From the IMG/VR virus record IMGVR_UViG_3300025391_000491: DNA of 64,000 bases, one strand, 5' to 3'. The DNA comes from an uncultured virus (IMG/VR IMGVR_UViG_3300025391_000491). Its lineage: Duplodnaviria > Heunggongvirae > Uroviricota > Caudoviricetes. Positions 1 to 64,000 of this stretch are shown here, one piece after another (positions within the stretch are counted from its first letter, which is position 1; each line of letters starts with the position of its first letter). A model generated the notes under the pieces. The model saw nothing but the letters and a program-made list of their open reading frames with translations, was not told the origin of the DNA and ran no database searches. The position numbers and the translations under genes are program-made.

Positions 1-22
1 CCAGAACCTTAGTTTTTCATGA
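1..22 (+). CDS. 3' end of an upstream gene (...QNLSFS*), possibly the major capsid protein
   Basis: Open frame ending TGA at 20-22, followed by a strong terminator. Identity is inferred from context only. Confidence 0.25.
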
Positions 23-60
23 GAAAAACGTTGTTCAATTTTTCTCAGGGATGGGAAGAC

Positions 61-85
61 AAAAAGCACCGCAAGGTGCTTTTTT
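61..85. terminator. Intrinsic terminator, probably bidirectional
   Basis: aaaaa-gcacc-GCAA-ggtgc-tttttt. Confidence 0.85.
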
Positions 86-140
86 GTTGACTTTTGTGCC
101 TATAAATGTTATTATGGAGCTAACAAATATAAATAAACAT

Positions 141-884
141 ATGAATAAATACAAACAATGGTACGCAAATATTACAGAACGAGCCAAAAATCGTCATCTG
201 GATTCCTATACAGAAAGTCATCATATAGTACCACGCAGTTTGGGTGGCGGTGATGAAGCAGATAATCTAGTAGATCTCACAGCCAGAGAGCACTTTGTTT
301 GTTACTGGCTATTGGTTAAGATGACTGCAGGACAAGAACACCATAAAATGCTAAATGCACTTAGAATGATGCGAGCAGAAAAGCAAGGACAACAAAGATA
401 TAACACAAAGATTACCGCACGAGTTTATGAAAACATTAAACAAGAATATGCCAAATTACAAAGCGAAAGTCTTAAAGGTAAAGGAAACGGATTTTACGGT
501 AAAACACATACGCCAGAAGCAAGAGAAAAAATTAGACAAAAGAATTTAGGTAATAAACTAACACCAGAACAACATGCAAGATTGGTAGCAAACACAACTG
601 GCAAAAAGAAACCACCTATAACAGATGAGCATAGGGCAAAATTATCAGCCGCACAATCAGGAAAAAATAACCCACGCTATGGTGTAGAAGTGTCAGAAAA
701 AACTCGTGCAAAAATATCAGAGAAAGCAAAAGGTCGTAAACAGTCAGCAGAGACGGTACAAAAGAAGGCCGATGCTATACGTGGATTAAAACGTGAGAAA
801 CTGCTGTGCCCCAACTGCAATCAACAGGTGGCAGTGAACGGATACGCCCGCTGGCACGGTGCTCGTTGCCGCCGGGTCGTATAA
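141..884 (+). CDS. HNH homing endonuclease with NUMOD3 repeats and C-terminal Zn finger
   Basis: ESHHIVPRSLGG...NLVDLTAREHF; GFYGKTHTPE; CPNC...RWHGARC. AT-rich. Start 141 chosen because it follows TATAAATA at 128-135. Confidence 0.9.
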   Translation: MNKYKQWYANITERAKNRHLDSYTESHHIVPRSLGGGDEADNLVDLTAREHFVCYWLLVKMTAGQEHHKMLNALRMMRAEKQGQQRYNTKITARVYENIKQEYAKLQSESLKGKGNGFYGKTHTPEAREKIRQKNLGNKLTPEQHARLVANTTGKKKPPITDEHRAKLSAAQSGKNNPRYGVEVSEKTRAKISEKAKGRKQSAETVQKKADAIRGLKREKLLCPNCNQQVAVNGYARWHGARCRRVV

Positions 885-887
885 ATA
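880..887 (+). promoter_or_regulatory. T4-type late promoter TATAAATA
   Basis: Exact consensus upstream of gene 913. Confidence 0.7.
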
Positions 888-912
888 CTCCAAACAATAA
901 AGGAACTCAATC

Positions 913-1356
913 ATGGTAGCACCATTACAAATAGGCGGCGGTATCACGATAGGCGGAGCAATCTCGATCGGCACTGCCGGCACACCGGGCCCAGGCGGCT
1001 CCAACGGGGTGGTCAGCTTTTCCGAAATGACAGCCACTGGAAATATTGTCCAATGGATCGAAGCCGCTGGAGCGGGCAACGCCACGATAACCACAAACGG
1101 ATTTATCCAGACTGCCAACGTGGGCACCGCTGGCATCTACAACGGTGTTGCTATCACATCATTGACGGCCAACAATCAGGCATTCTTCAGCACTTACGGC
1201 ACAGGAAATAGAACAGTGACATGGAGTGCAGGCAGCACCTACACCAGTCCAATGACTGTTAATCTTGACACAAATTCTGGTAGTGCAATAGTATTTTACA
1301 TGAACAACGTGCCTGCTTTTCCGGCCACATTCATATTCCCAGTAACATTCAGCTAA
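913..1356 (+). CDS. Putative small virion protein
   Basis: RBS aagga; Gly/Thr/Asn-rich; N-terminal IGGGITIGGAISIG motif shared with gene 1458. Confidence 0.65.
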   Translation: MVAPLQIGGGITIGGAISIGTAGTPGPGGSNGVVSFSEMTATGNIVQWIEAAGAGNATITTNGFIQTANVGTAGIYNGVAITSLTANNQAFFSTYGTGNRTVTWSAGSTYTSPMTVNLDTNSGSAIVFYMNNVPAFPATFIFPVTFS

Positions 1357-1365
1357 GGACACGTC

Positions 1366-1443
1366 ATGAATATATTCACAGCAGACCCCAAACCCGGAGA
1401 TCCAGATTTTTGGCAGTGGCGACGAAACCAACAACCTAAATAA
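1366..1443 (+). CDS. 25-aa small ORF (MNIFTADPKPGDPDFWQWRRNQQPK)
   Basis: RBS aagga at 1355-1359; fills the intergenic gap; below the ORF-track length cutoff. Confidence 0.4.
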   Translation: MNIFTADPKPGDPDFWQWRRNQQPK

Positions 1444-1457
1444 AAAGAAAATACAAA

Positions 1458-1970
1458 ATGAGCGCACCCGGAATCGAACTAGGCAGTGGCATACAAGTAG
1501 GCAGAGGTATAAGCATTGGCGCTACCCCGCCATCACTAACTATACATCCAGCAGATTTTACAACAGGTCTTTTTAATACCGGCGACGGTACTGCTTATGG
1601 AACCAATGGATATCTGGCAACATCGGCTGGAGATTTGAATTGCCCACTTTACACACTGTCCGGGCCGGTAGGATCTATTGCAACTACTATAGGAGCTTTT
1701 TTCTACAACACAGGATATGATATAACCAAATCTTATGTTTACACTGTTACTTTTGCCACAGGACCAACCGGTTTACCTTATAATGGCCTAGTAAGAATGG
1801 GGTGGACAGGAACACAAATGAAATTGACAACGATTGATCAGTCTAATCCAGGTTGGCAGGACGGGTCGCCCGGCGATGGAACTTCGTTGACCGGCGAGTT
1901 TTTGTTACCAATGACGTTGACTCCTTACAATCCTGTCACTATGCTCAACGGTGCCAACGATTGGTGTTAA
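1458..1970 (+). CDS. Putative small virion protein
   Basis: TAAATA at 1437-1442; N-terminal LGSGIQVGRGISIG motif. Confidence 0.65.
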   Translation: MSAPGIELGSGIQVGRGISIGATPPSLTIHPADFTTGLFNTGDGTAYGTNGYLATSAGDLNCPLYTLSGPVGSIATTIGAFFYNTGYDITKSYVYTVTFATGPTGLPYNGLVRMGWTGTQMKLTTIDQSNPGWQDGSPGDGTSLTGEFLLPMTLTPYNPVTMLNGANDWC

Positions 1971-1979
1971 ATTGCAAGC

Positions 1980-2651
1980 ATGATAACACTGAGGCCTGCC
2001 AACACCCGCGGTAATCCTAGAGCCAACTTTATCAACAGCTATCGCACGTTTAGCTTTCCCAGCTATTACGATGCTCGCTATATGAACTATAGCGATTTGC
2101 AAACCATCAACGATGATCGAGTTCAGTATGCTTGGCAAGTGCCCTGGCATGTGCACCGAAACATGGAAATCTTTGGCTATGTGGTTTCTGGAAGCAGTCA
2201 TCATGTGGACAGTCTTGGAAACGATGTACTAGTGCCAGCTGGTGCTGTTCAGCGTATGAGTTGTGGTCGTGGTATCGGCCACACCGAAGGCAATACAGCC
2301 AACACGCCCAATCGCTACTTGCAGTTATGGATCAGGCCCAATGAGTTTGACACCGAGCCTGCCCATGCCTGGCACGAGTTTAGCAGAGAGGACAAGTTAA
2401 ATCGTTTTTGCGACATCACAGCTCGATTGCCCATCCGTCAAGATGCCAGGTTACTGGCCGGCATTTTTACTGAGGATTTTTCTTTTGACATCAACCGGCA
2501 TAGACACTACTACCTGTACACAGTCACAGGTGTCGCAAACATAAATGGCCATGCCGTGGCCGAAGGTGACGGCATGGCCATTGAATCAGAACACCAGATC
2601 CTGATACAGGATCCTCGAGAATCTGAAATAATCTTGTTTGACCTGGTCTAG
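1980..2651 (+). CDS. Pirin family protein (YhhW-like bicupin)
   Basis: TFSF..YYD, INDDRV, HxH-xNMEI, DSLGN, VQRMS.G.GI.HTE. Confidence 0.9.
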   Translation: MITLRPANTRGNPRANFINSYRTFSFPSYYDARYMNYSDLQTINDDRVQYAWQVPWHVHRNMEIFGYVVSGSSHHVDSLGNDVLVPAGAVQRMSCGRGIGHTEGNTANTPNRYLQLWIRPNEFDTEPAHAWHEFSREDKLNRFCDITARLPIRQDARLLAGIFTEDFSFDINRHRHYYLYTVTGVANINGHAVAEGDGMAIESEHQILIQDPRESEIILFDLV

Positions 2652-3796
2652 ACCTTGAACCAACCCAGATACTGATGCACACGATCAACGACCGCAGTCC
2701 AGTTGCCCATGCTGGGTTGACGGAACAATCTGGCTGTGCTGTACCACGGACTGGAATCTCGATCCAGCAACCAGCGCCAGTCCAACGCAAACCAATTCAG
2801 CATGACCCAAACTGGTCTTCCTAGTGCACCACTCAGATGTGCAACCGCAGTGTCTACGGCCAAGACCACGTCGCAGTTCATGATCAAGGCTGCAGAATCA
2901 GCAAACGACTGTACCGATCCTGGATAGCAAGCCACACCTGATGCTGCGAGTGCATCGTTTTCTTCCTGGGTACAATCCACCTGCAGATTGATCCACTCAT
3001 AACCGGGATTGCGCTGGATCAATTGCAACATGTCACCAAACTGCATGCCCTTGTGACGATTGATCCAGGTATCTCTACGACCCGACCAACAAAATCCCAC
3101 TCGTAGACGGGTTTTTGGACCCAGGCGATCCTGCCAGGCACGCACAAGATCAGTGGGCGGAGTCAGATAATACTGTACATGTCCCAGGTTGTCCAAGGTA
3201 GTGCCCAGCACGCCCGGTATACTCATGATTGGTATCCAAAAATCAAAACCTTCGGGAGTTTCTTCGTAGGGTATAAAACGTTCCACACCCGAGATGCACC
3301 TAAACAACGGTATGAGACTGGCATTCACATGCACCCAGACTCTGGCACCTCGACTGATCAAGTCGCCCACAAAGCGTATGAACTGCAAGTTGTCGCCGTG
3401 CCCTTGCTCGCCCACTACCAACACAATTTGATCCTTGATGTCCTGCCCGGTCCATCTGGGCTGTTGGTAGTTGGGCAACAGTCCTGCCAGATGCTCGTAC
3501 TGCCATCTATTTTCGTACTGTGGCCAGCCATTGACATAATTGCCGTCCAAGAGCCAGGCCACAGCCAAGTTGAATCGAGCTGTCACATTTCCTGGATCCA
3601 GTTCGATAGCACGTTGCAGGAACGGCACAGCAGCCCGAGGCTCGCCACATTCTCGCAACACATTGCCGTAATTGTTGAATGCAGCTGCACAGTTGCGATC
3701 TAGTGCAATGGCCTGCACATAACAGGCCAGGGCCTGATCTGGATTGTTTTGCTCGCGGTGCGTGTTGCCCTGAGCGATAAGTTCGTTGATATTCAT
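2648..3796 (-). CDS. TPR-repeat glycosyltransferase (GT-B, GT9-like)
   Basis: N-terminal TPRs; EQGHGDNLQF; VDTAVAHLSGALGRPVW; DWRWL..R..SPWY..RLFRQ. Start 3796 follows minus-strand TAAATA at 3802-3807. Confidence 0.85.
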   Translation of the reverse strand: MNINELIAQGNTHREQNNPDQALACYVQAIALDRNCAAAFNNYGNVLRECGEPRAAVPFLQRAIELDPGNVTARFNLAVAWLLDGNYVNGWPQYENRWQYEHLAGLLPNYQQPRWTGQDIKDQIVLVVGEQGHGDNLQFIRFVGDLISRGARVWVHVNASLIPLFRCISGVERFIPYEETPEGFDFWIPIMSIPGVLGTTLDNLGHVQYYLTPPTDLVRAWQDRLGPKTRLRVGFCWSGRRDTWINRHKGMQFGDMLQLIQRNPGYEWINLQVDCTQEENDALAASGVACYPGSVQSFADSAALIMNCDVVLAVDTAVAHLSGALGRPVWVMLNWFALDWRWLLDRDSSPWYSTARLFRQPSMGNWTAVVDRVHQYLGWFKV

Positions 3797-3843
3797 AGCA
3801 ATATTTAATTGAGACGCACAGTCCCGTAAAAATATCAGACCCG

Positions 3844-3851
3844 TATAAATA
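3844..3851 (+). promoter_or_regulatory. Late promoter TATAAATA
   Basis: Exact consensus. Confidence 0.75.
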
Positions 3852-3923
3852 CTAGTCAGCGCAATGGTGCGCTTTATGCTGAACGGGTCTCCCAACAGCG
3901 TACGGACTAGAACTCCGATTGGA
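3852..3923 (+). ncRNA. Candidate structured 5' leader RNA (three-way junction)
   Basis: Three nested helices: 3852-57/3905-10, 3858-63/3868-73, 3875-81/3896-3902. Confidence 0.5.
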
Positions 3924-3943
3924 CTTCTTTAAGGAGAAAACAA

Positions 3944-4891
3944 ATGGGCAGACCATTAAAAATCAAAAAATCAACCACCAAAGACATTGGTTTCAACAAC
4001 TTTGGTAATGTCAAAGTACCTGTTGTGCCAACTGGCATGACCACAGCAGAATTCTTGGGTGTAGTGGGCGGAGCCAATGCCGGCATCGCTACCAGCTCGT
4101 ATCCAGTGGTGCAAATCACAGCCAACGTGAACGGTCAGCAAGGCAATGCCTATATCATTACACAAAAAGGTCAGACCAAATACCTGGTTTCGGGCGAAGA
4201 CTCGGTCACAGCCGGTTCATTTACTCCGGGTTTTTCATATCAGATCCAGAGCCTGGGCAATACCAACTGGACCACGATTGGCGCCGGAATCAATCCGCAA
4301 GTGGGTCAGGTGTTTACGGCCAACGGCGTGGGTGCTGGTACAGGCACAGCATCAGATGCTGGCCAATGTGTCTTGGTGGCCAACGCCACAATCACCAGCG
4401 GACAAATGAACATGATATTCAATGCCAACGGTGGATCGGCTTATGCCAGCCGCCTTACAAACAAATACATCTGGGATGCTTCAAACACTCGCTATGCCGT
4501 GAACTTCTTTGTGGCAGGTACCACGACTCCGCTGTCGTTGGCCAACGTCACAATCACCGGCAATGCCGGCACATTCACTTGCTCCAACACCAATATTGGT
4601 TTGGGCGAACTGATCACAGTCAGCGGCGCACTGAGCAACGTGGCCACAGGTACAATTTCTGGTTACAGCAATCCAACCATTTATTATGTGACCAACACCA
4701 ACGGCACAAACACATTCACCTTGAGCACCACAGAAGGTGGCGCTAATATTGTGACAGGTACTGGTAACACAACTGGCTTGACATTCAGCACATCAAGTTC
4801 AACCACGTTCAAATCGGGAGCAGATCCAGTGACCTGGACCAACGGCACCGGCAACTTGACTCTGGCACAGGTACAGAATTATACATCATAA
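3944..4891 (+). CDS. Putative virion structural or decoration protein
   Basis: Strong RBS aaggag; late promoter; Thr/Gly/Asn-rich beta-type composition. Confidence 0.7.
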   Translation: MGRPLKIKKSTTKDIGFNNFGNVKVPVVPTGMTTAEFLGVVGGANAGIATSSYPVVQITANVNGQQGNAYIITQKGQTKYLVSGEDSVTAGSFTPGFSYQIQSLGNTNWTTIGAGINPQVGQVFTANGVGAGTGTASDAGQCVLVANATITSGQMNMIFNANGGSAYASRLTNKYIWDASNTRYAVNFFVAGTTTPLSLANVTITGNAGTFTCSNTNIGLGELITVSGALSNVATGTISGYSNPTIYYVTNTNGTNTFTLSTTEGGANIVTGTGNTTGLTFSTSSSTTFKSGADPVTWTNGTGNLTLAQVQNYTS

Positions 4892-4925
4892 AAACCGGGC
4901 GAGAGCTTGCAAACGCAGGCTCGCC

Positions 4926-4933
4926 TATAAATA
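4926..4933 (+). promoter_or_regulatory. Late promoter TATAAATA, preceded by a GC-rich hairpin at 4898-4925
   Basis: Exact consensus; ggcgag..cttgc/gcaggctcgcc stem. Confidence 0.7.
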
Positions 4934-4955
4934 GTAATACTAACAGGAGACTACC

Positions 4956-7900
4956 GTGGCCGTCACAAGAATAAAAAACAACCAAATCACTGATGCAATA
5001 TCAGGAAATAGCATTGTTGGTATCAATGCCAACACCAAGATACAGGACCACAGTATAACGTCGATCAAATTGTCCAACAACCTAACCTATGGTAGCGATC
5101 TTACCATCACAGGTAATCTGAGCGTGACTGGTACTACTACAGCAGTCGACACTACATACACCAATATCCAAGATCCGTTGATTGTATTGGCAGACGGACA
5201 GACCACAGGAAGTCCAACTGTGGACATTGGCTATATCGGTCTACGTGGAAACCAAGCCAACATTGCTCTCATCTGGAATGAGGCCAACAGCACTTTTGCT
5301 GCTACCTATACCAACAGCGGTGTAAACGACGACACGATTGTTGCTATCAACAGCTATGCCGACTTCAAGGCCAACAATGTAAACACCGTGACTGATGTTA
5401 GTGCTGGTGGTAACGTAACAAGTGGCAATGTAAATGTGACCACTAATGTAAGTGCCGGCGGCAATGTTACAGCTGCTACCAATGTAAGTGCTGGCAGCAA
5501 CGTACTGGCCAATACCGATGTAAGTGCTGGTGGTAACGTAACAGGTGGCAATGTAAATGTGACCACTAATGTAAGTGCCGGCGGCAATATATACGGTGCA
5601 AATTTTGCAACAACAGGTTCGGGTGGCAATATCACCGGAGCCAATGTTATTTCTGCAACCACAATAACAACCACTGGCGATGTCAGTGCAGGTGGCAATA
5701 TCATTGCTGGTGTCAATGTCAGCGTAGGCGGAAACGTCTCAGTTGCTGGCAACATCACGGCCACTGGTAATGTTGGCACAAATCAGTACCTGTTTGGTGA
5801 CGGTTATTATATCAGCAACATCAATGCTGGCAACGTGTCTTCAACAAAAATATTCAATGGTGGCAGTTATGCCAACATAGCCGCCACTGACGGCAACTTG
5901 GTAGTGGCTGTTGGCAGTAGTTCAAACATAGTGGCCACATTCTACGACACTGGTATCAACACCAACGGCAATCTCAGTGCCAGTGGTAATATACTAGCCG
6001 GAACCAATGTAAGTGCTGGTGGTAACGTAACGGGTGGCAATGTAACTGCTACTACCAATGTATCAGCAGGTGGCAATGTTTTAGCCAATACAGATGTAAG
6101 TGCTGGTGGCAATGTAACAGGTGGCAATGTAACTGCTACTACTAATGTAAGTGCTGGCAGCAATGTTCTTGCTAACACTGATGTGTCAGCAGGTGGTAAC
6201 GTAACAGGTGGCAATGTAACTGCTACTACTAATGTAAGTGCTGGCAGCAATGTTTTAGCCAATACAGATGTAAGTGCTGGTGGTAACGTGTTTGGTGGCA
6301 ATGTAACTGCCACAACCAACGTTTCAGCTGGCAGCAATGTGCTTGCTAATACCGATGTGTCAGCAGGCGGAAACGTAACTGGCGGCAATGTAACTGCTAC
6401 AACCAACGTTTCAGCTGGCAGCAATGTAATTGCAGGTACAGACGTTAGTGCAGGCGGTAACGTATTGGCTTACAACAGTGTTTCTGCTAACGGAAATATA
6501 GCAGGTGATAATATAATTGCTGGCACTACCATTTCATCAGGTGGCAACATACAGGCTTATGGCACTGTAACAGCTGGTGGTAACATACAGTCCAATCAAA
6601 ATGTACAGGCTTACCAAGACGTTAGTGCTGGTGGTAATATAATTGCAAACTTCAACGTAACTGCTACAGGCAACGTAACCGGTGGTAACGTAAATGCCAC
6701 AACTGATGTGTCAGCAGGAGCCAACGTGGTTGGTGGCAACATAGTCACTCAAGGTACTATCACAGCCACAGGTACACTACAAGCCGGTAACATAATCACT
6801 GGCGGTTATGTGACTGCTACAGGTAACGTACAAGCCGGTAATATCAACACAGCAGGTGATGTAAGTGCCACAGCCAATGTAAATTCAGGCAATGTAAACA
6901 GCGTCACGATCAGTGCTAGCGGTGCAGTGTACGGAGCCAACATCAACAGCAACTATCTCTACAGTGCCAACAGCAGTTTGGTTATCAGTGCAGTGGGTAC
7001 CAATAGCGGTATCAGCATATTCACCAACGGTACAGGCAACATTGGTGTAGGTAACGCCTATATCAACAACTTGGCCAATCCGCAACAGGCACAAGATGCG
7101 GCCACCAAGTACTATGTTGACAGTGCAGTACAAGGTCTAGCAGTCAAAACTTCTGTGAGTGTGAGCGAAGTTTCTACATTGGCCAATGTGGCCAATGTGA
7201 CCAATGTGGCATACTTTAATGGAACAGCCGGAGTTGGTGCCACATTGACTGTGACCAGTACAGCTCAAATCAGCCTGGACGGTGTTGATCTCAGCACATT
7301 GCCGGCCAATGCCAGAGTATTGATCCAGAATGAAACTGGATCTGGTGCCAACGATACCAATGCTGCCTGGAACGGTATCTATTACATATCAACCAACAGT
7401 CCAACCAGCACTGTGTTTACACGCAGTTTGGACATGGACACACCAAGCCAATTCTACGGTGCATTTACCTTTGTTGAAGATGGTACTGTGTATAAAGCAT
7501 CAGGTTGGGTATGTACCAACACTGCTGATGCCACTCCGATCACGATTGGTACTACCGCCGTTACCTGGAGTCAGTTCTCAGGTGCGGGTTCTTACACACA
7601 AGGCAACGGTATCGCAATCACAGGTACAGTAATCAGTACTAGAATCAACACTGGCAATTTGCAATATGATGGTAGCGGAAACCTACAGGTATCCAGCTAT
7701 GCCAATTTGACTTATCCAAATATTGGGTCAGCAACTGGTACCACATTGAGCTTGACCGGTAATTTAGTTGCCAGCGCAATTGGTTCAACCGACAGCATGA
7801 GTGCTGCTGGTAACGTTTATGCAGCCAATATCAGCACCAGCGGCAACGTGTTTGCTGTGGCCAACATAACTGGTGGCAACTTGTTGACTGGCAACATTGT

Positions 7901-9968
7901 GAGTGCTGGTGGTAATGTTATTGGTAGCAACTTGTTGACCACTGGATATGTCAGCGCAACTGGCAACCTGTACAGTGGTAATCTCAGCTTGTCGGGCAAT
8001 GTGTCCAGCGACATAAAAATGTTGGGCAACATTACCGCAGGTGGTTACATAACTGCGGTTGGTAACATCAGCGGCGGCAACGTAAACACTGGCATTGTTT
8101 CAGCCAGCGGTAACGTGTACTCGGCCAATGTATTGGCCACAGGCGATATTATTCCTACCGCGGCCAACACATACAATTTGGGTAACGCAACCAATAACTG
8201 GCAGAGTTTGTATCTAAGCGGAAGTACCATTTACTTGGGCAACATCCAGCTCAAGCAAACCACAACAAATACTTTCAGCGTAACAACCAGCGATGGTACT
8301 ACACCAGCTAATTTTGCTACCAACAACATCAGTGCTGCAGGAAATGTCAGTGCTGGTGGCAATGTATTGGCCAATGTCAATGTAAGTGCTGCTGCCAATG
8401 TGTATGGTAACAACATTTCAGCCACAACCAACGTGTTGGGCGGCAATGTTTATGCGACCAACAACATCACAGCTGGTGGTAATGTTCTTGCTACCACAGA
8501 CATAAGTGCCGGTGGTAATGTTCTTGCTACCACAGACATAAGTGCCGGTGGCAATCTAATTGGTGCAAATGTCAATGTCAACTATGTCAATGCCAACAAC
8601 AATATCAGCGCAGGTGGCAACATTACAGGTGCCAATTTTACAACAACTGGTTCACAAGGCAACATCACAGGTGCCAATGTAATCAGCGGTGTAACTTTGA
8701 CAGCCAGTGGCAATATCTACGCAAACGGCAGTATCACTGCTGTTGGTAACATTGGATCTGGTCAATACTTGTTTGGTGACGGTTATTATATCAGCAATAT
8801 CAATGCTGGCAACGTGGCCACAACCAAGATCTTTAATGGCAACAGCTACGCTAACGTGGCTGCAACCAACGGTAATGTCACAATTGGTGTAAACAGTAAT
8901 TTGGTTGCTACATTTTACAATACCGGAGTCAGTGTAGCTGGTAACATACAAACCAATGCGTTTGTGCTTGGTGCCAACTTGAGTCTGAGTGGTAATGTTG
9001 ACGGTGCACTCAATGTGGGTGGCAATGTGACTGGTGTTAACTTGATAGCAGTTACTGATGTCACAGCAGGTGGTAATGTAAATGCCAGTGCAGTTGGTGT
9101 ACAAACCACTGTCAGTGCAGGTGGCAACATTTATGGTGCCAATCTAGCAATTACTGGATATGGAACAGTGTCAACGGGTGGTAATATAATCGCTGATATC
9201 AACATCAGTGCTGGCGCCAATGTTATCGCAGGCAATGTGCGCACAGGTGGATTGATTAGTTCGGTTGGTAATATCACAGCTGGCACTTTGCTTTATGTAG
9301 ATACCACAGACGGCACAGTGTTGATTGGTAACAACACACCAGTATCCAGTTCGATCTTGACCTTGAACAGCACTACCAGCTTTGTGGTACCAACTGGTAA
9401 CACTGTACAACGTCCAGCAACAGGTTATACAGGTATGGTGCGTTTCAATACCAGCCAGAACAATCTGGAAGTGTACGACAATGCACAATGGAGTCCGGTG
9501 GGTTCAACCACGTTTACTGTAATCTCAGATCAACAGTTTGCTGGTGATGGCGCAACAGTGAACTTTACACTGGGCAGCACACAAACTACCAACAGTTGCT
9601 TGGTCAGTATCAACGGTGTGGTACAAATTCCAACCCTGGCTTATGCTGTGTCTGGAACCTACCCAACCTGTGTGCTCACATTCACAGAAGCTCCAGAAAG
9701 CGGTGACGTGATTGACGTAAGAGAAATCACAACCACGGTGACCTTGTATGAATTGGCCAGTACCAGTGGCAATGCCAGTGTAAGCGTAAGCAACACCAGC
9801 GCCGAAGTGGACATCAAGGGTAATTTGGTAACTACTCTGAGTGCAAGTGCTCCGGCTCTGACTACCAACGCAACCATGAGCTTCCAGTTGGTCAACAACA
9901 CCACTCTAGCATTTGTGGTGCGTGGCACAGACGGCGTGACAAGAACTGCTACTGTGACGCTGGCTTAA
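4956..9968 (+). CDS. Long fibre/tail protein, 1670 aa
   Basis: GTG start with aggag RBS; (T/D)NVSAGGNV repeats; QDAATKYYVD fibre motif; GMVRFNT...LEVYD. Confidence 0.85.
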   Translation: MAVTRIKNNQITDAISGNSIVGINANTKIQDHSITSIKLSNNLTYGSDLTITGNLSVTGTTTAVDTTYTNIQDPLIVLADGQTTGSPTVDIGYIGLRGNQANIALIWNEANSTFAATYTNSGVNDDTIVAINSYADFKANNVNTVTDVSAGGNVTSGNVNVTTNVSAGGNVTAATNVSAGSNVLANTDVSAGGNVTGGNVNVTTNVSAGGNIYGANFATTGSGGNITGANVISATTITTTGDVSAGGNIIAGVNVSVGGNVSVAGNITATGNVGTNQYLFGDGYYISNINAGNVSSTKIFNGGSYANIAATDGNLVVAVGSSSNIVATFYDTGINTNGNLSASGNILAGTNVSAGGNVTGGNVTATTNVSAGGNVLANTDVSAGGNVTGGNVTATTNVSAGSNVLANTDVSAGGNVTGGNVTATTNVSAGSNVLANTDVSAGGNVFGGNVTATTNVSAGSNVLANTDVSAGGNVTGGNVTATTNVSAGSNVIAGTDVSAGGNVLAYNSVSANGNIAGDNIIAGTTISSGGNIQAYGTVTAGGNIQSNQNVQAYQDVSAGGNIIANFNVTATGNVTGGNVNATTDVSAGANVVGGNIVTQGTITATGTLQAGNIITGGYVTATGNVQAGNINTAGDVSATANVNSGNVNSVTISASGAVYGANINSNYLYSANSSLVISAVGTNSGISIFTNGTGNIGVGNAYINNLANPQQAQDAATKYYVDSAVQGLAVKTSVSVSEVSTLANVANVTNVAYFNGTAGVGATLTVTSTAQISLDGVDLSTLPANARVLIQNETGSGANDTNAAWNGIYYISTNSPTSTVFTRSLDMDTPSQFYGAFTFVEDGTVYKASGWVCTNTADATPITIGTTAVTWSQFSGAGSYTQGNGIAITGTVISTRINTGNLQYDGSGNLQVSSYANLTYPNIGSATGTTLSLTGNLVASAIGSTDSMSAAGNVYAANISTSGNVFAVANITGGNLLTGNIVSAGGNVIGSNLLTTGYVSATGNLYSGNLSLSGNVSSDIKMLGNITAGGYITAVGNISGGNVNTGIVSASGNVYSANVLATGDIIPTAANTYNLGNATNNWQSLYLSGSTIYLGNIQLKQTTTNTFSVTTSDGTTPANFATNNISAAGNVSAGGNVLANVNVSAAANVYGNNISATTNVLGGNVYATNNITAGGNVLATTDISAGGNVLATTDISAGGNLIGANVNVNYVNANNNISAGGNITGANFTTTGSQGNITGANVISGVTLTASGNIYANGSITAVGNIGSGQYLFGDGYYISNINAGNVATTKIFNGNSYANVAATNGNVTIGVNSNLVATFYNTGVSVAGNIQTNAFVLGANLSLSGNVDGALNVGGNVTGVNLIAVTDVTAGGNVNASAVGVQTTVSAGGNIYGANLAITGYGTVSTGGNIIADINISAGANVIAGNVRTGGLISSVGNITAGTLLYVDTTDGTVLIGNNTPVSSSILTLNSTTSFVVPTGNTVQRPATGYTGMVRFNTSQNNLEVYDNAQWSPVGSTTFTVISDQQFAGDGATVNFTLGSTQTTNSCLVSINGVVQIPTLAYAVSGTYPTCVLTFTEAPESGDVIDVREITTTVTLYELASTSGNASVSVSNTSAEVDIKGNLVTTLSASAPALTTNATMSFQLVNNTTLAFVVRGTDGVTRTATVTLA
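5390..6480 (+). repeat. Degenerate tandem coding repeats (NVSAGGNV/DVSAGGNV)
   Basis: Recurrent aatgtaagtgctgg(t/c) units. Confidence 0.85.
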
Positions 9969-9985
9969 TAGCTGCAACGCTCTAG

Positions 9986-10017
9986 AAAAAATAGGACTCC
10001 TGGAGTTCTATTTTTTT
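9986..10017. terminator. Intrinsic terminator
   Basis: aaaaaataggactcc/ggagttctattttttt inverted repeat with T-run. Confidence 0.75.
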
Positions 10018-10049
10018 GACTAAATACTGTCAATAAAAGGTAAAACAAT

Positions 10050-12518
10050 ATGGCCCTGACCAAACCACGTGCGTATCAAATCTATGATATAGATTACAAA
10101 CAGGCCACTCGTGTGGTCACTGTGACCAACATAACATCGTTGACCACTGCGGCCCCTAACAATGTTGATGGCGTCATGCTGTCAGTCAACGACAGAGTCT
10201 TGGTTACCGGACAGACTGATCAAAGCCAAAACGGTATCTATGTGATAGTCACTACCGGTTCTGGGTCAAATGGCGTCTGGGCCCGCAGCAACGATACCAA
10301 TGCCACTGGCGAATTGCTGGCCGGTACCATAGTCATGGTTACCGAAGGTGTGATCTACGCCGACACACAATGGAAACTGATCACTGACAATCCAATCACG
10401 ATTGGAACCACGTCTCTGGTATTCACACAGAACTACTATGCCAATGTGCTACATGCCGGTACCAGCAATGTCACGGTATACAGCAATGCCAATGTGGCCA
10501 TAACAGCCGCAGGAATAGCCAATGTGGCCACCGTGGCCACAGATGGTGTGTACGTGATTGGCAATGTGAGTGCCAGTGGCAATATCGCCGGCAACTACAT
10601 TTTAGGTAACGGTTACGATCTTACTGGCCTGGCCAATGTGACGTTTGCCAATGCACCTCCTACATCAAACTTGGTCATTGGTGACACCTGGATTGACAGC
10701 ACAAGTGGTTTGCAATACATTTGGTTCAACGACGTCACTGGCAATGTATGGGCCGAAATGGAAGCCCAAACTGCCTATTCGTCAACTGGCTATGCCAATC
10801 TTACTACCAATACCTTAAACACACAGATTCTCTACAACAGTGCCAATGCTATCATTGGTAGCAATGCTTTGACCTTTGACGGCACCACTGTCAGCGTGAC
10901 CGGTATCACAGTCAATGCCAATCTCAGTATCACCGGCAATACCATACAGAGTACAGCATCCAACGCCAATCTTACCATCACCACCACAGGATCTGCGGCC
11001 TATGTGAACATGACCGGCCAATTTGGAGTCTATAGCTCGGGCGGCAATAGACTGTTACAGACTGTGAGTGACACTGTTAATTTTTACACCCCTATACTGA
11101 ATTCTTTGGACAGTGCTATCGATATCATTGGCACGCCCGATGGCAACATTATTCCAGTCAACAACACCGGTGTCATGTTGCACATTACCGGTCAACCCAC
11201 ATTGCCGTCCAGGATCTACAACGATGCTGCCAACAGCTATGCGGCCTTTATTGGTCGTGCCATCAACGGCAATGTGAACGCACCCACACAGATCACGGCC
11301 GGTCAGACCGTGGCTCGATTTGCAGCACAGCCCTATGCCAACGGTGCTTATCCGTCGATCAGTACCACACGCATAGACATGGTGGCCACCGAGACACAGA
11401 CCACAGCCAATGCAGGAAGCCAGATTACATTTTGGACCACGCCACAAGGATCTAATGTCGTAACACAAGTAATGAGTCTTACTCAGGCCAATCTCAGCGT
11501 CACTGGTAATATCATAACATTGAGTAATGTGGTTACCAACAATATTGTTGCTTTATCTGGGGGTAACATATATCACGCGGGTAATTTATTGCCGACGGCT
11601 AATACATACAGTCTGGGCTTGCCAACTGTGCCTTGGGCAAATGCCTACTTTGGACCCAGCTCCATTACTATTCTTTCAGGCGACAGCAACGTTGCTAACG
11701 CTGTAATTATCGAGAATTTAAGCGGCAATACTATAATTAACACTGGCGGGTTTATTATCAATGGCAATGGCGTTCCCGTATTCCGAGTTGAGGCCTTAAC
11801 CGGACAAGTGTATTCCAACGCAAAAACCATTATTCAAAACACAACTGACTCTGCTAATACCACTTCGGGATCATTACAAACAGCCGGTGGTGCTGGCATA
11901 GCCAAAAATCTTTATGTTGGTGGCAATACCAATATTGCTGGCAACTTATCTGTTAGTGGAACAACAACCTATGCTTCAATTATTGGAAATGTTGTATCCG
12001 CATCGGGCAACGTTTATATTGCTGGAAATTTAAGTGTTGGCGGAACTGTTAATTTTGTTCCGGCTACTTACGGTACATTTGCCAACACATCTAGTATTAC
12101 CGCTGCAACCAACAACACTCCTGCTGTTATTTTATGGAATACTGCCATAGCTAATTCAGGAGTAACTTACAGCGCAGGAAATAGTCGCATTATTGTAACT
12201 AAAACAGGGACTTACAATTTTACATATACAGCAATGTTTAATGGCAATGGTGGATCGCCCACAGGATATGTTTGGTTAAGACTTAACGGTACTGATGTAG
12301 CTAACAGTATGGCCACTGGATCAACAACAGGTACGGTACAAGTAGTTATAAGCGGTGGAGCACCTATCAGTATTACTGCTAATCAATACGTGGAGGTAGT
12401 GTGGGCCGTAGATAATAAAACCAATGGAAATTTAGTATCGTTTGCTGCCAATAGTGGAGGATTTACTCATCCAGCAAGTCCATCTGTAACTTTAACAGTA
12501 ATGCCCACAGGAGTATAA
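10050..12518 (+). CDS. Fibre protein with C-terminal C1q/TNF-like tip domain
   Basis: TAAATA at 10021; RVLV.GQ...QNGIY domain; C-terminal VTKTGTYNF...VWLRLNG...YVEVVW. Confidence 0.75.
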   Translation: MALTKPRAYQIYDIDYKQATRVVTVTNITSLTTAAPNNVDGVMLSVNDRVLVTGQTDQSQNGIYVIVTTGSGSNGVWARSNDTNATGELLAGTIVMVTEGVIYADTQWKLITDNPITIGTTSLVFTQNYYANVLHAGTSNVTVYSNANVAITAAGIANVATVATDGVYVIGNVSASGNIAGNYILGNGYDLTGLANVTFANAPPTSNLVIGDTWIDSTSGLQYIWFNDVTGNVWAEMEAQTAYSSTGYANLTTNTLNTQILYNSANAIIGSNALTFDGTTVSVTGITVNANLSITGNTIQSTASNANLTITTTGSAAYVNMTGQFGVYSSGGNRLLQTVSDTVNFYTPILNSLDSAIDIIGTPDGNIIPVNNTGVMLHITGQPTLPSRIYNDAANSYAAFIGRAINGNVNAPTQITAGQTVARFAAQPYANGAYPSISTTRIDMVATETQTTANAGSQITFWTTPQGSNVVTQVMSLTQANLSVTGNIITLSNVVTNNIVALSGGNIYHAGNLLPTANTYSLGLPTVPWANAYFGPSSITILSGDSNVANAVIIENLSGNTIINTGGFIINGNGVPVFRVEALTGQVYSNAKTIIQNTTDSANTTSGSLQTAGGAGIAKNLYVGGNTNIAGNLSVSGTTTYASIIGNVVSASGNVYIAGNLSVGGTVNFVPATYGTFANTSSITAATNNTPAVILWNTAIANSGVTYSAGNSRIIVTKTGTYNFTYTAMFNGNGGSPTGYVWLRLNGTDVANSMATGSTTGTVQVVISGGAPISITANQYVEVVWAVDNKTNGNLVSFAANSGGFTHPASPSVTLTVMPTGV

Positions 12519-12526
12519 AATAAATC

Positions 12527-13279
12527 ATGGCCATCTTATCATTTCCAACTTCGCCAACCCTAAATCAAACCTATACTTTTGGTACCAAGACCTGGATCTG
12601 GACCGGGTTGGCGTGGAAGCTACAGACGCAGGGTGCTATCAACAACGTTCCAATTGGCAACGCTATTGCCAGTACCGGTGCATTTACCACTGTAACAGCG
12701 GCCAGTTTCACCGGCGGTGTGGTGTCAATTACCGGCAACGTAACCGGCAGCAATGTACAAGGTGGCGGAGTCATATTGACCGGCAACACCATTGGTGGTC
12801 CCGACCAACTGACCATAACCACCGCCAACACGGTGATTTCAGGCAATCTGTATGTGCAGGGCAACACTACGTTTGTCAGTGCCAACAATGTGACCACCAA
12901 CAGCCTGCTGTTGCAGTTGGCCAACAACGTGACCTTGCCGACCCTGGCCAACGGTGCTGGCATCACGGTTGGAGCCACTGGCAACACCATTACCAGCATG
13001 CTGTACAACAGCGTCAGCAACACTTGGAATTTTGCTACCGGACTCAGTGTCAACGGCAATGTGATATCCAGCAATTTTGCCACAGCTGGTCGTGTGTCGG
13101 CCACCGGCAATGTGACCGGTAACAATGTGGTTGCTGTGGCAGGATTTTTGGGCAACAACATCAGTGTGTCTGGCAACGTGACCCTGGGCAACCGACTGGA
13201 TTGGACCAGCAATGGCAACAGCGCAGTCTATCAGGTCTACAATGCCAGCACTGGTAGTCTCGACACTATTTTTGGATAA
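12527..13279 (+). CDS. Short fibre protein
   Basis: FPTSPTLNQTY..TWIWTG.AW N-terminus; GNVTG repeats; ends YNASTGSLDTIFG. Confidence 0.75.
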   Translation: MAILSFPTSPTLNQTYTFGTKTWIWTGLAWKLQTQGAINNVPIGNAIASTGAFTTVTAASFTGGVVSITGNVTGSNVQGGGVILTGNTIGGPDQLTITTANTVISGNLYVQGNTTFVSANNVTTNSLLLQLANNVTLPTLANGAGITVGATGNTITSMLYNSVSNTWNFATGLSVNGNVISSNFATAGRVSATGNVTGNNVVAVAGFLGNNISVSGNVTLGNRLDWTSNGNSAVYQVYNASTGSLDTIFG

Positions 13280-13282
13280 TGC

Positions 13283-14152
13283 ATGTCTACACTAGCAACA
13301 CGGCTGACCGCAGATGGCGTATTCCTTACCAATGCCTACTTTGACGAAATCACCCAATCCTGGGTCAGCATAAGTCCTGGCGCGGTGTATGCAGGTCTGT
13401 TTGATGAAGTTTTTCTGTCGGCTGGCAGCCTGTTGTTTTCGGGATCCACCGATTATCTTTACGGTACTAACAGTGTTTTTAATATTGGCACACCTGGCAC
13501 AGCCTGGACATTTGAAACCTGGATATATCCTACCACAGCCGGTGCGGTATTCAGCATCGGAGATGGCACACAGTACGGACAGAGTTTTGCTCTAGACTGG
13601 GGTGTCACAGCCACCGACAAATTTACCTTTAGACAAGGCGATGGCTCTGCTTATCCAGTCTCAATCACCAGTTCTGGTACCTACACCAGTGGATCCTGGT
13701 ACCATGTGGCTGTGACCTGTACCGTTACTGGACTACGGGCCATTTACATAAACGGGATTGACAGTGCCAGCTATATGACATCAAACGCCATGAGTTTGGC
13801 CGACCAATGGGTAGTCAACGGATTTTACGACAATGCTGGCCTGGGCAACAGTGGGTCGGTTGCACACATCAGCAATCTACGTTTGATGGTTGGCGTTGCA
13901 TTGTACACAGCCAATTTTACACCGCCCTATGCACCCTTGGTAGCTGTGTCTGACACACAACTGTTGCTGTGCATGCCCAACAACGGTGGTGCGTTTACAG
14001 ACAGCAGTGCCAACGGATTCAAAATTCAGACCCATGGAACCCCGCAACAGACTGTTTCGAAACCCTTTGTACTAAATACTGCGAAGAGAGAATTGAGCTC
14101 GGGGACTTTACAGGTTTCTGGCTATTTTGACGAACAGTCAGGAATAACTTAA
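13283..14152 (+). CDS. LamG/ConA-like lectin-domain virion protein
   Basis: WTFETWIYP, WYHVAVT, IYING, ISNLR...YTANFTPP...TQLLL. Confidence 0.8.
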   Translation: MSTLATRLTADGVFLTNAYFDEITQSWVSISPGAVYAGLFDEVFLSAGSLLFSGSTDYLYGTNSVFNIGTPGTAWTFETWIYPTTAGAVFSIGDGTQYGQSFALDWGVTATDKFTFRQGDGSAYPVSITSSGTYTSGSWYHVAVTCTVTGLRAIYINGIDSASYMTSNAMSLADQWVVNGFYDNAGLGNSGSVAHISNLRLMVGVALYTANFTPPYAPLVAVSDTQLLLCMPNNGGAFTDSSANGFKIQTHGTPQQTVSKPFVLNTAKRELSSGTLQVSGYFDEQSGIT

Positions 14153-14169
14153 AAAAAGAAAGAAATAAA

Positions 14170-16938
14170 ATGGCTAAACTGCTATCAGGAACCACCATAT
14201 ACGGTAATGCGGTCGTACAAACCTACATTACCGTCACAGGCAACGTCATCGGCGGTAACGTATTAGTTACCAGTGCTGGACAGATTAGTACAGCTGGCAA
14301 CGTCTATGCTGGCAATACAATTATAGCTGGATCAGAATCGGTTGCTGGAAACATAACTGGTGGTAACATACTGTCGGGCGGTTTACTTAGCATCGCTGGT
14401 AATATTACCGGTGGAAACATACAGACAGCCGGGCAGATATCGGCCACAGGCAATATCACAATACCACAAGGCAATTTCTTTATTGGTAATGGTAGTCAAT
14501 TAACAGGCGTAACAGCGTCGAGTGTAAATGCCAATTCTCTCACTGGCAACACAATAAATTCAGGTGTCATTAACTCCAGTTTACAAAACTTTGGGCTGGT
14601 TACAGCAATCAGCGCCACAGGTACTATCACTACCACAGGTAACGTGATTGGTGGTAACTTGGTCACAGGTGGTTTAATAACATCGGTTGGCAATATCACC
14701 GGCGGCAACATCATCAGTTTGGGCGCAATCACAGCCACAACCACTGTAAATGCAGCAGGTAATGTCACTGGCGGCAACATACTCACAGCCGGACAAGTAA
14801 GTGCTACTGCCAACGTCACTGGCGGCAATGTGCTGACAGCAGGACTGGTAAGTGCTACTGGCAACGTAACTGGCGGCAATATTACCACAGCTGGTGCTAT
14901 AACAGCAACCGGTACCATTATTTCATCTGCCAATATCACTGGTGGTAATTTGATAACAGGTGGATTGGTCAGCGTTGGCGGTAATGTAAACAGTGCTGGT
15001 GTAAACACTGGCTATATCAGCCAAACTGGTAATTTATATGTTGGTGGTAATGCAAATATCATTGGTAATTTGAATGTTCAAGGCAATGTAACATTTGTCA
15101 ACAGCAATGTGATCACTGTAAATGATCTCTATATTGAACTGGCCAACAACGTCACCACCTATGCCAATGCCAATGCAGCTGGTTTAGCAGTTGGACCAAC
15201 AGGTAACAGCCTGTTCAACTGGCAGTATCTCAACTCGGCCAATGCTTGGTCAACCAACATTGGCATCAGTGCTCAAGGCAATGTAAACGGCGGAAATGTG
15301 ATCACAGGTGGTTTGATAACAGCCACCGGCACTATATCTGGTGGTAACATCAGTACAGCTGGTTATGTAAGTGCTGCGGGCAACATCTATGGTGGCAATT
15401 TGAGCGTGACTGGCAGTATCAACTTTGCCACAGTGACAGGTACTACAATTTCAGTAACCGGCAACGTGACGGGTGGAAACTTGTTGACAGGTGGTGGCAT
15501 AAGTGCTGCTGGACAAATTTCAGCCACAGCCAATATCACCGGTGGCAACATATTGACAGCAGGACTAGTAAGCGCCACGGGTGCCATCACTAGTGGTGCT
15601 AACATCACAGGCGCCAACATACTCACAGCCGGCTTAGTAAGTGCTACTGCCAACGTGATTGGCGGCAACGTGCTGACAGCTGGTTTGATCAGCGCAACTG
15701 GTACTATTACCAGCAACGCCAACATTTCGGGTGCCAACGTTAATACAACAGGGCAGGTAAGTGCTACTGCCAACATCACTGGTGGCAACTTGTTGACAGC
15801 AGGTTTGATCAGTGCTACGGGTGCTATAACCAGCGCAGCCAACATCACTGGTGGCAACGTGCTGACAGGTGGTTTGATCAGTGCCACAGGGGCTATCACA
15901 GCTGCCAATATTACTGGTAGCAACTTTAACACAGCAGGCCTAATCACAGCAACTGGCAACATCACTGGTGGCAACATAAACACAGCTGGACAAGTGGTTG
16001 CTACTGCCAACATAACTGGTGGTAACTTGTTGACAGCTGGTTTGGCCAGCGTAGGCGGCAATTTGACTGCGGGCAACATACAGACAGCAGGTCAGATATC
16101 AGCCACAGGCAATATCACAGCAGCAACTGGTGCGTACTTTGTTGGTAACGGTAGTCAGTTGACTGGTGTAACTGCAAGCAGTGTGAATGCTAACAGCTTG
16201 ACCGGCAATACCATAAATTCAGGTGTTGTTAATTCCAGTTTGACCAATTTTGGTTTGGTCACAGCAATCAGTGCCACAGGCACAATCACTACCACAGGTA
16301 ACGTGATTGGTGGCAATGTACTCACAGGCGGTTTGATCAGTGCTACAGGTGCCATAACCAGTGCAAACAACATTACCGGTGCTAATATACTCACAGCAGG
16401 CCAGGTAAGTGCAGGTGGCAACATTTATGCACAAAACATCAGCGTAAGCGGCAACATCACTGGCAACATCAGCTTTGATACCACTATCAGTGCTGCCGGT
16501 AACATCATTGGTGGCAATTTACTGACAGCTGGTTTGATAACAGCCACAGGCACCATAACTGGTGGAAATGTAAGCACTGCTGGCTATGTGACTGCTACTG
16601 GCAACGTGACCGGTGGTAATATTAACACAGCCGGACAGGTCAACGCAACTGCCAACGTAACTGGTGGCAACATACTCACAGCAGGACTAGTAAGTGCCAC
16701 AGGTGCCATAACCAGCGCAGCCAACGTGACTGGTGGCAACATACTCACAGCTGGACAAGTAAGTGCCACTGCCAACGTAACTGGTGGCAACATAGCCACA
16801 GCTGGTCAGGTGACAGCAACTGGTAACATAACAACCAGTGCATACTTGAATTTGGCCAACAGTGCCAATGCAAGCGGCCCAGGTGGACACATAATTTACA
16901 ACACCAGCTTACAAAGTATAGACTTTACATTCGGTTAA
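14170..16938 (+). CDS. Fibre protein with GNITGGN repeats
   Basis: Dozens of SATGN(I/V)TGGN(I/L)LT units; ends YNTSLQSIDFTFG. Confidence 0.85.
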   Translation: MAKLLSGTTIYGNAVVQTYITVTGNVIGGNVLVTSAGQISTAGNVYAGNTIIAGSESVAGNITGGNILSGGLLSIAGNITGGNIQTAGQISATGNITIPQGNFFIGNGSQLTGVTASSVNANSLTGNTINSGVINSSLQNFGLVTAISATGTITTTGNVIGGNLVTGGLITSVGNITGGNIISLGAITATTTVNAAGNVTGGNILTAGQVSATANVTGGNVLTAGLVSATGNVTGGNITTAGAITATGTIISSANITGGNLITGGLVSVGGNVNSAGVNTGYISQTGNLYVGGNANIIGNLNVQGNVTFVNSNVITVNDLYIELANNVTTYANANAAGLAVGPTGNSLFNWQYLNSANAWSTNIGISAQGNVNGGNVITGGLITATGTISGGNISTAGYVSAAGNIYGGNLSVTGSINFATVTGTTISVTGNVTGGNLLTGGGISAAGQISATANITGGNILTAGLVSATGAITSGANITGANILTAGLVSATANVIGGNVLTAGLISATGTITSNANISGANVNTTGQVSATANITGGNLLTAGLISATGAITSAANITGGNVLTGGLISATGAITAANITGSNFNTAGLITATGNITGGNINTAGQVVATANITGGNLLTAGLASVGGNLTAGNIQTAGQISATGNITAATGAYFVGNGSQLTGVTASSVNANSLTGNTINSGVVNSSLTNFGLVTAISATGTITTTGNVIGGNVLTGGLISATGAITSANNITGANILTAGQVSAGGNIYAQNISVSGNITGNISFDTTISAAGNIIGGNLLTAGLITATGTITGGNVSTAGYVTATGNVTGGNINTAGQVNATANVTGGNILTAGLVSATGAITSAANVTGGNILTAGQVSATANVTGGNIATAGQVTATGNITTSAYLNLANSANASGPGGHIIYNTSLQSIDFTFG

Positions 16939-16953
16939 TAAAGGAACCCAATT

Positions 16954-17178
16954 ATGACATTTTTAGCCGCTAGACTATACAATTCTGGAAACCTGTTGAT
17001 AGCTAACACCATCCAGTTTGATGAGACTACATACAGCAATGCTCATATCGCTAACAGTGCCTGCTATGCAGGCCTGTTTGATGAGGTAACAGGAACTGGA
17101 AATGTAGCGTATAGAATCACCAACACTGGAACAATGCTGGTATCGGGAATATTTGACGAGTATACTGGCATAAGTTAA
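16954..17178 (+). CDS. 74-aa 'FDE' protein, a paralog of gene 13283 without the lectin insert
   Basis: LAARL..FDE.T..YAGLFDEV..GT..VSGIFDE..GI matches both ends of 13283. Confidence 0.75.
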   Translation: MTFLAARLYNSGNLLIANTIQFDETTYSNAHIANSACYAGLFDEVTGTGNVAYRITNTGTMLVSGIFDEYTGIS

Positions 17179-17185
17179 AGGTACT

Positions 17186-17563
17186 ATGGCCAAATTACAA
17201 AGTGGAACCACGGTATATGGTAATGCCACGGTTAACACATATCTAACAGTCGGAAGTTATGCTTCTGTTTCTGGTAATGTGTATGCTGGCAACACCGTTG
17301 TTACCGGATCTGAAACAGTCACCGGTAACATTGTTGGTGGTAACATACAGACACTGGGGCAAATTTCAGCCACCGGCAATATCACAGTCAATGCCAGCGG
17401 TTACTTTATCGGCAACGGTAGCCTGTTGACCGGTGTACAATCCAGCAACGGCGGTAACCTTGTTGTTTTGCAACGCACCGGCAGCTTGAAAGTGCCTATT
17501 GTGTATGGTTATCTATTGGTCATGGGTCGCGCTGGAAATGTACAATGCCCGATTGTCGCATAA
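17186..17563 (+). CDS. Short fibre protein, paralog of the 14170 N-terminus
   Basis: MAKLQSGTTVYGNA versus MAKLLSGTTIYGNA. Confidence 0.75.
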   Translation: MAKLQSGTTVYGNATVNTYLTVGSYASVSGNVYAGNTVVTGSETVTGNIVGGNIQTLGQISATGNITVNASGYFIGNGSLLTGVQSSNGGNLVVLQRTGSLKVPIVYGYLLVMGRAGNVQCPIVA

Positions 17564-17586
17564 ATACAAGATACTAGGACAATACC

Positions 17587-20500
17587 ATGGCAAATAGATT
17601 TCCGTTAATAGCTAATGCAACAGCTGATCAAATACAAGAACTGGCCAGTGGGGATTTTTTAGATCTCAGCCAAAGCGGCATTGCCAACAGTGGCAATATC
17701 ACCGTGGCCAGTGGCAGTTTCTATTTTGGTAACGGCAGCCAGCTCACTGGAGTCATAGCTGCAGATTCTGGTTTTCCAATCACAGCTGGCACTAGCAATT
17801 TAAACGCACCATCCAACGGCAACATCACGGCCACAATAGGCGGTACTGGTGTAGTGGTCTGGGCCACTACCGGCGAATACGTTACTGGTCTTATATCAGC
17901 ATCGGGCAATGTGACCGCTAGTCAATTTAATGGATCTGGTGCAGGCCTGACCAGTATACCAGGTGCCAATGTGACAGGCACAGTGGCCAATGCCACATAC
18001 GCAACATCGGCAGGGTCAGCAGTGGGCACTGCAGCCACGGTAACTGTCAATGCACAACCAAATATCACTTCAGTTGGTACCTTGACATCAGTAACATCGT
18101 CGGGTCTTGTATCAACCACAGGCAACATAGTTGGTAGCAATATTATAACCAGCGGAAGTGTGTTGCCCACAGCCAATGCCACACAAGACCTAGGATCACC
18201 CACATTACAATGGGCTCACCTTTATGTCAGTGGTAACAGTATCTATCTTGGCGGCGGTGCTCTTACTGCCAATGCTGGTCAGCTGTCTTTTTCTGGAAAT
18301 GCTGTAGTCACAGCCAATGCCACAGGCGTTTCAAGCACAGTAGGAAATGTGGCTATCAGCGGCAATGTGCAAGGTGGCAACATACTCACAGCTGGCTTAG
18401 TAAGTGCCGGTGCCAATATCACAGGCGGCAACGTACTTACAGCTGGATCAATCTCAGCCACTGGCAATATCACTGGCAATTATATTATTGGTAACGGCAG
18501 CCAATTAACCGGTGTAACTGCAAGCAGTGTGAATGCCAACAATTTGACTGGCAATACTCTTGCTAGTGGTGTAATCAACTCCAGCTTGACAAATTTTGGT
18601 CTAGTCAGCTCAATCAGTGCTACTGGTACTATCAGTACTGGCGGCAACGTACAAAGTGGCAACGTCCTAACTGGTGGTTTGATCAGTTCAACTGGCAACA
18701 TAACCGGCGGCAATGTTGGTGCTACTACTATAACTGCAACCACAGTAACAGCAAGTGGCAATGTGTATGCTGGAAATCTTGTCAATTCGGGCAGTTCTAG
18801 TATAACCGGAAATATCACAGCTGGCAACATACTTACAGCAGGCTTGATAAGCGCCACTGGTACAGTAACCGCTAGTCAGTTTAATGGATCTGGTGCAGGC
18901 CTGACCAGTATACCGGGTGCCAATGTGACAGGTACAGTGGCCAATGCCACTTACGCAACATCGGCAGGGTCAGCAGTAGGTACCGCGGCCACAGTGACAG
19001 CCAATGCACAACCAAACATAACATCTGTTGGCACACTTACATCAGTAACATCATCGGGCTTGATTTCAACCACAGGTAATGTGGTTGGTAACTATATCTT
19101 GGGCAATGGTGCACTTTTAACTGGTGTGATCACCAGCGTGGCCAACATCAACAACGGCACTAGCAATGTGACCGTGACTGCGTCGGGCGGCAATATCACT
19201 GTGGGTGTGAGTGGTGTGGGCAATGTGGCGGTATTTGCTCCAACTGGAGAATATGTAACTGGTATAGTCAGCGCCTCGGGCAACATTGTTGGAGGCAATA
19301 TATTAACAACTGGATTGATTAGCTCAACTGGTAATGCTATACACGGCAACATACTTACAGCTGGGTTAATTAGCTCAACTGGTAATATTATTGGTGGTAA
19401 CATCGCTACGGCCGGGTTGATTAGCTCAACTGGTACAGTAACCGCTAGTCAATTTAATGGATCTGGAGCTGGCTTGACCAGTATACCAGGTGCCAATGTG
19501 ACAGGCACAGTGGCCAATGCCACTTACGCGGTCAGTGCTGGATCAGCAGTGGGCACTGCAGCCACCGTGACAGCCAATGCACAACCAAACATAACATCAG
19601 TTGGTACCTTGACATCAGTAACATCGTCGGGCTTGATTTCAACCACAGGTAATGTGGTTGGGGCCAATATCAACACAACTGGGTTGGCCAGCGTTGGAGG
19701 CAATTTGTATGTGGGCGGTAGCGCCAACATTATTGGCAACCTGAACGTACAAGGCAATGTCACATTTATCAATTCAAATGTAATCACAGTCAACGATCTC
19801 TACATCGAATTGGCCAACAACGTCACTACCTATGCCAATGCCAATTCGGCTGGTTTAGCAGTTGGACCAACAGGCAGTACATTATTTAATTGGCAGTATC
19901 TCAATTCGGCCAATGCTTGGAGCACCAACATTGGCATTACTGCTACCGGTAACGTTACCGGCGGCAACATACTTACGACTGGGTTGATCAGTGCTGCTGG
20001 CAATCTTGCAGGTGGCAACCTGTTGTTGACAGGCACTATTAGTACATCAGGAAACAGTCAAGCAGCCAGCTACAGTGCCAGTGGCAACATAACCGGTGGC
20101 AATATAAACACAGGTGGAGTAGTTAGTGCCACAGGTAACGTTTATGTGGCTAATCTAATCAATAGCGGATCTGAAACCGTCACCGGTAACATAACCGGTG
20201 GCAATATAAACACAGGTGGACGTGTTACAGCAGTTGGTAATGTTATAGCAGCCGGGTTCCAGTATGCCAATGGGACGCCTGTACAAGGATCGGGCGCACA
20301 AGGTACTACGGGTACTACTGGATCGCAAGGAACAACAGGAAGCCAGGGCACTGCTGGAACAAATGGCAGTCAAGGAACAACAGGCACACAAGGCACAGTC
20401 GGAACACAAGGTACTGTGGGTGCTCAAGGTACTGTGGGTGCTCAAGGTACTGTGGGTGCTCAAGGTGCTACAGGCTCAGCAGGAAGCCAGGGCACTGTAG

Positions 20501-21252
20501 GAGCTCAAGGTACTGCCGGAACAAATGGCAGTCAAGGTACAGCTGGAACAAATGGCAGTCAAGGAACAACAGGAAGCCAGGGTACTGCTGGAACAAACGG
20601 AAGCCAAGGTACAGCTGGAACAAATGGTAGTCAAGGAACCACAGGTACCACAGGTAGCCAAGGTACTGCTGGATCAACAGGTAGCCAAGGTGCCACAGGC
20701 CCAAGCACAGCAATCAATGCCACCGCAGTCACAACTGGTACATTTTATCCAGTATTTGTGGCTAGTGCTGGGTCAAATCAAACTCCCAGCGTGCGGACCA
20801 CTGCCACAGCATTCAGCATCAATGCTGCTACCAATGTGCTCACAGTCACAGCAACCACAGCGCAATATGCCGACTTGGCAGAATGCTACGCAGCCGATAC
20901 CGACTACGAACCAGGCACAGTTATGGTATTTGGTGGTGCCAATGAAATCACTATCAGCAATTCTGCTAGCGATCCTGCCATAGCTGGGGTGGTATCTACC
21001 GAACCAGCACACCTCATGAACGGATTCCAGAGCGGAGAAAATGTGTTGCCAATTGCCCTGGTTGGTCGCGTGCCGTGTCGGGTGGTTGGACCCATAGTCA
21101 AAGGTGATCGACTTGTAACTGGAACTGTTCCAGGAACAGCAGTCAAATTGGATCCGGCGCAGTACCAACCCGGTTGTCTAATCGGTAAAGCCCTACAAGA
21201 TTACGACAGTGCCACGCCAGGTGTGATTGAAATATCCGTAGGTCGCGCCTGA
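17587..21252 (+). CDS. Fibre protein with collagen-like segment and C-terminal YADLAE chaperone/autoprocessing-like domain
   Basis: NAQPNITSVGTL x3; Gly-X-Y run; YADLAE.Y...GVVST.PA.LMN...ALVGRVP...KGDRLV. Confidence 0.85.
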   Translation: MANRFPLIANATADQIQELASGDFLDLSQSGIANSGNITVASGSFYFGNGSQLTGVIAADSGFPITAGTSNLNAPSNGNITATIGGTGVVVWATTGEYVTGLISASGNVTASQFNGSGAGLTSIPGANVTGTVANATYATSAGSAVGTAATVTVNAQPNITSVGTLTSVTSSGLVSTTGNIVGSNIITSGSVLPTANATQDLGSPTLQWAHLYVSGNSIYLGGGALTANAGQLSFSGNAVVTANATGVSSTVGNVAISGNVQGGNILTAGLVSAGANITGGNVLTAGSISATGNITGNYIIGNGSQLTGVTASSVNANNLTGNTLASGVINSSLTNFGLVSSISATGTISTGGNVQSGNVLTGGLISSTGNITGGNVGATTITATTVTASGNVYAGNLVNSGSSSITGNITAGNILTAGLISATGTVTASQFNGSGAGLTSIPGANVTGTVANATYATSAGSAVGTAATVTANAQPNITSVGTLTSVTSSGLISTTGNVVGNYILGNGALLTGVITSVANINNGTSNVTVTASGGNITVGVSGVGNVAVFAPTGEYVTGIVSASGNIVGGNILTTGLISSTGNAIHGNILTAGLISSTGNIIGGNIATAGLISSTGTVTASQFNGSGAGLTSIPGANVTGTVANATYAVSAGSAVGTAATVTANAQPNITSVGTLTSVTSSGLISTTGNVVGANINTTGLASVGGNLYVGGSANIIGNLNVQGNVTFINSNVITVNDLYIELANNVTTYANANSAGLAVGPTGSTLFNWQYLNSANAWSTNIGITATGNVTGGNILTTGLISAAGNLAGGNLLLTGTISTSGNSQAASYSASGNITGGNINTGGVVSATGNVYVANLINSGSETVTGNITGGNINTGGRVTAVGNVIAAGFQYANGTPVQGSGAQGTTGTTGSQGTTGSQGTAGTNGSQGTTGTQGTVGTQGTVGAQGTVGAQGTVGAQGATGSAGSQGTVGAQGTAGTNGSQGTAGTNGSQGTTGSQGTAGTNGSQGTAGTNGSQGTTGTTGSQGTAGSTGSQGATGPSTAINATAVTTGTFYPVFVASAGSNQTPSVRTTATAFSINAATNVLTVTATTAQYADLAECYAADTDYEPGTVMVFGGANEITISNSASDPAIAGVVSTEPAHLMNGFQSGENVLPIALVGRVPCRVVGPIVKGDRLVTGTVPGTAVKLDPAQYQPGCLIGKALQDYDSATPGVIEISVGRA
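20287..20703 (+). repeat. Collagen-like Gly-X-Y repeat (GSQ GTA GTN), proline-poor
   Basis: Long Gly-X-Y run; caaggtactgtgggtgct x3 at about 20407-20460. Confidence 0.9.
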
Positions 21253-21262
21253 TCAAAGAATA

Positions 21263-21302
21263 ATGTATACTAGCATTTGTCGTCATAAATGCTAGTATAC
21301 AT
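21263..21302. repeat. Perfect 16-bp inverted repeat overlapping the next start codon
   Basis: atgtatactagcattt-N8-aaatgctagtatacat. Confidence 0.9.
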
Positions 21303-22305
21303 GAACTTATCCCAACAAATTGCCCAGTCGGGTCTGGTAAAATCCAGTCTAGATCGAGGTGGTAGCATACATCCCTTGATCATACCCAGTGAATTGACCA
21401 ATGGAACCGGGCTCATGAATCCCAGTATCTATCTAGACGGAGACCAGTTGTTGGTCAACATACGTCATGTCAACTATACCCTTTACCATTCCGAGCAAAA
21501 ACGATTCCAACACAGATATGGACCTTTGCAATATCTGCATCCTGAAAATGATCGCAAACTACGGACCTGGAACTATTTTGGCGTACTAAATCCAGATCTT
21601 GCTCTCAAACAGATCACGGCCGTGGATACTACCCGTCTGGATGTGGAACCCATATGGGAGTTTGTAGGCCTAGAAGATGCACGCCTGTTTCGTTGGGACA
21701 ACAAGATGTTCCTGAGCGGAGTCAGACGAGACACTACCACAAACGGCCAAGGCAGGATGGAACTGAGCGAGCTATCGGTCAAGACCAATATTGTGCGAGA
21801 AATCAAACGCACTCGTATTCCGGCACCGGGAGCCAACGCCAGCTATTGCGAAAAGAACTGGATGCCGATCTTGGATCAGCCCTATCACTATGTCAAGTGG
21901 TCCAATCCTACCGAAGTAGTTAGGTTTGACCCGGCCACCGGAATCACAGAAACAGTGCATCTGGATGAAACCAAATTTATCAGTGGTCAGCCCGATTTCC
22001 GCGGCAGCAGCCAGGTCATACCCTATGGCGATCTTTATTTGGCACTCATACACGAAGTGGATCTGTTCAAGAGCGAGCATGGTGAAAAAGATGCCAACTA
22101 CAAACACAGATTCTTGGTCTGGGACCGATCGTGGAACATAGTCAAATTCACCGACGCATTTACATTCATGAATGCCGATATCGAGTTTTGTTGCGGTGCT
22201 GCTTTTGTAGGAGACGATCTTTTGTTGAGTTTTGGATTCCAAGACAACGCAGCATTCATCTTGCGTATGCCTAAAACTGTGTTGCGTGAATATCTAGGAG
22301 TGTGA
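21301..22305 (+). CDS. Beta-propeller glycosidase/phosphorylase-like protein (GH130/GH43-like fold)
   Basis: MNPSI, GLEDARLF, EKNWMP, RGSS, IEFCCG, SFG.QD motifs. Confidence 0.6.
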   Translation: MNLSQQIAQSGLVKSSLDRGGSIHPLIIPSELTNGTGLMNPSIYLDGDQLLVNIRHVNYTLYHSEQKRFQHRYGPLQYLHPENDRKLRTWNYFGVLNPDLALKQITAVDTTRLDVEPIWEFVGLEDARLFRWDNKMFLSGVRRDTTTNGQGRMELSELSVKTNIVREIKRTRIPAPGANASYCEKNWMPILDQPYHYVKWSNPTEVVRFDPATGITETVHLDETKFISGQPDFRGSSQVIPYGDLYLALIHEVDLFKSEHGEKDANYKHRFLVWDRSWNIVKFTDAFTFMNADIEFCCGAAFVGDDLLLSFGFQDNAAFILRMPKTVLREYLGV

Positions 22306-22307
22306 TC

Positions 22308-23540
22308 ATGTTTGCACAGCGACTACAACAATATATCAACAACCACAATGACTCAATGGCCAATTTTGCACTGGCACAGGAATACGAACAGATGGGCCAG
22401 ACTGGTGCCGCTATCAGTTTTTATCTGCGTGCAGCCGAACGTAGCACAACTGATCTCGAGCAGTACGAATCCTTGATCAGGATGGCCTTGTGCTTTGAAC
22501 GACAAAAAACTCGTGATGACACCGAGAAAGTGATCTTGCAAAAGGCTATCACGCTCATGATCGATCGTCCTGAAGCCTATTTCCTGCTCAGTCGCCTGCA
22601 TGAATTCAATCGAGAATGGCACGAAAGCTATACCATGGCCTGTGTGGGTCTGCATGCGGCTCGGTTTGATCTTGACCCGTTAAAGACTGACACTCAGTAT
22701 CCAGGACAGTACGGTTTGATTTTTCAAAAGGGTGTGGCCTCATGGTGGGTAGGGCTGTGTGAAGAAAGTCGACAGATCATGCACGATCTCAAGTTTGGAC
22801 ATCGGATGAATGATCTGTTTCGATTGGCTGTGGATAGAAATTTAGGCAACATAGGCTGGCCCAACACACGAACAGATTACAAACCCGAATTGGCATCACG
22901 TGCTCGTGCGCCATTTGCGGGACTGGATCAACTGGAACATAATCATGCACAAAGCTACCAGGATCTATTTGTGTTGTCAGCCACCGGCGGCAAGCGCAAT
23001 GGTCGATATTTGGAGATTGGCTGTGCTGAGCCATTTGACAGCAACAACACAGCCCTGTTAGAAACCAAATTTGGCTGGACCGGGGTCAGCATGGACATCA
23101 ACCAACAAGTGGTCGAACAGTTCATGCGCGAACGTGACAATCTGGTATTTTGCCTGGATGCCATGCGTGTGGACTATGCCAAGTTCTTGCTCACTGTGGG
23201 ATTCAGTGGAGATTTTGATTACCTACAGGTCGACTGTGATCCGCCCAGCCACTCGTTCGCTATTCTACAACGTATTCCGTTTGATACTGTGAGATTTGCC
23301 ACCATAACTTTTGAGCACGATTACTACGTGGACCCCAGCATAAGAGATCTTTCCAGGAAATTTTTACTCGGCAAAGGTTATGTGCTAGCAGCCGGTGATA
23401 TAGCATACAACCACACGCACAGCTACGAGGATTGGTGGATCCATCCAGATTTGGTTGACCCAATCATACAGCAACAGTTGATAGATCGCAGCGATCAAAT
23501 CAAACACGCCAGAGATTACCTGTTCCCCACAGCTAAATAA
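22308..23540 (+). CDS. TPR + FkbM-like SAM methyltransferase
   Basis: N-terminal TPR; QSYQD.FVL, YLEIG, NNTALLE..GW.G, DYLQVD, ITFEHD, EDWW. Confidence 0.75.
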   Translation: MFAQRLQQYINNHNDSMANFALAQEYEQMGQTGAAISFYLRAAERSTTDLEQYESLIRMALCFERQKTRDDTEKVILQKAITLMIDRPEAYFLLSRLHEFNREWHESYTMACVGLHAARFDLDPLKTDTQYPGQYGLIFQKGVASWWVGLCEESRQIMHDLKFGHRMNDLFRLAVDRNLGNIGWPNTRTDYKPELASRARAPFAGLDQLEHNHAQSYQDLFVLSATGGKRNGRYLEIGCAEPFDSNNTALLETKFGWTGVSMDINQQVVEQFMRERDNLVFCLDAMRVDYAKFLLTVGFSGDFDYLQVDCDPPSHSFAILQRIPFDTVRFATITFEHDYYVDPSIRDLSRKFLLGKGYVLAAGDIAYNHTHSYEDWWIHPDLVDPIIQQQLIDRSDQIKHARDYLFPTAK

Positions 23541-23557
23541 TAGCAAAGGGGAATCGC

Positions 23558-24220
23558 ATGGATGCAAAATATCGTACAGATTATGCTGGCGAGTTCGTTA
23601 TCACACATACTCGTTGGGCCGGTCGCAAACGTGAAGAGACCAGAGAATGGATAGCCAATCCAATTGAAAATCATCACATCAGCGGTCGTGCAGTCTGCAT
23701 TGGGCACACTTCAGAGCGTGAATATTTTGATTACACTAGATTACAACGCCATCGCGGCGGACTGCTGGGATCAAAAAAATTACAAACCTACGGAGTTGGT
23801 GCAATAGCTCACGAGATGCCATTGGATTTTGCCGTCGACACCACCACAGACGGACTAGCTAAACTGTTAGAATCCGGCTACGCAGAAAAAAATATTGTGT
23901 ATACCAATGCCAGGAACTGTATACAGCATCCAGAAAAATTTTATCTGATACCGTACAAACCTCAACTGTTGGACATTGCTATCATTATGTATCTGGCAGC
24001 ATTTGATGGACACAGTGAAATATTCATGCTGGGTTATCATAAAGAAACCGACACCGGCTCCAACAGATGGATCGAACAGATTACATCTGTGATACAGGCC
24101 TATTCAGGAACGCAATTCACATTTGCAGGCGAACCCACCAACATGCCCGATGCTTGGCTGGATCAGCCCAACGCACGGGCGTTAAATTATAGAGATTTTA
24201 TAGGCTACTGCGACATTTGA
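23558..24220 (+). CDS. Hypothetical protein, possibly glycosyltransferase-like Rossmann fold
   Basis: TAAATA at 23534; AVCIG, QTYG, A.FDGHSEIFMLG. Confidence 0.5.
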   Translation: MDAKYRTDYAGEFVITHTRWAGRKREETREWIANPIENHHISGRAVCIGHTSEREYFDYTRLQRHRGGLLGSKKLQTYGVGAIAHEMPLDFAVDTTTDGLAKLLESGYAEKNIVYTNARNCIQHPEKFYLIPYKPQLLDIAIIMYLAAFDGHSEIFMLGYHKETDTGSNRWIEQITSVIQAYSGTQFTFAGEPTNMPDAWLDQPNARALNYRDFIGYCDI

Positions 24221-24645
24221 ATCTGTGATTCGATCAGCTGTATTTTGTCTTGCACAGTGTCAAAATTCACAGTGCTCCACAAGCCCGGATGCAACGGTTT
24301 GGGCCAACGCCCGCTGTCGATCCAGGCCCAGCCCACGTGCTCGTCGTTGAGTACAGGTGTAAATTCTTCTGCGACGCTACAAAAAAATGTATGATAAGCA
24401 AACGTCAGATCGGCTGTGGTGAATTTTTCTAACGGGACCAATTTGAGATATTGGGGCATGCAACCTAGTTCTTCGCGGCATTCACGCTCGATAGTTTCAA
24501 TCAAGGTTTCACCAGATTCGCAACGCCCCCCTGGCAGGCCCCAGGTATCCGGATGTTTGGTATCGTTCCTCATCAGATAAAGATAGCGTCTGGTGGCTAT
24601 GCTGTAAAACCATATGCCTACAGCAGTTACAATACCAGAGTCCAT
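24205..24645 (-). CDS. Nudix hydrolase
   Basis: Nudix box GGRCESGETLIETIERECREELG; exact start uncertain. Confidence 0.9.
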   Translation of the reverse strand: MDSGIVTAVGIWFYSIATRRYLYLMRNDTKHPDTWGLPGGRCESGETLIETIERECREELGCMPQYLKLVPLEKFTTADLTFAYHTFFCSVAEEFTPVLNDEHVGWAWIDSGRWPKPLHPGLWSTVNFDTVQDKIQLIESQIQMSQ

Positions 24646-26033
24646 AGGCCTCCCTTGTACAAGCCCTGGTAGCTCTTGACCCAGGCTTGGCCAGTCCATC
24701 TATATTGCAGTTCTGTGGTAATGTTGGTCACATATTGATAGTTTTCGGGACTGCTGGCGCTGTCAAAAGAAATGGTCCACCTGGCTCCGTCCCATTCAAT
24801 AATGTCGTTGGCTTGGGCCACCATGGGTGCCCCTGAGGTACCGGACCATGCGGCGGCATGTTGATTGTATGGATCATCCCAGTCACCACTGCTCTCGGTC
24901 AGTAGATAGCGAGTTCCTATCGCAGGTTCGGGCAATCCAGTTCCGGGCCCGCTCAACAGCGGATTGATCACAGCATCGATCGCAGTCAGGGTATCAGCTG
25001 GTACAGTATCGATATTGGTACTGTACAGCAGATATCGATCATCGGTTGGGTCGTAGGTCACAGTACCAATCACTTCGGTTCCGTCGGGCTGTTCTAGACT
25101 GATGTAGCTGATTCCGGGCCGCAGAGTACCGTATAGTCCAATCACGGCCGACCAAGTCAGATTGGTATCAGGATTATCGGGCGCTGTCAGGCTGGCATTG
25201 CTCTGATCAACCACAACAGGTTCGGGCAATACCTGTAACTGATTGTTGATCAGTACCACTTGATAGTTGTAAGGTGTTATGGCCATTCTGGTACCCAGCA
25301 ATAGGTCATTGTCGGTCACTGCCAGACTGGCATCGCCGTTGGCATCATAGATACTGGCTATTATTCTTTCAACCACACCCAGTTTCTTGACCTTGGCTGG
25401 ACTGGAGATCCACATGGGTAGTTTGAAAGTCAGAGTAGCTATGTCTATGGGGTTGTCGGTACCAACTGGTATCACACGACTACTCCAGTTCACATCATCT
25501 AGATAAACTGTGGTAAGACTGGTCCAATCTATATAGTTGTCGGTGCTTTGTATTTCCAGACTGGGATTAAACAATACCAAGATCTGTTCCAGCAGTTGCA
25601 TTTTTTGATTGGTGTTTGACGTCCACATGTCCAATTTCAATGTCAGTTCAAACGGAACTGGCATGAGTCTGTCTATAGTAAACGCATTACCTTGTGTGGT
25701 ATCATAGGTGTTGGTCACACTATCATAGGTGCGTTGTCGTACATTGATGGTGCCAACAAAATTGGGTTCTTGTATCATGGCCCTGTTGTATTTGAGATCG
25801 GTTATGTAAAACGTCATCAACGGCGTGCTGGGCAGTTCACTGGCTGAATTTTGCTGTATGATGGTTTGTGCCTGGCGGCTGCTGTCACCATAGCGTACTG
25901 GCACACGCACTAGAGTATCATTTTTTCCGTCCTCGTTGCGTCCGTATTCAACCTGGAAATTGCTAAAGATCCTGGCGAACTGCAACATGAATCGTCTGAT
26001 CTGCGCATCATAAAAAAACTGTGTTACGGCCAT
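24627..26033 (-). CDS. Tail terminator/sheath stabiliser (T4 gp15-like) with C-terminal extension
   Basis: FFYD.QIRR...F..IFS; RVPVRYG; MPVPF.L; QLLEQIL..FNP. Confidence 0.75.
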   Translation of the reverse strand: MAVTQFFYDAQIRRFMLQFARIFSNFQVEYGRNEDGKNDTLVRVPVRYGDSSRQAQTIIQQNSASELPSTPLMTFYITDLKYNRAMIQEPNFVGTINVRQRTYDSVTNTYDTTQGNAFTIDRLMPVPFELTLKLDMWTSNTNQKMQLLEQILVLFNPSLEIQSTDNYIDWTSLTTVYLDDVNWSSRVIPVGTDNPIDIATLTFKLPMWISSPAKVKKLGVVERIIASIYDANGDASLAVTDNDLLLGTRMAITPYNYQVVLINNQLQVLPEPVVVDQSNASLTAPDNPDTNLTWSAVIGLYGTLRPGISYISLEQPDGTEVIGTVTYDPTDDRYLLYSTNIDTVPADTLTAIDAVINPLLSGPGTGLPEPAIGTRYLLTESSGDWDDPYNQHAAAWSGTSGAPMVAQANDIIEWDGARWTISFDSASSPENYQYVTNITTELQYRWTGQAWVKSYQGLYKGGLWTLVL

Positions 26034-26040
26034 GATATTC

Positions 26041-27429
26041 CTAGTATGAAGGTGGTGGGTTGGGCGGCAAATTACCTCCCTGATCACCATTGTCGGCCAA
26101 GGGCCGCAAGATCTGGCTGAGACTTTGACGACTTGGTATATTGCCCAGATCTGTGGTTGGTACAGTGTATGTATTGTTCACAAAGCTGTTGCGTTGAGTT
26201 TGTGCAGCCGGAGCCAGGTCAAGATCGGTCCTGACAGCACTTTCTATGGCAACCCATCGGGCACCATCATAGCGGAACAGTCGATTGGGAAAATAGTCCA
26301 GTCTGAGCGCATAGGCACCAATCACTGGGTCGGGCGGAAAACTCACACCCGGGGTCACCGGAAGACCGTTGGGTGGCAACAGATAACCGGTATCAGGATC
26401 GTATCCGCCGGTCAAATAGCCCATGGTATAACCAAAACTGCCAGGAGTTTCGCCTATGCCGGTCTGTGTGGTACCAGCACCAGTGTTGTCATCGGATGCC
26501 AGCAAGCTGTCTCCGCCGGGCTGGCCATGCATTGTGGTTGGCAGTATATAAAATTTGGTGTTGTCGTATCCGCTGAATGGCACATCTGCTTGTGCCTGTG
26601 CCAACAATGCATCATTGATTGAAAGATCTTTGGGACGGGTACTCATCTGATCAGCCACTGTGGTGGGGTTGGTGATGGGTGTCCAGTACGGTTGTCTAGT
26701 ACCGGGATTTACAGCATCGATCGCTGTGCCGGGCGGTACATTGCCCGCAGCTCGATAGTAACTGTCACCATCATTCACGATATCGCCTCCGGGATAAAAG
26801 TTTCCAGGATCCCAGATATTATCGGGCATAAATGGCTTGTTGGTGATCTGATTAAATTCCTGTGCATTGACCATGGGGGTGGCCTTGACTCGCCACAGAT
26901 GTGGTAACCAGGTCTGGCTGAATCCTTCGCTGGCATAGGCCGCGTCTTGTATCACATAATATCTGGGTAACGGAAGCGGTATGGTAGGATCCAACGGATA
27001 GTAATCTTTGAGATTGGGCAGTTCTAACACATCGCCCGACATCAGTTTACGACCAAAAGCATCCAGCATGTAGTTGTAATGAAACGTGATAAACAAAGTA
27101 TCATTGTTCATGAACAGGCCAAATTGCGTGAGATCAAAATCAATATCCTGTTGTCGGTACACACCGCGCATGACATAAACATCGGGCTCATAGGCTCGAT
27201 CTCGGTTTTCCAACAACAGTAGATCTTCTATGAACAAGGGATTGGTAGTATCGTAGACCGGTAAAGTGGCATCGTTGTTGCCAGGATTTGGGCTGTTGTC
27301 CACGATGGGACCGGCATATTTGTGTATATAAATGTCCAGACCACCCACTGTGAACTGTTCCTTGATTGTGCGATCAAAGAACTGATAATCGGCCGTCCGG
27401 TTCGGCCTGTACATGGATAATCTTGGCAT
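26041..27429 (-). CDS. Neck protein (T4 gp14-like)
   Basis: DLLLLENRDR.Y; LTQFGL...D.LFITFH; GDVLELP; adjacent to the gp15-like gene. Confidence 0.65.
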   Translation of the reverse strand: MPRLSMYRPNRTADYQFFDRTIKEQFTVGGLDIYIHKYAGPIVDNSPNPGNNDATLPVYDTTNPLFIEDLLLLENRDRAYEPDVYVMRGVYRQQDIDFDLTQFGLFMNNDTLFITFHYNYMLDAFGRKLMSGDVLELPNLKDYYPLDPTIPLPLPRYYVIQDAAYASEGFSQTWLPHLWRVKATPMVNAQEFNQITNKPFMPDNIWDPGNFYPGGDIVNDGDSYYRAAGNVPPGTAIDAVNPGTRQPYWTPITNPTTVADQMSTRPKDLSINDALLAQAQADVPFSGYDNTKFYILPTTMHGQPGGDSLLASDDNTGAGTTQTGIGETPGSFGYTMGYLTGGYDPDTGYLLPPNGLPVTPGVSFPPDPVIGAYALRLDYFPNRLFRYDGARWVAIESAVRTDLDLAPAAQTQRNSFVNNTYTVPTTDLGNIPSRQSLSQILRPLADNGDQGGNLPPNPPPSY

Positions 27430-27451
27430 AGTAGTGTATTTACCGCGTTGT

Positions 27452-27481
27452 TTGACCAAAAACACCGATCAGTCATAAAAT
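27452..27481 (+). promoter_or_regulatory. Sigma70-like promoter
   Basis: TTGACC-N18-TAAAAT. Confidence 0.55.
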
Positions 27482-27486
27482 AATGT

Positions 27487-27744
27487 ATGGACAATCAATT
27501 GACACAACGCAAAGAACAACTCACACAGCAGATTCTGCGTGTGTCCAATCGCCGCGCTCGTAACGATCTGCTCAAAATGATGAAACCGGTTGAATCAGCT
27601 CTTTCAAATCTAGATCGCGAAAGTGTGGAATGCCGTCGCCTAAATCGTACCACTTCCCGATACCAAGACCTGGACCTGGCAGCCAAACACATGATCAACA
27701 CACTCGAACAGTACCTGACTTTTGCGTGCCTGATAGGTGATTGA
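27487..27744 (+). CDS. Hypothetical helical protein
   Basis: ORF lying between two promoters. Confidence 0.65.
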   Translation: MDNQLTQRKEQLTQQILRVSNRRARNDLLKMMKPVESALSNLDRESVECRRLNRTTSRYQDLDLAAKHMINTLEQYLTFACLIGD

Positions 27745-27769
27745 CTATAAATCACAATCCAGGTATAAT
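27741..27769 (+). promoter_or_regulatory. Sigma70-like early promoter
   Basis: TTGACT-N17-TATAAT. Confidence 0.8.
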
Positions 27770-27798
27770 AACAACTGCTCTCTATAAAAAAATACATT

Positions 27799-28956
27799 AT
27801 GGTCAAAATTCAAAAATCTCATGACACGCAGACAATCAAGCCGTTGAATCCCAAAAGTGCCGACGTCAAATATACCGGTGGCGAGCCCACCTGGACGCAA
27901 ACTCGGACCGATGGCGACCGAATCAGTGCTATGCTGAAAGCATTTGCCTGGTACAACTACCACTACGACAAAAAAGATGCCAAAGGCATGATAGTGTCTT
28001 GGCTGGAACGTAGAGACCGATCTGTCGAAGCCAAGACACTGTCGGGTATTCCAGACAGTCGCATACGATCAACCACGGCCTGGGTATGCAGGATGAACGT
28101 GGCCGGACTGGAATTGACCAAACCCGAACTGGCCGTGATAGAATCCGAAATAGCCGGCATGTTGCGGGTCAAACAGGAAGTGATACGCACCGTGACCGAA
28201 GCTGAAACAGCTCAGGCACGTCTGACCATACAGGATCACTTGCGTGAACGAGCCAGTGAATGTGCCGGTGAACTGGAGGGCATGTTTGATGAATTTGTCA
28301 CGCAGGGGGCAAAAATGAGTGCTGACTTCAAACCCATGGCACAGATACGTGGCATGAATATAGCACCGCAAATGACCGGTGCCATAGCCAATCGCTGGCG
28401 AGATCGCCTGAGTGAATTCCAATCAGTGCTGGAAGGTCGAGATGGTGACCTGGTAGAAGGTTATAGCCATCTGACCAAACTACAACTCAAAAACTGTGTG
28501 AAATTTTGCGAAACTGTGATCAACGACTGCGCCAGCTATGTACAAATCAAGAAAGTTGAACGCAAACCCAGAGCCAAACGAGCTGTCAGTGCAGAAAAAC
28601 TCAGTTCAAAGTTTAAATATCTCAAAGAGTTTGCCGAACTCAATTTGACATCGGCCGCACCATCTTGTTTGGTCAACGCCACTGAAGCTTGGTTGTACGA
28701 TACCAAGAAACGCAAACTGATACATGTGGTGGCTGACAGCCATGTGGGCAACTTCACAGTCAAAGGCAACAGTTTGGTGGCATTTGATTCGGCCAACAGT
28801 TCTCAAAAAACCCTAAGACGCCCGGCCGAGCAAATCAAAAGCATCGTGAGTGTGGGCAAACCGGCTGCTCGCAAAGCCTATAACGAGATCAAGAGTACCG
28901 AGATACAGTTTAATGGACGTGGCAACGAGAATCTGATCATACTCAAAGCCTGGTAG
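27799..28956 (+). CDS. Hypothetical protein, 385 aa, basic C-terminus
   Basis: Long ORF after a consensus promoter. Confidence 0.75.
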   Translation: MVKIQKSHDTQTIKPLNPKSADVKYTGGEPTWTQTRTDGDRISAMLKAFAWYNYHYDKKDAKGMIVSWLERRDRSVEAKTLSGIPDSRIRSTTAWVCRMNVAGLELTKPELAVIESEIAGMLRVKQEVIRTVTEAETAQARLTIQDHLRERASECAGELEGMFDEFVTQGAKMSADFKPMAQIRGMNIAPQMTGAIANRWRDRLSEFQSVLEGRDGDLVEGYSHLTKLQLKNCVKFCETVINDCASYVQIKKVERKPRAKRAVSAEKLSSKFKYLKEFAELNLTSAAPSCLVNATEAWLYDTKKRKLIHVVADSHVGNFTVKGNSLVAFDSANSSQKTLRRPAEQIKSIVSVGKPAARKAYNEIKSTEIQFNGRGNENLIILKAW

Positions 28957-28997
28957 CAGGCCATTGGCTGTATAAATATACTCATAGGAGCATGATC

Positions 28998-29771
28998 ATG
29001 GGCATACAGTCACAAAGCACACTAGAAACACAAAAACAAGACTTATTCAAATATGTGCAGTACCAGCTGGGTGGACAGATCATAGACCTCGAGCTGGATG
29101 CCGAACACTTTGAAGCAGCCTATCAGAACACAGTGGGAACCTATCGCCAGAGATCGCAAGGCGCCTACGAGGAAAGTTACAGTTTCATGGAACTGGTGGC
29201 CAACGTCAACATCTACGAACTGCCACAAGAAGTATACAGCGTGCGACAGATCTTCCGACGCACATTTGGTGACAGTACTGGACCATTTGCCAGCAATTTT
29301 GATCCGTTCAGTCAGGCCAGTCTCAATGTGTACCTTATGAATTTCAACGTGGCTGGCGGACTGGCCACATACGATTTTTACAGCCAGTATGTGAGCTTGG
29401 CCGGGCGCATGTTTGGTGCCTACATGAACTACACGTTCAACCCAGTTACCAAAAAATTACAGCTGATACGTGATCCCAAAGCCACTGGCGAATCGGTGCT
29501 GTTATGGTGCTACAACTACAAGCCTGAATTCAACATGATGAGTGATCCGCTCATACTACAGTGGATGAGGAACTACATGGTGGGCAACTGCAAGAAAATA
29601 ATCGGTGAAGCCAGAGAAAAGTTTGGTACCATAGCAGGTCCACAAGGTGGTGGTACCCTCAACGGTACTGCCATGAAAACCGAAGGACAGGCTGCCATGG
29701 ACCAATGTGTTGAAGATCTTAAAAATTACGTGGATGGAGCCCAGCCAATCACCTGGGTGGTACACGGCTAG
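28998..29771 (+). CDS. Neck/head-tail adaptor (T4 gp13-like)
   Basis: TATAAATA at 28971; QLG..IIDLELD; GEAREKF..I.GP.GG.TLNG. Confidence 0.75.
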   Translation: MGIQSQSTLETQKQDLFKYVQYQLGGQIIDLELDAEHFEAAYQNTVGTYRQRSQGAYEESYSFMELVANVNIYELPQEVYSVRQIFRRTFGDSTGPFASNFDPFSQASLNVYLMNFNVAGGLATYDFYSQYVSLAGRMFGAYMNYTFNPVTKKLQLIRDPKATGESVLLWCYNYKPEFNMMSDPLILQWMRNYMVGNCKKIIGEAREKFGTIAGPQGGGTLNGTAMKTEGQAAMDQCVEDLKNYVDGAQPITWVVHG

Positions 29772-29854
29772 CAATCTTTGTGCCATCGTATAAAGTTTGT
29801 TAGAGTCGGTGGATATTCCCGTATCGCAATCGACACTCTTGTTTACCATAACGG

Positions 29855-29883
29855 TTGATATTTTTTAAATGTTAGCATATAAT
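29855..29883 (+). promoter_or_regulatory. Sigma70-like promoter
   Basis: TTGATA-N17-TATAAT; ATG 6 nt downstream. Confidence 0.75.
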
Positions 29884-29889
29884 GTCAAT

Positions 29890-30414
29890 ATGAGCTCATT
29901 AATGATTGACATCGAAACCATTGGGGTGGCACCTGCTGCTACTATTTTAACTATAGCTGCCCAATCATTTGACCCTTTAGGTACTGGATACTATGAACAA
30001 CATTACTATGCTAGGATTTCATTAGAAAGTCAGGAAAATCGAACCATTGATGATAGTACTTTAAATTGGTGGGCGACACAACCTGCTGAGGCACGAAATG
30101 AAGCATTTTCTGAAGAAGATCGTATTCCGTTAGATCAGGCACTAGATGAATTAGGCAAACTAATTTGGACCAGTAAATTTTTGTATTGTCAAGGCCCAAC
30201 ATTTGATTGCACAATTCTAGAACATGCCTATAAAAGTTATGGCAAGCCCATACCGTGGCAGTTCTACAATGTGCGTGACAGCAGGACGGTGTTTGGACTA
30301 TGGCCTGAACTACCCAAGCCTGCTACCACACACCATGCCTTGGAAGATTGTAGACGGCAGATTGAATTATTACAAAAAACATTACGACACCTAAATGTAA
30401 AGGCATTGACATGA
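29890..30414 (+). CDS. DEDDh 3'-5' exonuclease (DexA-like family)
   Basis: MIDIET, TLNWW, GPTFD..ILE, RDSRT, HHALED. Confidence 0.88.
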   Translation: MSSLMIDIETIGVAPAATILTIAAQSFDPLGTGYYEQHYYARISLESQENRTIDDSTLNWWATQPAEARNEAFSEEDRIPLDQALDELGKLIWTSKFLYCQGPTFDCTILEHAYKSYGKPIPWQFYNVRDSRTVFGLWPELPKPATTHHALEDCRRQIELLQKTLRHLNVKALT

Positions 30415-30448
30415 TTATCTTTTCCTGTTCGTATTGATAAATAGTTGT

Positions 30449-31201
30449 ATGTTCATTAAAAACAAGTATACACAATGTTATCAAAAAATTATTAATCAAT
30501 CACAAAATCGTCAGTTAATAGACGAATACACCGAACGTCATCATATTATTCCTAAAAGCATGGGCGGTGATGATAATATACATAATATAGCAACGCTTAC
30601 AGCGAGAGAACATTTTATTTGCCATTTATTGCTAACAAAAATGGTTAGCGGTCAAGAAAAATATAAGATGGTAAAAGCGGCATTAATGATGGCCCATATA
30701 ACAGGACCCGGTCAAGAAAGATACAAAGTCACTGGTCGGGTGTACGAGTTGCTAAAGTCGTCTCAGCCGCCTGTGCCGCAATCTACAAGAAATAAAAATA
30801 GTAAATCTCAAAAAGAAAGATTTAAAAATATACCAGGCACATTCAAGAATAAAAAACACAACGAAGAAACATTAAAAAAATTACGAAAACCTAAATCAGA
30901 AGAACAAAAATTAAATCATTCGCGTACTATGACAGGCAGATTTAAGGGTCGTATTCCACACAACAAAGGCAAAACATACGAAGAATTGTACGGCAATAAA
31001 AGAGCCACAGAATTAAAGGAAAAAGTAAAACGTCCAGGTGAAAAAAACGGATTCTATGGTAAACAACATTCGGCTATACAACGAGAGAGAAAAAGACAAG
31101 AAAAACTTGCGGCTCCTAAGAAAATGTGTTATTATTGTAATACAGAAGTAGATCCAATGAATTATGGGAGATGGCACGGTGATAAATGTAAACACAAATA
31201 A
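30449..31201 (+). CDS. HNH/NUMOD3 homing endonuclease
   Basis: ERHHIIPKSMGG...LTAREHFICH; GFYGKQHS; CYYC..RWHGDKC; AT-rich; TAAATA at 30438. Confidence 0.9.
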   Translation: MFIKNKYTQCYQKIINQSQNRQLIDEYTERHHIIPKSMGGDDNIHNIATLTAREHFICHLLLTKMVSGQEKYKMVKAALMMAHITGPGQERYKVTGRVYELLKSSQPPVPQSTRNKNSKSQKERFKNIPGTFKNKKHNEETLKKLRKPKSEEQKLNHSRTMTGRFKGRIPHNKGKTYEELYGNKRATELKEKVKRPGEKNGFYGKQHSAIQRERKRQEKLAAPKKMCYYCNTEVDPMNYGRWHGDKCKHK

Positions 31202-31862
31202 AAACCCTCTAATAATAGGCCTGGTTGGGTTCCAAGGCTCGGGCAAAGACACCATAGCCGACTACCTGGTGAACATACACGAGTTTAGACGTGAAAGTTT
31301 TGCCAATACTCTAAAAGATTCTGTGGCCGCTGTGTTTGGCTGGGATCGCAACATGCTGGAAGGACGCACCAAGCAGAGCCGAGAGTGGCGCGAACAACCA
31401 GATGCATGGTGGAGCGAACGATTGGGCATGTCGATCACGCCCAGATGGGTTCTGCAATACTGGGGAACCGAAGTATGCAGGAAAAACTTCCACGATGATA
31501 TCTGGATCGCCAGCCTGGAAAACAAACTGCGTACCAGCAGTGACAGCATAGTGATATCAGATTGCCGTTTCCCCAACGAGATACTCAGCATCAAGAGGGC
31601 CGGTGGCCGGATTGTGCGGGTAGTTCGCGGGCCAGAACCAGAATGGTATCGGTTCGCAGAGATGGTCAATCAAAAATCCAGCCCCACACTTGAACACAGC
31701 TGGGCCCAGGTCAAGCTGGACAAATTCAACGTACATGTGAGCGAAACTGCCTGGATTGGTACAGAGTTTGATCACATTATCACCAACAATGCCAGCTTAG
31801 ACGATCTGTATCGCCAGGTCACAGGTCTGGTTCAAGATCCCCAGACCGCCACGGTAGATTAG
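31179..31862 (+). CDS. Deoxynucleoside monophosphate kinase (T4 gp1-like)
   Basis: IIGLVGFQGSGKDT, SFA..LKD, PRWVLQ.WGTE, ISDCRFPNE, H.SE; start uncertain (31164 ATG or 31179 GTG). Confidence 0.9.
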   Translation: MINVNTNKNPLIIGLVGFQGSGKDTIADYLVNIHEFRRESFANTLKDSVAAVFGWDRNMLEGRTKQSREWREQPDAWWSERLGMSITPRWVLQYWGTEVCRKNFHDDIWIASLENKLRTSSDSIVISDCRFPNEILSIKRAGGRIVRVVRGPEPEWYRFAEMVNQKSSPTLEHSWAQVKLDKFNVHVSETAWIGTEFDHIITNNASLDDLYRQVTGLVQDPQTATVD

Positions 31863-32166
31863 ATCGACTCACGTGTATCACGCAGTTCTGACAGATAGTG
31901 CGTAGATTGCGCACATGGACATTGTTCATGTCACCGTCCACGTGATACACCAGCAGTTGTGCCACATACCTGGATCTAAACCCACACAATTCGCATGTGG
32001 TTTTTTTAGTATAGCCGCCTGATTGCCATTTGGGAACAGGTGGTCGTGGTCGTAGATTCCTTTTGATACAAGGGTCGCACCGACTGCGATAGTGCGTGCA
32101 TCCATCTCGGTGATAATTCACAGCACATAATCTTTGTTTACAGGTGTTGCACACGGGTCTGGTCAT
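31819..32166 (-). CDS. Small Zn-finger HNH nuclease-like protein
   Basis: Several CxxC motifs; HVDGDMNN...NLRTICQNC; minus-strand TAAATA at 32171-76. Confidence 0.75.
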   Translation of the reverse strand: MTRPVCNTCKQRLCAVNYHRDGCTHYRSRCDPCIKRNLRPRPPVPKWQSGGYTKKTTCELCGFRSRYVAQLLVYHVDGDMNNVHVRNLRTICQNCVIHVSRSNLPWRSGDLEPDL

Positions 32167-32262
32167 GCTGTATTTAAACCAAACCTTTGCAAAGGGGCCT
32201 GTGCCGAGCATTTTTTCTCAAGACTACATAAATATCAATACTAGAATATAAAGGATTATGAT

Positions 32263-35200
32263 ATGTCTCTACTGTCACCAGGTGTACAAGTTAGCATAAT
32301 TGACCAAAGCAATTATGTCCCAGGCGCTACCAATTCGGTTCCGTTCATTTTGCTGGCCACAGCCCAGAACAAGATTTCTGGTGCCGGAGTTGGCGTAGCA
32401 GCTGGCACGTTGGCTGCCAATGCCAACCGGACTTATCTGATGACCAGCCAACGAGATTTATTAAACACATTTGGTACTCCATTTTTCTACAGCACCACTG
32501 CTGGTGTTCCGATCAATGGCTACGAGCTCAACGAATACGGCCTACTAGCCGCCTATAGTGCCCTAGGCATCACCAATCAATGTTATGTACAACGTGTCAA
32601 CATTGACTTGGCTGCACTTACAGCCAGTCTAACACGTCCGGTTGGTACCCCGCCCAATGGTACCTATTGGTTAGATACTGTAAACAGTTCCTGGGGTATT
32701 TTTGAATGGAATGTGACCACCGGAGCATATACCAATCAGATTCCTAGTGTGATTACCAGCACTGCCAATCTTGTAAACGGAACAACTACTCCGCTGGCCA
32801 GCTACGGCAGCATTGGAAATTACACTGTGGTGGCTGGTGAGATACAAACTGCCAACATAGCAGGATCCTTGCAGAATCCCGAATACTACAAGCGTGGAGG
32901 TCCTACTGCCAGTCAGACCACTTCCAGTGCGCTCAGCTCGGTGTACAACAGCTGGGTCTTGGTCGGTAGCGATGACTGGAAGACCGCATGGCCCACAATC
33001 AGTGGCACGCAGAGTCCAGCCAATCTTGTAGCCAATACCAATATTGTTATCAACAACACCAACACTATCACTGTGCCATCCGCACCAAACAACACAGTGG
33101 CCAATGTGTCTGCGCAGATCAATGCTGCTAATATTTCAGGCGTGTATTCGGGCGTGATTGGTGGAACCATGTATCTTTATGCCGACAGTCAAGCACCAGG
33201 ATTTACAGGAACTGTGTCAAGCGGCACAGCCAATGTCACAGCTGGAACTGCTACCCTGGTATTCACCAATGGGGCCAATGTACCAACTCCATATCCAGTC
33301 GGCAGCACCATCACAGTGTCCGGAACTGCCAATACCAACTACAATGGCACTTACAATGTGACAGCCAGTACTAATACTTCGGTCACGTTTGATTTTGCCG
33401 GTGCCAATAGGTCTACCAATGTAGGAACAATAACCTGGCCCGACAGTGTCAGTATCTCAGGTACAGCTCTGTCTGCGCTGGGAATTGCTTCTGGATCATA
33501 TTCGACTCCGCAATATTTGGCCAGCAACAGTTATCAAAATCCAAGATGGACCAGCACCAGCGCCACACCTGCTCCTACCGGATCAGTATGGCAAAAGACC
33601 AACAACGTGAATCTTGGTACCAATCTGGTGTTAAAGCAATACAGCACCACTTTGGGAACATTTGTGGCACAGAATTGTCCAGTTTATGCCAACAATGCTA
33701 CAGCCAATTACAATCTTGATCCGTCGGGCGGCGGATACGACATTGGACAAGGCTATACCTATGCCCAGGTTGATGCGTACGGCAATGGAACTGCCACGTT
33801 CATGATCTGGCAACGCCATGCAGTAGGAGCCACAAACGTGACTGGTTATTCAGCACCAGGCGATGTGTTTACCGCAGGCAATCAATTTACTATTTCCGCC
33901 ACACAGGCCGGTAGTACGACTCTCAACACAGCCACGGCCACTCTCGAAGGCACCAGTCCAGCAGATTTCATTGCTGCTGTATCGTCTGCAGGTGTACCGT
34001 ATGTGAGTGCTACACTTAATAGTTCGGGACATGTAGTATTCACACACAGTCAAGGTGGAGATATACAACTGACCAGCATCTCGGGTGATCCTGTAGGTGA
34101 GGCCGGTTTTGCACTGGGCGAAAATATCGTGGGCTTGACTGCACTAGATGTGACCACAGTTGATACCCTGGTACTCAGCAACTGGGTCAGCTATCCTACT
34201 TTCTCTTATACCTCTAGCAACACTTCTCCAGATCAGAATCCGCTAAACGGAACTTACTGGTACTACAGCGATACCACCCAGGTGGATATCATGATACAGA
34301 ACAGCGGTCAATGGGTAGGATATCAAACTGTGACCAATGACATACGTGGCTACAATCTCAGTCTGACCAATGCCGCAGGTCCGCAAATTTCAGCTACGGC
34401 TCCTACCACACAAAACAACACAGCACAGTCACCGTTGGTTCACGGAGATCTCTGGATTGATACCAGCGACCTTGAACTGTACCCAGTGATCAATCGTTGG
34501 CAAAATGTCAATGGCCAGGATCAATGGGTGACCTTGGACAACAGCAACAGAACCACATCAAATGGCGTGCTGTTTGAAGATGCAAGATGGGCACCAAATG
34601 GAACCACAGATCCTGTGGCCGATGCCTTGCCAACCATTACCAGCCTGTTGACCAGCAACTATCTTGACCCGGATGCACCAAGTCCTAGCCTGTATCCAGA
34701 TGGTATCTTGCTGTGGAATACTCGACGTTCAGGATTCAATGTCAAGACCTTTGAATCCAACTACTTCAACAACACAGCTTACCCAGCCTATCAATGGCTC
34801 AGCACCACAGCCTACAGCATTGGCAATTTGGTCATGTACAACGGTGTTGTGTATATCGCACTCAAGCCCAGTACCAATCAGACCCCCGGAACTACTGTGT
34901 ACTGGACACCAATCACAGTGACCAATACTTGGAAGACCACCAGCGGCAACAGGCCCGATGGCAGCCCGTACATGGGTCGTCAGGCTCAACGTGCTATTAT
35001 CGTAGCCGCACTGCGTAGTGGAATTGATGCGAACACTACCATCAGAGAAGAACAGAATCAATTCAATCTCATAGCCTGTCCACAGTATCCAGAGCTGGCA
35101 CCAAATCTAGCTGTGCTCAACGTGGATCGAGGCCAAACTGCATTTGCTGTGGTTGATACTCCATTGCGATTGACACCAGACGAAATTGTCACTTGGTCTA

Positions 35201-35922
35201 CCAACAACAATGGTCTAGGCCTAATCACAGCCGACGGCAATCTTGATTCCGGAGATGCTTATGCTGGCGCTTTCTACCCTAGCTGTACCACAACTGACCT
35301 CAGTGGAAACTTGGTGGTGACATGCCCAAGTCACATGATGTTGCGTACCATTATACGCAGTGACGAAGTGTCTTATCCATGGTTGGCTCCATCCGGAACC
35401 AGACGTGGTGTGGTTGACAATGCTACCCAGATTGGTTATGTGAACGGCCAAACAGGTGCATTTGTACCACTAGGAGTCACACAAAGTCTACGTGATGTGC
35501 TGTATCAGCACAACATCAACCCAATCACGTTTATTCCGGGTGTGGGCATAACCAACTTTGGTAATCATACTCTGCAAGGAAGTGCCACTGCTCTTGATCG
35601 TATCAACGTGGCACGCTTGGTGGCGTTCTTGAGAGCCAGATTGAGTGCCATTGGCAAGACCTACTTGTTCGAGCCCAACGATACCATCACACGCCAACAG
35701 ATCACCAACAGCATAACCAATCTCATGATTGACTTGGTGGCCAAACGTGGAATCTATGACTACCTGGTTGTGTGCGATCTTACCAACAACACACCGGCTC
35801 GCATTGATGCCAATGAATTATGGGTTGATATCGCGATCGAGCCAGTCAAGGCTGTTGAGTTCATATACATACCAGTACGTATACAGAACACCGGTACCAT
35901 TGCAGCCCAAACTATAGCATAA
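32263..35922 (+). CDS. Contractile tail sheath protein (gp18-like) with large inserted domains
   Basis: LLSPGVQV..ID; PWLAPSG.RRG; RDVLY...INPI; DRINV.RL; LFEPND; NN.P.RID.NEL; KAVEFIYIP. Confidence 0.95.
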   Translation: MSLLSPGVQVSIIDQSNYVPGATNSVPFILLATAQNKISGAGVGVAAGTLAANANRTYLMTSQRDLLNTFGTPFFYSTTAGVPINGYELNEYGLLAAYSALGITNQCYVQRVNIDLAALTASLTRPVGTPPNGTYWLDTVNSSWGIFEWNVTTGAYTNQIPSVITSTANLVNGTTTPLASYGSIGNYTVVAGEIQTANIAGSLQNPEYYKRGGPTASQTTSSALSSVYNSWVLVGSDDWKTAWPTISGTQSPANLVANTNIVINNTNTITVPSAPNNTVANVSAQINAANISGVYSGVIGGTMYLYADSQAPGFTGTVSSGTANVTAGTATLVFTNGANVPTPYPVGSTITVSGTANTNYNGTYNVTASTNTSVTFDFAGANRSTNVGTITWPDSVSISGTALSALGIASGSYSTPQYLASNSYQNPRWTSTSATPAPTGSVWQKTNNVNLGTNLVLKQYSTTLGTFVAQNCPVYANNATANYNLDPSGGGYDIGQGYTYAQVDAYGNGTATFMIWQRHAVGATNVTGYSAPGDVFTAGNQFTISATQAGSTTLNTATATLEGTSPADFIAAVSSAGVPYVSATLNSSGHVVFTHSQGGDIQLTSISGDPVGEAGFALGENIVGLTALDVTTVDTLVLSNWVSYPTFSYTSSNTSPDQNPLNGTYWYYSDTTQVDIMIQNSGQWVGYQTVTNDIRGYNLSLTNAAGPQISATAPTTQNNTAQSPLVHGDLWIDTSDLELYPVINRWQNVNGQDQWVTLDNSNRTTSNGVLFEDARWAPNGTTDPVADALPTITSLLTSNYLDPDAPSPSLYPDGILLWNTRRSGFNVKTFESNYFNNTAYPAYQWLSTTAYSIGNLVMYNGVVYIALKPSTNQTPGTTVYWTPITVTNTWKTTSGNRPDGSPYMGRQAQRAIIVAALRSGIDANTTIREEQNQFNLIACPQYPELAPNLAVLNVDRGQTAFAVVDTPLRLTPDEIVTWSTNNNGLGLITADGNLDSGDAYAGAFYPSCTTTDLSGNLVVTCPSHMMLRTIIRSDEVSYPWLAPSGTRRGVVDNATQIGYVNGQTGAFVPLGVTQSLRDVLYQHNINPITFIPGVGITNFGNHTLQGSATALDRINVARLVAFLRARLSAIGKTYLFEPNDTITRQQITNSITNLMIDLVAKRGIYDYLVVCDLTNNTPARIDANELWVDIAIEPVKAVEFIYIPVRIQNTGTIAAQTIA

Positions 35923-35974
35923 TTTTGGCACGCACAGATACCATAAATAAAAGTACATTAGGAGATAGAGAAAA

Positions 35975-36613
35975 ATGGCTACATCATCATTAACCAAAAT
36001 GACCGTACCACTGGCCAGCGATCAGAGCAGTCCATCGCAAGGCCTGTTGATGCCCAAACTGAAGTATCGCTTCAGAGTCAGCTTCCAGAATTTTGGAGTA
36101 TCAAGCCCAGTAACAGAGCTGACCAAACAGGTGGTGGATTTCACTCGTCCCAACGTGACTTTTGAAAATATTGATCTTCCTATCTACAACAGTACTATCA
36201 AGTTGGCTGGCAAATACAGCTGGCAGGACATCACTTGCAACATACGTGATGATGCTGCTGGTAATGTGACTCGACTGGTTGGCGAACAACTACAGAAACA
36301 GTTGGATTTTGCTGAAATGAGTAGTGCCAGTTCGGGTATTGACTACAAGTTTACCACAGTGTTTGAAGTGCTAGACGGCGGCAATGGTACCAATGCTCCA
36401 ATCGCGTTAGAGACCTGGTCCATACTTGGTTGCTATCTACAAGGTGTCAACTACGGTGATATGAATTATGGCACAAACGAAGCCATGCAGATTGCATTGA
36501 CCATCCGCTTCGACAATGCTGTACAAGGTGTTGGCGGAACAGGTCCTGGTGTAGGACAAGCAATTGGTCGTACATTGGGTGATGTGGTCACTGGTGTTGG
36601 TACTGCACAATAA
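35975..36613 (+). CDS. Tail tube protein (gp19-like)
   Basis: Directly follows sheath; PKLKYRFRV; LAGK.SW; LTIRFDNA. Confidence 0.88.
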   Translation: MATSSLTKMTVPLASDQSSPSQGLLMPKLKYRFRVSFQNFGVSSPVTELTKQVVDFTRPNVTFENIDLPIYNSTIKLAGKYSWQDITCNIRDDAAGNVTRLVGEQLQKQLDFAEMSSASSGIDYKFTTVFEVLDGGNGTNAPIALETWSILGCYLQGVNYGDMNYGTNEAMQIALTIRFDNAVQGVGGTGPGVGQAIGRTLGDVVTGVGTAQ

Positions 36614-36626
36614 CTGATAGACCGCC

Positions 36627-37820
36627 ATGAACCTTAGCTCGTTTGGCGAGAACATCTTACAAGGATTCTTTGGTACCGATCAATTAAAAGATTATAGTCA
36701 TGCTTCTAGAACTTTTAGAAGCAACAACTATGAACTGACTCCAAGAACCAAGTATCTATTCCACTGCTTTTTCAATATCAACTCGGGCGAAATTCCGGCC
36801 CTGCGCACGGCTTTTGCAAACAATGACATAGCCAGTGTGGGGCTCATGGTCAAGACAGCCGATTTACCCAGCTTTGAAATTTCAGCCGAAACCCTGAATC
36901 AATACAATCGCAAAAGAATAGTACAGACCAAGATCAACTATCAACCGGTCACTATCACTTTGCATGATGATCAAAGCGATCTTATCAGGAATCTCTGGTA
37001 CAACTACTACACCTACTACTACAAAGATCCCACCTACGGTTACAACAACGTGCCCAACACCAGTGGCAGTCTAGGCCGGTCTCAAACCTTGCAAAATGGA
37101 TTTGGGTACAATACCTCCGACACTTATACCAATAGACAAAATACCGATTGGGGATTTATAGGCGAAAGCTATACTGACAGTAGCGCAGGCAATGCCTCAG
37201 GAAACAACAACGGAAAGCCTAGATTTTTCAACGATATCACCATATACGGTCTGGCACAAAAACGATTTGCCAGCTATATCTTGATCAATCCTGTCATCAC
37301 CAACTGGAAAAGTGATCAGTATGATTATAGCCAAGGTGCTGGCACCATGAGTCATACCCTGACTATCAGTTACGAATCAGTCAAGTACAACAGCGGAGCC
37401 ATCGGCGGCGCACAACCCAGCACCAGTGTGCCAGGATTTGCTGATCCAGCCCACTACGATACAACCAAGAGCAAGCTGTCAAGACCAGGTGGTACTGCCA
37501 CAGTGTTTGGACAAGGCGGTATCATTGATGCAGTATCGGGGGTAACCCAGGATCTTGAAGCCCTGGCATCGGGACAGGGTGGATTACAAAATATTATTGG
37601 TGCTGTACAAACAGCCGGCACGGCCTACAACACGTTTAAAAATGTCAACCTAGGACAGATAGCTGGTGCAGAAGTGCAGGGAGTAGCTACCAGTGTGATA
37701 CAACAGGGTTTTGCTGGCAACATGCGACAGGCCACTGCCACTGGCAACGGTCAACTGTTTCTAAATCCTCCTAGAGTAAATACTTCGGGCGCCACTATAC
37801 AATCACAACTGGGATTATAA
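36627..37820 (+). CDS. Tube-like baseplate/tube initiator protein
   Basis: VKTADLPSF, NQYNRK, Y.PV.ITLHDD, LTISYE. Confidence 0.65.
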   Translation: MNLSSFGENILQGFFGTDQLKDYSHASRTFRSNNYELTPRTKYLFHCFFNINSGEIPALRTAFANNDIASVGLMVKTADLPSFEISAETLNQYNRKRIVQTKINYQPVTITLHDDQSDLIRNLWYNYYTYYYKDPTYGYNNVPNTSGSLGRSQTLQNGFGYNTSDTYTNRQNTDWGFIGESYTDSSAGNASGNNNGKPRFFNDITIYGLAQKRFASYILINPVITNWKSDQYDYSQGAGTMSHTLTISYESVKYNSGAIGGAQPSTSVPGFADPAHYDTTKSKLSRPGGTATVFGQGGIIDAVSGVTQDLEALASGQGGLQNIIGAVQTAGTAYNTFKNVNLGQIAGAEVQGVATSVIQQGFAGNMRQATATGNGQLFLNPPRVNTSGATIQSQLGL

Positions 37821-37823
37821 ATC

Positions 37824-38183
37824 ATGGGTTCTGTAAACTACGCTAATCCCAACAAAGATGCCACAGTACAAATCTTTGATCAATTTTATGCTTACCAAAG
37901 TTCAGTCTCTGTTGACGAATACGATGCAGTCAATAGTTATTTTGTCAGTCAGTTTGGCACCGGTGAAGCTGCAGGAAACTTTACTGTGAGTCTGTTTAGA
38001 ACAGCAGAACTCAGTGGTACACCAGTCATGACCTTATTGCAAGAAATACGCGGCCAGACCGGACCAGATCTGACGCTGAGTCTGTCCTACTTTCTCAACG
38101 CCACTCGCAGCACTAGCACTCTGTTGGGGATCAATGTCAACACACAGCCCAATTTTTACGTGGCACACAACATCCGTAGCTGA
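37824..38183 (+). CDS. Hypothetical structural protein
   Basis: ORF within the tail operon. Confidence 0.65.
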   Translation: MGSVNYANPNKDATVQIFDQFYAYQSSVSVDEYDAVNSYFVSQFGTGEAAGNFTVSLFRTAELSGTPVMTLLQEIRGQTGPDLTLSLSYFLNATRSTSTLLGINVNTQPNFYVAHNIRS

Positions 38184-38241
38184 CTTAGTCAGAAAAGTAG
38201 AAAATGTTCATTACGTATTGATATATTATAGGAAATGTACC

Positions 38242-38685
38242 ATGCCCAATTTCTCTAGAGGAAAATTTGTAGTTACAAATTCTCAAAAATATGTAGGAAA
38301 AGGAGAGCCAACTTGGAGAAGTAGCTGGGAATGGGCTTTCATGAATTTCTGCGACAACAACAACAATATATTGCAATGGGCCAGCGAACCAGTTCGCATA
38401 CCCTACCAACATCCGCTTACAGGCAAAATGACCACCTATGTTCCGGATTTTATTGTGACCTATCGTGGACCCAACAATACCACCCGTGCTGAACTGATTG
38501 AAATCAAACCTACCAGCCAAAGTCGTTTGTTGGAAAACCAAAGTCAGCGAGATCGTGCCCAAGTGGCAATCAATCATTGCAAATGGGCTGCAGCTTCAAC
38601 CTGGTGCAAGCGCAACGGACTCACATTCAGAGTCATTACCGAAACAGATATCTTTAGACAAGGCAAGCCCGGCCGCGGTAAATAG
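38242..38685 (+). CDS. Head completion nuclease (T4 gp4-like, TnsA-type PD-(D/E)XK)
   Basis: RSSWE, WASEP..IPY, YVPDF, IEIKP, KW.AA, FRVITE. Confidence 0.85.
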   Translation: MPNFSRGKFVVTNSQKYVGKGEPTWRSSWEWAFMNFCDNNNNILQWASEPVRIPYQHPLTGKMTTYVPDFIVTYRGPNNTTRAELIEIKPTSQSRLLENQSQRDRAQVAINHCKWAAASTWCKRNGLTFRVITETDIFRQGKPGRGK

Positions 38686-38688
38686 GGT

Positions 38689-39177
38689 ATGACAAAGAAA
38701 TTAGAAGAATTATTTCAGTTCGATCGACTCGACCCTGTCTCGGAAACTGATGAACCAATACTCACTGTGGAACAAACTCGTGAAACTATTGTGGCCATTG
38801 ACACCAACATAGACAAAATTGATGCGGCCTTGCCGGGCATACAAGATCTTGATACCTTGGATCGAGAACTGGATGAATTGGCCGACTTGGCCAAACAAAG
38901 CTACCAGGATCTCAGTGATCTGGGCATGAACATAGAATCCAGATTCGCAGCCGAACTGTTTGCTGTGGCTGGTACCATGCTGGGGCACGCACTCACCGCC
39001 AAAACTACCAAGCTGAACAAACGATTAAAGATGATTGATCTACAGTTGAAGAAACTCAAACTGGATAGAGATGCTCCCGAGACCGACGATATACCCACAG
39101 CCGAAGGACATTTGATGAGTCGCAATGATCTGCTGGAACGCTTGATTGCCACTCGAGATCAAAAAAATCAATCTTGA
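38689..39177 (+). CDS. Probable terminase small subunit
   Basis: Helical/coiled-coil protein ending in G..MSRNDLL; late promoter; context upstream of terL. Confidence 0.5.
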   Translation: MTKKLEELFQFDRLDPVSETDEPILTVEQTRETIVAIDTNIDKIDAALPGIQDLDTLDRELDELADLAKQSYQDLSDLGMNIESRFAAELFAVAGTMLGHALTAKTTKLNKRLKMIDLQLKKLKLDRDAPETDDIPTAEGHLMSRNDLLERLIATRDQKNQS

Positions 39178-39200
39178 TAAATATCATATAAGGAAAAATT

Positions 39201-39809
39201 ATGAAAAAATTCCACGATTATCTGGCCGAGTCCGAACGAACCTATAACTATCGAATCAAGATAGCCGGCGATGTACCAACCGGATTCGTCAAGGACCTGG
39301 GTGAAAAACTCAAGCAGTTCGACGTTGTAAAAATGTCAACAGCCAAGACCACACCAGTACAGGCACGCCTGAACGACTTTCCAGAAATTGAAAACGATCG
39401 AGTCACACACATGGATGTGGAGTTCCGGTATCCGGCTGTAGAGCCGCAGATCAAACAGATTGCGCAACTGTTGATGTTTGATCCCAACAGAATCAGAATG
39501 TTGACCACACCCTACGAGGACAGCATGGATGAGGAAACTCGCAAGATCCAAGAGCAAAACCAGGATCTTCTCGCAGATACAGATTTTCCTGCACCCGACA
39601 AACAGCAAAAGGCCTTGTACAAAGACTACAGTACCGAATACAACAATCATGCTGTGTTAAAAAATGCGTACAGAAGCGAATACACCGTGGCCGGTGGACC
39701 AACACCAGCCGCCAAGACAACCAATGATCTGCCCATGGGCAACAAGAGTCCAATGACCACGATCAAGTTGCCACCAAAACCGCCCACCGGCAGTAAACCA
39801 AGAGGATAA
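39201..39809 (+). CDS. Putative internal head protein
   Basis: N-terminus MKKFHDYLAE resembles the T4 capsid-targeting sequence. Confidence 0.6.
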   Translation: MKKFHDYLAESERTYNYRIKIAGDVPTGFVKDLGEKLKQFDVVKMSTAKTTPVQARLNDFPEIENDRVTHMDVEFRYPAVEPQIKQIAQLLMFDPNRIRMLTTPYEDSMDEETRKIQEQNQDLLADTDFPAPDKQQKALYKDYSTEYNNHAVLKNAYRSEYTVAGGPTPAAKTTNDLPMGNKSPMTTIKLPPKPPTGSKPRG

Positions 39810-39811
39810 AC

Positions 39812-41851
39812 ATGGATAATTTTTTCTACAATCTAAACAAAAAGATGGCTGATCTGGCCAAACAACAGGATCTGACCGAAGGCGCCGTGAACGAACGCGA
39901 CATGGGCAAACACAACAATGCCACCACCGGTTTCAAGGCTTTGGCCAAGAAAGCCGGCAAAGAATATGGTAGCAAAGCGGCCGGCGAACGTGTGGCTGGT
40001 GCTCAATTCCAAAAGATGAAAAAAGCCAGCCAGCTGGAAGAAGACGGCATGGAAGAAAGTGCCTTACAAGGTTATCTTGGTAAAAAGAAATATGGCCCCG
40101 AAGGCATGCAGGCCCTGCAAAAGGCCGGTCGTGAACATGCAGGCAAGGCCAAAATGGACAAGATCCGCGATCGCTATGACAAGATGGACGAAGCTGACAT
40201 GGAAGAAGGCAATGCCTTCAGCGGCGCATTGGCCAATGCCAAAAAAGATCATAAAAGCGAATTTGAAGTCGATGGAAAAAAATACAAAGTGGTCGAAGCT
40301 GATCCGACTGGCATGGAGGAAGGTGCAGGTAACGAGCCCGACACCGAACACCAGATAAAACAACCTCGTCACAAAGTGGGCCGAGGCGAACTCAATCAAG
40401 TTGCTGGTATGCAAAATGTCAAGTCACACAATCGAGAGCATCCGCTCAAGAATGTTGCCAAAGGCATCAAGGCATTCGTCACAGGCAAAGAAGAACCCAT
40501 GGACGAAGAAAAAGAATCACGCAGCAAAGGTACAGCGTTTGATCCTGAGCACATGAAAAAAAGCAAAACCGACCGAGAAGGCACTGGCAACTTTGACAAG
40601 AAAAAAGTCAGTACCGGTACCGTGTACACTCGCCGTCACCGAGAAGATGACGAAGAAGAAGTCAAGAGCGATCAACCCAAGAAAAAAGGCCGTCCAAAAG
40701 GTCCTGCCAAAGGTCCTGAGCGTGTGACAGCCAAAAGCTACAAATACAAACAAGGTCGCCCAGTTAAAGAAATGGAAATTCCTATTACCAGTCAAGGCGA
40801 ATACGACCAAGAAGGCGACGAAGTCAAAGGCGACATGCACACCGTGATCCGTCATGCCCAAGAACTAGAAAAGCACTTGAGAGACAGTGAAAATCTACCA
40901 ACCTGGATCATTGAAAAAGTGGGCCAGATCAAGGGCATGATGACCAGTATCTCGGATTATATGTTGTCACAACACGAACGTGGCGCCGAACACGAAACCG
41001 GCCAAGAAGGAATCCGTATTGCCGAAAAAGCAGTCAGTGTCAAGCAACGTAGGGCTGCTGGCATAGCACATGCCGCACAAAAAGGCGAGATACCTAAAAA
41101 AGAATTGCGCGGAGCATCAAAAGCCATGGCCCAGATGCCAGCCGGAGAACTACACAAGTTTGCAAGCACCAAAGAAAAAGGCCTTCCAACAAAAGTCAAA
41201 GAAAACGGCAAACCAGACTTTTTAGATCTAGACAACGATGGCAACAAGACTGAGCCAATGAAACAGGCAGCCAAACAGGTCAAGGGCAAGAAAAAAGAAG
41301 TTGACGAAACCACTACCTCGGGCAGTGTGGCCACGGCTACAGCAGCTCCCAAAGCCAGCAAGGGTATGGCATTTGGCAAGGGTGTGTACGAAGGTGCCAT
41401 CGCTGAAAGTTACGAAAACAAGTTGAGCAACATGCTGGCAGAAGGCATGAACGTCAGCGTAAACATGGGACAAGACGAAAGTGGACAGATGCGTAACAAC
41501 ATCACAGTCAGTGCTGACGGTGAGGAAGCTGACAAGTTGGCCCAGTTGTTAAAACTGGCCGGCATGCATCATGAACCTGAAGCGGCCTGTGCAACTTGCG
41601 GAAGTGCACCATGCGGCTGTGCCGAGCAGGTAGACGAGAATCAACCCGATTGGCCAACCAACACCGAGACCATGGACGGACATGATCCACACATGCGAAA
41701 TCACTCAGGTGGCCTAAACGGTGCCAAGAGCAGTGGTCAGACCACTATACCAGTTCTTAACCGCAACAGACAGCGTCAGACCAGCATGGATGAAAATGTC
41801 GAACTTGAGCGCACTCTTTTTAAAACATGGAAGAATTACAAAGGCCAATGA
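39812..41851 (+). CDS. Modular, highly charged putative internal head polyprotein
   Basis: Many hydrophobic-X-E junctions; DUF3008-like, DxDxDG and GRP modules. Confidence 0.65.
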   Translation: MDNFFYNLNKKMADLAKQQDLTEGAVNERDMGKHNNATTGFKALAKKAGKEYGSKAAGERVAGAQFQKMKKASQLEEDGMEESALQGYLGKKKYGPEGMQALQKAGREHAGKAKMDKIRDRYDKMDEADMEEGNAFSGALANAKKDHKSEFEVDGKKYKVVEADPTGMEEGAGNEPDTEHQIKQPRHKVGRGELNQVAGMQNVKSHNREHPLKNVAKGIKAFVTGKEEPMDEEKESRSKGTAFDPEHMKKSKTDREGTGNFDKKKVSTGTVYTRRHREDDEEEVKSDQPKKKGRPKGPAKGPERVTAKSYKYKQGRPVKEMEIPITSQGEYDQEGDEVKGDMHTVIRHAQELEKHLRDSENLPTWIIEKVGQIKGMMTSISDYMLSQHERGAEHETGQEGIRIAEKAVSVKQRRAAGIAHAAQKGEIPKKELRGASKAMAQMPAGELHKFASTKEKGLPTKVKENGKPDFLDLDNDGNKTEPMKQAAKQVKGKKKEVDETTTSGSVATATAAPKASKGMAFGKGVYEGAIAESYENKLSNMLAEGMNVSVNMGQDESGQMRNNITVSADGEEADKLAQLLKLAGMHHEPEAACATCGSAPCGCAEQVDENQPDWPTNTETMDGHDPHMRNHSGGLNGAKSSGQTTIPVLNRNRQRQTSMDENVELERTLFKTWKNYKGQ

Positions 41852-42366
41852 AAAATCTACGAGACTATCTTGCTGAATCAGAATCTTGGATGCTGACACC
41901 AGCAGCTGGTGACGACTTTGGAATAGAATTGGCTGATGGCAGTCTAGTAGAATCCTATGTGTTAGAATCAGAATCGGGTGATGTATTGTTGGCAGCCACG
42001 ACAGAAATTGTCACAATGCTAGAATCGCGTGGCATGTTGAGCGATCATGAAACCGATGAAGAAATCGTTCTTGAAACCATGGGCTACGGTACCTTGGTTG
42101 GTGAAGAGGAAGACGAAATGGACGAGGCCAAATATCACGGCCGCGAAGTACCGCTTGGCAAGCCCATGAAGGGCGATGTAAAAAAATCAAAAGTGTATGT
42201 GAGAGATCCCTCAACCGGCAACATCAAAAAAGTAAACTTTGGTGATCCCAACATGCGAATCAAAAAAAGCAGTCCTGCACATAGAAAAAGTTTTAGAGCA
42301 AGACACCATTGCGAGAACCCCGGATCACGACTAAAAGCCCGTTATTGGTCGTGTCGTGCATGGTAA
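41848..42366 (+). CDS. Putative internal head protein with basic C-terminal module
   Basis: ATGA overlap; MKNLRDYLAE; MDE|AKYHG...SFRARH.C...ARYWSC. Confidence 0.7.
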   Translation: MKNLRDYLAESESWMLTPAAGDDFGIELADGSLVESYVLESESGDVLLAATTEIVTMLESRGMLSDHETDEEIVLETMGYGTLVGEEEDEMDEAKYHGREVPLGKPMKGDVKKSKVYVRDPSTGNIKKVNFGDPNMRIKKSSPAHRKSFRARHHCENPGSRLKARYWSCRAW

Positions 42367-42382
42367 TTAAAAGGAAAACAAA

Positions 42383-42862
42383 ATGAGTCAAGCAAATGTC
42401 TACACTTCGGTCGCAAATGCTGTCTGGTACACAGACAAATGTGAAATAGTGACCGAAACAGCGGTCAGTTACAATGTATATGTGGTACAAGCCGGCAACA
42501 AGCGTGTGGGATTAACTGGTTCTGTGACCAATGGAAGCAATGTCATGTTGACCGGTCAAGCTGCAGCCGGCATGGTCAATGCTACCTTTGTTACCGGAAC
42601 CGGTGTGGCCAATACCACTACCGTGGTCAGTGTGGTCAACGGACAAAGTCTTACCATGAGTGCCAACGCTACCAGCGACAGCACAGGCCCATACACGCTG
42701 ACCATGGGAGCTCCTGGCAACTTGTATAGTTCAGCTGTACAGGTGGCAGCCAACAGCAAACAGACAGTGTATGTGGGTTCCGGCAACTATCTCACTATCA
42801 CTGGTTCGGGATTTACTGCCAGAGAAACAGGTACAGCAACATCAGCTACCGCAGGACACTGA
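42383..42862 (+). CDS. Putative virion protein
   Basis: RBS aagga; Thr/Gly/Ala-rich beta composition. Confidence 0.65.
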   Translation: MSQANVYTSVANAVWYTDKCEIVTETAVSYNVYVVQAGNKRVGLTGSVTNGSNVMLTGQAAAGMVNATFVTGTGVANTTTVVSVVNGQSLTMSANATSDSTGPYTLTMGAPGNLYSSAVQVAANSKQTVYVGSGNYLTITGSGFTARETGTATSATAGH

Positions 42863-42864
42863 TC

Positions 42865-43242
42865 ATGCGAGCCCGCGAGTTTATAATCGAAGAAAAAGAA
42901 GGCAAGTTGAATCCTGATCATTCATCAGTGATGCCAACTGCACGCAGAATTCGTGATCGAGGCGGATATGATCGTACCAATCATATGAATCGCATGATGA
43001 TGGCATTGGCCATGCACGACGGCAAAACAAAAAATGCCATACCAAAAGAACAAATGGATCCCAACAGCTGGGTAGAAAAATATAACACAGCACATCCTTA
43101 TACCAAAGAAGAAGACAACATGATAGTCGGCGCCATGAAAACGCTGGGTTCAGATCATCATCATGTGATATCAGACCATCGCAGTATTGAACCAACAGAT
43201 GTACACAAAATCAGCCCAGTCAAAGGATTTGGCGGTTATTGA
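42865..43242 (+). CDS. Putative internal head protein
   Basis: N-terminus MRAREFIIEE. Confidence 0.65.
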   Translation: MRAREFIIEEKEGKLNPDHSSVMPTARRIRDRGGYDRTNHMNRMMMALAMHDGKTKNAIPKEQMDPNSWVEKYNTAHPYTKEEDNMIVGAMKTLGSDHHHVISDHRSIEPTDVHKISPVKGFGGY

Positions 43243-43278
43243 TCCATGAATATCACACAATCAACCAAGGAGTATCAC

Positions 43279-43992
43279 ATGAAAAAGTTTTTATTTACAG
43301 CCGTATTGGCATTGATGTCCATCTCGGCACAGGCACAAATCGCCACACAATGTCCACAGTTTACCGTGAACGGTACCCCCAAATATCAAGCACATCCGGG
43401 TGATCAGGAATTGTGCAAGACCAACTATGCTGTGATACATCGTTGTGATGTCAAAGCACCGGTTGCAGTATTTGAACACCTTACACCGGCAGTCATTACC
43501 GGCCCAGCCAAACGCAAAGACAATTTCAGACCCGATCCAGCTGTGACAGCCACGTGCCAAGCACAATTGGCCGACTATGCCACTGCCGGCAATATCTACG
43601 ATCGAGGACACATGGCACCAGCTGGCAACAACACTGTAAATGACGCTGTCATGAGTGAAAGTTTTTTCTTGTCAAACATGGTTCCGCAAGTGGCCAACAA
43701 CAATCGTGGTATCTGGAAACAGCTGGAAACCTGGGAACGTGATTGGGCACTCAAAGGTGGTGACTTCTACATCATATCGGGTGGCATCTACAATCCGGGT
43801 CACAAGGTCATTGGCAACGGTGTGGGTGTTCCTGATGCCTTGTACAAGATCATCGTTGATAAAAAATCTGGTCAGGTAATGGCCTACATGATGCCCAACA
43901 CAGCACTGCCTGTGGCCGACTTGCCAAAATACCAGACTACCATGACTGCGATCGAGCAGGCCACTGGCATGCAATTTAATTTGGGCAAGTGA
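43279..43992 (+). CDS. DNA/RNA non-specific endonuclease (NucA-like) with signal peptide
   Basis: RBS aaggag; MKKFLFTAVLALMSISAQA signal; DRGHMAPA; SNMVPQ...NNRGIW..LE. Confidence 0.92.
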   Translation: MKKFLFTAVLALMSISAQAQIATQCPQFTVNGTPKYQAHPGDQELCKTNYAVIHRCDVKAPVAVFEHLTPAVITGPAKRKDNFRPDPAVTATCQAQLADYATAGNIYDRGHMAPAGNNTVNDAVMSESFFLSNMVPQVANNNRGIWKQLETWERDWALKGGDFYIISGGIYNPGHKVIGNGVGVPDALYKIIVDKKSGQVMAYMMPNTALPVADLPKYQTTMTAIEQATGMQFNLGK

Positions 43993-44046
43993 TTGGCATC
44001 AACATAATTACTGTATGCGAAACATCAACTACAGTGATTTAACACC

Positions 44047-45606
44047 ATGGCCGACGAAGCCAATCTAGTCAAGGCGCCACATCGGCGCCAGACCTACACC
44101 GAAATCCAGCTGTCAGAATTTGTGGCCTGTATGGATCCAGTCACAGGTCCGCACTACTTCATGGATAATTTTTTCCATATCCAGCATCCAACCAAGGGCA
44201 AGATGCTGTATCGGGCGTTCGACTATCAAAAACGCCTGATTGACACCTATCACAACTACAGATACAGCATCAGCATGATGCCTAGACAGACTGGTAAAAG
44301 TACCAGTGCTGCCGGTTATTTGCTATGGATGGCCATGTTTCGCCCAGACAGCACCATCTTGATTGCTGCACACAAGTACACTGGTAGCCAAGAGATCATG
44401 CAGAGAATACGTTATGCCTATGAGCTGTGTCCGGATCATATCCGTGCCGGTGTGACCAGCTACAACAAGGGCAACCTGGACTTTGAAAACGGGTCAAGGA
44501 TAGTATCGACCACTACAACAGAAAATACCGGTCGTGGTATGAGTATCACACTCCTGTACTGTGACGAGTTTGCATTCGTGCGTCCCACCATAGCACGCGA
44601 GTTCTGGACTTCGATCAGCCCTACCTTGGCCACTGGTGGTAAAGCCATCATTACCAGCACCCCCAACTCAGACGAAGATCAATTTGCCTTGATCTGGAAA
44701 GGAGCCAATCGATGTGAAGACAGCTACGGCAATCCTACCGAGATCGGCATCAATGGATTTAGAGCTTATAGAAGCTACTGGAACGAACATCCAGATAGAG
44801 ATGAACGTTGGGCCTCAGAACAGCGAGCCCAGCTGGGAGACGATCGTTTCCGGCGCGAAATGGGTTGCGAATTCTTGATCTACGAAGAGACCTTGATAGC
44901 ACCAGCCAAACTGGTAGACATGACCGGAATTGATCCGGTCGCGACCATAGGACAAGTGCGATGGTATCAGACACCCAAACCGGGACGTATCTACACTGTG
45001 AGTCTGGATCCCAGTCTGGGCACCGGTGGCGACAATGCGGCCATACAGATATTTGAAGCCAATACCACCGAGCAGATAGGCGAGTGGAAACACAACCGGA
45101 CAGCCATACCTGAACAGATACAACTGCTGGCATCGATCTGCGCCCATATCAACGAAACAGTAAAAAATCCTGAAAACATCTACTACAGCGTGGAAAACAA
45201 CAGCATAGGTGAAGCAGCCTTGGTCAGCTTGCAACAGTACGGTGAAGAAAACATCAAGGGCTATTTTTTAAGCGAAAGCGGAGCTGCTGGCCGCACGTAT
45301 AGAAAAGGGTTCAATACCACACACAAGAGCAAGATAGCTGCCTGCTCCAAACTCAAGACCTTGATCGAAACCGGCAAGATGAAGATACGCAGCAGGCCTT
45401 TGATCAGCGAACTCAAAACCTTTGTGGCAGCCAAGATGAGCTATGCGGCCAAAATTGGTGAAAGCGACGACTTGGTCATGGCCACCTTGCTGGCTGTACG
45501 AATGATGCAACAGCTACAAAACTATCATCCTGAAATGGACCGTCAGTTGAGAGATTTCAGCGACAACCTGATTCCACCAATGCCATTTGTGGCCACATTA
45601 CGATAA
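44047..45606 (+). CDS. terL: Terminase large subunit (T4 gp17-like)
   Basis: PRQTGKST Walker A; YCDEFAF Walker B; ITSTPN; LDPSLG.GGD; DDLVMA. Confidence 0.97.
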   Translation: MADEANLVKAPHRRQTYTEIQLSEFVACMDPVTGPHYFMDNFFHIQHPTKGKMLYRAFDYQKRLIDTYHNYRYSISMMPRQTGKSTSAAGYLLWMAMFRPDSTILIAAHKYTGSQEIMQRIRYAYELCPDHIRAGVTSYNKGNLDFENGSRIVSTTTTENTGRGMSITLLYCDEFAFVRPTIAREFWTSISPTLATGGKAIITSTPNSDEDQFALIWKGANRCEDSYGNPTEIGINGFRAYRSYWNEHPDRDERWASEQRAQLGDDRFRREMGCEFLIYEETLIAPAKLVDMTGIDPVATIGQVRWYQTPKPGRIYTVSLDPSLGTGGDNAAIQIFEANTTEQIGEWKHNRTAIPEQIQLLASICAHINETVKNPENIYYSVENNSIGEAALVSLQQYGEENIKGYFLSESGAAGRTYRKGFNTTHKSKIAACSKLKTLIETGKMKIRSRPLISELKTFVAAKMSYAAKIGESDDLVMATLLAVRMMQQLQNYHPEMDRQLRDFSDNLIPPMPFVATLR

Positions 45607-45616
45607 ATAATAAATC

Positions 45617-48583
45617 ATGGCAAAAGAAACTATTGGAAAAAAACTCTACGATTTGCTGGCCACCCGGGACTATGACAACTTCCAGGCCCTGGACAGCGCC
45701 ACTGGCAAGGTACCCGTAGATCCCAAAACAGGTGCACAGAATGTGGGCGAAGCCAACATGTTTGTGTTTGACTGGAGCTCCAGTCGCGGCAAAAACTACG
45801 GTACTGCTGTGATCTTGTTGACCGACGATCATGATCTTGAACTGTACTTTGGCGACAACCTAGGCAAGACCATGGAAGATCGCGAAGACAAAAACGAGTG
45901 GTTTGCATTCATGGAGCAGCTGAGACATTTTGCCACACGTACCAATTTCAACGGATTCAGACCGCTCAACATCAATCAACTGAGACACAGCCTGCAAGGG
46001 CAAGCTGCCATCCGGGAAGGACTTTTTGAAAGCTGGCAAGGTCGCAAGAACATGAGCTGGAACGGTGTGGCCACCGAAGCCAGACTCATGATACGTCACA
46101 AAAGAGACCTTGGACCCGACGAAGCCAGACACAGATATGTGGAGAGCCTGTTCATTGAAACAGCAGAAGGTGAACGTTACAAATTGCCATTTGTGAATCT
46201 AGGCGGTGGCAAGGCCATGCTGGAACATGTGCGCCAGGGTGGCAGACCCTACGATACAAGAGGTCAACACATAGCCAACATGATCCAAGAGATCAATATT
46301 TTGAGCAGATTTGAACGCAGCGTGGCCGGCGATGCCTTGATGGAAGGCGATACTGCGCAACTGGTGACCGAAGCTCACGGGTACAAACACAGTCTCAAAA
46401 CCAATCTCAAACGTCTGGCTACCGGACGCGGATACGCAGACTATTTTGAATCATGGAATCCGGCCAGCATCACTGAGCAAGATGTGGTAGTGGAAAGTCT
46501 CAAGCAACTGTTTGTAAAACAGACTCTGGACACCAGGATTGAACAAGCACTGCCGTTACTGGCAAAGATACAACAACAAGGACAAGCTATGAAAGAAGCC
46601 ACGATATTTGAAGCCTGGGCCAACCGCCTGGTAGAAGGAACCTGGAGCCTGCCGGACACTCCAGAAAAACAGCAACAGCTGATAGATTTTATGAGCCAGG
46701 AACAACCGGTTGGTGCCGATGCTACAGATGCCACTGAGCAACTGTATGACATCCTGGGCGATGATCAGTTGTTTGATCGACTGAGTGAGTTGGCCGATCA
46801 GCACCCTGACAGCGATTGCCGCCAGTTGGTTCTGGACCGCATGCAGGAACTCAGCGATGATCCAGATGTGCGAGAGGCCTTGGAAAAACTCAATGTCAAC
46901 ACAGATGCTACCATGCACCCAGCGGCGGCTACTCCAGCCGATCTAGGCGGTGATAGCGATGGCGGCGACATCGATGAAAGCATGAGTGACCACCAGCATC
47001 ATGTGTGGACTGTGCATTTTGCCGACGGAACCCAGCGTCGTGTACCAGTAGGCAGCGATGAATTTGATTACGAAATCAAACGTATCCAGGATCATTTTGC
47101 CAAACAGGGACTTGAAGTGGTTGACGTGGACACAGATACTGCCATACACGGTGAACCACCCGCTGAACCAGAAGATTATGAAAAGACCGAAGGTGTCGCA
47201 GAAGGTCATGCAGACCAACAACGCAAAGTGTTTAAGAAGAATGGCAAGCCAGTAGGCGAAGTCGGTATTGACCGTGAATCGAGCCCAGGTGTTGGTCAGT
47301 ATTACATGAAGCATTATGCTAGTGGTAAAGATTTGTCTGGGTATGATTCATACGAAGAAGCAGTAGCAGAACTAAAACATTGTCTAAAACAAGGTGTCGC
47401 AGAAGGTCATGCAGACCAACAACGCAAAGTGTTTAAGAAGAATGGCAAGCCAGTAGGCGAAGTCGGTATTGACCGTGAATCGAGCCCAGGTGTTGGTCAG
47501 TATTACATGAAGCATTATGCTAGTGGTAAAGATTTGTCTGGGTATGATTCATACGAAGAAGCAGTAGCAGAACTAAAACATTGTCTAAAACAAGGTGTGG
47601 CGGAAGGCTCAACTACACGAGGTGGGTTTGGTGGTTCAGCCAGTCAAGCACATCACGAAATTGAATGGCTTAAGAATAAGATTGAAACACTGAAACCGTT
47701 GTTGACCAAGAAACCCGGTGTTGCTCGTCAAATACGAGATTTGGAAAGACAGATCCGTGAGAGAGAACTGGCTATGGCATATCACGATCAAGGTGTGGCG
47801 GAAGATGCAATCCAATCTTTACGCAGAGCCGCTGGCTTGAATGAAAATGTGTTACGTGATAGCACCGGCAGCACACTGGATCATATTGCTGATAAATTCA
47901 AACGTGACATCCGAGATTTTGAAGCCACAGGCAATCTCAGTGATGATTTGTTTGACGCACTATACGATTATTACCAAGATGACATGCCATACGGTGTACA
48001 AAAAGCTCGCTCGGGCGATCCGCACGATTGGATCGCAGATCGAATCACTCAAGACTTAGGGTTACAACCAACCGATCTTGATCCGTTTGAAAAATTCAAA
48101 TTGCGTAATAACGCAGCTCGTGACCAAGCAGGCATGCCACCCAATCCAGATTTCCAAGAAGAACGTGATCCACATTCGGTAGATGGCGGCATGGCCAATG
48201 CGTTGTTGGCTGACGATGCCGTCTGCAACATGAGCGATCATGGTCATCATTGCCCGGTACACGGAATTGAAGAATGTTGGGGTGCTGAATCCATGCCCGG
48301 TATGGAAGAAGGCGCAGTTGGAGCTGTAGCAGGTGCAGTACTAGCTCCTGAACTGGGACCACTGGCCAGCCGTGTTGGTAGCATGGCACAAGATGCCATG
48401 ACCGATTCAGATGACGACCTTGACGAAGAAGGATTTGGTCTCAACCCAACTCCGGCAGCCATGGAAGAAGAACGCAGTCCGTTGGCTGGCATATATGGAC
48501 ATTCGGGCAAGATGAAGGAAGTGGGCCGTGACGTCGGCTTTTTGGACAGACTGAAAGAGCTGGCCGGCATGCGACAGGCATAA
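45617..48583 (+). CDS. Large modular acidic protein with GVAE-delimited cassettes
   Basis: 988 aa; four GVAE junctions; exact 67-aa duplication; TAAATA at 45604. Confidence 0.75.
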   Translation: MAKETIGKKLYDLLATRDYDNFQALDSATGKVPVDPKTGAQNVGEANMFVFDWSSSRGKNYGTAVILLTDDHDLELYFGDNLGKTMEDREDKNEWFAFMEQLRHFATRTNFNGFRPLNINQLRHSLQGQAAIREGLFESWQGRKNMSWNGVATEARLMIRHKRDLGPDEARHRYVESLFIETAEGERYKLPFVNLGGGKAMLEHVRQGGRPYDTRGQHIANMIQEINILSRFERSVAGDALMEGDTAQLVTEAHGYKHSLKTNLKRLATGRGYADYFESWNPASITEQDVVVESLKQLFVKQTLDTRIEQALPLLAKIQQQGQAMKEATIFEAWANRLVEGTWSLPDTPEKQQQLIDFMSQEQPVGADATDATEQLYDILGDDQLFDRLSELADQHPDSDCRQLVLDRMQELSDDPDVREALEKLNVNTDATMHPAAATPADLGGDSDGGDIDESMSDHQHHVWTVHFADGTQRRVPVGSDEFDYEIKRIQDHFAKQGLEVVDVDTDTAIHGEPPAEPEDYEKTEGVAEGHADQQRKVFKKNGKPVGEVGIDRESSPGVGQYYMKHYASGKDLSGYDSYEEAVAELKHCLKQGVAEGHADQQRKVFKKNGKPVGEVGIDRESSPGVGQYYMKHYASGKDLSGYDSYEEAVAELKHCLKQGVAEGSTTRGGFGGSASQAHHEIEWLKNKIETLKPLLTKKPGVARQIRDLERQIRERELAMAYHDQGVAEDAIQSLRRAAGLNENVLRDSTGSTLDHIADKFKRDIRDFEATGNLSDDLFDALYDYYQDDMPYGVQKARSGDPHDWIADRITQDLGLQPTDLDPFEKFKLRNNAARDQAGMPPNPDFQEERDPHSVDGGMANALLADDAVCNMSDHGHHCPVHGIEECWGAESMPGMEEGAVGAVAGAVLAPELGPLASRVGSMAQDAMTDSDDDLDEEGFGLNPTPAAMEEERSPLAGIYGHSGKMKEVGRDVGFLDRLKELAGMRQA
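47190..47591 (+). repeat. Exact 201-bp tandem duplication (2 copies)
   Basis: 47190-47390 = 47391-47591; each copy begins aaggtgtcgcagaaggt. Confidence 0.95.
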
Positions 48584-48589
48584 ATATCA

Positions 48590-48630
48590 TTGTGACAGGC
48601 TGAAGCGCATGCTATAATACAACATGCGCT
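48590..48630 (+). promoter_or_regulatory. Extended -10 promoter enclosed in an 8-bp inverted repeat
   Basis: TGcTATAAT at 48610-18; agcgcatg 48604-11 / catgcgct 48623-30. Confidence 0.6.
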
Positions 48631-48681
48631 CAAAACTGATCTACCAAACTAACTCAAGCAACTTAACCAAAGATGTAGCAA

Positions 48682-48773
48682 ACACTGACAGCAGAGTGTA
48701 TAATCAGCTGTAAGGCAACATTTAAGGCAATCTTAAATCAACATTTTAAATCAACTTAGAAAGGCAACACAAA
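48682..48773 (+). promoter_or_regulatory. Candidate SSB autoregulatory translational operator (pseudoknot + A-rich repeats)
   Basis: acact/agtgt and acagc/gctgt crossing stems; aaggcaa x3; ttaaatcaac x2. Confidence 0.55.
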
Positions 48774-49760
48774 ATGGCGTCACTTAGCGAAATTAGAGCG
48801 AGACTAGCAGCATCAGAAAACAAACAGGGTACAGGTGGTAGCAGTGGTGGAGATGGAGCAATTTATCCACACTGGAATATGTCAGAAGGTGAAAGCGCCA
48901 CCTTGCGATTCTTACCCGACGCAAATACCAAAAACACATTCTTTTGGGCCGAACGACAATTACTTCGTTTGCCATTCAACGGCATCAAAGGAGACATGGA
49001 TTCAAAACAGGTGTATGTACAAGTGCCATGCGTAGAGATGTGGGGTGATCCATGTCCTGTGCTGGCTGAAGTGCGTACCTGGTTCAAAGACAAGAGCCTG
49101 GAAGAAATGGGTCGCAAGTACTGGAAGAAACGCAGTTACATTTTCCAAGGATTTGTGCGAAAGAATCCCATTGCTGACGACAAGACTCCGGCCAACCCCA
49201 TCCGCAGATTTATCATAGGTCCACAGATCTTTACCCTGATCAAGGGTGCCTTGATGGATCCCGAACTGGAAGAGTTGCCCACTGACATCATGCGTGGTCT
49301 AGACTTTACCATCGCCAAGACCAGCAAGGGTGGATATGCTGACTACAACACTTCAAAGTGGAGTCGTAAAGAATCAGCCTTGACTGAAGAAGAACAAACA
49401 GCTATCGCCGAACATGGCCTGTTTGATCTCAGCACATTCATGCCCAAGCGTCCAACTGACGTGGAGCTCAAGATCATCAAAGAAATGTTCGAAGCCAGTG
49501 TAGACGGACAGAGCTATGATACTGAACGTTGGGGTGCCTACTACAGACCAGCCGGTGTAACGGCTCCTGCTGGCACCGGCTCAACTCCAGCCATGGTCGA
49601 TCTAGACGAAGATGCGCCAGCAGTCAAGTCAGTAGCGGCTCCAACTGTCAATGACTTTGATGACGAACCTGTTGCAACCGCAGCGCCAGTACAAGCCAAA
49701 CCGGCCGCAGGCAACACACAGGACATCTTGGCCATGATCCGCGCACGTCAAAAGCAGTAA
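48774..49760 (+). CDS. Single-stranded DNA-binding protein (T4 gp32-like)
   Basis: LRFLPD, C...CPV, G.DF.I.K..KGGYADY..SKW; acidic tail; upstream of uvsX. Confidence 0.88.
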   Translation: MASLSEIRARLAASENKQGTGGSSGGDGAIYPHWNMSEGESATLRFLPDANTKNTFFWAERQLLRLPFNGIKGDMDSKQVYVQVPCVEMWGDPCPVLAEVRTWFKDKSLEEMGRKYWKKRSYIFQGFVRKNPIADDKTPANPIRRFIIGPQIFTLIKGALMDPELEELPTDIMRGLDFTIAKTSKGGYADYNTSKWSRKESALTEEEQTAIAEHGLFDLSTFMPKRPTDVELKIIKEMFEASVDGQSYDTERWGAYYRPAGVTAPAGTGSTPAMVDLDEDAPAVKSVAAPTVNDFDDEPVATAAPVQAKPAAGNTQDILAMIRARQKQ

Positions 49761-49781
49761 TCAACTATCAGTAACAAACAC

Positions 49782-49802
49782 ACCCAGGGACTGTCCCTGG
49801 GT
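49782..49802 (+). terminator. GC-rich hairpin between SSB and uvsX (attenuator or stabiliser; no U-tract)
   Basis: acccaggga-ctg-tccctgggt. Confidence 0.5.
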
Positions 49803-49822
49803 CTGACACAAGGAGCATAAAC

Positions 49823-50884
49823 ATGGCCAATAAACCATTTGACATATCAAAATTCCGCAAGGACATTACCAAGAGTATTGACGGACTCAGTATTGGATTT
49901 AACGATCCTACTGATTGGATTTCAACCGGCAACTTTGCCTTGAACTATCTTATTTCAGGAGATTTCAACAAGGGTATTCCGTTGGGCAAGGTCACGGTAT
50001 TTGCTGGCGAATCCGGAGCAGGTAAAAGTTACATCTGCTCTGGTAACATTGTAAAAAACGCACAACAACAAGGCATTTTTGTGATCTTGATTGACACAGA
50101 AAATGCGCTGGATGAAAAGTGGTTGCATGATCTAGGTGTAAGCACAGATGAAAGCAAGTTGCTCAAACTCAACATGGCCATGATCGATGATGTGGCCAAA
50201 ACAATCAGCACATTCATGATCGATTACAAGGCCTTGCCCGATGGCGAGCGTCCCAAGGTGCTGTTTGTGATTGACAGCTTGGGCATGTTGCTTACTCCCA
50301 CTGATGTCAATCAGTTTGAAGCAGGTGACATGAAAGGTGACATGGGTCGTAAACCCAAGGCACTGACAGCATTGGTGCGTAACTCGGTCAACATGTTTGG
50401 CAGTTTCAACGTGGGCCTGGTTGCAACCAATCATACCTATGCCAGCCAAGACATGTTTGATCCAGATGACAAGATTTCAGGCGGACAAGGATTTATCTAC
50501 GCCTCCAGTATCGTGGTAGCCATGAAGAAGATGAAGCTGAAAGAAGACGAGGATGGCAACAAGATCAGCGAAGTCATGGGTATCCGTGCTGGTTGCAAGG
50601 TCATGAAAACTCGCTATGCCAAGCCATTTGAAGGCATGCAGGTCAAGATTCCTTACGAAACAGGTATGAATCCCTACTCGGGACTGACCGATTTGGCTGA
50701 GAAAAAAGGACTGTTGAAAAAAGACGGGAATAGACTAATGTTTGTGACCAGTGATGGTGAAATTATCAAACAGTTCCGCAAGGCCTGGGAATCAAACGAA
50801 GACGGATGCTTGGACCGGGTCATGGCTGATTTTGTCAATCAGCGAGAAACGGTAAGTACTGAAGATACAGCCACGGAGGAATAA
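49823..50884 (+). CDS. uvsX: RecA-like recombinase
   Basis: ISTG...LN..ISG; AGESGAGKS; IDTENA; VIDSLG; TNHTY; SGG.G..YASS. Confidence 0.95.
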   Translation: MANKPFDISKFRKDITKSIDGLSIGFNDPTDWISTGNFALNYLISGDFNKGIPLGKVTVFAGESGAGKSYICSGNIVKNAQQQGIFVILIDTENALDEKWLHDLGVSTDESKLLKLNMAMIDDVAKTISTFMIDYKALPDGERPKVLFVIDSLGMLLTPTDVNQFEAGDMKGDMGRKPKALTALVRNSVNMFGSFNVGLVATNHTYASQDMFDPDDKISGGQGFIYASSIVVAMKKMKLKEDEDGNKISEVMGIRAGCKVMKTRYAKPFEGMQVKIPYETGMNPYSGLTDLAEKKGLLKKDGNRLMFVTSDGEIIKQFRKAWESNEDGCLDRVMADFVNQRETVSTEDTATEE

Positions 50885-50886
50885 CA

Positions 50887-51135
50887 ATGACATTGGAACT
50901 GGTAAGCGAAATCTGGAGCGAGCTCCGGCGTTATGTAAACACAACCGATCGAGACGACGCAGCCGAATGCATGGTGTCGGTACTGATCGACAACAACATC
51001 GATGCTGACGAAATCAAATCTGCGTTCAAAACCGACAGTGAAGTCAGGCGTGCCTTGACCACCTATCTACAGAATCATGATGAGGATGAGGATGAAGAAG
51101 ACTATGCCGATGACACCGACGACGATGATTACTGA
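50887..51135 (+). CDS. Hypothetical protein with acidic tail
   Basis: RBS ggagg; D/E-rich C-terminus. Confidence 0.75.
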   Translation: MTLELVSEIWSELRRYVNTTDRDDAAECMVSVLIDNNIDADEIKSAFKTDSEVRRALTTYLQNHDEDEDEEDYADDTDDDDY

Positions 51136-52270
51136 TTTTTATTGCAATCAAAAATTTTATTTTTTATCAGTTGATCTTGAGAGAAGGTCGGCATACTCGT
51201 GTTGCTCGGCTACTCCTTCAAAAATAGATATACAGTGGATCAAAAAAAATCCTGGAAAACTTTTTAATACTCCTCAGCTTCAGCAGGAACGTCAGGACAT
51301 GTTGGCTAACATTGCGGTTGACAGTTGCAAAACAAACTGTTGGAATCCTGAACAAAACAACTTAGTAAGTCGCCGCATGATGTATAACGGCCAGATCAAA
51401 ACTCATACCGACATAAACTCTCGGCCCGAAGTATTGAACATTGTGTTAGGATCCAGTTGTAATCTGACCTGTTCTTATTGCGACAAACAGTACAGCAGTG
51501 CATGGTTGAGAGATATCAAAACCAATGGTGCCTACCTTGACTTACCAAAATTTAATTTGACCAGAGCAGATCAAATCTTGTCAAATATCAGTCAAAACGA
51601 GCATCTGGAATCAGATGGTTTTAACACGTTGACAAAAGAAATTGGATCGTTTGATCGGCTGGATAAAGTTGTTGTTTCTGGCGGAGAACCCTTTCTGTTT
51701 AACAAATTACCACAGCTTTTAAACAATCTGGGTCCGGTAAAACACATAGAGATTTTTACAGGGCTAGGAGTTGGTCATGACAGATTGAAAAATCAACTGG
51801 ATAAAATCGACCATATCAAAAATTTAAAAATGATTGTCAGCGCAGAAAATATCGACAGATACTACGAATTCAATAGACACGGCAACAGCTATGATAATTT
51901 TTGTAAAAATCTTGAACTGTTGCGCAATAGAGGATTTGATATCGGATTTAGCTCGGTGGTCAGCAACGTGACCATCTTTGGTTTGATCGATTTTGTTGAT
52001 CGTTACGGCGACGAAAATATAATTTATTCGATGTGCAACGACCCAGATTTTTTAAAATTGGGGGTGCTAGATCCCGACAGTAAAGATCGACTGATAGCTC
52101 AATTTGAATCCAGCACTATTACAATACGAGAATCCATCATACAAAATTTACAAATATTGCCCACTGAACAACAACGTCAACAGTTTTCGACCTTTGTCAA
52201 AGAGTTTGCTCGCAGACGTGAATTGAGTCTTGGCATTTTTCCAAACAGCATGTTACAATGGCTAGAATAA
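51125..52270 (+). CDS. Radical SAM protein with additional Cys motifs
   Basis: CNLTCSYC (CxxxCxxC); SGGEPF; N-terminal C...CC...CxxxC. Confidence 0.9.
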   Translation: MITDFYCNQKFYFLSVDLERRSAYSCCSATPSKIDIQWIKKNPGKLFNTPQLQQERQDMLANIAVDSCKTNCWNPEQNNLVSRRMMYNGQIKTHTDINSRPEVLNIVLGSSCNLTCSYCDKQYSSAWLRDIKTNGAYLDLPKFNLTRADQILSNISQNEHLESDGFNTLTKEIGSFDRLDKVVVSGGEPFLFNKLPQLLNNLGPVKHIEIFTGLGVGHDRLKNQLDKIDHIKNLKMIVSAENIDRYYEFNRHGNSYDNFCKNLELLRNRGFDIGFSSVVSNVTIFGLIDFVDRYGDENIIYSMCNDPDFLKLGVLDPDSKDRLIAQFESSTITIRESIIQNLQILPTEQQRQQFSTFVKEFARRRELSLGIFPNSMLQWLE

Positions 52271-52279
52271 AAGGAAATC

Positions 52280-52732
52280 ATGTGGTATAGCAAAATAACC
52301 AGCGACATTGGCAATATTCCTGATTTTGTCAGCTATTACGAACAACAACTGTTGGAAGCCAAATTGGAATGTCGAGTAGGCGGTCTGATTGAAAAAAACA
52401 TAACCACCTTACCTGGCATCACCGAGCATAGATTCAATCAGCTACAAGAAATCGAAGCTGTACTCAACTTTCTCAACATACAGCTGAGGAAAATCCGTCG
52501 CAAGCATTTCCAGAAATATCTAGAAGGCTATGCCAGGGCCTTGACCAGTCGAGATGCTGAAAAATACGTGGACGGAGAAGATGAAGTTATTGATTTTGAA
52601 ACCTTGATCAACGAAGTGGCATTGTTGCGTAACAAATTTTTAGGCATAATTAAAGCATTTGAAAGCAAGAATTTCATGCTGGGGCATGTGGTTCGATTGC
52701 GAGCAGCCGGCATGGAGGACATACAGGTATGA
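52280..52732 (+). CDS. uvsY: Recombination mediator, UvsY-like
   Basis: LTSRDAEKYVDGE; LR.AGMED; located near uvsX and uvsW. Confidence 0.8.
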   Translation: MWYSKITSDIGNIPDFVSYYEQQLLEAKLECRVGGLIEKNITTLPGITEHRFNQLQEIEAVLNFLNIQLRKIRRKHFQKYLEGYARALTSRDAEKYVDGEDEVIDFETLINEVALLRNKFLGIIKAFESKNFMLGHVVRLRAAGMEDIQV

Positions 52733-53493
52733 CATTTACCAACACACAACAGAGCCATGCTCACAGTCGTTATGTGATTGACCAGCTGTACGAGTACGAT
52801 GATTTCATGAGCAGCATCGGCACCTTGATCGATATGGGCTGTGGTCGTGGCCTAGATCTCGATTGGTGGGCCACTGCTACCACCCGAGACGAGAATCCCG
52901 AACCGTTGAATATCCAATGCGTGGGTGTGGACCTAGACGATGACCCAGGTATTGGCAACAGATACGCCAACTTGGCTTATCAAAAAACTGATTTTGAACA
53001 ACAGGGCATTGACTTGATCGGTCAGTCTCGTACCTATGATGTGGTCTGGTGTCATGACGCATTCCAGTATGCAATTGATCCGTTGCGCACCTTGTCACAG
53101 TGGTGGAACATCACCAGCGACGGTGGCATGCTGTATATAGGAATACCACAAACCACCAACATGCGTCGAGGGCAACAGGATTTCACACAGGTCTCGGGCT
53201 GTTATCACCACTATACCATGGTCAGTCTCATACATCAGTTGGCTGTATGCGGATGGGATTGTCGTGCTGGATTTTTCTCCAAACAGATAAATGATCCCTG
53301 GATACATGCTGTGGTATATAAAAGCGAAATTGGGCCGCAAGATCCGAGAACTACCACTTGGTATCAATTGGCCGAACAGGGGTTGATACCCGAAAGTGCT
53401 GCTCGTAGCGTGCAAGCACACGGGTATTTGAGACAGCAGGATCTGGTAGTGGCCTGGTTGGACAAAGGTTTACAATACATGGGACATCAATAA
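52729..53493 (+). CDS. Class I SAM-dependent methyltransferase
   Basis: LIDMGCGRG; GVDL; YDVVWCHD; GGMLYI. Confidence 0.85.
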   Translation: MTFTNTQQSHAHSRYVIDQLYEYDDFMSSIGTLIDMGCGRGLDLDWWATATTRDENPEPLNIQCVGVDLDDDPGIGNRYANLAYQKTDFEQQGIDLIGQSRTYDVVWCHDAFQYAIDPLRTLSQWWNITSDGGMLYIGIPQTTNMRRGQQDFTQVSGCYHHYTMVSLIHQLAVCGWDCRAGFFSKQINDPWIHAVVYKSEIGPQDPRTTTWYQLAEQGLIPESAARSVQAHGYLRQQDLVVAWLDKGLQYMGHQ

Positions 53494-53494
53494 C

Positions 53495-53821
53495 ATGAAA
53501 ACAGAAAGAATCTGGGGATACTATCGAGTGATCGACGAGACCCCCAACATGAAAGTCAAAGAATTGGTCGTAGAGCCAGGAAAAAGTCTCAGCATGCAAC
53601 GGCATTTCAAACGCAACGAATTCTGGGTCATACAGTCTGGAGCCTGTGTGGTCAACCTGGAATCAGAATCGGTACCGTTGATACAGCACGAAATCATGGC
53701 CATTCCGGTTGAGGCCTGGCATCAGCTGACCAACCCATACAACGAGCCCTGTCATGTGATGGAGATACAGTACGGCGACGCCTGCGACGAAGCAGACATA
53801 GAAAGACAAGCTCTAAAATAG
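53495..53821 (+). CDS. Cupin, mannose-6-phosphate isomerase type II C-terminal-like
   Basis: R.WG.Y; VKEL.V.PG.SLSMQRH..R.E.W; WHQL.N; EIQYG..C.E.DIER. Confidence 0.88.
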   Translation: MKTERIWGYYRVIDETPNMKVKELVVEPGKSLSMQRHFKRNEFWVIQSGACVVNLESESVPLIQHEIMAIPVEAWHQLTNPYNEPCHVMEIQYGDACDEADIERQALK

Positions 53822-53844
53822 ACCCTGCTAGATGCAGGGTTTTT
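53822..53844 (+). terminator. Intrinsic terminator
   Basis: accctgc-tagat-gcagggt-tttt. Confidence 0.8.
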
Positions 53845-53849
53845 CATGG

Positions 53850-53878
53850 TTGACCAAAATGTCAAGATCGGTTATAAT
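53850..53878 (+). promoter_or_regulatory. Sigma70-like early promoter
   Basis: TTGACC-N17-TATAAT. Confidence 0.85.
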
Positions 53879-53906
53879 GTATGTATAGTAACAAATTAGG
53901 AGCAAT

Positions 53907-54107
53907 ATGGCTTATACTGTTTTTGCACACGATACCAGTTTTGGTCCAAGAAAAGGCCTAGAAGGCCCGTTCCATTACCCCAATGGTCAGGTGTTGTATT
54001 ATGACAACAAGGCCGGTGAATATTGGGATCCACGCACAGATTTCTATGTGGAACGCGATCGTGTTGCTGAATTACAACAGTCGATACTGGACAGAATCCG
54101 CGGTTGA
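53907..54107 (+). CDS. Small early hypothetical protein
   Basis: RBS aggag; own promoter; GLEGPF...VLYYD.K.G.Y.D. Confidence 0.75.
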   Translation: MAYTVFAHDTSFGPRKGLEGPFHYPNGQVLYYDNKAGEYWDPRTDFYVERDRVAELQQSILDRIRG

Positions 54108-54132
54108 CCCAAAATGAGCCATTTGCTATAAT
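54104..54132 (+). promoter_or_regulatory. Sigma70-like early promoter
   Basis: TTGACC-N17-TATAAT with TGn extension. Confidence 0.85.
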
Positions 54133-54165
54133 ATTAGTACAGTGACAAAACAAGGAGCGCAACAC

Positions 54166-55185
54166 ATGACCAAAGTAAAAATTATAAACGGAATATACCG
54201 TAATCAACCTGTAAGAGATGTAGCATTTACCCTGGTAAAAGGCCTGCAAATGGGCGCCAGAGGCAGTTTTGTCACTGTGGACAGCGAGGGTTATTTTGGA
54301 CCCGAGTTTGACGTGGTGCGTATCAAAGTGGATGGCATCGAAGATGTGGAATTTGTGGGCGGTGATGCAGTTACAGCTCAACCGTCTGTGAAGGCAGTTG
54401 CCGTACAAGAAACTGACGAAGCAGTCATGAGCCGTATCGGCGAACGATTTGATATCTTGGACCAAATGACCAAGGCTGCTATCGCCGGCGATGTGCGAGC
54501 CATGATTGTGGTTGGCCCTCCTGGTGTGGGCAAGAGTTATGGTGTGGAAAAACAGCTGGAACAGTCGGGCCTGTTTGACAAGTTGGCTGGACGCAGGATC
54601 AAGTACGAAATCATCAAGGGTGCCATGACACCGATTGGTTTGTACTGTACCTTGTACAAGAATTCTGATCCATGCAACGTGTTGGTGTTTGACGACTGCG
54701 ACTCAGTATTCCAAGATGACTTGAGCCTGAACATTCTCAAAGCAGCTCTGGATTCAGGCAAGAAACGCAGGATCTACTGGAATTCGGACAGTTCCATGTT
54801 AACCCGTGAAGGTGTTCCCAACAATTTTGACTTCAAAGGTGCCTGTATCTTTATCACCAACCTGCAGTTCCAGAATTTGAAAAGCAAGAAACTGCAAGAT
54901 CACCTGGAAGCCCTGCAAAGTCGTTGTCACTTCTTGGACTTGACCCTGAACACACAACGCGACAAGTTCTTGCGTATCAAACAGATCTTCCGCAAAGGTG
55001 ACCTGTTCCAGGACTACGATTTTAGCCCAGAACAGGGCGAAGAGATCCTGGACTACATGGATGCCAACAAGGATCGTTTGCGAGAGCTCAGTTTACGCAT
55101 GGCACTCAAGATTGCAGATTTGACCAAGATCTCGGCAACCAACTGGAAAGCACTAGCAGTCAGCACATGTATGAAAAATAGTTGA
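54166..55185 (+). CDS. AAA+ ATPase
   Basis: GPPGVGKS; LVFDDCD; IFITN; ALQSR; RBS aaggag. Confidence 0.88.
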   Translation: MTKVKIINGIYRNQPVRDVAFTLVKGLQMGARGSFVTVDSEGYFGPEFDVVRIKVDGIEDVEFVGGDAVTAQPSVKAVAVQETDEAVMSRIGERFDILDQMTKAAIAGDVRAMIVVGPPGVGKSYGVEKQLEQSGLFDKLAGRRIKYEIIKGAMTPIGLYCTLYKNSDPCNVLVFDDCDSVFQDDLSLNILKAALDSGKKRRIYWNSDSSMLTREGVPNNFDFKGACIFITNLQFQNLKSKKLQDHLEALQSRCHFLDLTLNTQRDKFLRIKQIFRKGDLFQDYDFSPEQGEEILDYMDANKDRLRELSLRMALKIADLTKISATNWKALAVSTCMKNS

Positions 55186-55243
55186 TGCTGGCCAAACCGA
55201 TTAAGTAAAGATAGCTCCTGAGTAGTAATACTACTCACTTTAT

Positions 55244-55269
55244 ACAGGCCTTTCGGGGCCTGTTTTTTT
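55244..55269 (+). terminator. Intrinsic terminator (UUCG loop)
   Basis: acaggcct-ttcg-gggcctgt-tttttt. Confidence 0.88.
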
Positions 55270-55303
55270 GATTTTGTCACTATAAGTGTGTTATACTAAA
55301 TCT

Positions 55304-56320
55304 ATGCGAACAGCCAAAATAATAGTGCGTGACGAAGTCAATATCAAAATTGAAGGACTTGAGTTAGACGCAAGACGGGCCTTGGTCCGAGCTTTTGAAT
55401 ATGATGTGCCTGGTGCCAGATACTTGCCAGCAGTTAGACTGGGCCGTTGGAACGGCAAGACCAGCTACTTCCAGTTAGGAGGTAGTAGCTATGTGAATCT
55501 TTTACCCGAGATCGTGCCCATACTCGAGCAGTTCAATTACGATATCGAGCTGGATGACCAACGCGAATACTCAACCACTTTTGAATTTGCGCAAGTACAC
55601 GAAAACAGTTTTGCACACATAGCTTGGCCCAAGGGACATCCTTCAGAAGGTGAACCCATGCAGTTACGGGATTATCAGGTCAGCATAATCAACGATTTTT
55701 TGATCAATCCACAATGCATACAGGAGATAGCTACCGGTGCCGGCAAGACCGTGATAACTGCTGCACTATCAAACGCAGTGGCACCACTAGGGCGTACCAT
55801 AGTTATTGTGCCCAACAAGAGCTTGGTCACACAGACCGAACGAGACTACATCAACATGCAACAGGATGTGGGTGTGTACTTTGGCGACAGAAAAGAATGG
55901 GGTCGGCAACACACTATCTGTACCTGGCAAAGCCTCAATGTGTTGTTAAAGAATACCAAGTCAGGTGTGGGTGATTGCACCATTGGCGAGTTCCTGGAAG
56001 ATGTGGTGTGTGTGATTGTAGACGAATGTTTTGCTGGAGATAGTAAAGTGCTGACTCCGGATGGATATAGGCAGATCAAAGATATTAAATCGGGCGATAA
56101 AGTTATTAACTATTCTGAGACTACCAAAGAGTTTAAAGTAGATACTGTAGTTAAACAGCATAAGAACCTGACAAATTCTGCTAGCGAAACTATGTTTGAA
56201 TTAGAATTTGATAATGGCAACCAAATACAAGTCACAGGTAATCATAAGTTTCTTACTGATCGAGGCTGGGTCCGGGCAGATGCACTGACAGAAGAGCACG
56301 AAATTATTAATAAAACATAA
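55304..56320 (+). CDS. uvsW: UvsW-like SF2 helicase N-terminal half fused to split-intein N part
   Basis: LRDYQ, ATGAGKT, IVP...LV.Q, TWQSL, VIVDE|CFAGDSKV. Confidence 0.92.
   Translation: MRTAKIIVRDEVNIKIEGLELDARRALVRAFEYDVPGARYLPAVRLGRWNGKTSYFQLGGSSYVNLLPEIVPILEQFNYDIELDDQREYSTTFEFAQVHENSFAHIAWPKGHPSEGEPMQLRDYQVSIINDFLINPQCIQEIATGAGKTVITAALSNAVAPLGRTIVIVPNKSLVTQTERDYINMQQDVGVYFGDRKEWGRQHTICTWQSLNVLLKNTKSGVGDCTIGEFLEDVVCVIVDECFAGDSKVLTPDGYRQIKDIKSGDKVINYSETTKEFKVDTVVKQHKNLTNSASETMFELEFDNGNQIQVTGNHKFLTDRGWVRADALTEEHEIINKT
56027..56317 (+). mobile_element. Split intein IntN (97 aa)
   Basis: Block A CFAGDSKVLT; block B VTGNHKFLT..GWV.A..L; then a stop codon. Confidence 0.93.
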
Positions 56321-56350
56321 ATACATATAACTAAAGCAGAGGTATTTATG
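56316..56350 (+). promoter_or_regulatory. Late promoter inside a start-codon-sequestering hairpin
   Basis: cataaatac (56316-24) / gtatttatg (56342-50); TAAATA at 56318-23. Confidence 0.75.
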
Positions 56351-57259
56351 AAGAAAACAGCAGATCAGATGATGAAAATTATTAATAACAGATTAACAGA
56401 ATATAGCCAACACACCAGAGTAGTTGAGTGGTCGGGTAAGAATATTATGTTATCAACCGGTAAAATATTAACAAATTCCGACAGGGCAAGATTTATAAAA
56501 CGAATCATGAATACAAAAACTGATCTATGGTGTCGTTGCATGGACAGATTGATAAGCGGTGAGATAACAGAACCTGAAATTAAATCCAAGTTATCTGCAA
56601 TCGGTGGTACCGCAGTCCAGAAAAAACACGGTAATACTATCAAAAAAAATCTTAATACCGGCATTCCCTGGAATGCCGGAACTAGAGGACAGAACATAGG
56701 TACCCGCGGAGCCCGAACACAAATAGTTAAAGATAAAATTAGTGTAAAAAATTCTGGGAGCAACAATGGAATGTACGGGGTTAGGTTGTCAGACTTGGAC
56801 AAAAAAACAAAGTCTGAAATAATGAAACAAAAAATATTGTCGGGTGAATTTACCCCAAACAGTAATAACAGAAATACACATTGGGAATCAACATTTGCTG
56901 GTAAATCATACCGGTCTAGTTGGGAGGCATTATATCAATATTTTAATAAAGATGCCGAATACGAAAAACTAAGAATCAAATATAATATTAACAATACAAC
57001 AAAAATTTATATTGTTGATTTCGTAGATTATATCAACCGGCAAGTTATAGAAGTTAAACCTCGAGAGCTATGTACTGGAGAAAAATTTCAAGCCAAACTA
57101 ACTGCATTGACCGCCTGGGCAGAATTAAACAAATATGCGTTGATAATAGCAGACAAAGAATGGTTTCAATTACAAAATAACAATATAGATTATACAAAAT
57201 TTGATGATAGTACTGCACGAAAAATAAAAGAACTATATGAAACTAATAAAAAGAACTGA
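56348..57259 (+). CDS. Free-standing homing endonuclease (NUMOD3-like + TnsA/gp4-like PD-(D/E)XK)
   Basis: PWNAG, SG.NNGMYG, YRSSWE, EYE, YIVDF, IEVKP; AT-rich. Confidence 0.85.
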   Translation: MKKTADQMMKIINNRLTEYSQHTRVVEWSGKNIMLSTGKILTNSDRARFIKRIMNTKTDLWCRCMDRLISGEITEPEIKSKLSAIGGTAVQKKHGNTIKKNLNTGIPWNAGTRGQNIGTRGARTQIVKDKISVKNSGSNNGMYGVRLSDLDKKTKSEIMKQKILSGEFTPNSNNRNTHWESTFAGKSYRSSWEALYQYFNKDAEYEKLRIKYNINNTTKIYIVDFVDYINRQVIEVKPRELCTGEKFQAKLTALTAWAELNKYALIIADKEWFQLQNNNIDYTKFDDSTARKIKELYETNKKN

Positions 57260-57341
57260 AATCCTCAAACCACTCGAAGTGTTTAATTTGCACATAGAAA
57301 ACGATCACAATTACATTGTGGATGGTGCAGTGGTATCAAAT
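57237..57341 (+). mobile_element. Split intein IntC (35 aa)
   Basis: Blocks F/G, terminal Ser-Asn, +1 Cys at 57342. Confidence 0.93.
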
Positions 57342-58079
57342 TGCCACATGGCCAAGGCCGATGCACTCAAAACACTCCTGACCGGCGTAATGAGTCGTAT
57401 TCCCATCCGTTGGGGATTAACAGGAACTATTCCCAAAGAACCATTCGAGTCGCAGGCCTTGAAGTGTAGTCTAGGACCAGTGATCAATCAGCTTACCGCC
57501 AGCGAATTGCAAGACCGTGGTGTGCTGGCCCAGTGTCATGTGAACATAGTACAACTGGTGGACCATGCCGAGTTTGCCAACTATCAAAGCGAACTGAAAT
57601 TTTTGCTAGAAGAATCTGGACGTCTAGATGCCATGGCCAGTTTGATACGTCAGGTAAATGAAACCGGCAATACCCTGGTTCTGGTGGACCGGATCGCAGC
57701 CGGACAAGGACTTTTAGAACGTTTGGGCAACGGGGCTGTCATGGTATCGGGTGCGACCAAGGCCCAGGCCCGACAGGACGAATACGACGAAGTGGCCGAT
57801 GCCACCGGCAAGATTATCGTGGCCACATACGGTGTTGCAGCCGTAGGTATCAACATACCCAGGATCTTTAATCTGGTCTTGGTCGAGCCTGGCAAGAGCT
57901 TTGTGCGGGTGATCCAGAGCATTGGTCGTGGCATCAGGAAAGCCGAAGACAAGGATCATGTTGAAATCTGGGACATAACCAGCACCTGCAAGTTTGCCAA
58001 GCGACACTTGACCAAACGCAAACAGTTTTATAAAGAGGCCAAGTACAATTTCACACAGGAGAAATTGGAGTGGAAATAA
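57237..58079 (+). CDS. uvsW: Split-intein C part fused to UvsW C-terminal half
   Basis: VFNLHIENDHNYIVDGAVVSN|CHMAK; GLTGT; VGINIP; IQSIGRGIR. Confidence 0.92.
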   Translation: MKLIKRTEILKPLEVFNLHIENDHNYIVDGAVVSNCHMAKADALKTLLTGVMSRIPIRWGLTGTIPKEPFESQALKCSLGPVINQLTASELQDRGVLAQCHVNIVQLVDHAEFANYQSELKFLLEESGRLDAMASLIRQVNETGNTLVLVDRIAAGQGLLERLGNGAVMVSGATKAQARQDEYDEVADATGKIIVATYGVAAVGINIPRIFNLVLVEPGKSFVRVIQSIGRGIRKAEDKDHVEIWDITSTCKFAKRHLTKRKQFYKEAKYNFTQEKLEWK

Positions 58080-58118
58080 AAGGTCGTGCTGACTCGCAAC
58101 ATGTGCTATACTGAACAT

Positions 58119-58622
58119 ATGAAAATATTAACACTAGACCAAAACCAATCATTCGATCTTGATCATCTGCCTGAAGAAGTGGATGACATGAGATTTGCCA
58201 TCCTGGACAACAGCAGTCCGTCCGATCCTGACTATCACTACATACCCTTGATCTTTCTTGAAAGTTTTACTGCTCCGGCCTTGGTACTACGCATTGGCGA
58301 AAATCGTGTGCGCATGCCCATGGACTGGCAGATCTTGATCGGTGAACCCGACCTGGGCGACCTTGAAGTGTTGCCGCTCACGGCCATCAATGATCGGGGA
58401 TTCAAGGCCTTCCAGTTCAATCCTATCAGCAGTTTCAGGCCCAGTTTCCTGGACATCGAGATACTGGATGTGTATCAGGAAGTGACCTGGTATGCGCCCA
58501 AGCTGAAAAATGGCCAGATGTTGTGTGTGCCGGTTGCCGAGGGCGAACGCCCGGACTGTGTGTACTTTGTCAAGGACATCAGTCGCAACTGCGAAATAGT
58601 TGATTACAATAAAGCCTGGTAA
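58119..58622 (+). CDS. Hypothetical beta-rich protein, possibly a degenerate Hint fold
   Basis: TGcTATACT at 58104-12, then ATG 6 nt later. Confidence 0.7.
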   Translation: MKILTLDQNQSFDLDHLPEEVDDMRFAILDNSSPSDPDYHYIPLIFLESFTAPALVLRIGENRVRMPMDWQILIGEPDLGDLEVLPLTAINDRGFKAFQFNPISSFRPSFLDIEILDVYQEVTWYAPKLKNGQMLCVPVAEGERPDCVYFVKDISRNCEIVDYNKAW

Positions 58623-58623
58623 C

Positions 58624-58920
58624 ATGGGAAATTTAAAACCTGGCGCAACCCTTATATACGAGCGTGTGGGCGATGTGGTCTATGAGCGAGAGTTCGGTGC
58701 CGATCCAGCCAAGCGGCGGGTGGTGGGTTGGGATCATGTCATGGATCCCACCTATGATCATTATGATCCCAGAACAAAGATCGACTCTGCGATAGATCGT
58801 CTGAGACAGGACCGGCTATGGGGAGAAATTCGGCGAGCCGCACAAGAAAATACCGCACTGCGAGATGTGTTGGATCAAGCCGTGGCAATATATCAATTGA
58901 GCAGGCCCAATGACAGATAA
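58624..58920 (+). CDS. Hypothetical protein
   Basis: Tightly packed ORF in operon. Confidence 0.7.
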   Translation: MGNLKPGATLIYERVGDVVYEREFGADPAKRRVVGWDHVMDPTYDHYDPRTKIDSAIDRLRQDRLWGEIRRAAQENTALRDVLDQAVAIYQLSRPNDR

Positions 58921-59815
58921 AGTCACGATTGAGATACACTCAGAAGGCGATGTATGGACCAATCGTGACAGCGTGATACAGCAATTGGGTACGGTCTCGG
59001 TTGATCAAGTGGTAATCATACATACCAGATTTGAAGGAATCAGTCTTGCAGCCTCCGGAGTGCTGGCAGTGTTGGGCGACTGGGTAGCGTCGACCGGGCG
59101 TGATCCCAGTACTGTGAAGGTCAATACTCCCAATCAGTACGAAACAATACCTTATCAGTTTGAAAATAACCCAACAGTTCCACACTTTTTCAAACCCAGC
59201 CTGCTAAAATACCACCGTGCATGTACCGCGATTGATCCTGACGCATCGTTGTTTGGACTGTTTGTTGGCAGATATACTGCCATGCGCAACACCATGGCCC
59301 GAGACATGCTCCATGGCTATTCGGATCATACTGTCATCAGCGTGATGAATACTCCTAGATTGGGAGCAACCAACTGGTGGGATCCCGAAGTGGAACAGAT
59401 CGGATCTTTAGACAATTTCGATCTGATGGATCATTACAATCATGTGGCCGATATCAGCCAGAGTCTATTACAGTTCTACGATCGTTTCCAGATTGAAATT
59501 GTGTCCGAAACTGTTACTCTAGGCGATTCATTTTTTCCTACCGAAAAGACCATACGTCCTATCGTGGGATCCAAACCATTCTTGTCTTATGCCACCCGAG
59601 GTTTCTTGTCTCGGTTGCGAGATCTTGGATTCCAGACTTTTGATAAATTATGGTCTGAGCACTACGATCAACTTGAAGGTGCTGACCGCTGGCATCAGAT
59701 CAAGATAGTCATAGACAGCATAATTGAGCAAGGGTACGATCGCAATCTGGCCAACAAGATAGTACAATACAACTATGCTCATCAAAAAACAATAACCAAT
59801 AGTAGACATGGATAA
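58910..59815 (+). CDS. Putative glycosyltransferase-like protein
   Basis: IEIVSET..FFPTEKT.RPI...KPF...L..LR.LGFQTF motif reminiscent of a GT-B C-terminal domain. Confidence 0.5.
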   Translation: MTDKVTIEIHSEGDVWTNRDSVIQQLGTVSVDQVVIIHTRFEGISLAASGVLAVLGDWVASTGRDPSTVKVNTPNQYETIPYQFENNPTVPHFFKPSLLKYHRACTAIDPDASLFGLFVGRYTAMRNTMARDMLHGYSDHTVISVMNTPRLGATNWWDPEVEQIGSLDNFDLMDHYNHVADISQSLLQFYDRFQIEIVSETVTLGDSFFPTEKTIRPIVGSKPFLSYATRGFLSRLRDLGFQTFDKLWSEHYDQLEGADRWHQIKIVIDSIIEQGYDRNLANKIVQYNYAHQKTITNSRHG

Positions 59816-60260
59816 ACTCTCAATAGCCAACGAGATGGCACAATTTGACAGCAAGAATAGACAGTTCTATGACCAGCTCGCAGACGACGAGCAAAAAAAA
59901 TTCAGCTCGTTTCTCATGATCAGGTGGGGCAGCACCGTGGCCGGCAGTCGGGCTCTACAAGAATTCTATCTTATTGCTACCAATCGGTTGCTGAACCGCA
60001 AATTTTCTGAAATAAGCACAGCCAAGCACAAAAAACTACAGTGGTTATTGGCCACCACAATAAGTCCAGGCATGGGCAATCAACGCCACGTCTGGATAGC
60101 GCCACGCAAGAAAACAGCCGGTGCCGGAACCATACGCAAGCAGTTGGCTGAACTGTTTCCTGACCGTCGTGATGACGAACTGGATTTATTGGCCCAGATA
60201 ACCACCCAGGCCGAACTGGATATATACTTGCGCGAACTAGGACAGGAGAAGAAAAAATGA
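59808..60260 (+). CDS. Probable clamp-loader small subunit (T4 gp62-like)
   Basis: Size; KKFS.FLMIRW.S; K.KKLQW; H.WI; replication context. Confidence 0.55.
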   Translation: MDKLSIANEMAQFDSKNRQFYDQLADDEQKKFSSFLMIRWGSTVAGSRALQEFYLIATNRLLNRKFSEISTAKHKKLQWLLATTISPGMGNQRHVWIAPRKKTAGAGTIRKQLAELFPDRRDDELDLLAQITTQAELDIYLRELGQEKKK

Positions 60261-60472
60261 TGGGATTTTTTAGACAAAAGCAGGTGGCCAAGGCACCAGC
60301 ATACAAGGCCATCACGTTTGGCGGCTGGCGCTACACACCACAACCAGATATCACTGCTTATGAACTGAGCCTCCTGGCTCCAGTGTTTGGCAACATCATG
60401 CACAGACAAGATATCAAACCCTACATCGAACAAAACAACCTTGTCAGACATTTCCAAATAGACGCCCAGTGA
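60257..60472 (+). CDS. Hypothetical protein
   Basis: ATGA/GTGA overlaps at both ends. Confidence 0.65.
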   Translation: MMGFFRQKQVAKAPAYKAITFGGWRYTPQPDITAYELSLLAPVFGNIMHRQDIKPYIEQNNLVRHFQIDAQ

Positions 60473-61140
60473 ACGTTTGTCAGTATTGCAAAAAACAATT
60501 TGTCAAGGAAACCAGCCTGGCTGTGCATGTGTGCGAGCCAAGACGCCGCAGACAGCAGCAGGATGAACCCGGAGTGAGATTGGGTTTCCAGGCCTACATC
60601 AAGTTCTACGAAATGACCCAAGGGTCGGCCCGACTCAAAAGCTACGATGATTTTGCCGACAGCCCGTATTATCGTGCCTTTGTCAAGTTTGGTCGATACT
60701 GTGTGGATACTCGGGTGATCAATCCTGAGCAGTTCATGCGATGGGTGCTCAAACAAAACAAAAAAATCGATCACTGGTGCAGCGACTCTGTGTACACTGA
60801 ATATCTCAGCCAATATCTTGTGCTGGAGAATGTGAACGATGCCATGGCACGAGCCATGGAATATGGACTGGCCTGGAGCGAGCGAACTGGCTATCCAGCT
60901 CATCACTGCCTGATGCATGGCAATGCCAATACCACTGTGCATGCTATCACAGCTGGACGAGTCAGTGCCTGGATCATATACAACTGTGCCAGTGGTCAGG
61001 AGTTCCTGGGCAATCTGGATAGCAGTCAGTTGACCATGATCTGGCCCTACATTGATTCGGATACATGGATGAAACGATTTGCAGATTATCCGGCCGATCA
61101 GGCCTATGTGAAAGAAATGCTACAGAAAGCCGGTTGGTGA
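60469..61140 (+). CDS. Hypothetical protein with N-terminal Zn finger
   Basis: CQYC..F.....L..H.C; translationally coupled to both neighbours. Confidence 0.7.
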   Translation: MNVCQYCKKQFVKETSLAVHVCEPRRRRQQQDEPGVRLGFQAYIKFYEMTQGSARLKSYDDFADSPYYRAFVKFGRYCVDTRVINPEQFMRWVLKQNKKIDHWCSDSVYTEYLSQYLVLENVNDAMARAMEYGLAWSERTGYPAHHCLMHGNANTTVHAITAGRVSAWIIYNCASGQEFLGNLDSSQLTMIWPYIDSDTWMKRFADYPADQAYVKEMLQKAGW

Positions 61141-61706
61141 TGAGCGCAGATATTGACATTGACCTAGCAGATAGAGATCAATTATTACAGTTGATCCAGG
61201 CAACACCAGCACGTCAAATGCATCAAGGTCAAGTGCGTAGACATAATAGCGGTGTGTATGTCACAGACATACCTCGTGATCCGATTAATCAGTGTGCGGC
61301 CATAGACTATGCGACAGCAGAATCGCGTGGTTATTTCAAGATCGATCTGCTGAATATGACTGTGTATCAACTGTTGAAAGATCAGGCACACTACGACAGC
61401 ATGTTGTCGCTAGAACCCAATTGGTCTCGCTTGTGGCGTGATCCTGAATGGGCTGGCCAATTGGTGCATGTGGGTAACTATACCGCGTTGCTGGAGCACA
61501 TGAGACCCGATTCGATACCCCGTATGGCTGCTTTTATTAGTATTATTAGACCGGGTAAAGCGCATTTACAGAATCAGCCCTGGGATCGAGTGTTTGAGTC
61601 AGTATGGGACGGTGATGATTCCAAGGGATTTGTATTCAAACGTAGCCACGCAATTTCTTATAGTGCGTTGGTTGCCCTGCATATGAATATCCTTTCAGAA
61701 AAATAA
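61140..61706 (+). CDS. Miniature DnaE (Pol III alpha)-like polymerase core, 188 aa
   Basis: ADIDID; HNSGVY; GYFKIDLL; IIRPG; FKRSHAISY, in DnaE order. Confidence 0.8.
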   Translation: MSADIDIDLADRDQLLQLIQATPARQMHQGQVRRHNSGVYVTDIPRDPINQCAAIDYATAESRGYFKIDLLNMTVYQLLKDQAHYDSMLSLEPNWSRLWRDPEWAGQLVHVGNYTALLEHMRPDSIPRMAAFISIIRPGKAHLQNQPWDRVFESVWDGDDSKGFVFKRSHAISYSALVALHMNILSEK

Positions 61707-61748
61707 CGCAATGGCTTTTTTTAAATAAATACTCGTATGGAGGTTTAT

Positions 61749-62423
61749 ATGGGAAGACCCAAAGGTAGTTTAAGCAAAATATCAAAAATACAATATCCAC
61801 GCAAATGCAATCATTGCGAGTATATGTCAAACACTCCGCAGATGTATTTTTATCACAAACAAACACACGAGCCAATACCTGCTAATACGTATTGCCATTT
61901 TGGTTGCGGCAATGTTGCGTTAGTTAAAAACACAGGAGGAAAATATACTTGTTTTAAAAAATGGTCTAATTGCCCTGAATATATCAACCAATTGTCATCA
62001 AGAACAAAGAACAGTTGGAAAGATGCAGATAACCGAAAAGAAAAAACCAGAGAAACTTTTTTACAACATTGTTGTGGTCAACCAGGTCCGCTTGCTAAAA
62101 TGAAAAAAACTAAAAGAAAAAAATCTGGATTACTTACGCCGTTGATTGCAAAAGATTATCGTCACTATGCAAGAGCTATACGAAAAAAAGCACAACACTG
62201 GGCAAAGGAGCAAGGATATGTATTAGGACAACAAACATATCATGTTGATCATAAGTTTAGTATTCTGGATGCATGGCACGCTGATTTAGCAGAAGCAATC
62301 GTAAATCATCCATCAAACTTACAAATTTTAGATGCAAAATTAAATAGCGGAAAAGGATCAAAGAGTAGTATCACCCTTGAAGAATTATTGTACAATATCA
62401 GTCAAGCCGACGCACCAGCGTGA
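61749..62423 (+). CDS. HNH homing endonuclease-like protein
   Basis: RBS ggagg; CxxC..H and CHFGCG Zn motifs; HVDHKFS...NLQIL...N..KG; AT-rich. Confidence 0.8.
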   Translation: MGRPKGSLSKISKIQYPRKCNHCEYMSNTPQMYFYHKQTHEPIPANTYCHFGCGNVALVKNTGGKYTCFKKWSNCPEYINQLSSRTKNSWKDADNRKEKTRETFLQHCCGQPGPLAKMKKTKRKKSGLLTPLIAKDYRHYARAIRKKAQHWAKEQGYVLGQQTYHVDHKFSILDAWHADLAEAIVNHPSNLQILDAKLNSGKGSKSSITLEELLYNISQADAPA

Positions 62424-62775
62424 TGCTTTTACGTTTGGTTTTTTTGCGTGCTATTTCGGCCAGACTGCATACAGGACCGTGTAGCACTGTAAGATCTTTG
62501 TTGATGAATGTTCTTAGACTGGGGCGGAACGGCTCCCATTCGGTCTTGAGGAATATGTTGATGGGAACACTTCGGTTGCTTTCCCACCACCATACATTGG
62601 CCAGTTCTAAAAATTTCTTTTTTTGTTCTAGATCCTGTATGGCACCAAAGTCATATATGGTGGTCACGACATCGTCTTGATTTTGTATGATGCCCACATA
62701 CTCGTTGGTGGCATACACGCACAAAGTTATAAAAGGGTATTTTTCGGCCAGCTGCGCAAAGATGTCGTTACCCAT
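62398..62775 (-). CDS. Hypothetical protein
   Basis: Minus-strand TAAATA at 62802-07; WWWESNR..PINIFL. Confidence 0.75.
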   Translation of the reverse strand: MGNDIFAQLAEKYPFITLCVYATNEYVGIIQNQDDVVTTIYDFGAIQDLEQKKKFLELANVWWWESNRSVPINIFLKTEWEPFRPSLRTFINKDLTVLHGPVCSLAEIARKKTKRKSITLVRRLD

Positions 62776-62862
62776 AAATATCGTATAAATCTATCATGAG
62801 ATATTTACCAAATTGCAACCATACCCAAATCATTGCCAACCCACCACTGATAAATAACATGC

Positions 62863-64000
62863 ATGTACTCAACACAACTATATCTTTATCAGCAGATCAC
62901 CCAGGTCGTGTGCTTGGACGACTCCGACAGTGCTGCATTTTCCTACAGGTATAATCCAGTGTACGCCAAGGTCCTGACCATAAACAAAGGTGTTGACAAT
63001 GTGCTGTTGTTTGAGTTCATCAACCAAAACGAAAAACCGGTCAACATAACCGGTAGCACATTTATTTTTCGCGTGATCAATACCCAAGGCGACACTGTGT
63101 TGATCGAACAGCCTTTGGTTACATTGAATGCAGCCACCGGCCGTGCCAAGGTCACCCTGTCGGCTTCGGACCTACTGGAAGTGTTGGCACAGCCTGCATA
63201 CTACAGCCTGACTCGCACCAGTGGCAATCTCACTGAACCGGTTTTTGTTGATGCACAATCAGGCGGTCGTGCACCATTGACTATTGCGGATTCGGTGTTG
63301 CCACAGTATACTCCCAGCCGTCCGCTTACCATACCCACTACCAAGATTTCTGCACAAGGCAGTCCAGACGGCACCAGCGTGGCCAATGCTTCTTACAACG
63401 ACTGGTACTGGAACGGTAACCCCAATGGCGCCAACTACTGGAACAGTTTTGCCATAACCGAATTTTACAGCAGTTTTGTCAAGCCCACACAGGCCATAAC
63501 CACGGTACAGATGACTTTGGATCACTATACCGGCACTATCAAGGCCCAGGCAGCACAGGACTACGAAGCAGTGCCGTTTAATGTGACTGAAAGTGTCACC
63601 TATCTCAACTATACCGGAACCATCTACCATAACATCGTAGGCTGGTATCCGCTGGTACGCATGTGTTTTAACAACAGCATATTTGCTGTGCCCAACGGGC
63701 AAGGCGTCCCAGCCAACGCCTATGCCTACTGTGTAAACGGTCAGGTTGAAAGCATCACGATCCAAAATGCCGGTCGCGGCTACCTGGCTCCGCCCAAGAT
63801 CAACATCATTGGTGAAGGATCGGGTGCCCAAGCCGAAGCCACCATAGATGACACTGGTGCGATTGCATCAATCACGGTGACCAATCCGGGATCAGGCTAT
63901 TGGTTGGTGCCCAATGCTGGTATCAACACTCCGTATTATCCGGTGGCACCCAACAATCAAGGTGCCATGGTCATAATCAGCACCGGATATGTGGTGGACC
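62863..64000 (+). CDS. Virion/baseplate structural protein, truncated by the window end (absent from ORF track)
   Basis: TAAATA at 62851; MYSTQLYLYQQ...KGVDN.L.F.F.NQ..KPVNITG; ITVTNPGSGY-type repeats near the end. Confidence 0.75.
   Translation, partial: MYSTQLYLYQQITQVVCLDDSDSAAFSYRYNPVYAKVLTINKGVDNVLLFEFINQNEKPVNITGSTFIFRVINTQGDTVLIEQPLVTLNAATGRAKVTLSASDLLEVLAQPAYYSLTRTSGNLTEPVFVDAQSGGRAPLTIADSVLPQYTPSRPLTIPTTKISAQGSPDGTSVANASYNDWYWNGNPNGANYWNSFAITEFYSSFVKPTQAITTVQMTLDHYTGTIKAQAAQDYEAVPFNVTESVTYLNYTGTIYHNIVGWYPLVRMCFNNSIFAVPNGQGVPANAYAYCVNGQVESITIQNAGRGYLAPPKINIIGEGSGAQAEATIDDTGAIASITVTNPGSGYWLVPNAGINTPYYPVAPNNQGAMVIISTGYVVD

Follow-up and report, generated by a model that had tools for sequence, protein, structure and literature searches.

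A GVAE junction conserved in DNA and peptide borders variable modules in a probable virion protein of an uncultured giant phage

In one gene of an uncultured member of the Caudoviricetes, small modules follow one another in frame, and a short sequence encoding Gly-Val-Ala-Glu (GVAE) stands at their boundaries. The locus raises the question of what keeps such a junction constant: its value as a peptide signal, a role of the DNA itself in the exchange of modules, or both. The window analysed, a stretch of 64,000 nucleotides (IMG/VR IMGVR_UViG_3300025391_000491), holds the gene and its neighbourhood.

The gene, its modules and their junctions

The gene encodes 988 aa and starts directly downstream of the large terminase gene (Table 1). 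Its product is probably a head-internal virion protein of an uncultured freshwater giant myophage. The source phage has T4-like replication and packaging genes, and contigs carrying the protein family reach about 330–340 kb; the nearest record (G001), which is near-identical and 58% complete, stands in for the source genome. Two HNH homing endonuclease genes also lie in the window. Residues 137–278 match the phrog_13484 "virion structural protein" profile (E 8.3e-9), a match that assigns the protein to the phrog_13484/PA5oct gp278-like family and is confined to the N-domain. PA5oct gp278, a distant N-domain homologue encoded in the same terminase-to-UvsX neighbourhood, carries the annotation "virion structural protein, ESI-MS/MS". 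Residues ~130–325 share 27–31% identity with proteins of PA5oct-like and Rak2-like jumbo phages, and a tblastn search of jumbo phages with the 988-aa protein matched 25 records (E 9e-14 to 1e-5). Among 8000 scored candidates there were 2013 homologues at E≤1e-3, the best 120 of which are 616–1442 aa long.

The AF2 model of the N-domain (pLDDT 71) gave no informative Foldseek match (best E 0.13) and only generic helical bundles in VIA-align (Z ≤8.7, residues 213–307); nothing of note was found for it among PDB sequences, and the whole 988-aa protein matched no Pfam family at the curated cut-off. The C-terminal part consists of a DAIQSLRRAAG...MPYGVQKA core, a variable Gly-rich stretch and a conserved end, SPLAGxYGHSGKM...LKEL.

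Table 1. Features of the modular gene and its upstream neighbour (positions in the window)
Feature	Position	Strand	Description	Basis
Large terminase (TerL)	44047..45606			Pfam and PHROGs
Modular virion protein gene (probable)	45617..48583	+	988 aa	ORF list
Conserved N-terminal domain	45617..46900	+	~residues 1-428	Orthologue DNA alignment
Start of variable insert	46901..47191	+	Acidic linker, then module HVWTVHF...PEDYEKTE (from residue 462) up to junction 1	
Junction 1	47190..47204	+	AAGGTGTCGCAGAAG; E-G-V-A-E|G; Val and Ala codons non-consensus	
Module A, copy 1	47204..47404	+	Residues 530-596, 67 aa, pI 7.0	
Junction 2	47391..47405	+	AAGGTGTCGCAGAAG; A-to-A duplication joint	Motif match; unitigs
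Module A, copy 2	47405..47605	+	Residues 597-663, identical to copy 1	
Junction 3	47592..47606	+	AAGGTGTGGCGGAAG; consensus DNA form	
Module B	47606..47803	+	Residues 664-729, 66 aa, pI 9.3	
Junction 4	47790..47804	+	AAGGTGTGGCGGAAG; right edge of insert	
Conserved C-terminal part	47804..48583	+		Orthologue comparison

The four copies of AAGGTGT(C/G)GC(A/G)GAAG named in the initial annotation (47190, 47391, 47592 and 47790) are exact, all on the plus strand and with 0 mismatches in a search that allowed up to two; shuffled sequence gives 0.32 matches on expectation, and four were reached in 1 of 100 shuffles. All four lie in frame in a single ORF and read (E/Q)GVAE, at residues 526–529, 593–596, 660–663 and 726–729. 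Two identical 67-aa units and an unrelated third had also been described, and this description holds. The 201-bp units 47190–47390 and 47391–47591 are equal base for base, Tandem Repeats Finder reports a period of 201 with 2.1 copies and 99% matches over 47190–47607, and module B has no BLASTP match to module A even at E≤100. Junction 4 is conserved in many orthologues, as [VILM]-[ATS]-E-D ahead of the mid domain.

Module A is modelled as four strands and a C-terminal helix (pLDDT 77). The junction residues of the model (1–5 and 68–70) fall below a pLDDT of 50, and the linkers between modules are predicted to be disordered. Module A had no match below E 0.3 among PDB sequences, its model had none below E 0.9 in Foldseek, and a search of 50,697 GenBank phage records gave no match for it. 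Modules other than A have a median pI of 8.9, and relatives of the first, HVWTVHF...PEDYEKTE module occur in P0017 and L034.

Module exchange and copy number

Comparison with orthologues places the modules in a replaceable segment. DNA identity with orthologues is 73–76% across the N-domain, up to window positions 46872–46908; homology ends near 46900 and restarts at 47789–47801. Close orthologues share the conserved flanks but differ in what lies between them; in P0002, flanks that are 99% identical enclose a wholly different insert, and the spacer from one conserved anchor to the other ranges from 43 to 444 aa where both were found. Module A itself matches 274 representatives of 50%-identity clusters, 75–1648 aa long, with 48–99% identity among the best 150 of the 274 matches. 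In these otherwise dissimilar proteins it is nearly always flanked by GVAE, and its neighbours fall into 87 distinct families on the left and 92 on the right; it occurs in non-orthologous genes of L043 and L044. Both patterns, different modules between the junctions of orthologues and one module in different genes, had been anticipated in the initial annotation. They are best explained by an insertion hot spot that takes up independently folding modules of ~55–95 aa, each ending in (Q)-G-V-A-E.

The edges of shared sequence coincide with junctions. The A-B block is 96–99% identical at the DNA level in an unrelated gene of L034, where the match stops at 47804, the last junction base; the A-to-B join recurs in P0129 as well as in L034. 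In runs X9 and X15 the contigs diverge immediately after 47606, the end of junction 3, and the crossover of the A-A duplication falls in the shared AAGGTGT. The proposal that the junction acts as a recombination site is thus well supported at the level of sequence comparison, by insert swaps, copy-number variation, breakpoints and silent-site conservation.

Copy-number variation is evident among contigs, 3 of which carry the two-A form (988 aa) and 11 (9+1+1) a one-A form of 921 aa. Moreover, the A-to-A joint is present in read-derived unitigs: three of the four metagenome runs examined (X1, X8 and X9) contain a 53-nt unitig that matches 47368–47420 with 0 mismatches. For run X15 there was no such unitig among the matches listed, which carries no weight because contigs show presence only. 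The least probable of the alternatives weighed here is that the two-copy array is an assembly artefact and that the modules, instead of being internal cargo, belong as ordinary fixed domains to a particle-exposed structural protein. Most near-identical contigs do have one copy, exact 201-bp repeats are hard for short reads and several contigs break within the array. Against this stand the 23 k-mers specific to the A-to-A joint, which form a unitig in three runs at a depth 2.4–3.4 times that of the upstream flank unitig, as well as the two-copy protein on 3 contigs, tandem A-A in 13 of 150 other host proteins and the differing module content of close relatives. Because the joint unitig is deeper than the flank, the mean copy number of module A may exceed two, or other genomes in the samples may carry the same array. 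Two copies are what the assembly shows; with contigs that disagree and this joint depth, the true number is not necessarily two.

Conservation of the junction in DNA and peptide

Codon use at the junction was compared across 49 loci picked via the core of module A, not via the junction. Of 69 independent (unique-context) GVAE junctions in these loci, 48 are the identical 12-mer GGTGTGGCGGAA, against an expected 0.7%. The junction Ala codon is GCG in 90% of cases; GCG is the rarest Ala codon, with a background of 9%. The modal codon accounts for 95–96% of junction Gly, 71–76% of Val and 86–88% of Ala, whereas its share is 35–65% at nine invariant Gly, Val, Pro and Ala codons within module A, in copies that have diverged to 61–94% protein identity. 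Well-conserved codons also exist inside the module (V18 GTT, 92%; A53 GCA, 89%), and the junction copies are not independent events, so that shared descent inflates these statistics. The earlier claim that the junction is conserved as DNA, synonymous positions included, is nevertheless upheld, with silent sites uniform far beyond codon usage. The conserved stretch opens with AAGGTG and extends into the preceding AAG CAA codons, as it might if nucleotide conservation served the mRNA, through a Shine-Dalgarno-like AAGGUG pause for module folding or an RNA processing site, with shuffling as a side effect. This is very unlikely: conservation is strongest at GTG GCG GAA, which such a pause does not explain, and no in-frame start codon directly follows the junction.

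The motif is not confined to this locus, a point on which the initial annotation had made its reading depend. At least 132 IMG/VR stretches contain the exact junction 16-mer; its spacings are multiples of 3 in 39 of 39 cases, and of 171 matches 168 are in an open QGVAE frame. A reversed 16-mer was found in 21 stretches. A synonymous one was found in at least 120, each of those listed having a single match. Raw collection counts were rejected as a test of DNA conservation, since that for the synonymous control is likewise a lower bound and the counts do not discriminate. A literature search on the GVAE junction found no description of it; the matches listed were off-topic (alpha-synuclein and the like), with no phages among them.

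Near letter-identity of 12–18 nt across many contigs might also reflect recognition by a dedicated enzyme (for example a site-specific recombinase, homing-type nuclease or template-switching polymerase) that moves cassettes in the manner of integron attC sites or PeSL mini-circles. The HNH genes in the window would suit this, as would the PeSL motifs of T4-like phages, for which PMC4122927 describes cassette exchange and reports mini-circle excision. However, no recombinase or nuclease gene consistently adjoins the arrays in the loci examined, the arrays are spread over many genes and, by inspection, the motif has no inverted-repeat structure. A dedicated enzyme is accordingly judged quite unlikely.

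The peptide is conserved in its own right. In 75,736 residues GVAE occurs 337 times against 2.8 expected; five of six scrambled orders occur 0–2 times, and AEGV occurs 22 times. Conservation of Glu at P1 reaches 97%, and junctions that differ in DNA still have an aliphatic P3 (GMAE, GVTE, DVAE, PIAE; M/L/I variants). Val-Ala-Glu fits aliphatic-x-Glu but not the strict T4 L/I-X-E rule, P3 being Val. Such constancy would be expected if the junction were a peptide signal only, either protease site or flexible linker, its DNA sameness a legacy of recent common descent, and new combinations arose by illegitimate recombination anywhere under selection for frame and site. The shared ancestry of the copies and a length short for homologous exchange also favour this account. 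Yet the silent sites of the junction are clearly more uniform than the nine invariant codons of the same modules, the preferred Ala codon is the rarest, similarity stops exactly at the junction edge and the duplication crossover lies in AAGGTGT. A purely peptide role is therefore considered unlikely, though it deserves more weight than the other alternatives.

Support for release by a head protease is circumstantial. Among 150 module A hosts, 87 show [ILVFM]-x-E in their N-terminal 15 residues, a feature of T4 capsid-targeting leaders, compared with 21% of internal Met windows, and a strict leader pattern is present in 32 of 150 hosts against 0.6% of controls. A T4-type leader has 10–20 residues and ends in L/I-X-E; the 988-aa protein starts with MAKETIGKKLYDLLATRD and lacks such a motif up to residue 15. 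A short way upstream, the window has three small ORFs with leader-like N-terminal peptides. Three of the five giant phage records that bear the 16-mer, G003, G004 and G006, have a Peptidase_S77 match that exceeds the Pfam cut-off; the G004 gene lies at L243:1447–2076. The N-domain orthologues of G004 and G002 show 53% and 54% identity. The S77 protease was not found in G001, G002 (99% complete) or G005, and the G004 protease protein as query had no match in these three. A Pfam search of G001 for S77 and Gp23 gave no match and is uninformative because its controls were silent too. Among 113 further G001 ORFs, PHROGs identified neither a capsid or portal gene nor one for S77; a ClpP-like gene of this record has additional matches to "head maturation protease" PHROGs. 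Cleavage after Val-Ala-Glu by a putative T4-type head protease, with packaging and injection of the modules, is plausible.

The reading favoured here, with slightly better than even confidence, is that the conserved linker provides recombination homology as DNA and a prohead protease site as peptide in a modular virion protein. At the DNA level, (AAG)CAAGGTGTGGCGGAA, near-constant at silent positions, would give unrelated modules a shared in-frame homology and therefore allow exchange without a break in frame. Unequal or ectopic recombination at junctions would duplicate, delete or swap whole modules; the A-A duplication would be one such event, and once two 201-bp repeats were present the array could expand and contract. 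At the peptide level, aliphatic-small-Glu in a disordered linker is the type of site cut by T4-type prohead proteases, and cuts after E529, E596, E663 and E729 would free mini-proteins of ~7 kDa inside the capsid, to travel with the phage DNA. The conserved stretch of ~12–18 nt is short for homologous recombination; in T4, longer homology is needed for efficient exchange. More tentatively, and with well under even confidence, the linker of ~17–18 nt may define an in-frame cassette system, its recombination signal and release site in one, whose ~65-aa modules are copied, lost and exchanged, both between phages and across dozens of capsid-targeted proteins, and whose A-A(-A-A) arrays expand and contract on ecological time scales and so tune the dose of injected mini-proteins.

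Comparison with known systems and significance

A close parallel is offered by the internal proteins of T4. As sections 2.5–2.6 of PMC9026906 and section 6 of PMC3012670 describe them, IPI, IPII, IPIII and Alt are small, diverse, often basic proteins that a short conserved leader directs into the head and that a protease frees by cutting after Glu. The protease gp21 cuts after L/I-X-E (PMC9026906, section 2.5), and 10-residue leaders load diverse proteins into the head (PMC9026906, section 2.6). The repertoire of internal proteins varies between related phages, for which shuffling has been proposed (Repoila 1994, cited in PMC4122927). Small, diverse, often basic proteins and a three-residue motif ending in Glu, here a putative site, are common to both systems. 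However, T4 uses separate genes, whereas here the modules lie in frame within long proteins; GVAE adds an internal signal to the N-terminal one, with mostly Val at P3, and the DNA of the GVAE signal, at which cleavage is presumed, is fixed at silent sites. The polyvalent proteins of phages and conjugative elements (those of Iyer et al. 2017) are likewise said to be long, to have many exchangeable domains and to be delivered, it is thought, to the recipient cell, sometimes with processing; their domains are reportedly large and enzymatic, with no single DNA-level linker.

In the PeSL of T4-like phages, as presented in PMC4122927, short conserved motifs flank variable cassettes whose insertion, deletion and replacement are proposed to be driven by recombination from one motif copy to another. 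The GVAE junction resembles these as short conserved DNA beside variable cassettes. Unlike the junction, PeSL are intergenic (promoter, hairpin, ribosome-binding site) and move whole genes; the junction is coding and moves sub-gene modules in frame. It is thus not itself a PeSL (intergenic promoter, stem-loop and ribosome-binding site), with four copies inside one frame and nearly all IMG/VR copies (168/171) in the QGVAE frame.

According to PMC5694885 and PMC9026906, many head proteins of phiKZ, 201phi2-1 and SPN3US are processed after Glu by gp21-related proteases, and a single protein often has several such sites. These too are giant myophages with short motifs ending in Glu and multiple sites per protein. 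Their motifs are S/A/G-X-E and the cuts are described as removing propeptides; the accounts of these sites in the same two sources describe no DNA-conserved linker or module exchange there.

If the favoured reading is true, phages would possess a counterpart of integron or PeSL cassettes at the coding level, in which one short sequence holds the frame, supplies homology for exchange and encodes the release site. Short-read assemblies would mis-state the copy number of such arrays. The arrangement would allow such cargo to be recognised in metagenomes by a simple rule, and would provide a natural design by which a capsid could be loaded with several small proteins. It would also explain how giant phages diversify the proteins delivered along with the phage DNA, for which roles in anti-defence or DNA handling are likely.

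The array gene and its genomic setting

The motif AAGGTGT(C/G)GC(A/G)GAAG has four matches in the window, every one on the + strand, against 0.32 expected by chance; four were reached in 1 of 100 dinucleotide-preserving shuffles. A single ORF of 988 aa contains all four, which encode G-V-A-E at residues 526-529, 593-596, 660-663 and 726-729. Between them lie two copies of a 67-aa unit (module A) and one 66-aa unit (module B), which has no BLASTP match to module A at E ≤ 100. Tandem Repeats Finder reports a period of 201 bp, 2.1 copies and 99% matches across the repeat, and the two 201-bp units show zero base differences. Motif scan, Tandem Repeats Finder, ORF and BLASTP thus bear out the array as the initial annotation described it, with four motifs, two identical 67-aa units and one unrelated unit of ~66 aa.

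The source of the window is an uncultured giant myophage. Upstream of the array gene are tail fibre, sheath, tube, head-closure and adaptor genes together with two HNH homing endonucleases. The array gene itself is immediately 3ʹ of the large terminase and is followed by genes for a gp32-like single-strand DNA-binding protein and a UvsX-like recombinase. A near-identical IMG/VR record, G001 (199,683 bp, 58% complete), has the same two-copy array, with 7 differences from the window across the ~60 kb in common. Contigs with this protein family reach 332-340 kb, and the metagenome runs containing the sequence are freshwater and lake. A scan of G001 allowing at most 1 mismatch finds six motifs (reversed control: 0), comprising the four array copies and two in a 707-aa protein ~137 kb distant; the motif therefore occurs beyond the array locus.

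Features of the window and of related records (G, giant phage records; L, stretches of IMG/VR contigs)
Feature	Location	Remarks
HNH homing endonuclease genes (phrog_655)	51-881; 30434-31198	inside structural gene block
Small ORF	39201-39806	starts MKKFHDYLAES; T4-leader-like peptide
Small ORF	41848-42363	starts MKNLRDYLAES; T4-leader-like peptide
Small ORF	42865-43239	starts MRAREFIIEE; T4-leader-like peptide
Array gene	45617..48583	+ strand
Junctions 1-4	47190; 47391; 47592; 47790	
201-bp repeat	47190-47607	
707-aa protein	G001 179932-182055 (L008:3933-6056)	junctions DQGVAEGF and KQGVVEGH, one an identical 15-mer; adjoining small ORFs start MRASEFVTEN, MRAQEFVPEA, (V)RAEEFVTEA
gp21-type protease, G004	L243:1447-2079	between acidic protein and coiled-coil scaffold-like protein; N-terminus MKTLREQL resembles MKTLRE... 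leaders of many module A hosts
ClpP-like protease, G001	L014:4327-4926	also matches 'head maturation protease' PHROGs
Lon-like ATP-dependent protease, G001	L017:6693-9041	
Second recurrent module (ENFADGK...MKSGKKK)	L008:999-1487; L043:3-362; L044:3366-4013	C-terminus of different proteins; attached in L044 to a deaminase-like protein, and absent from the G001 counterpart of the latter

A word-indexed search (8000 candidates scored, cut-off E ≤ 1e-3) returns 2013 homologues of the 988-aa protein. The best 120 of these 2013 are 616 to 1442 aa long and cover ~45-60% of the query, corresponding to its conserved N-terminal part (N-domain), at 50-100% identity. Ten homologues that were read are laid out alike: the N-domain (~420 residues) is followed by an insert that varies, then by the core (A/T)ED-A-x-x-SLRRAAG...MPYGVQKA, which is conserved, then by a Gly-rich stretch, again variable, and finally by a conserved C-terminal end. 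Where both anchors were located, the insert measures 43 to 444 residues (~51 in more distant relatives); G-[VM]-[ATS]-E recurs within the inserts, its last copy abutting the core. The homologue P0001 (921 aa) is the window protein minus one module A copy, and P0002 is 99% identical to it in both flanks around a completely unlike insert, so orthologues do carry different inserts between conserved flanks, in line with the module gain and loss that had been suggested. Weak similarity links the N-domain to phrog_13484 'virion structural protein' and to 25 jumbo phage records. Its homologue PA5oct gp278, annotated as detected by ESI-MS/MS, lies two genes past the terminase, in a terminase-to-UvsX neighbourhood like that of the window. 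The predicted N-domain structure has a pLDDT of 71, and fold searches with this model returned no informative match. The 988-aa protein contains 32 [VILM]-x-E tripeptides, compared with 16.1 (sd 3.5) in residue shuffles.

Module mobility and copy number

A full HMMER search with a 70-aa module A query finds the module in 274 proteins, each representing one 50%-identity cluster; 190 of them reach E ≤ 1e-10 and 38 reach E ≤ 1e-30. Module A has no match among GenBank phages. The best 150 of the 274 host proteins are 75-1648 aa long and carry the module, at 48-99% identity, at any position. Such high conservation in so many otherwise dissimilar proteins shows that module A moves, and the suggestion that one module would appear in different genes is upheld. 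Among these best 150 hosts, (Q)G[VM][ATS]E stands on both sides of module A with few exceptions. Cutting them at G[VMLI][ATSV]E and clustering yields 539 pieces in 293 families, with 87 families as left and 92 as right neighbours of module A and tandem A-A in 13 hosts. Inner pieces are typically 67 aa long (median; interquartile range 61-93) in a sample dominated by module A itself.

Within IMG/VR, module A lies inside 277-aa and 428-aa proteins, both unrelated to the window gene. The clearest individual case of mobility is L034, where a different multi-module protein with a single A is 96-99% identical in DNA to window 47150-47804. The matching block takes in junction 1 and the tail of the module ahead of it, then A, B and junction 4, and the match ends at the final base of junction 4; that an unrelated gene shares an almost identical A-B block, cut off at a junction, is a new observation of this analysis. 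When Logan contigs of four metagenome runs are aligned to 46900-48100, they diverge at junction edges (47189, 47388, 47591, 47606 in two runs, 47805) and within junction 1 (47202). Loose ends also occur away from junctions, at 47150, 47332, 47521, 47981, 47984, 48018 (two runs) and 48084.

Copy number varies as well, as the initial annotation had supposed: in one 90%-identity cluster, 9 + 1 + 1 contigs encode the one-copy protein and 3 encode the two-copy protein. This variation between contigs of near-identical sequence is a new observation of this analysis. Runs X1, X8 and X9 each contain a 53-nt unitig spanning 47368-47420 with 0 mismatches, precisely the 23 overlapping 31-mers unique to an A-to-A joint, and the tandem duplication is therefore present in reads. 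Excised circular units could be the source of this joint, since they would yield an identical one.

Unitig depths in three metagenome runs
Run	Upstream flank	Downstream flank	A-to-A joint	Module A
X1	15.6	17.2	53.7	73.3
X8	303	358	909	1133-1347
X9	14.3	18.1	34.9	47.9

In all three runs, the depths of upstream flank and joint together approximate that of module A. An array of ~3.4-4.4 module A copies, compared with 2 assembled, would produce this balance, although contig depth is not copy number and unitigs can be common to other organisms, as with a 39-nt unitig of depth 30.4 in X1, located where A meets junction 3. The claim is therefore restricted to two copies being a lower bound in many genomes, or to other genomes having the same array, which could likewise raise the joint depth. 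Read-derived support for the duplication joint and for a probable array of more than two copies is likewise a new observation of this analysis.

The junction as DNA and as peptide

Conservation of the junction in DNA was assessed at 49 loci gathered via the module A core rather than via the junction, giving 69 GVAE junctions in distinct contexts. The form GGTGTGGCGGAA is used by 48 of the 69, where codon usage of the same loci predicts 0.7%. Junction Ala is GCG in 90%, versus 9% in the background and 8% at other Ala-Glu pairs, and junction Val is GTG in 83%, versus 22%. Among 31 distinct module A DNA copies (protein identity 61-94%), the modal-codon share at both junctions is 95-96% for Gly, 71-76% for Val and 86-88% for Ala, compared with 35-65% at nine codons within the module whose Gly, Val, Pro or Ala residue is invariant. 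The preceding AAG CAA codons are likewise conserved, and some interior codons are also high (V18 92%, A53 89%). These codon counts sustain the view that the junction is conserved in DNA, including synonymous positions. Because junction copies are related by descent, the figures are not independent trials; the informative part is the contrast between junction and module interior codons.

At least 132 IMG/VR stretches contain the exact consensus 16-mer, with 171 matches among them and two or more in 29. All 39 spacings are divisible by three, and 168 of the 171 matches are in an open frame reading QGVAE; a reversed-letter control occurs in 21 stretches. A synonymous recoding with the commonest codons, CAAGGTGTTGCAGAAG, is in at least 120 IMG/VR viral contig stretches, with a single match in each among the matches listed. 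Because this control is also present in so many stretches, we do not use raw collection counts as evidence of DNA conservation.

As a peptide, the GVAE junction is, on circumstantial grounds and by analogy with T4, a candidate prohead-protease cleavage site. The T4 literature describes cleavage by gp21 after the Glu of L/I-X-E and the loading of diverse proteins into the head via 10-residue leaders with a terminal gp21 site (PMC9026906, PMC5694885, PMC3012670). Junction P1 is Glu in 97% of copies, and P3 stays aliphatic (V, M, L or I) also in copies with diverged DNA. GVAE is ~120-fold over-represented in host proteins; 5 of 6 scrambled orders are at background, and AEGV has 22 occurrences. 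AF2 predicts module A as four strands plus one helix (pLDDT 77), and only the junction residues of this model fall below pLDDT 50. Among the best 150 of 274 hosts, 87 have [ILVFM]-x-E within the first 15 residues, versus 21% of internal Met windows, and 32 have a strict leader pattern, versus 0.6% of controls; some hosts consist of leader, QGVAE and module, in that order. Three small ORFs shortly upstream of the terminase are candidates for capsid-targeted proteins, and a GVAE-type junction is absent from all three. Non-A modules are mostly basic (median pI 8.9), as are T4 internal proteins. Of five giant phage records with the 16-mer, three have a gene for a gp21-type protease that scores above the Pfam S77 cut-off; one of the three is G004, whose N-domain orthologue is 53% identical. 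Against the cleavage reading, P3 is Val, versus L/I in the T4 rule. The 988-aa protein itself lacks a leader, and searches for an S77 gene were negative in the incomplete record G001 and in G002 (99% complete, N-domain orthologue 54% identical).

Related systems and a proposed mechanism

Three known systems come closest: the internal proteins of T4, with a targeting leader and gp21 processing; phiKZ-like phages, with multi-site head-protein processing; and the PeSL elements of T4-like phages. According to PMC4122927, PeSL elements shuffle whole genes, in contrast to the sub-gene modules here. The portions of the literature on these systems that were consulted contain no description of an in-frame, DNA-conserved linker bounding exchangeable sub-gene modules, and a search of 8.4 million papers and preprints for the junction peptide gave no phage paper among the 15 of 53 matches listed.

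We lean towards a dual role of the junction, in DNA recombination and in peptide release, as the best explanation. The junction would supply a shared in-frame end for every module. Recombination between two junctions of one gene would produce duplication or deletion, and recombination between junctions of different genes or co-infecting phages would produce a swap or insertion. In the middle junction of the window, the end of A (…AAACA) is joined to the junction 1 form (AGGTGTCGCAGAAGG), which places the presumed duplication crossover within the shared AAGGTGT; later expansion and contraction may be driven by the 201-bp repeats themselves. Modules with consensus DNA would stay exchangeable and so spread, and such spread would keep silent sites conserved without gain for any individual phage, while the junction peptide would be retained through selection for module release.
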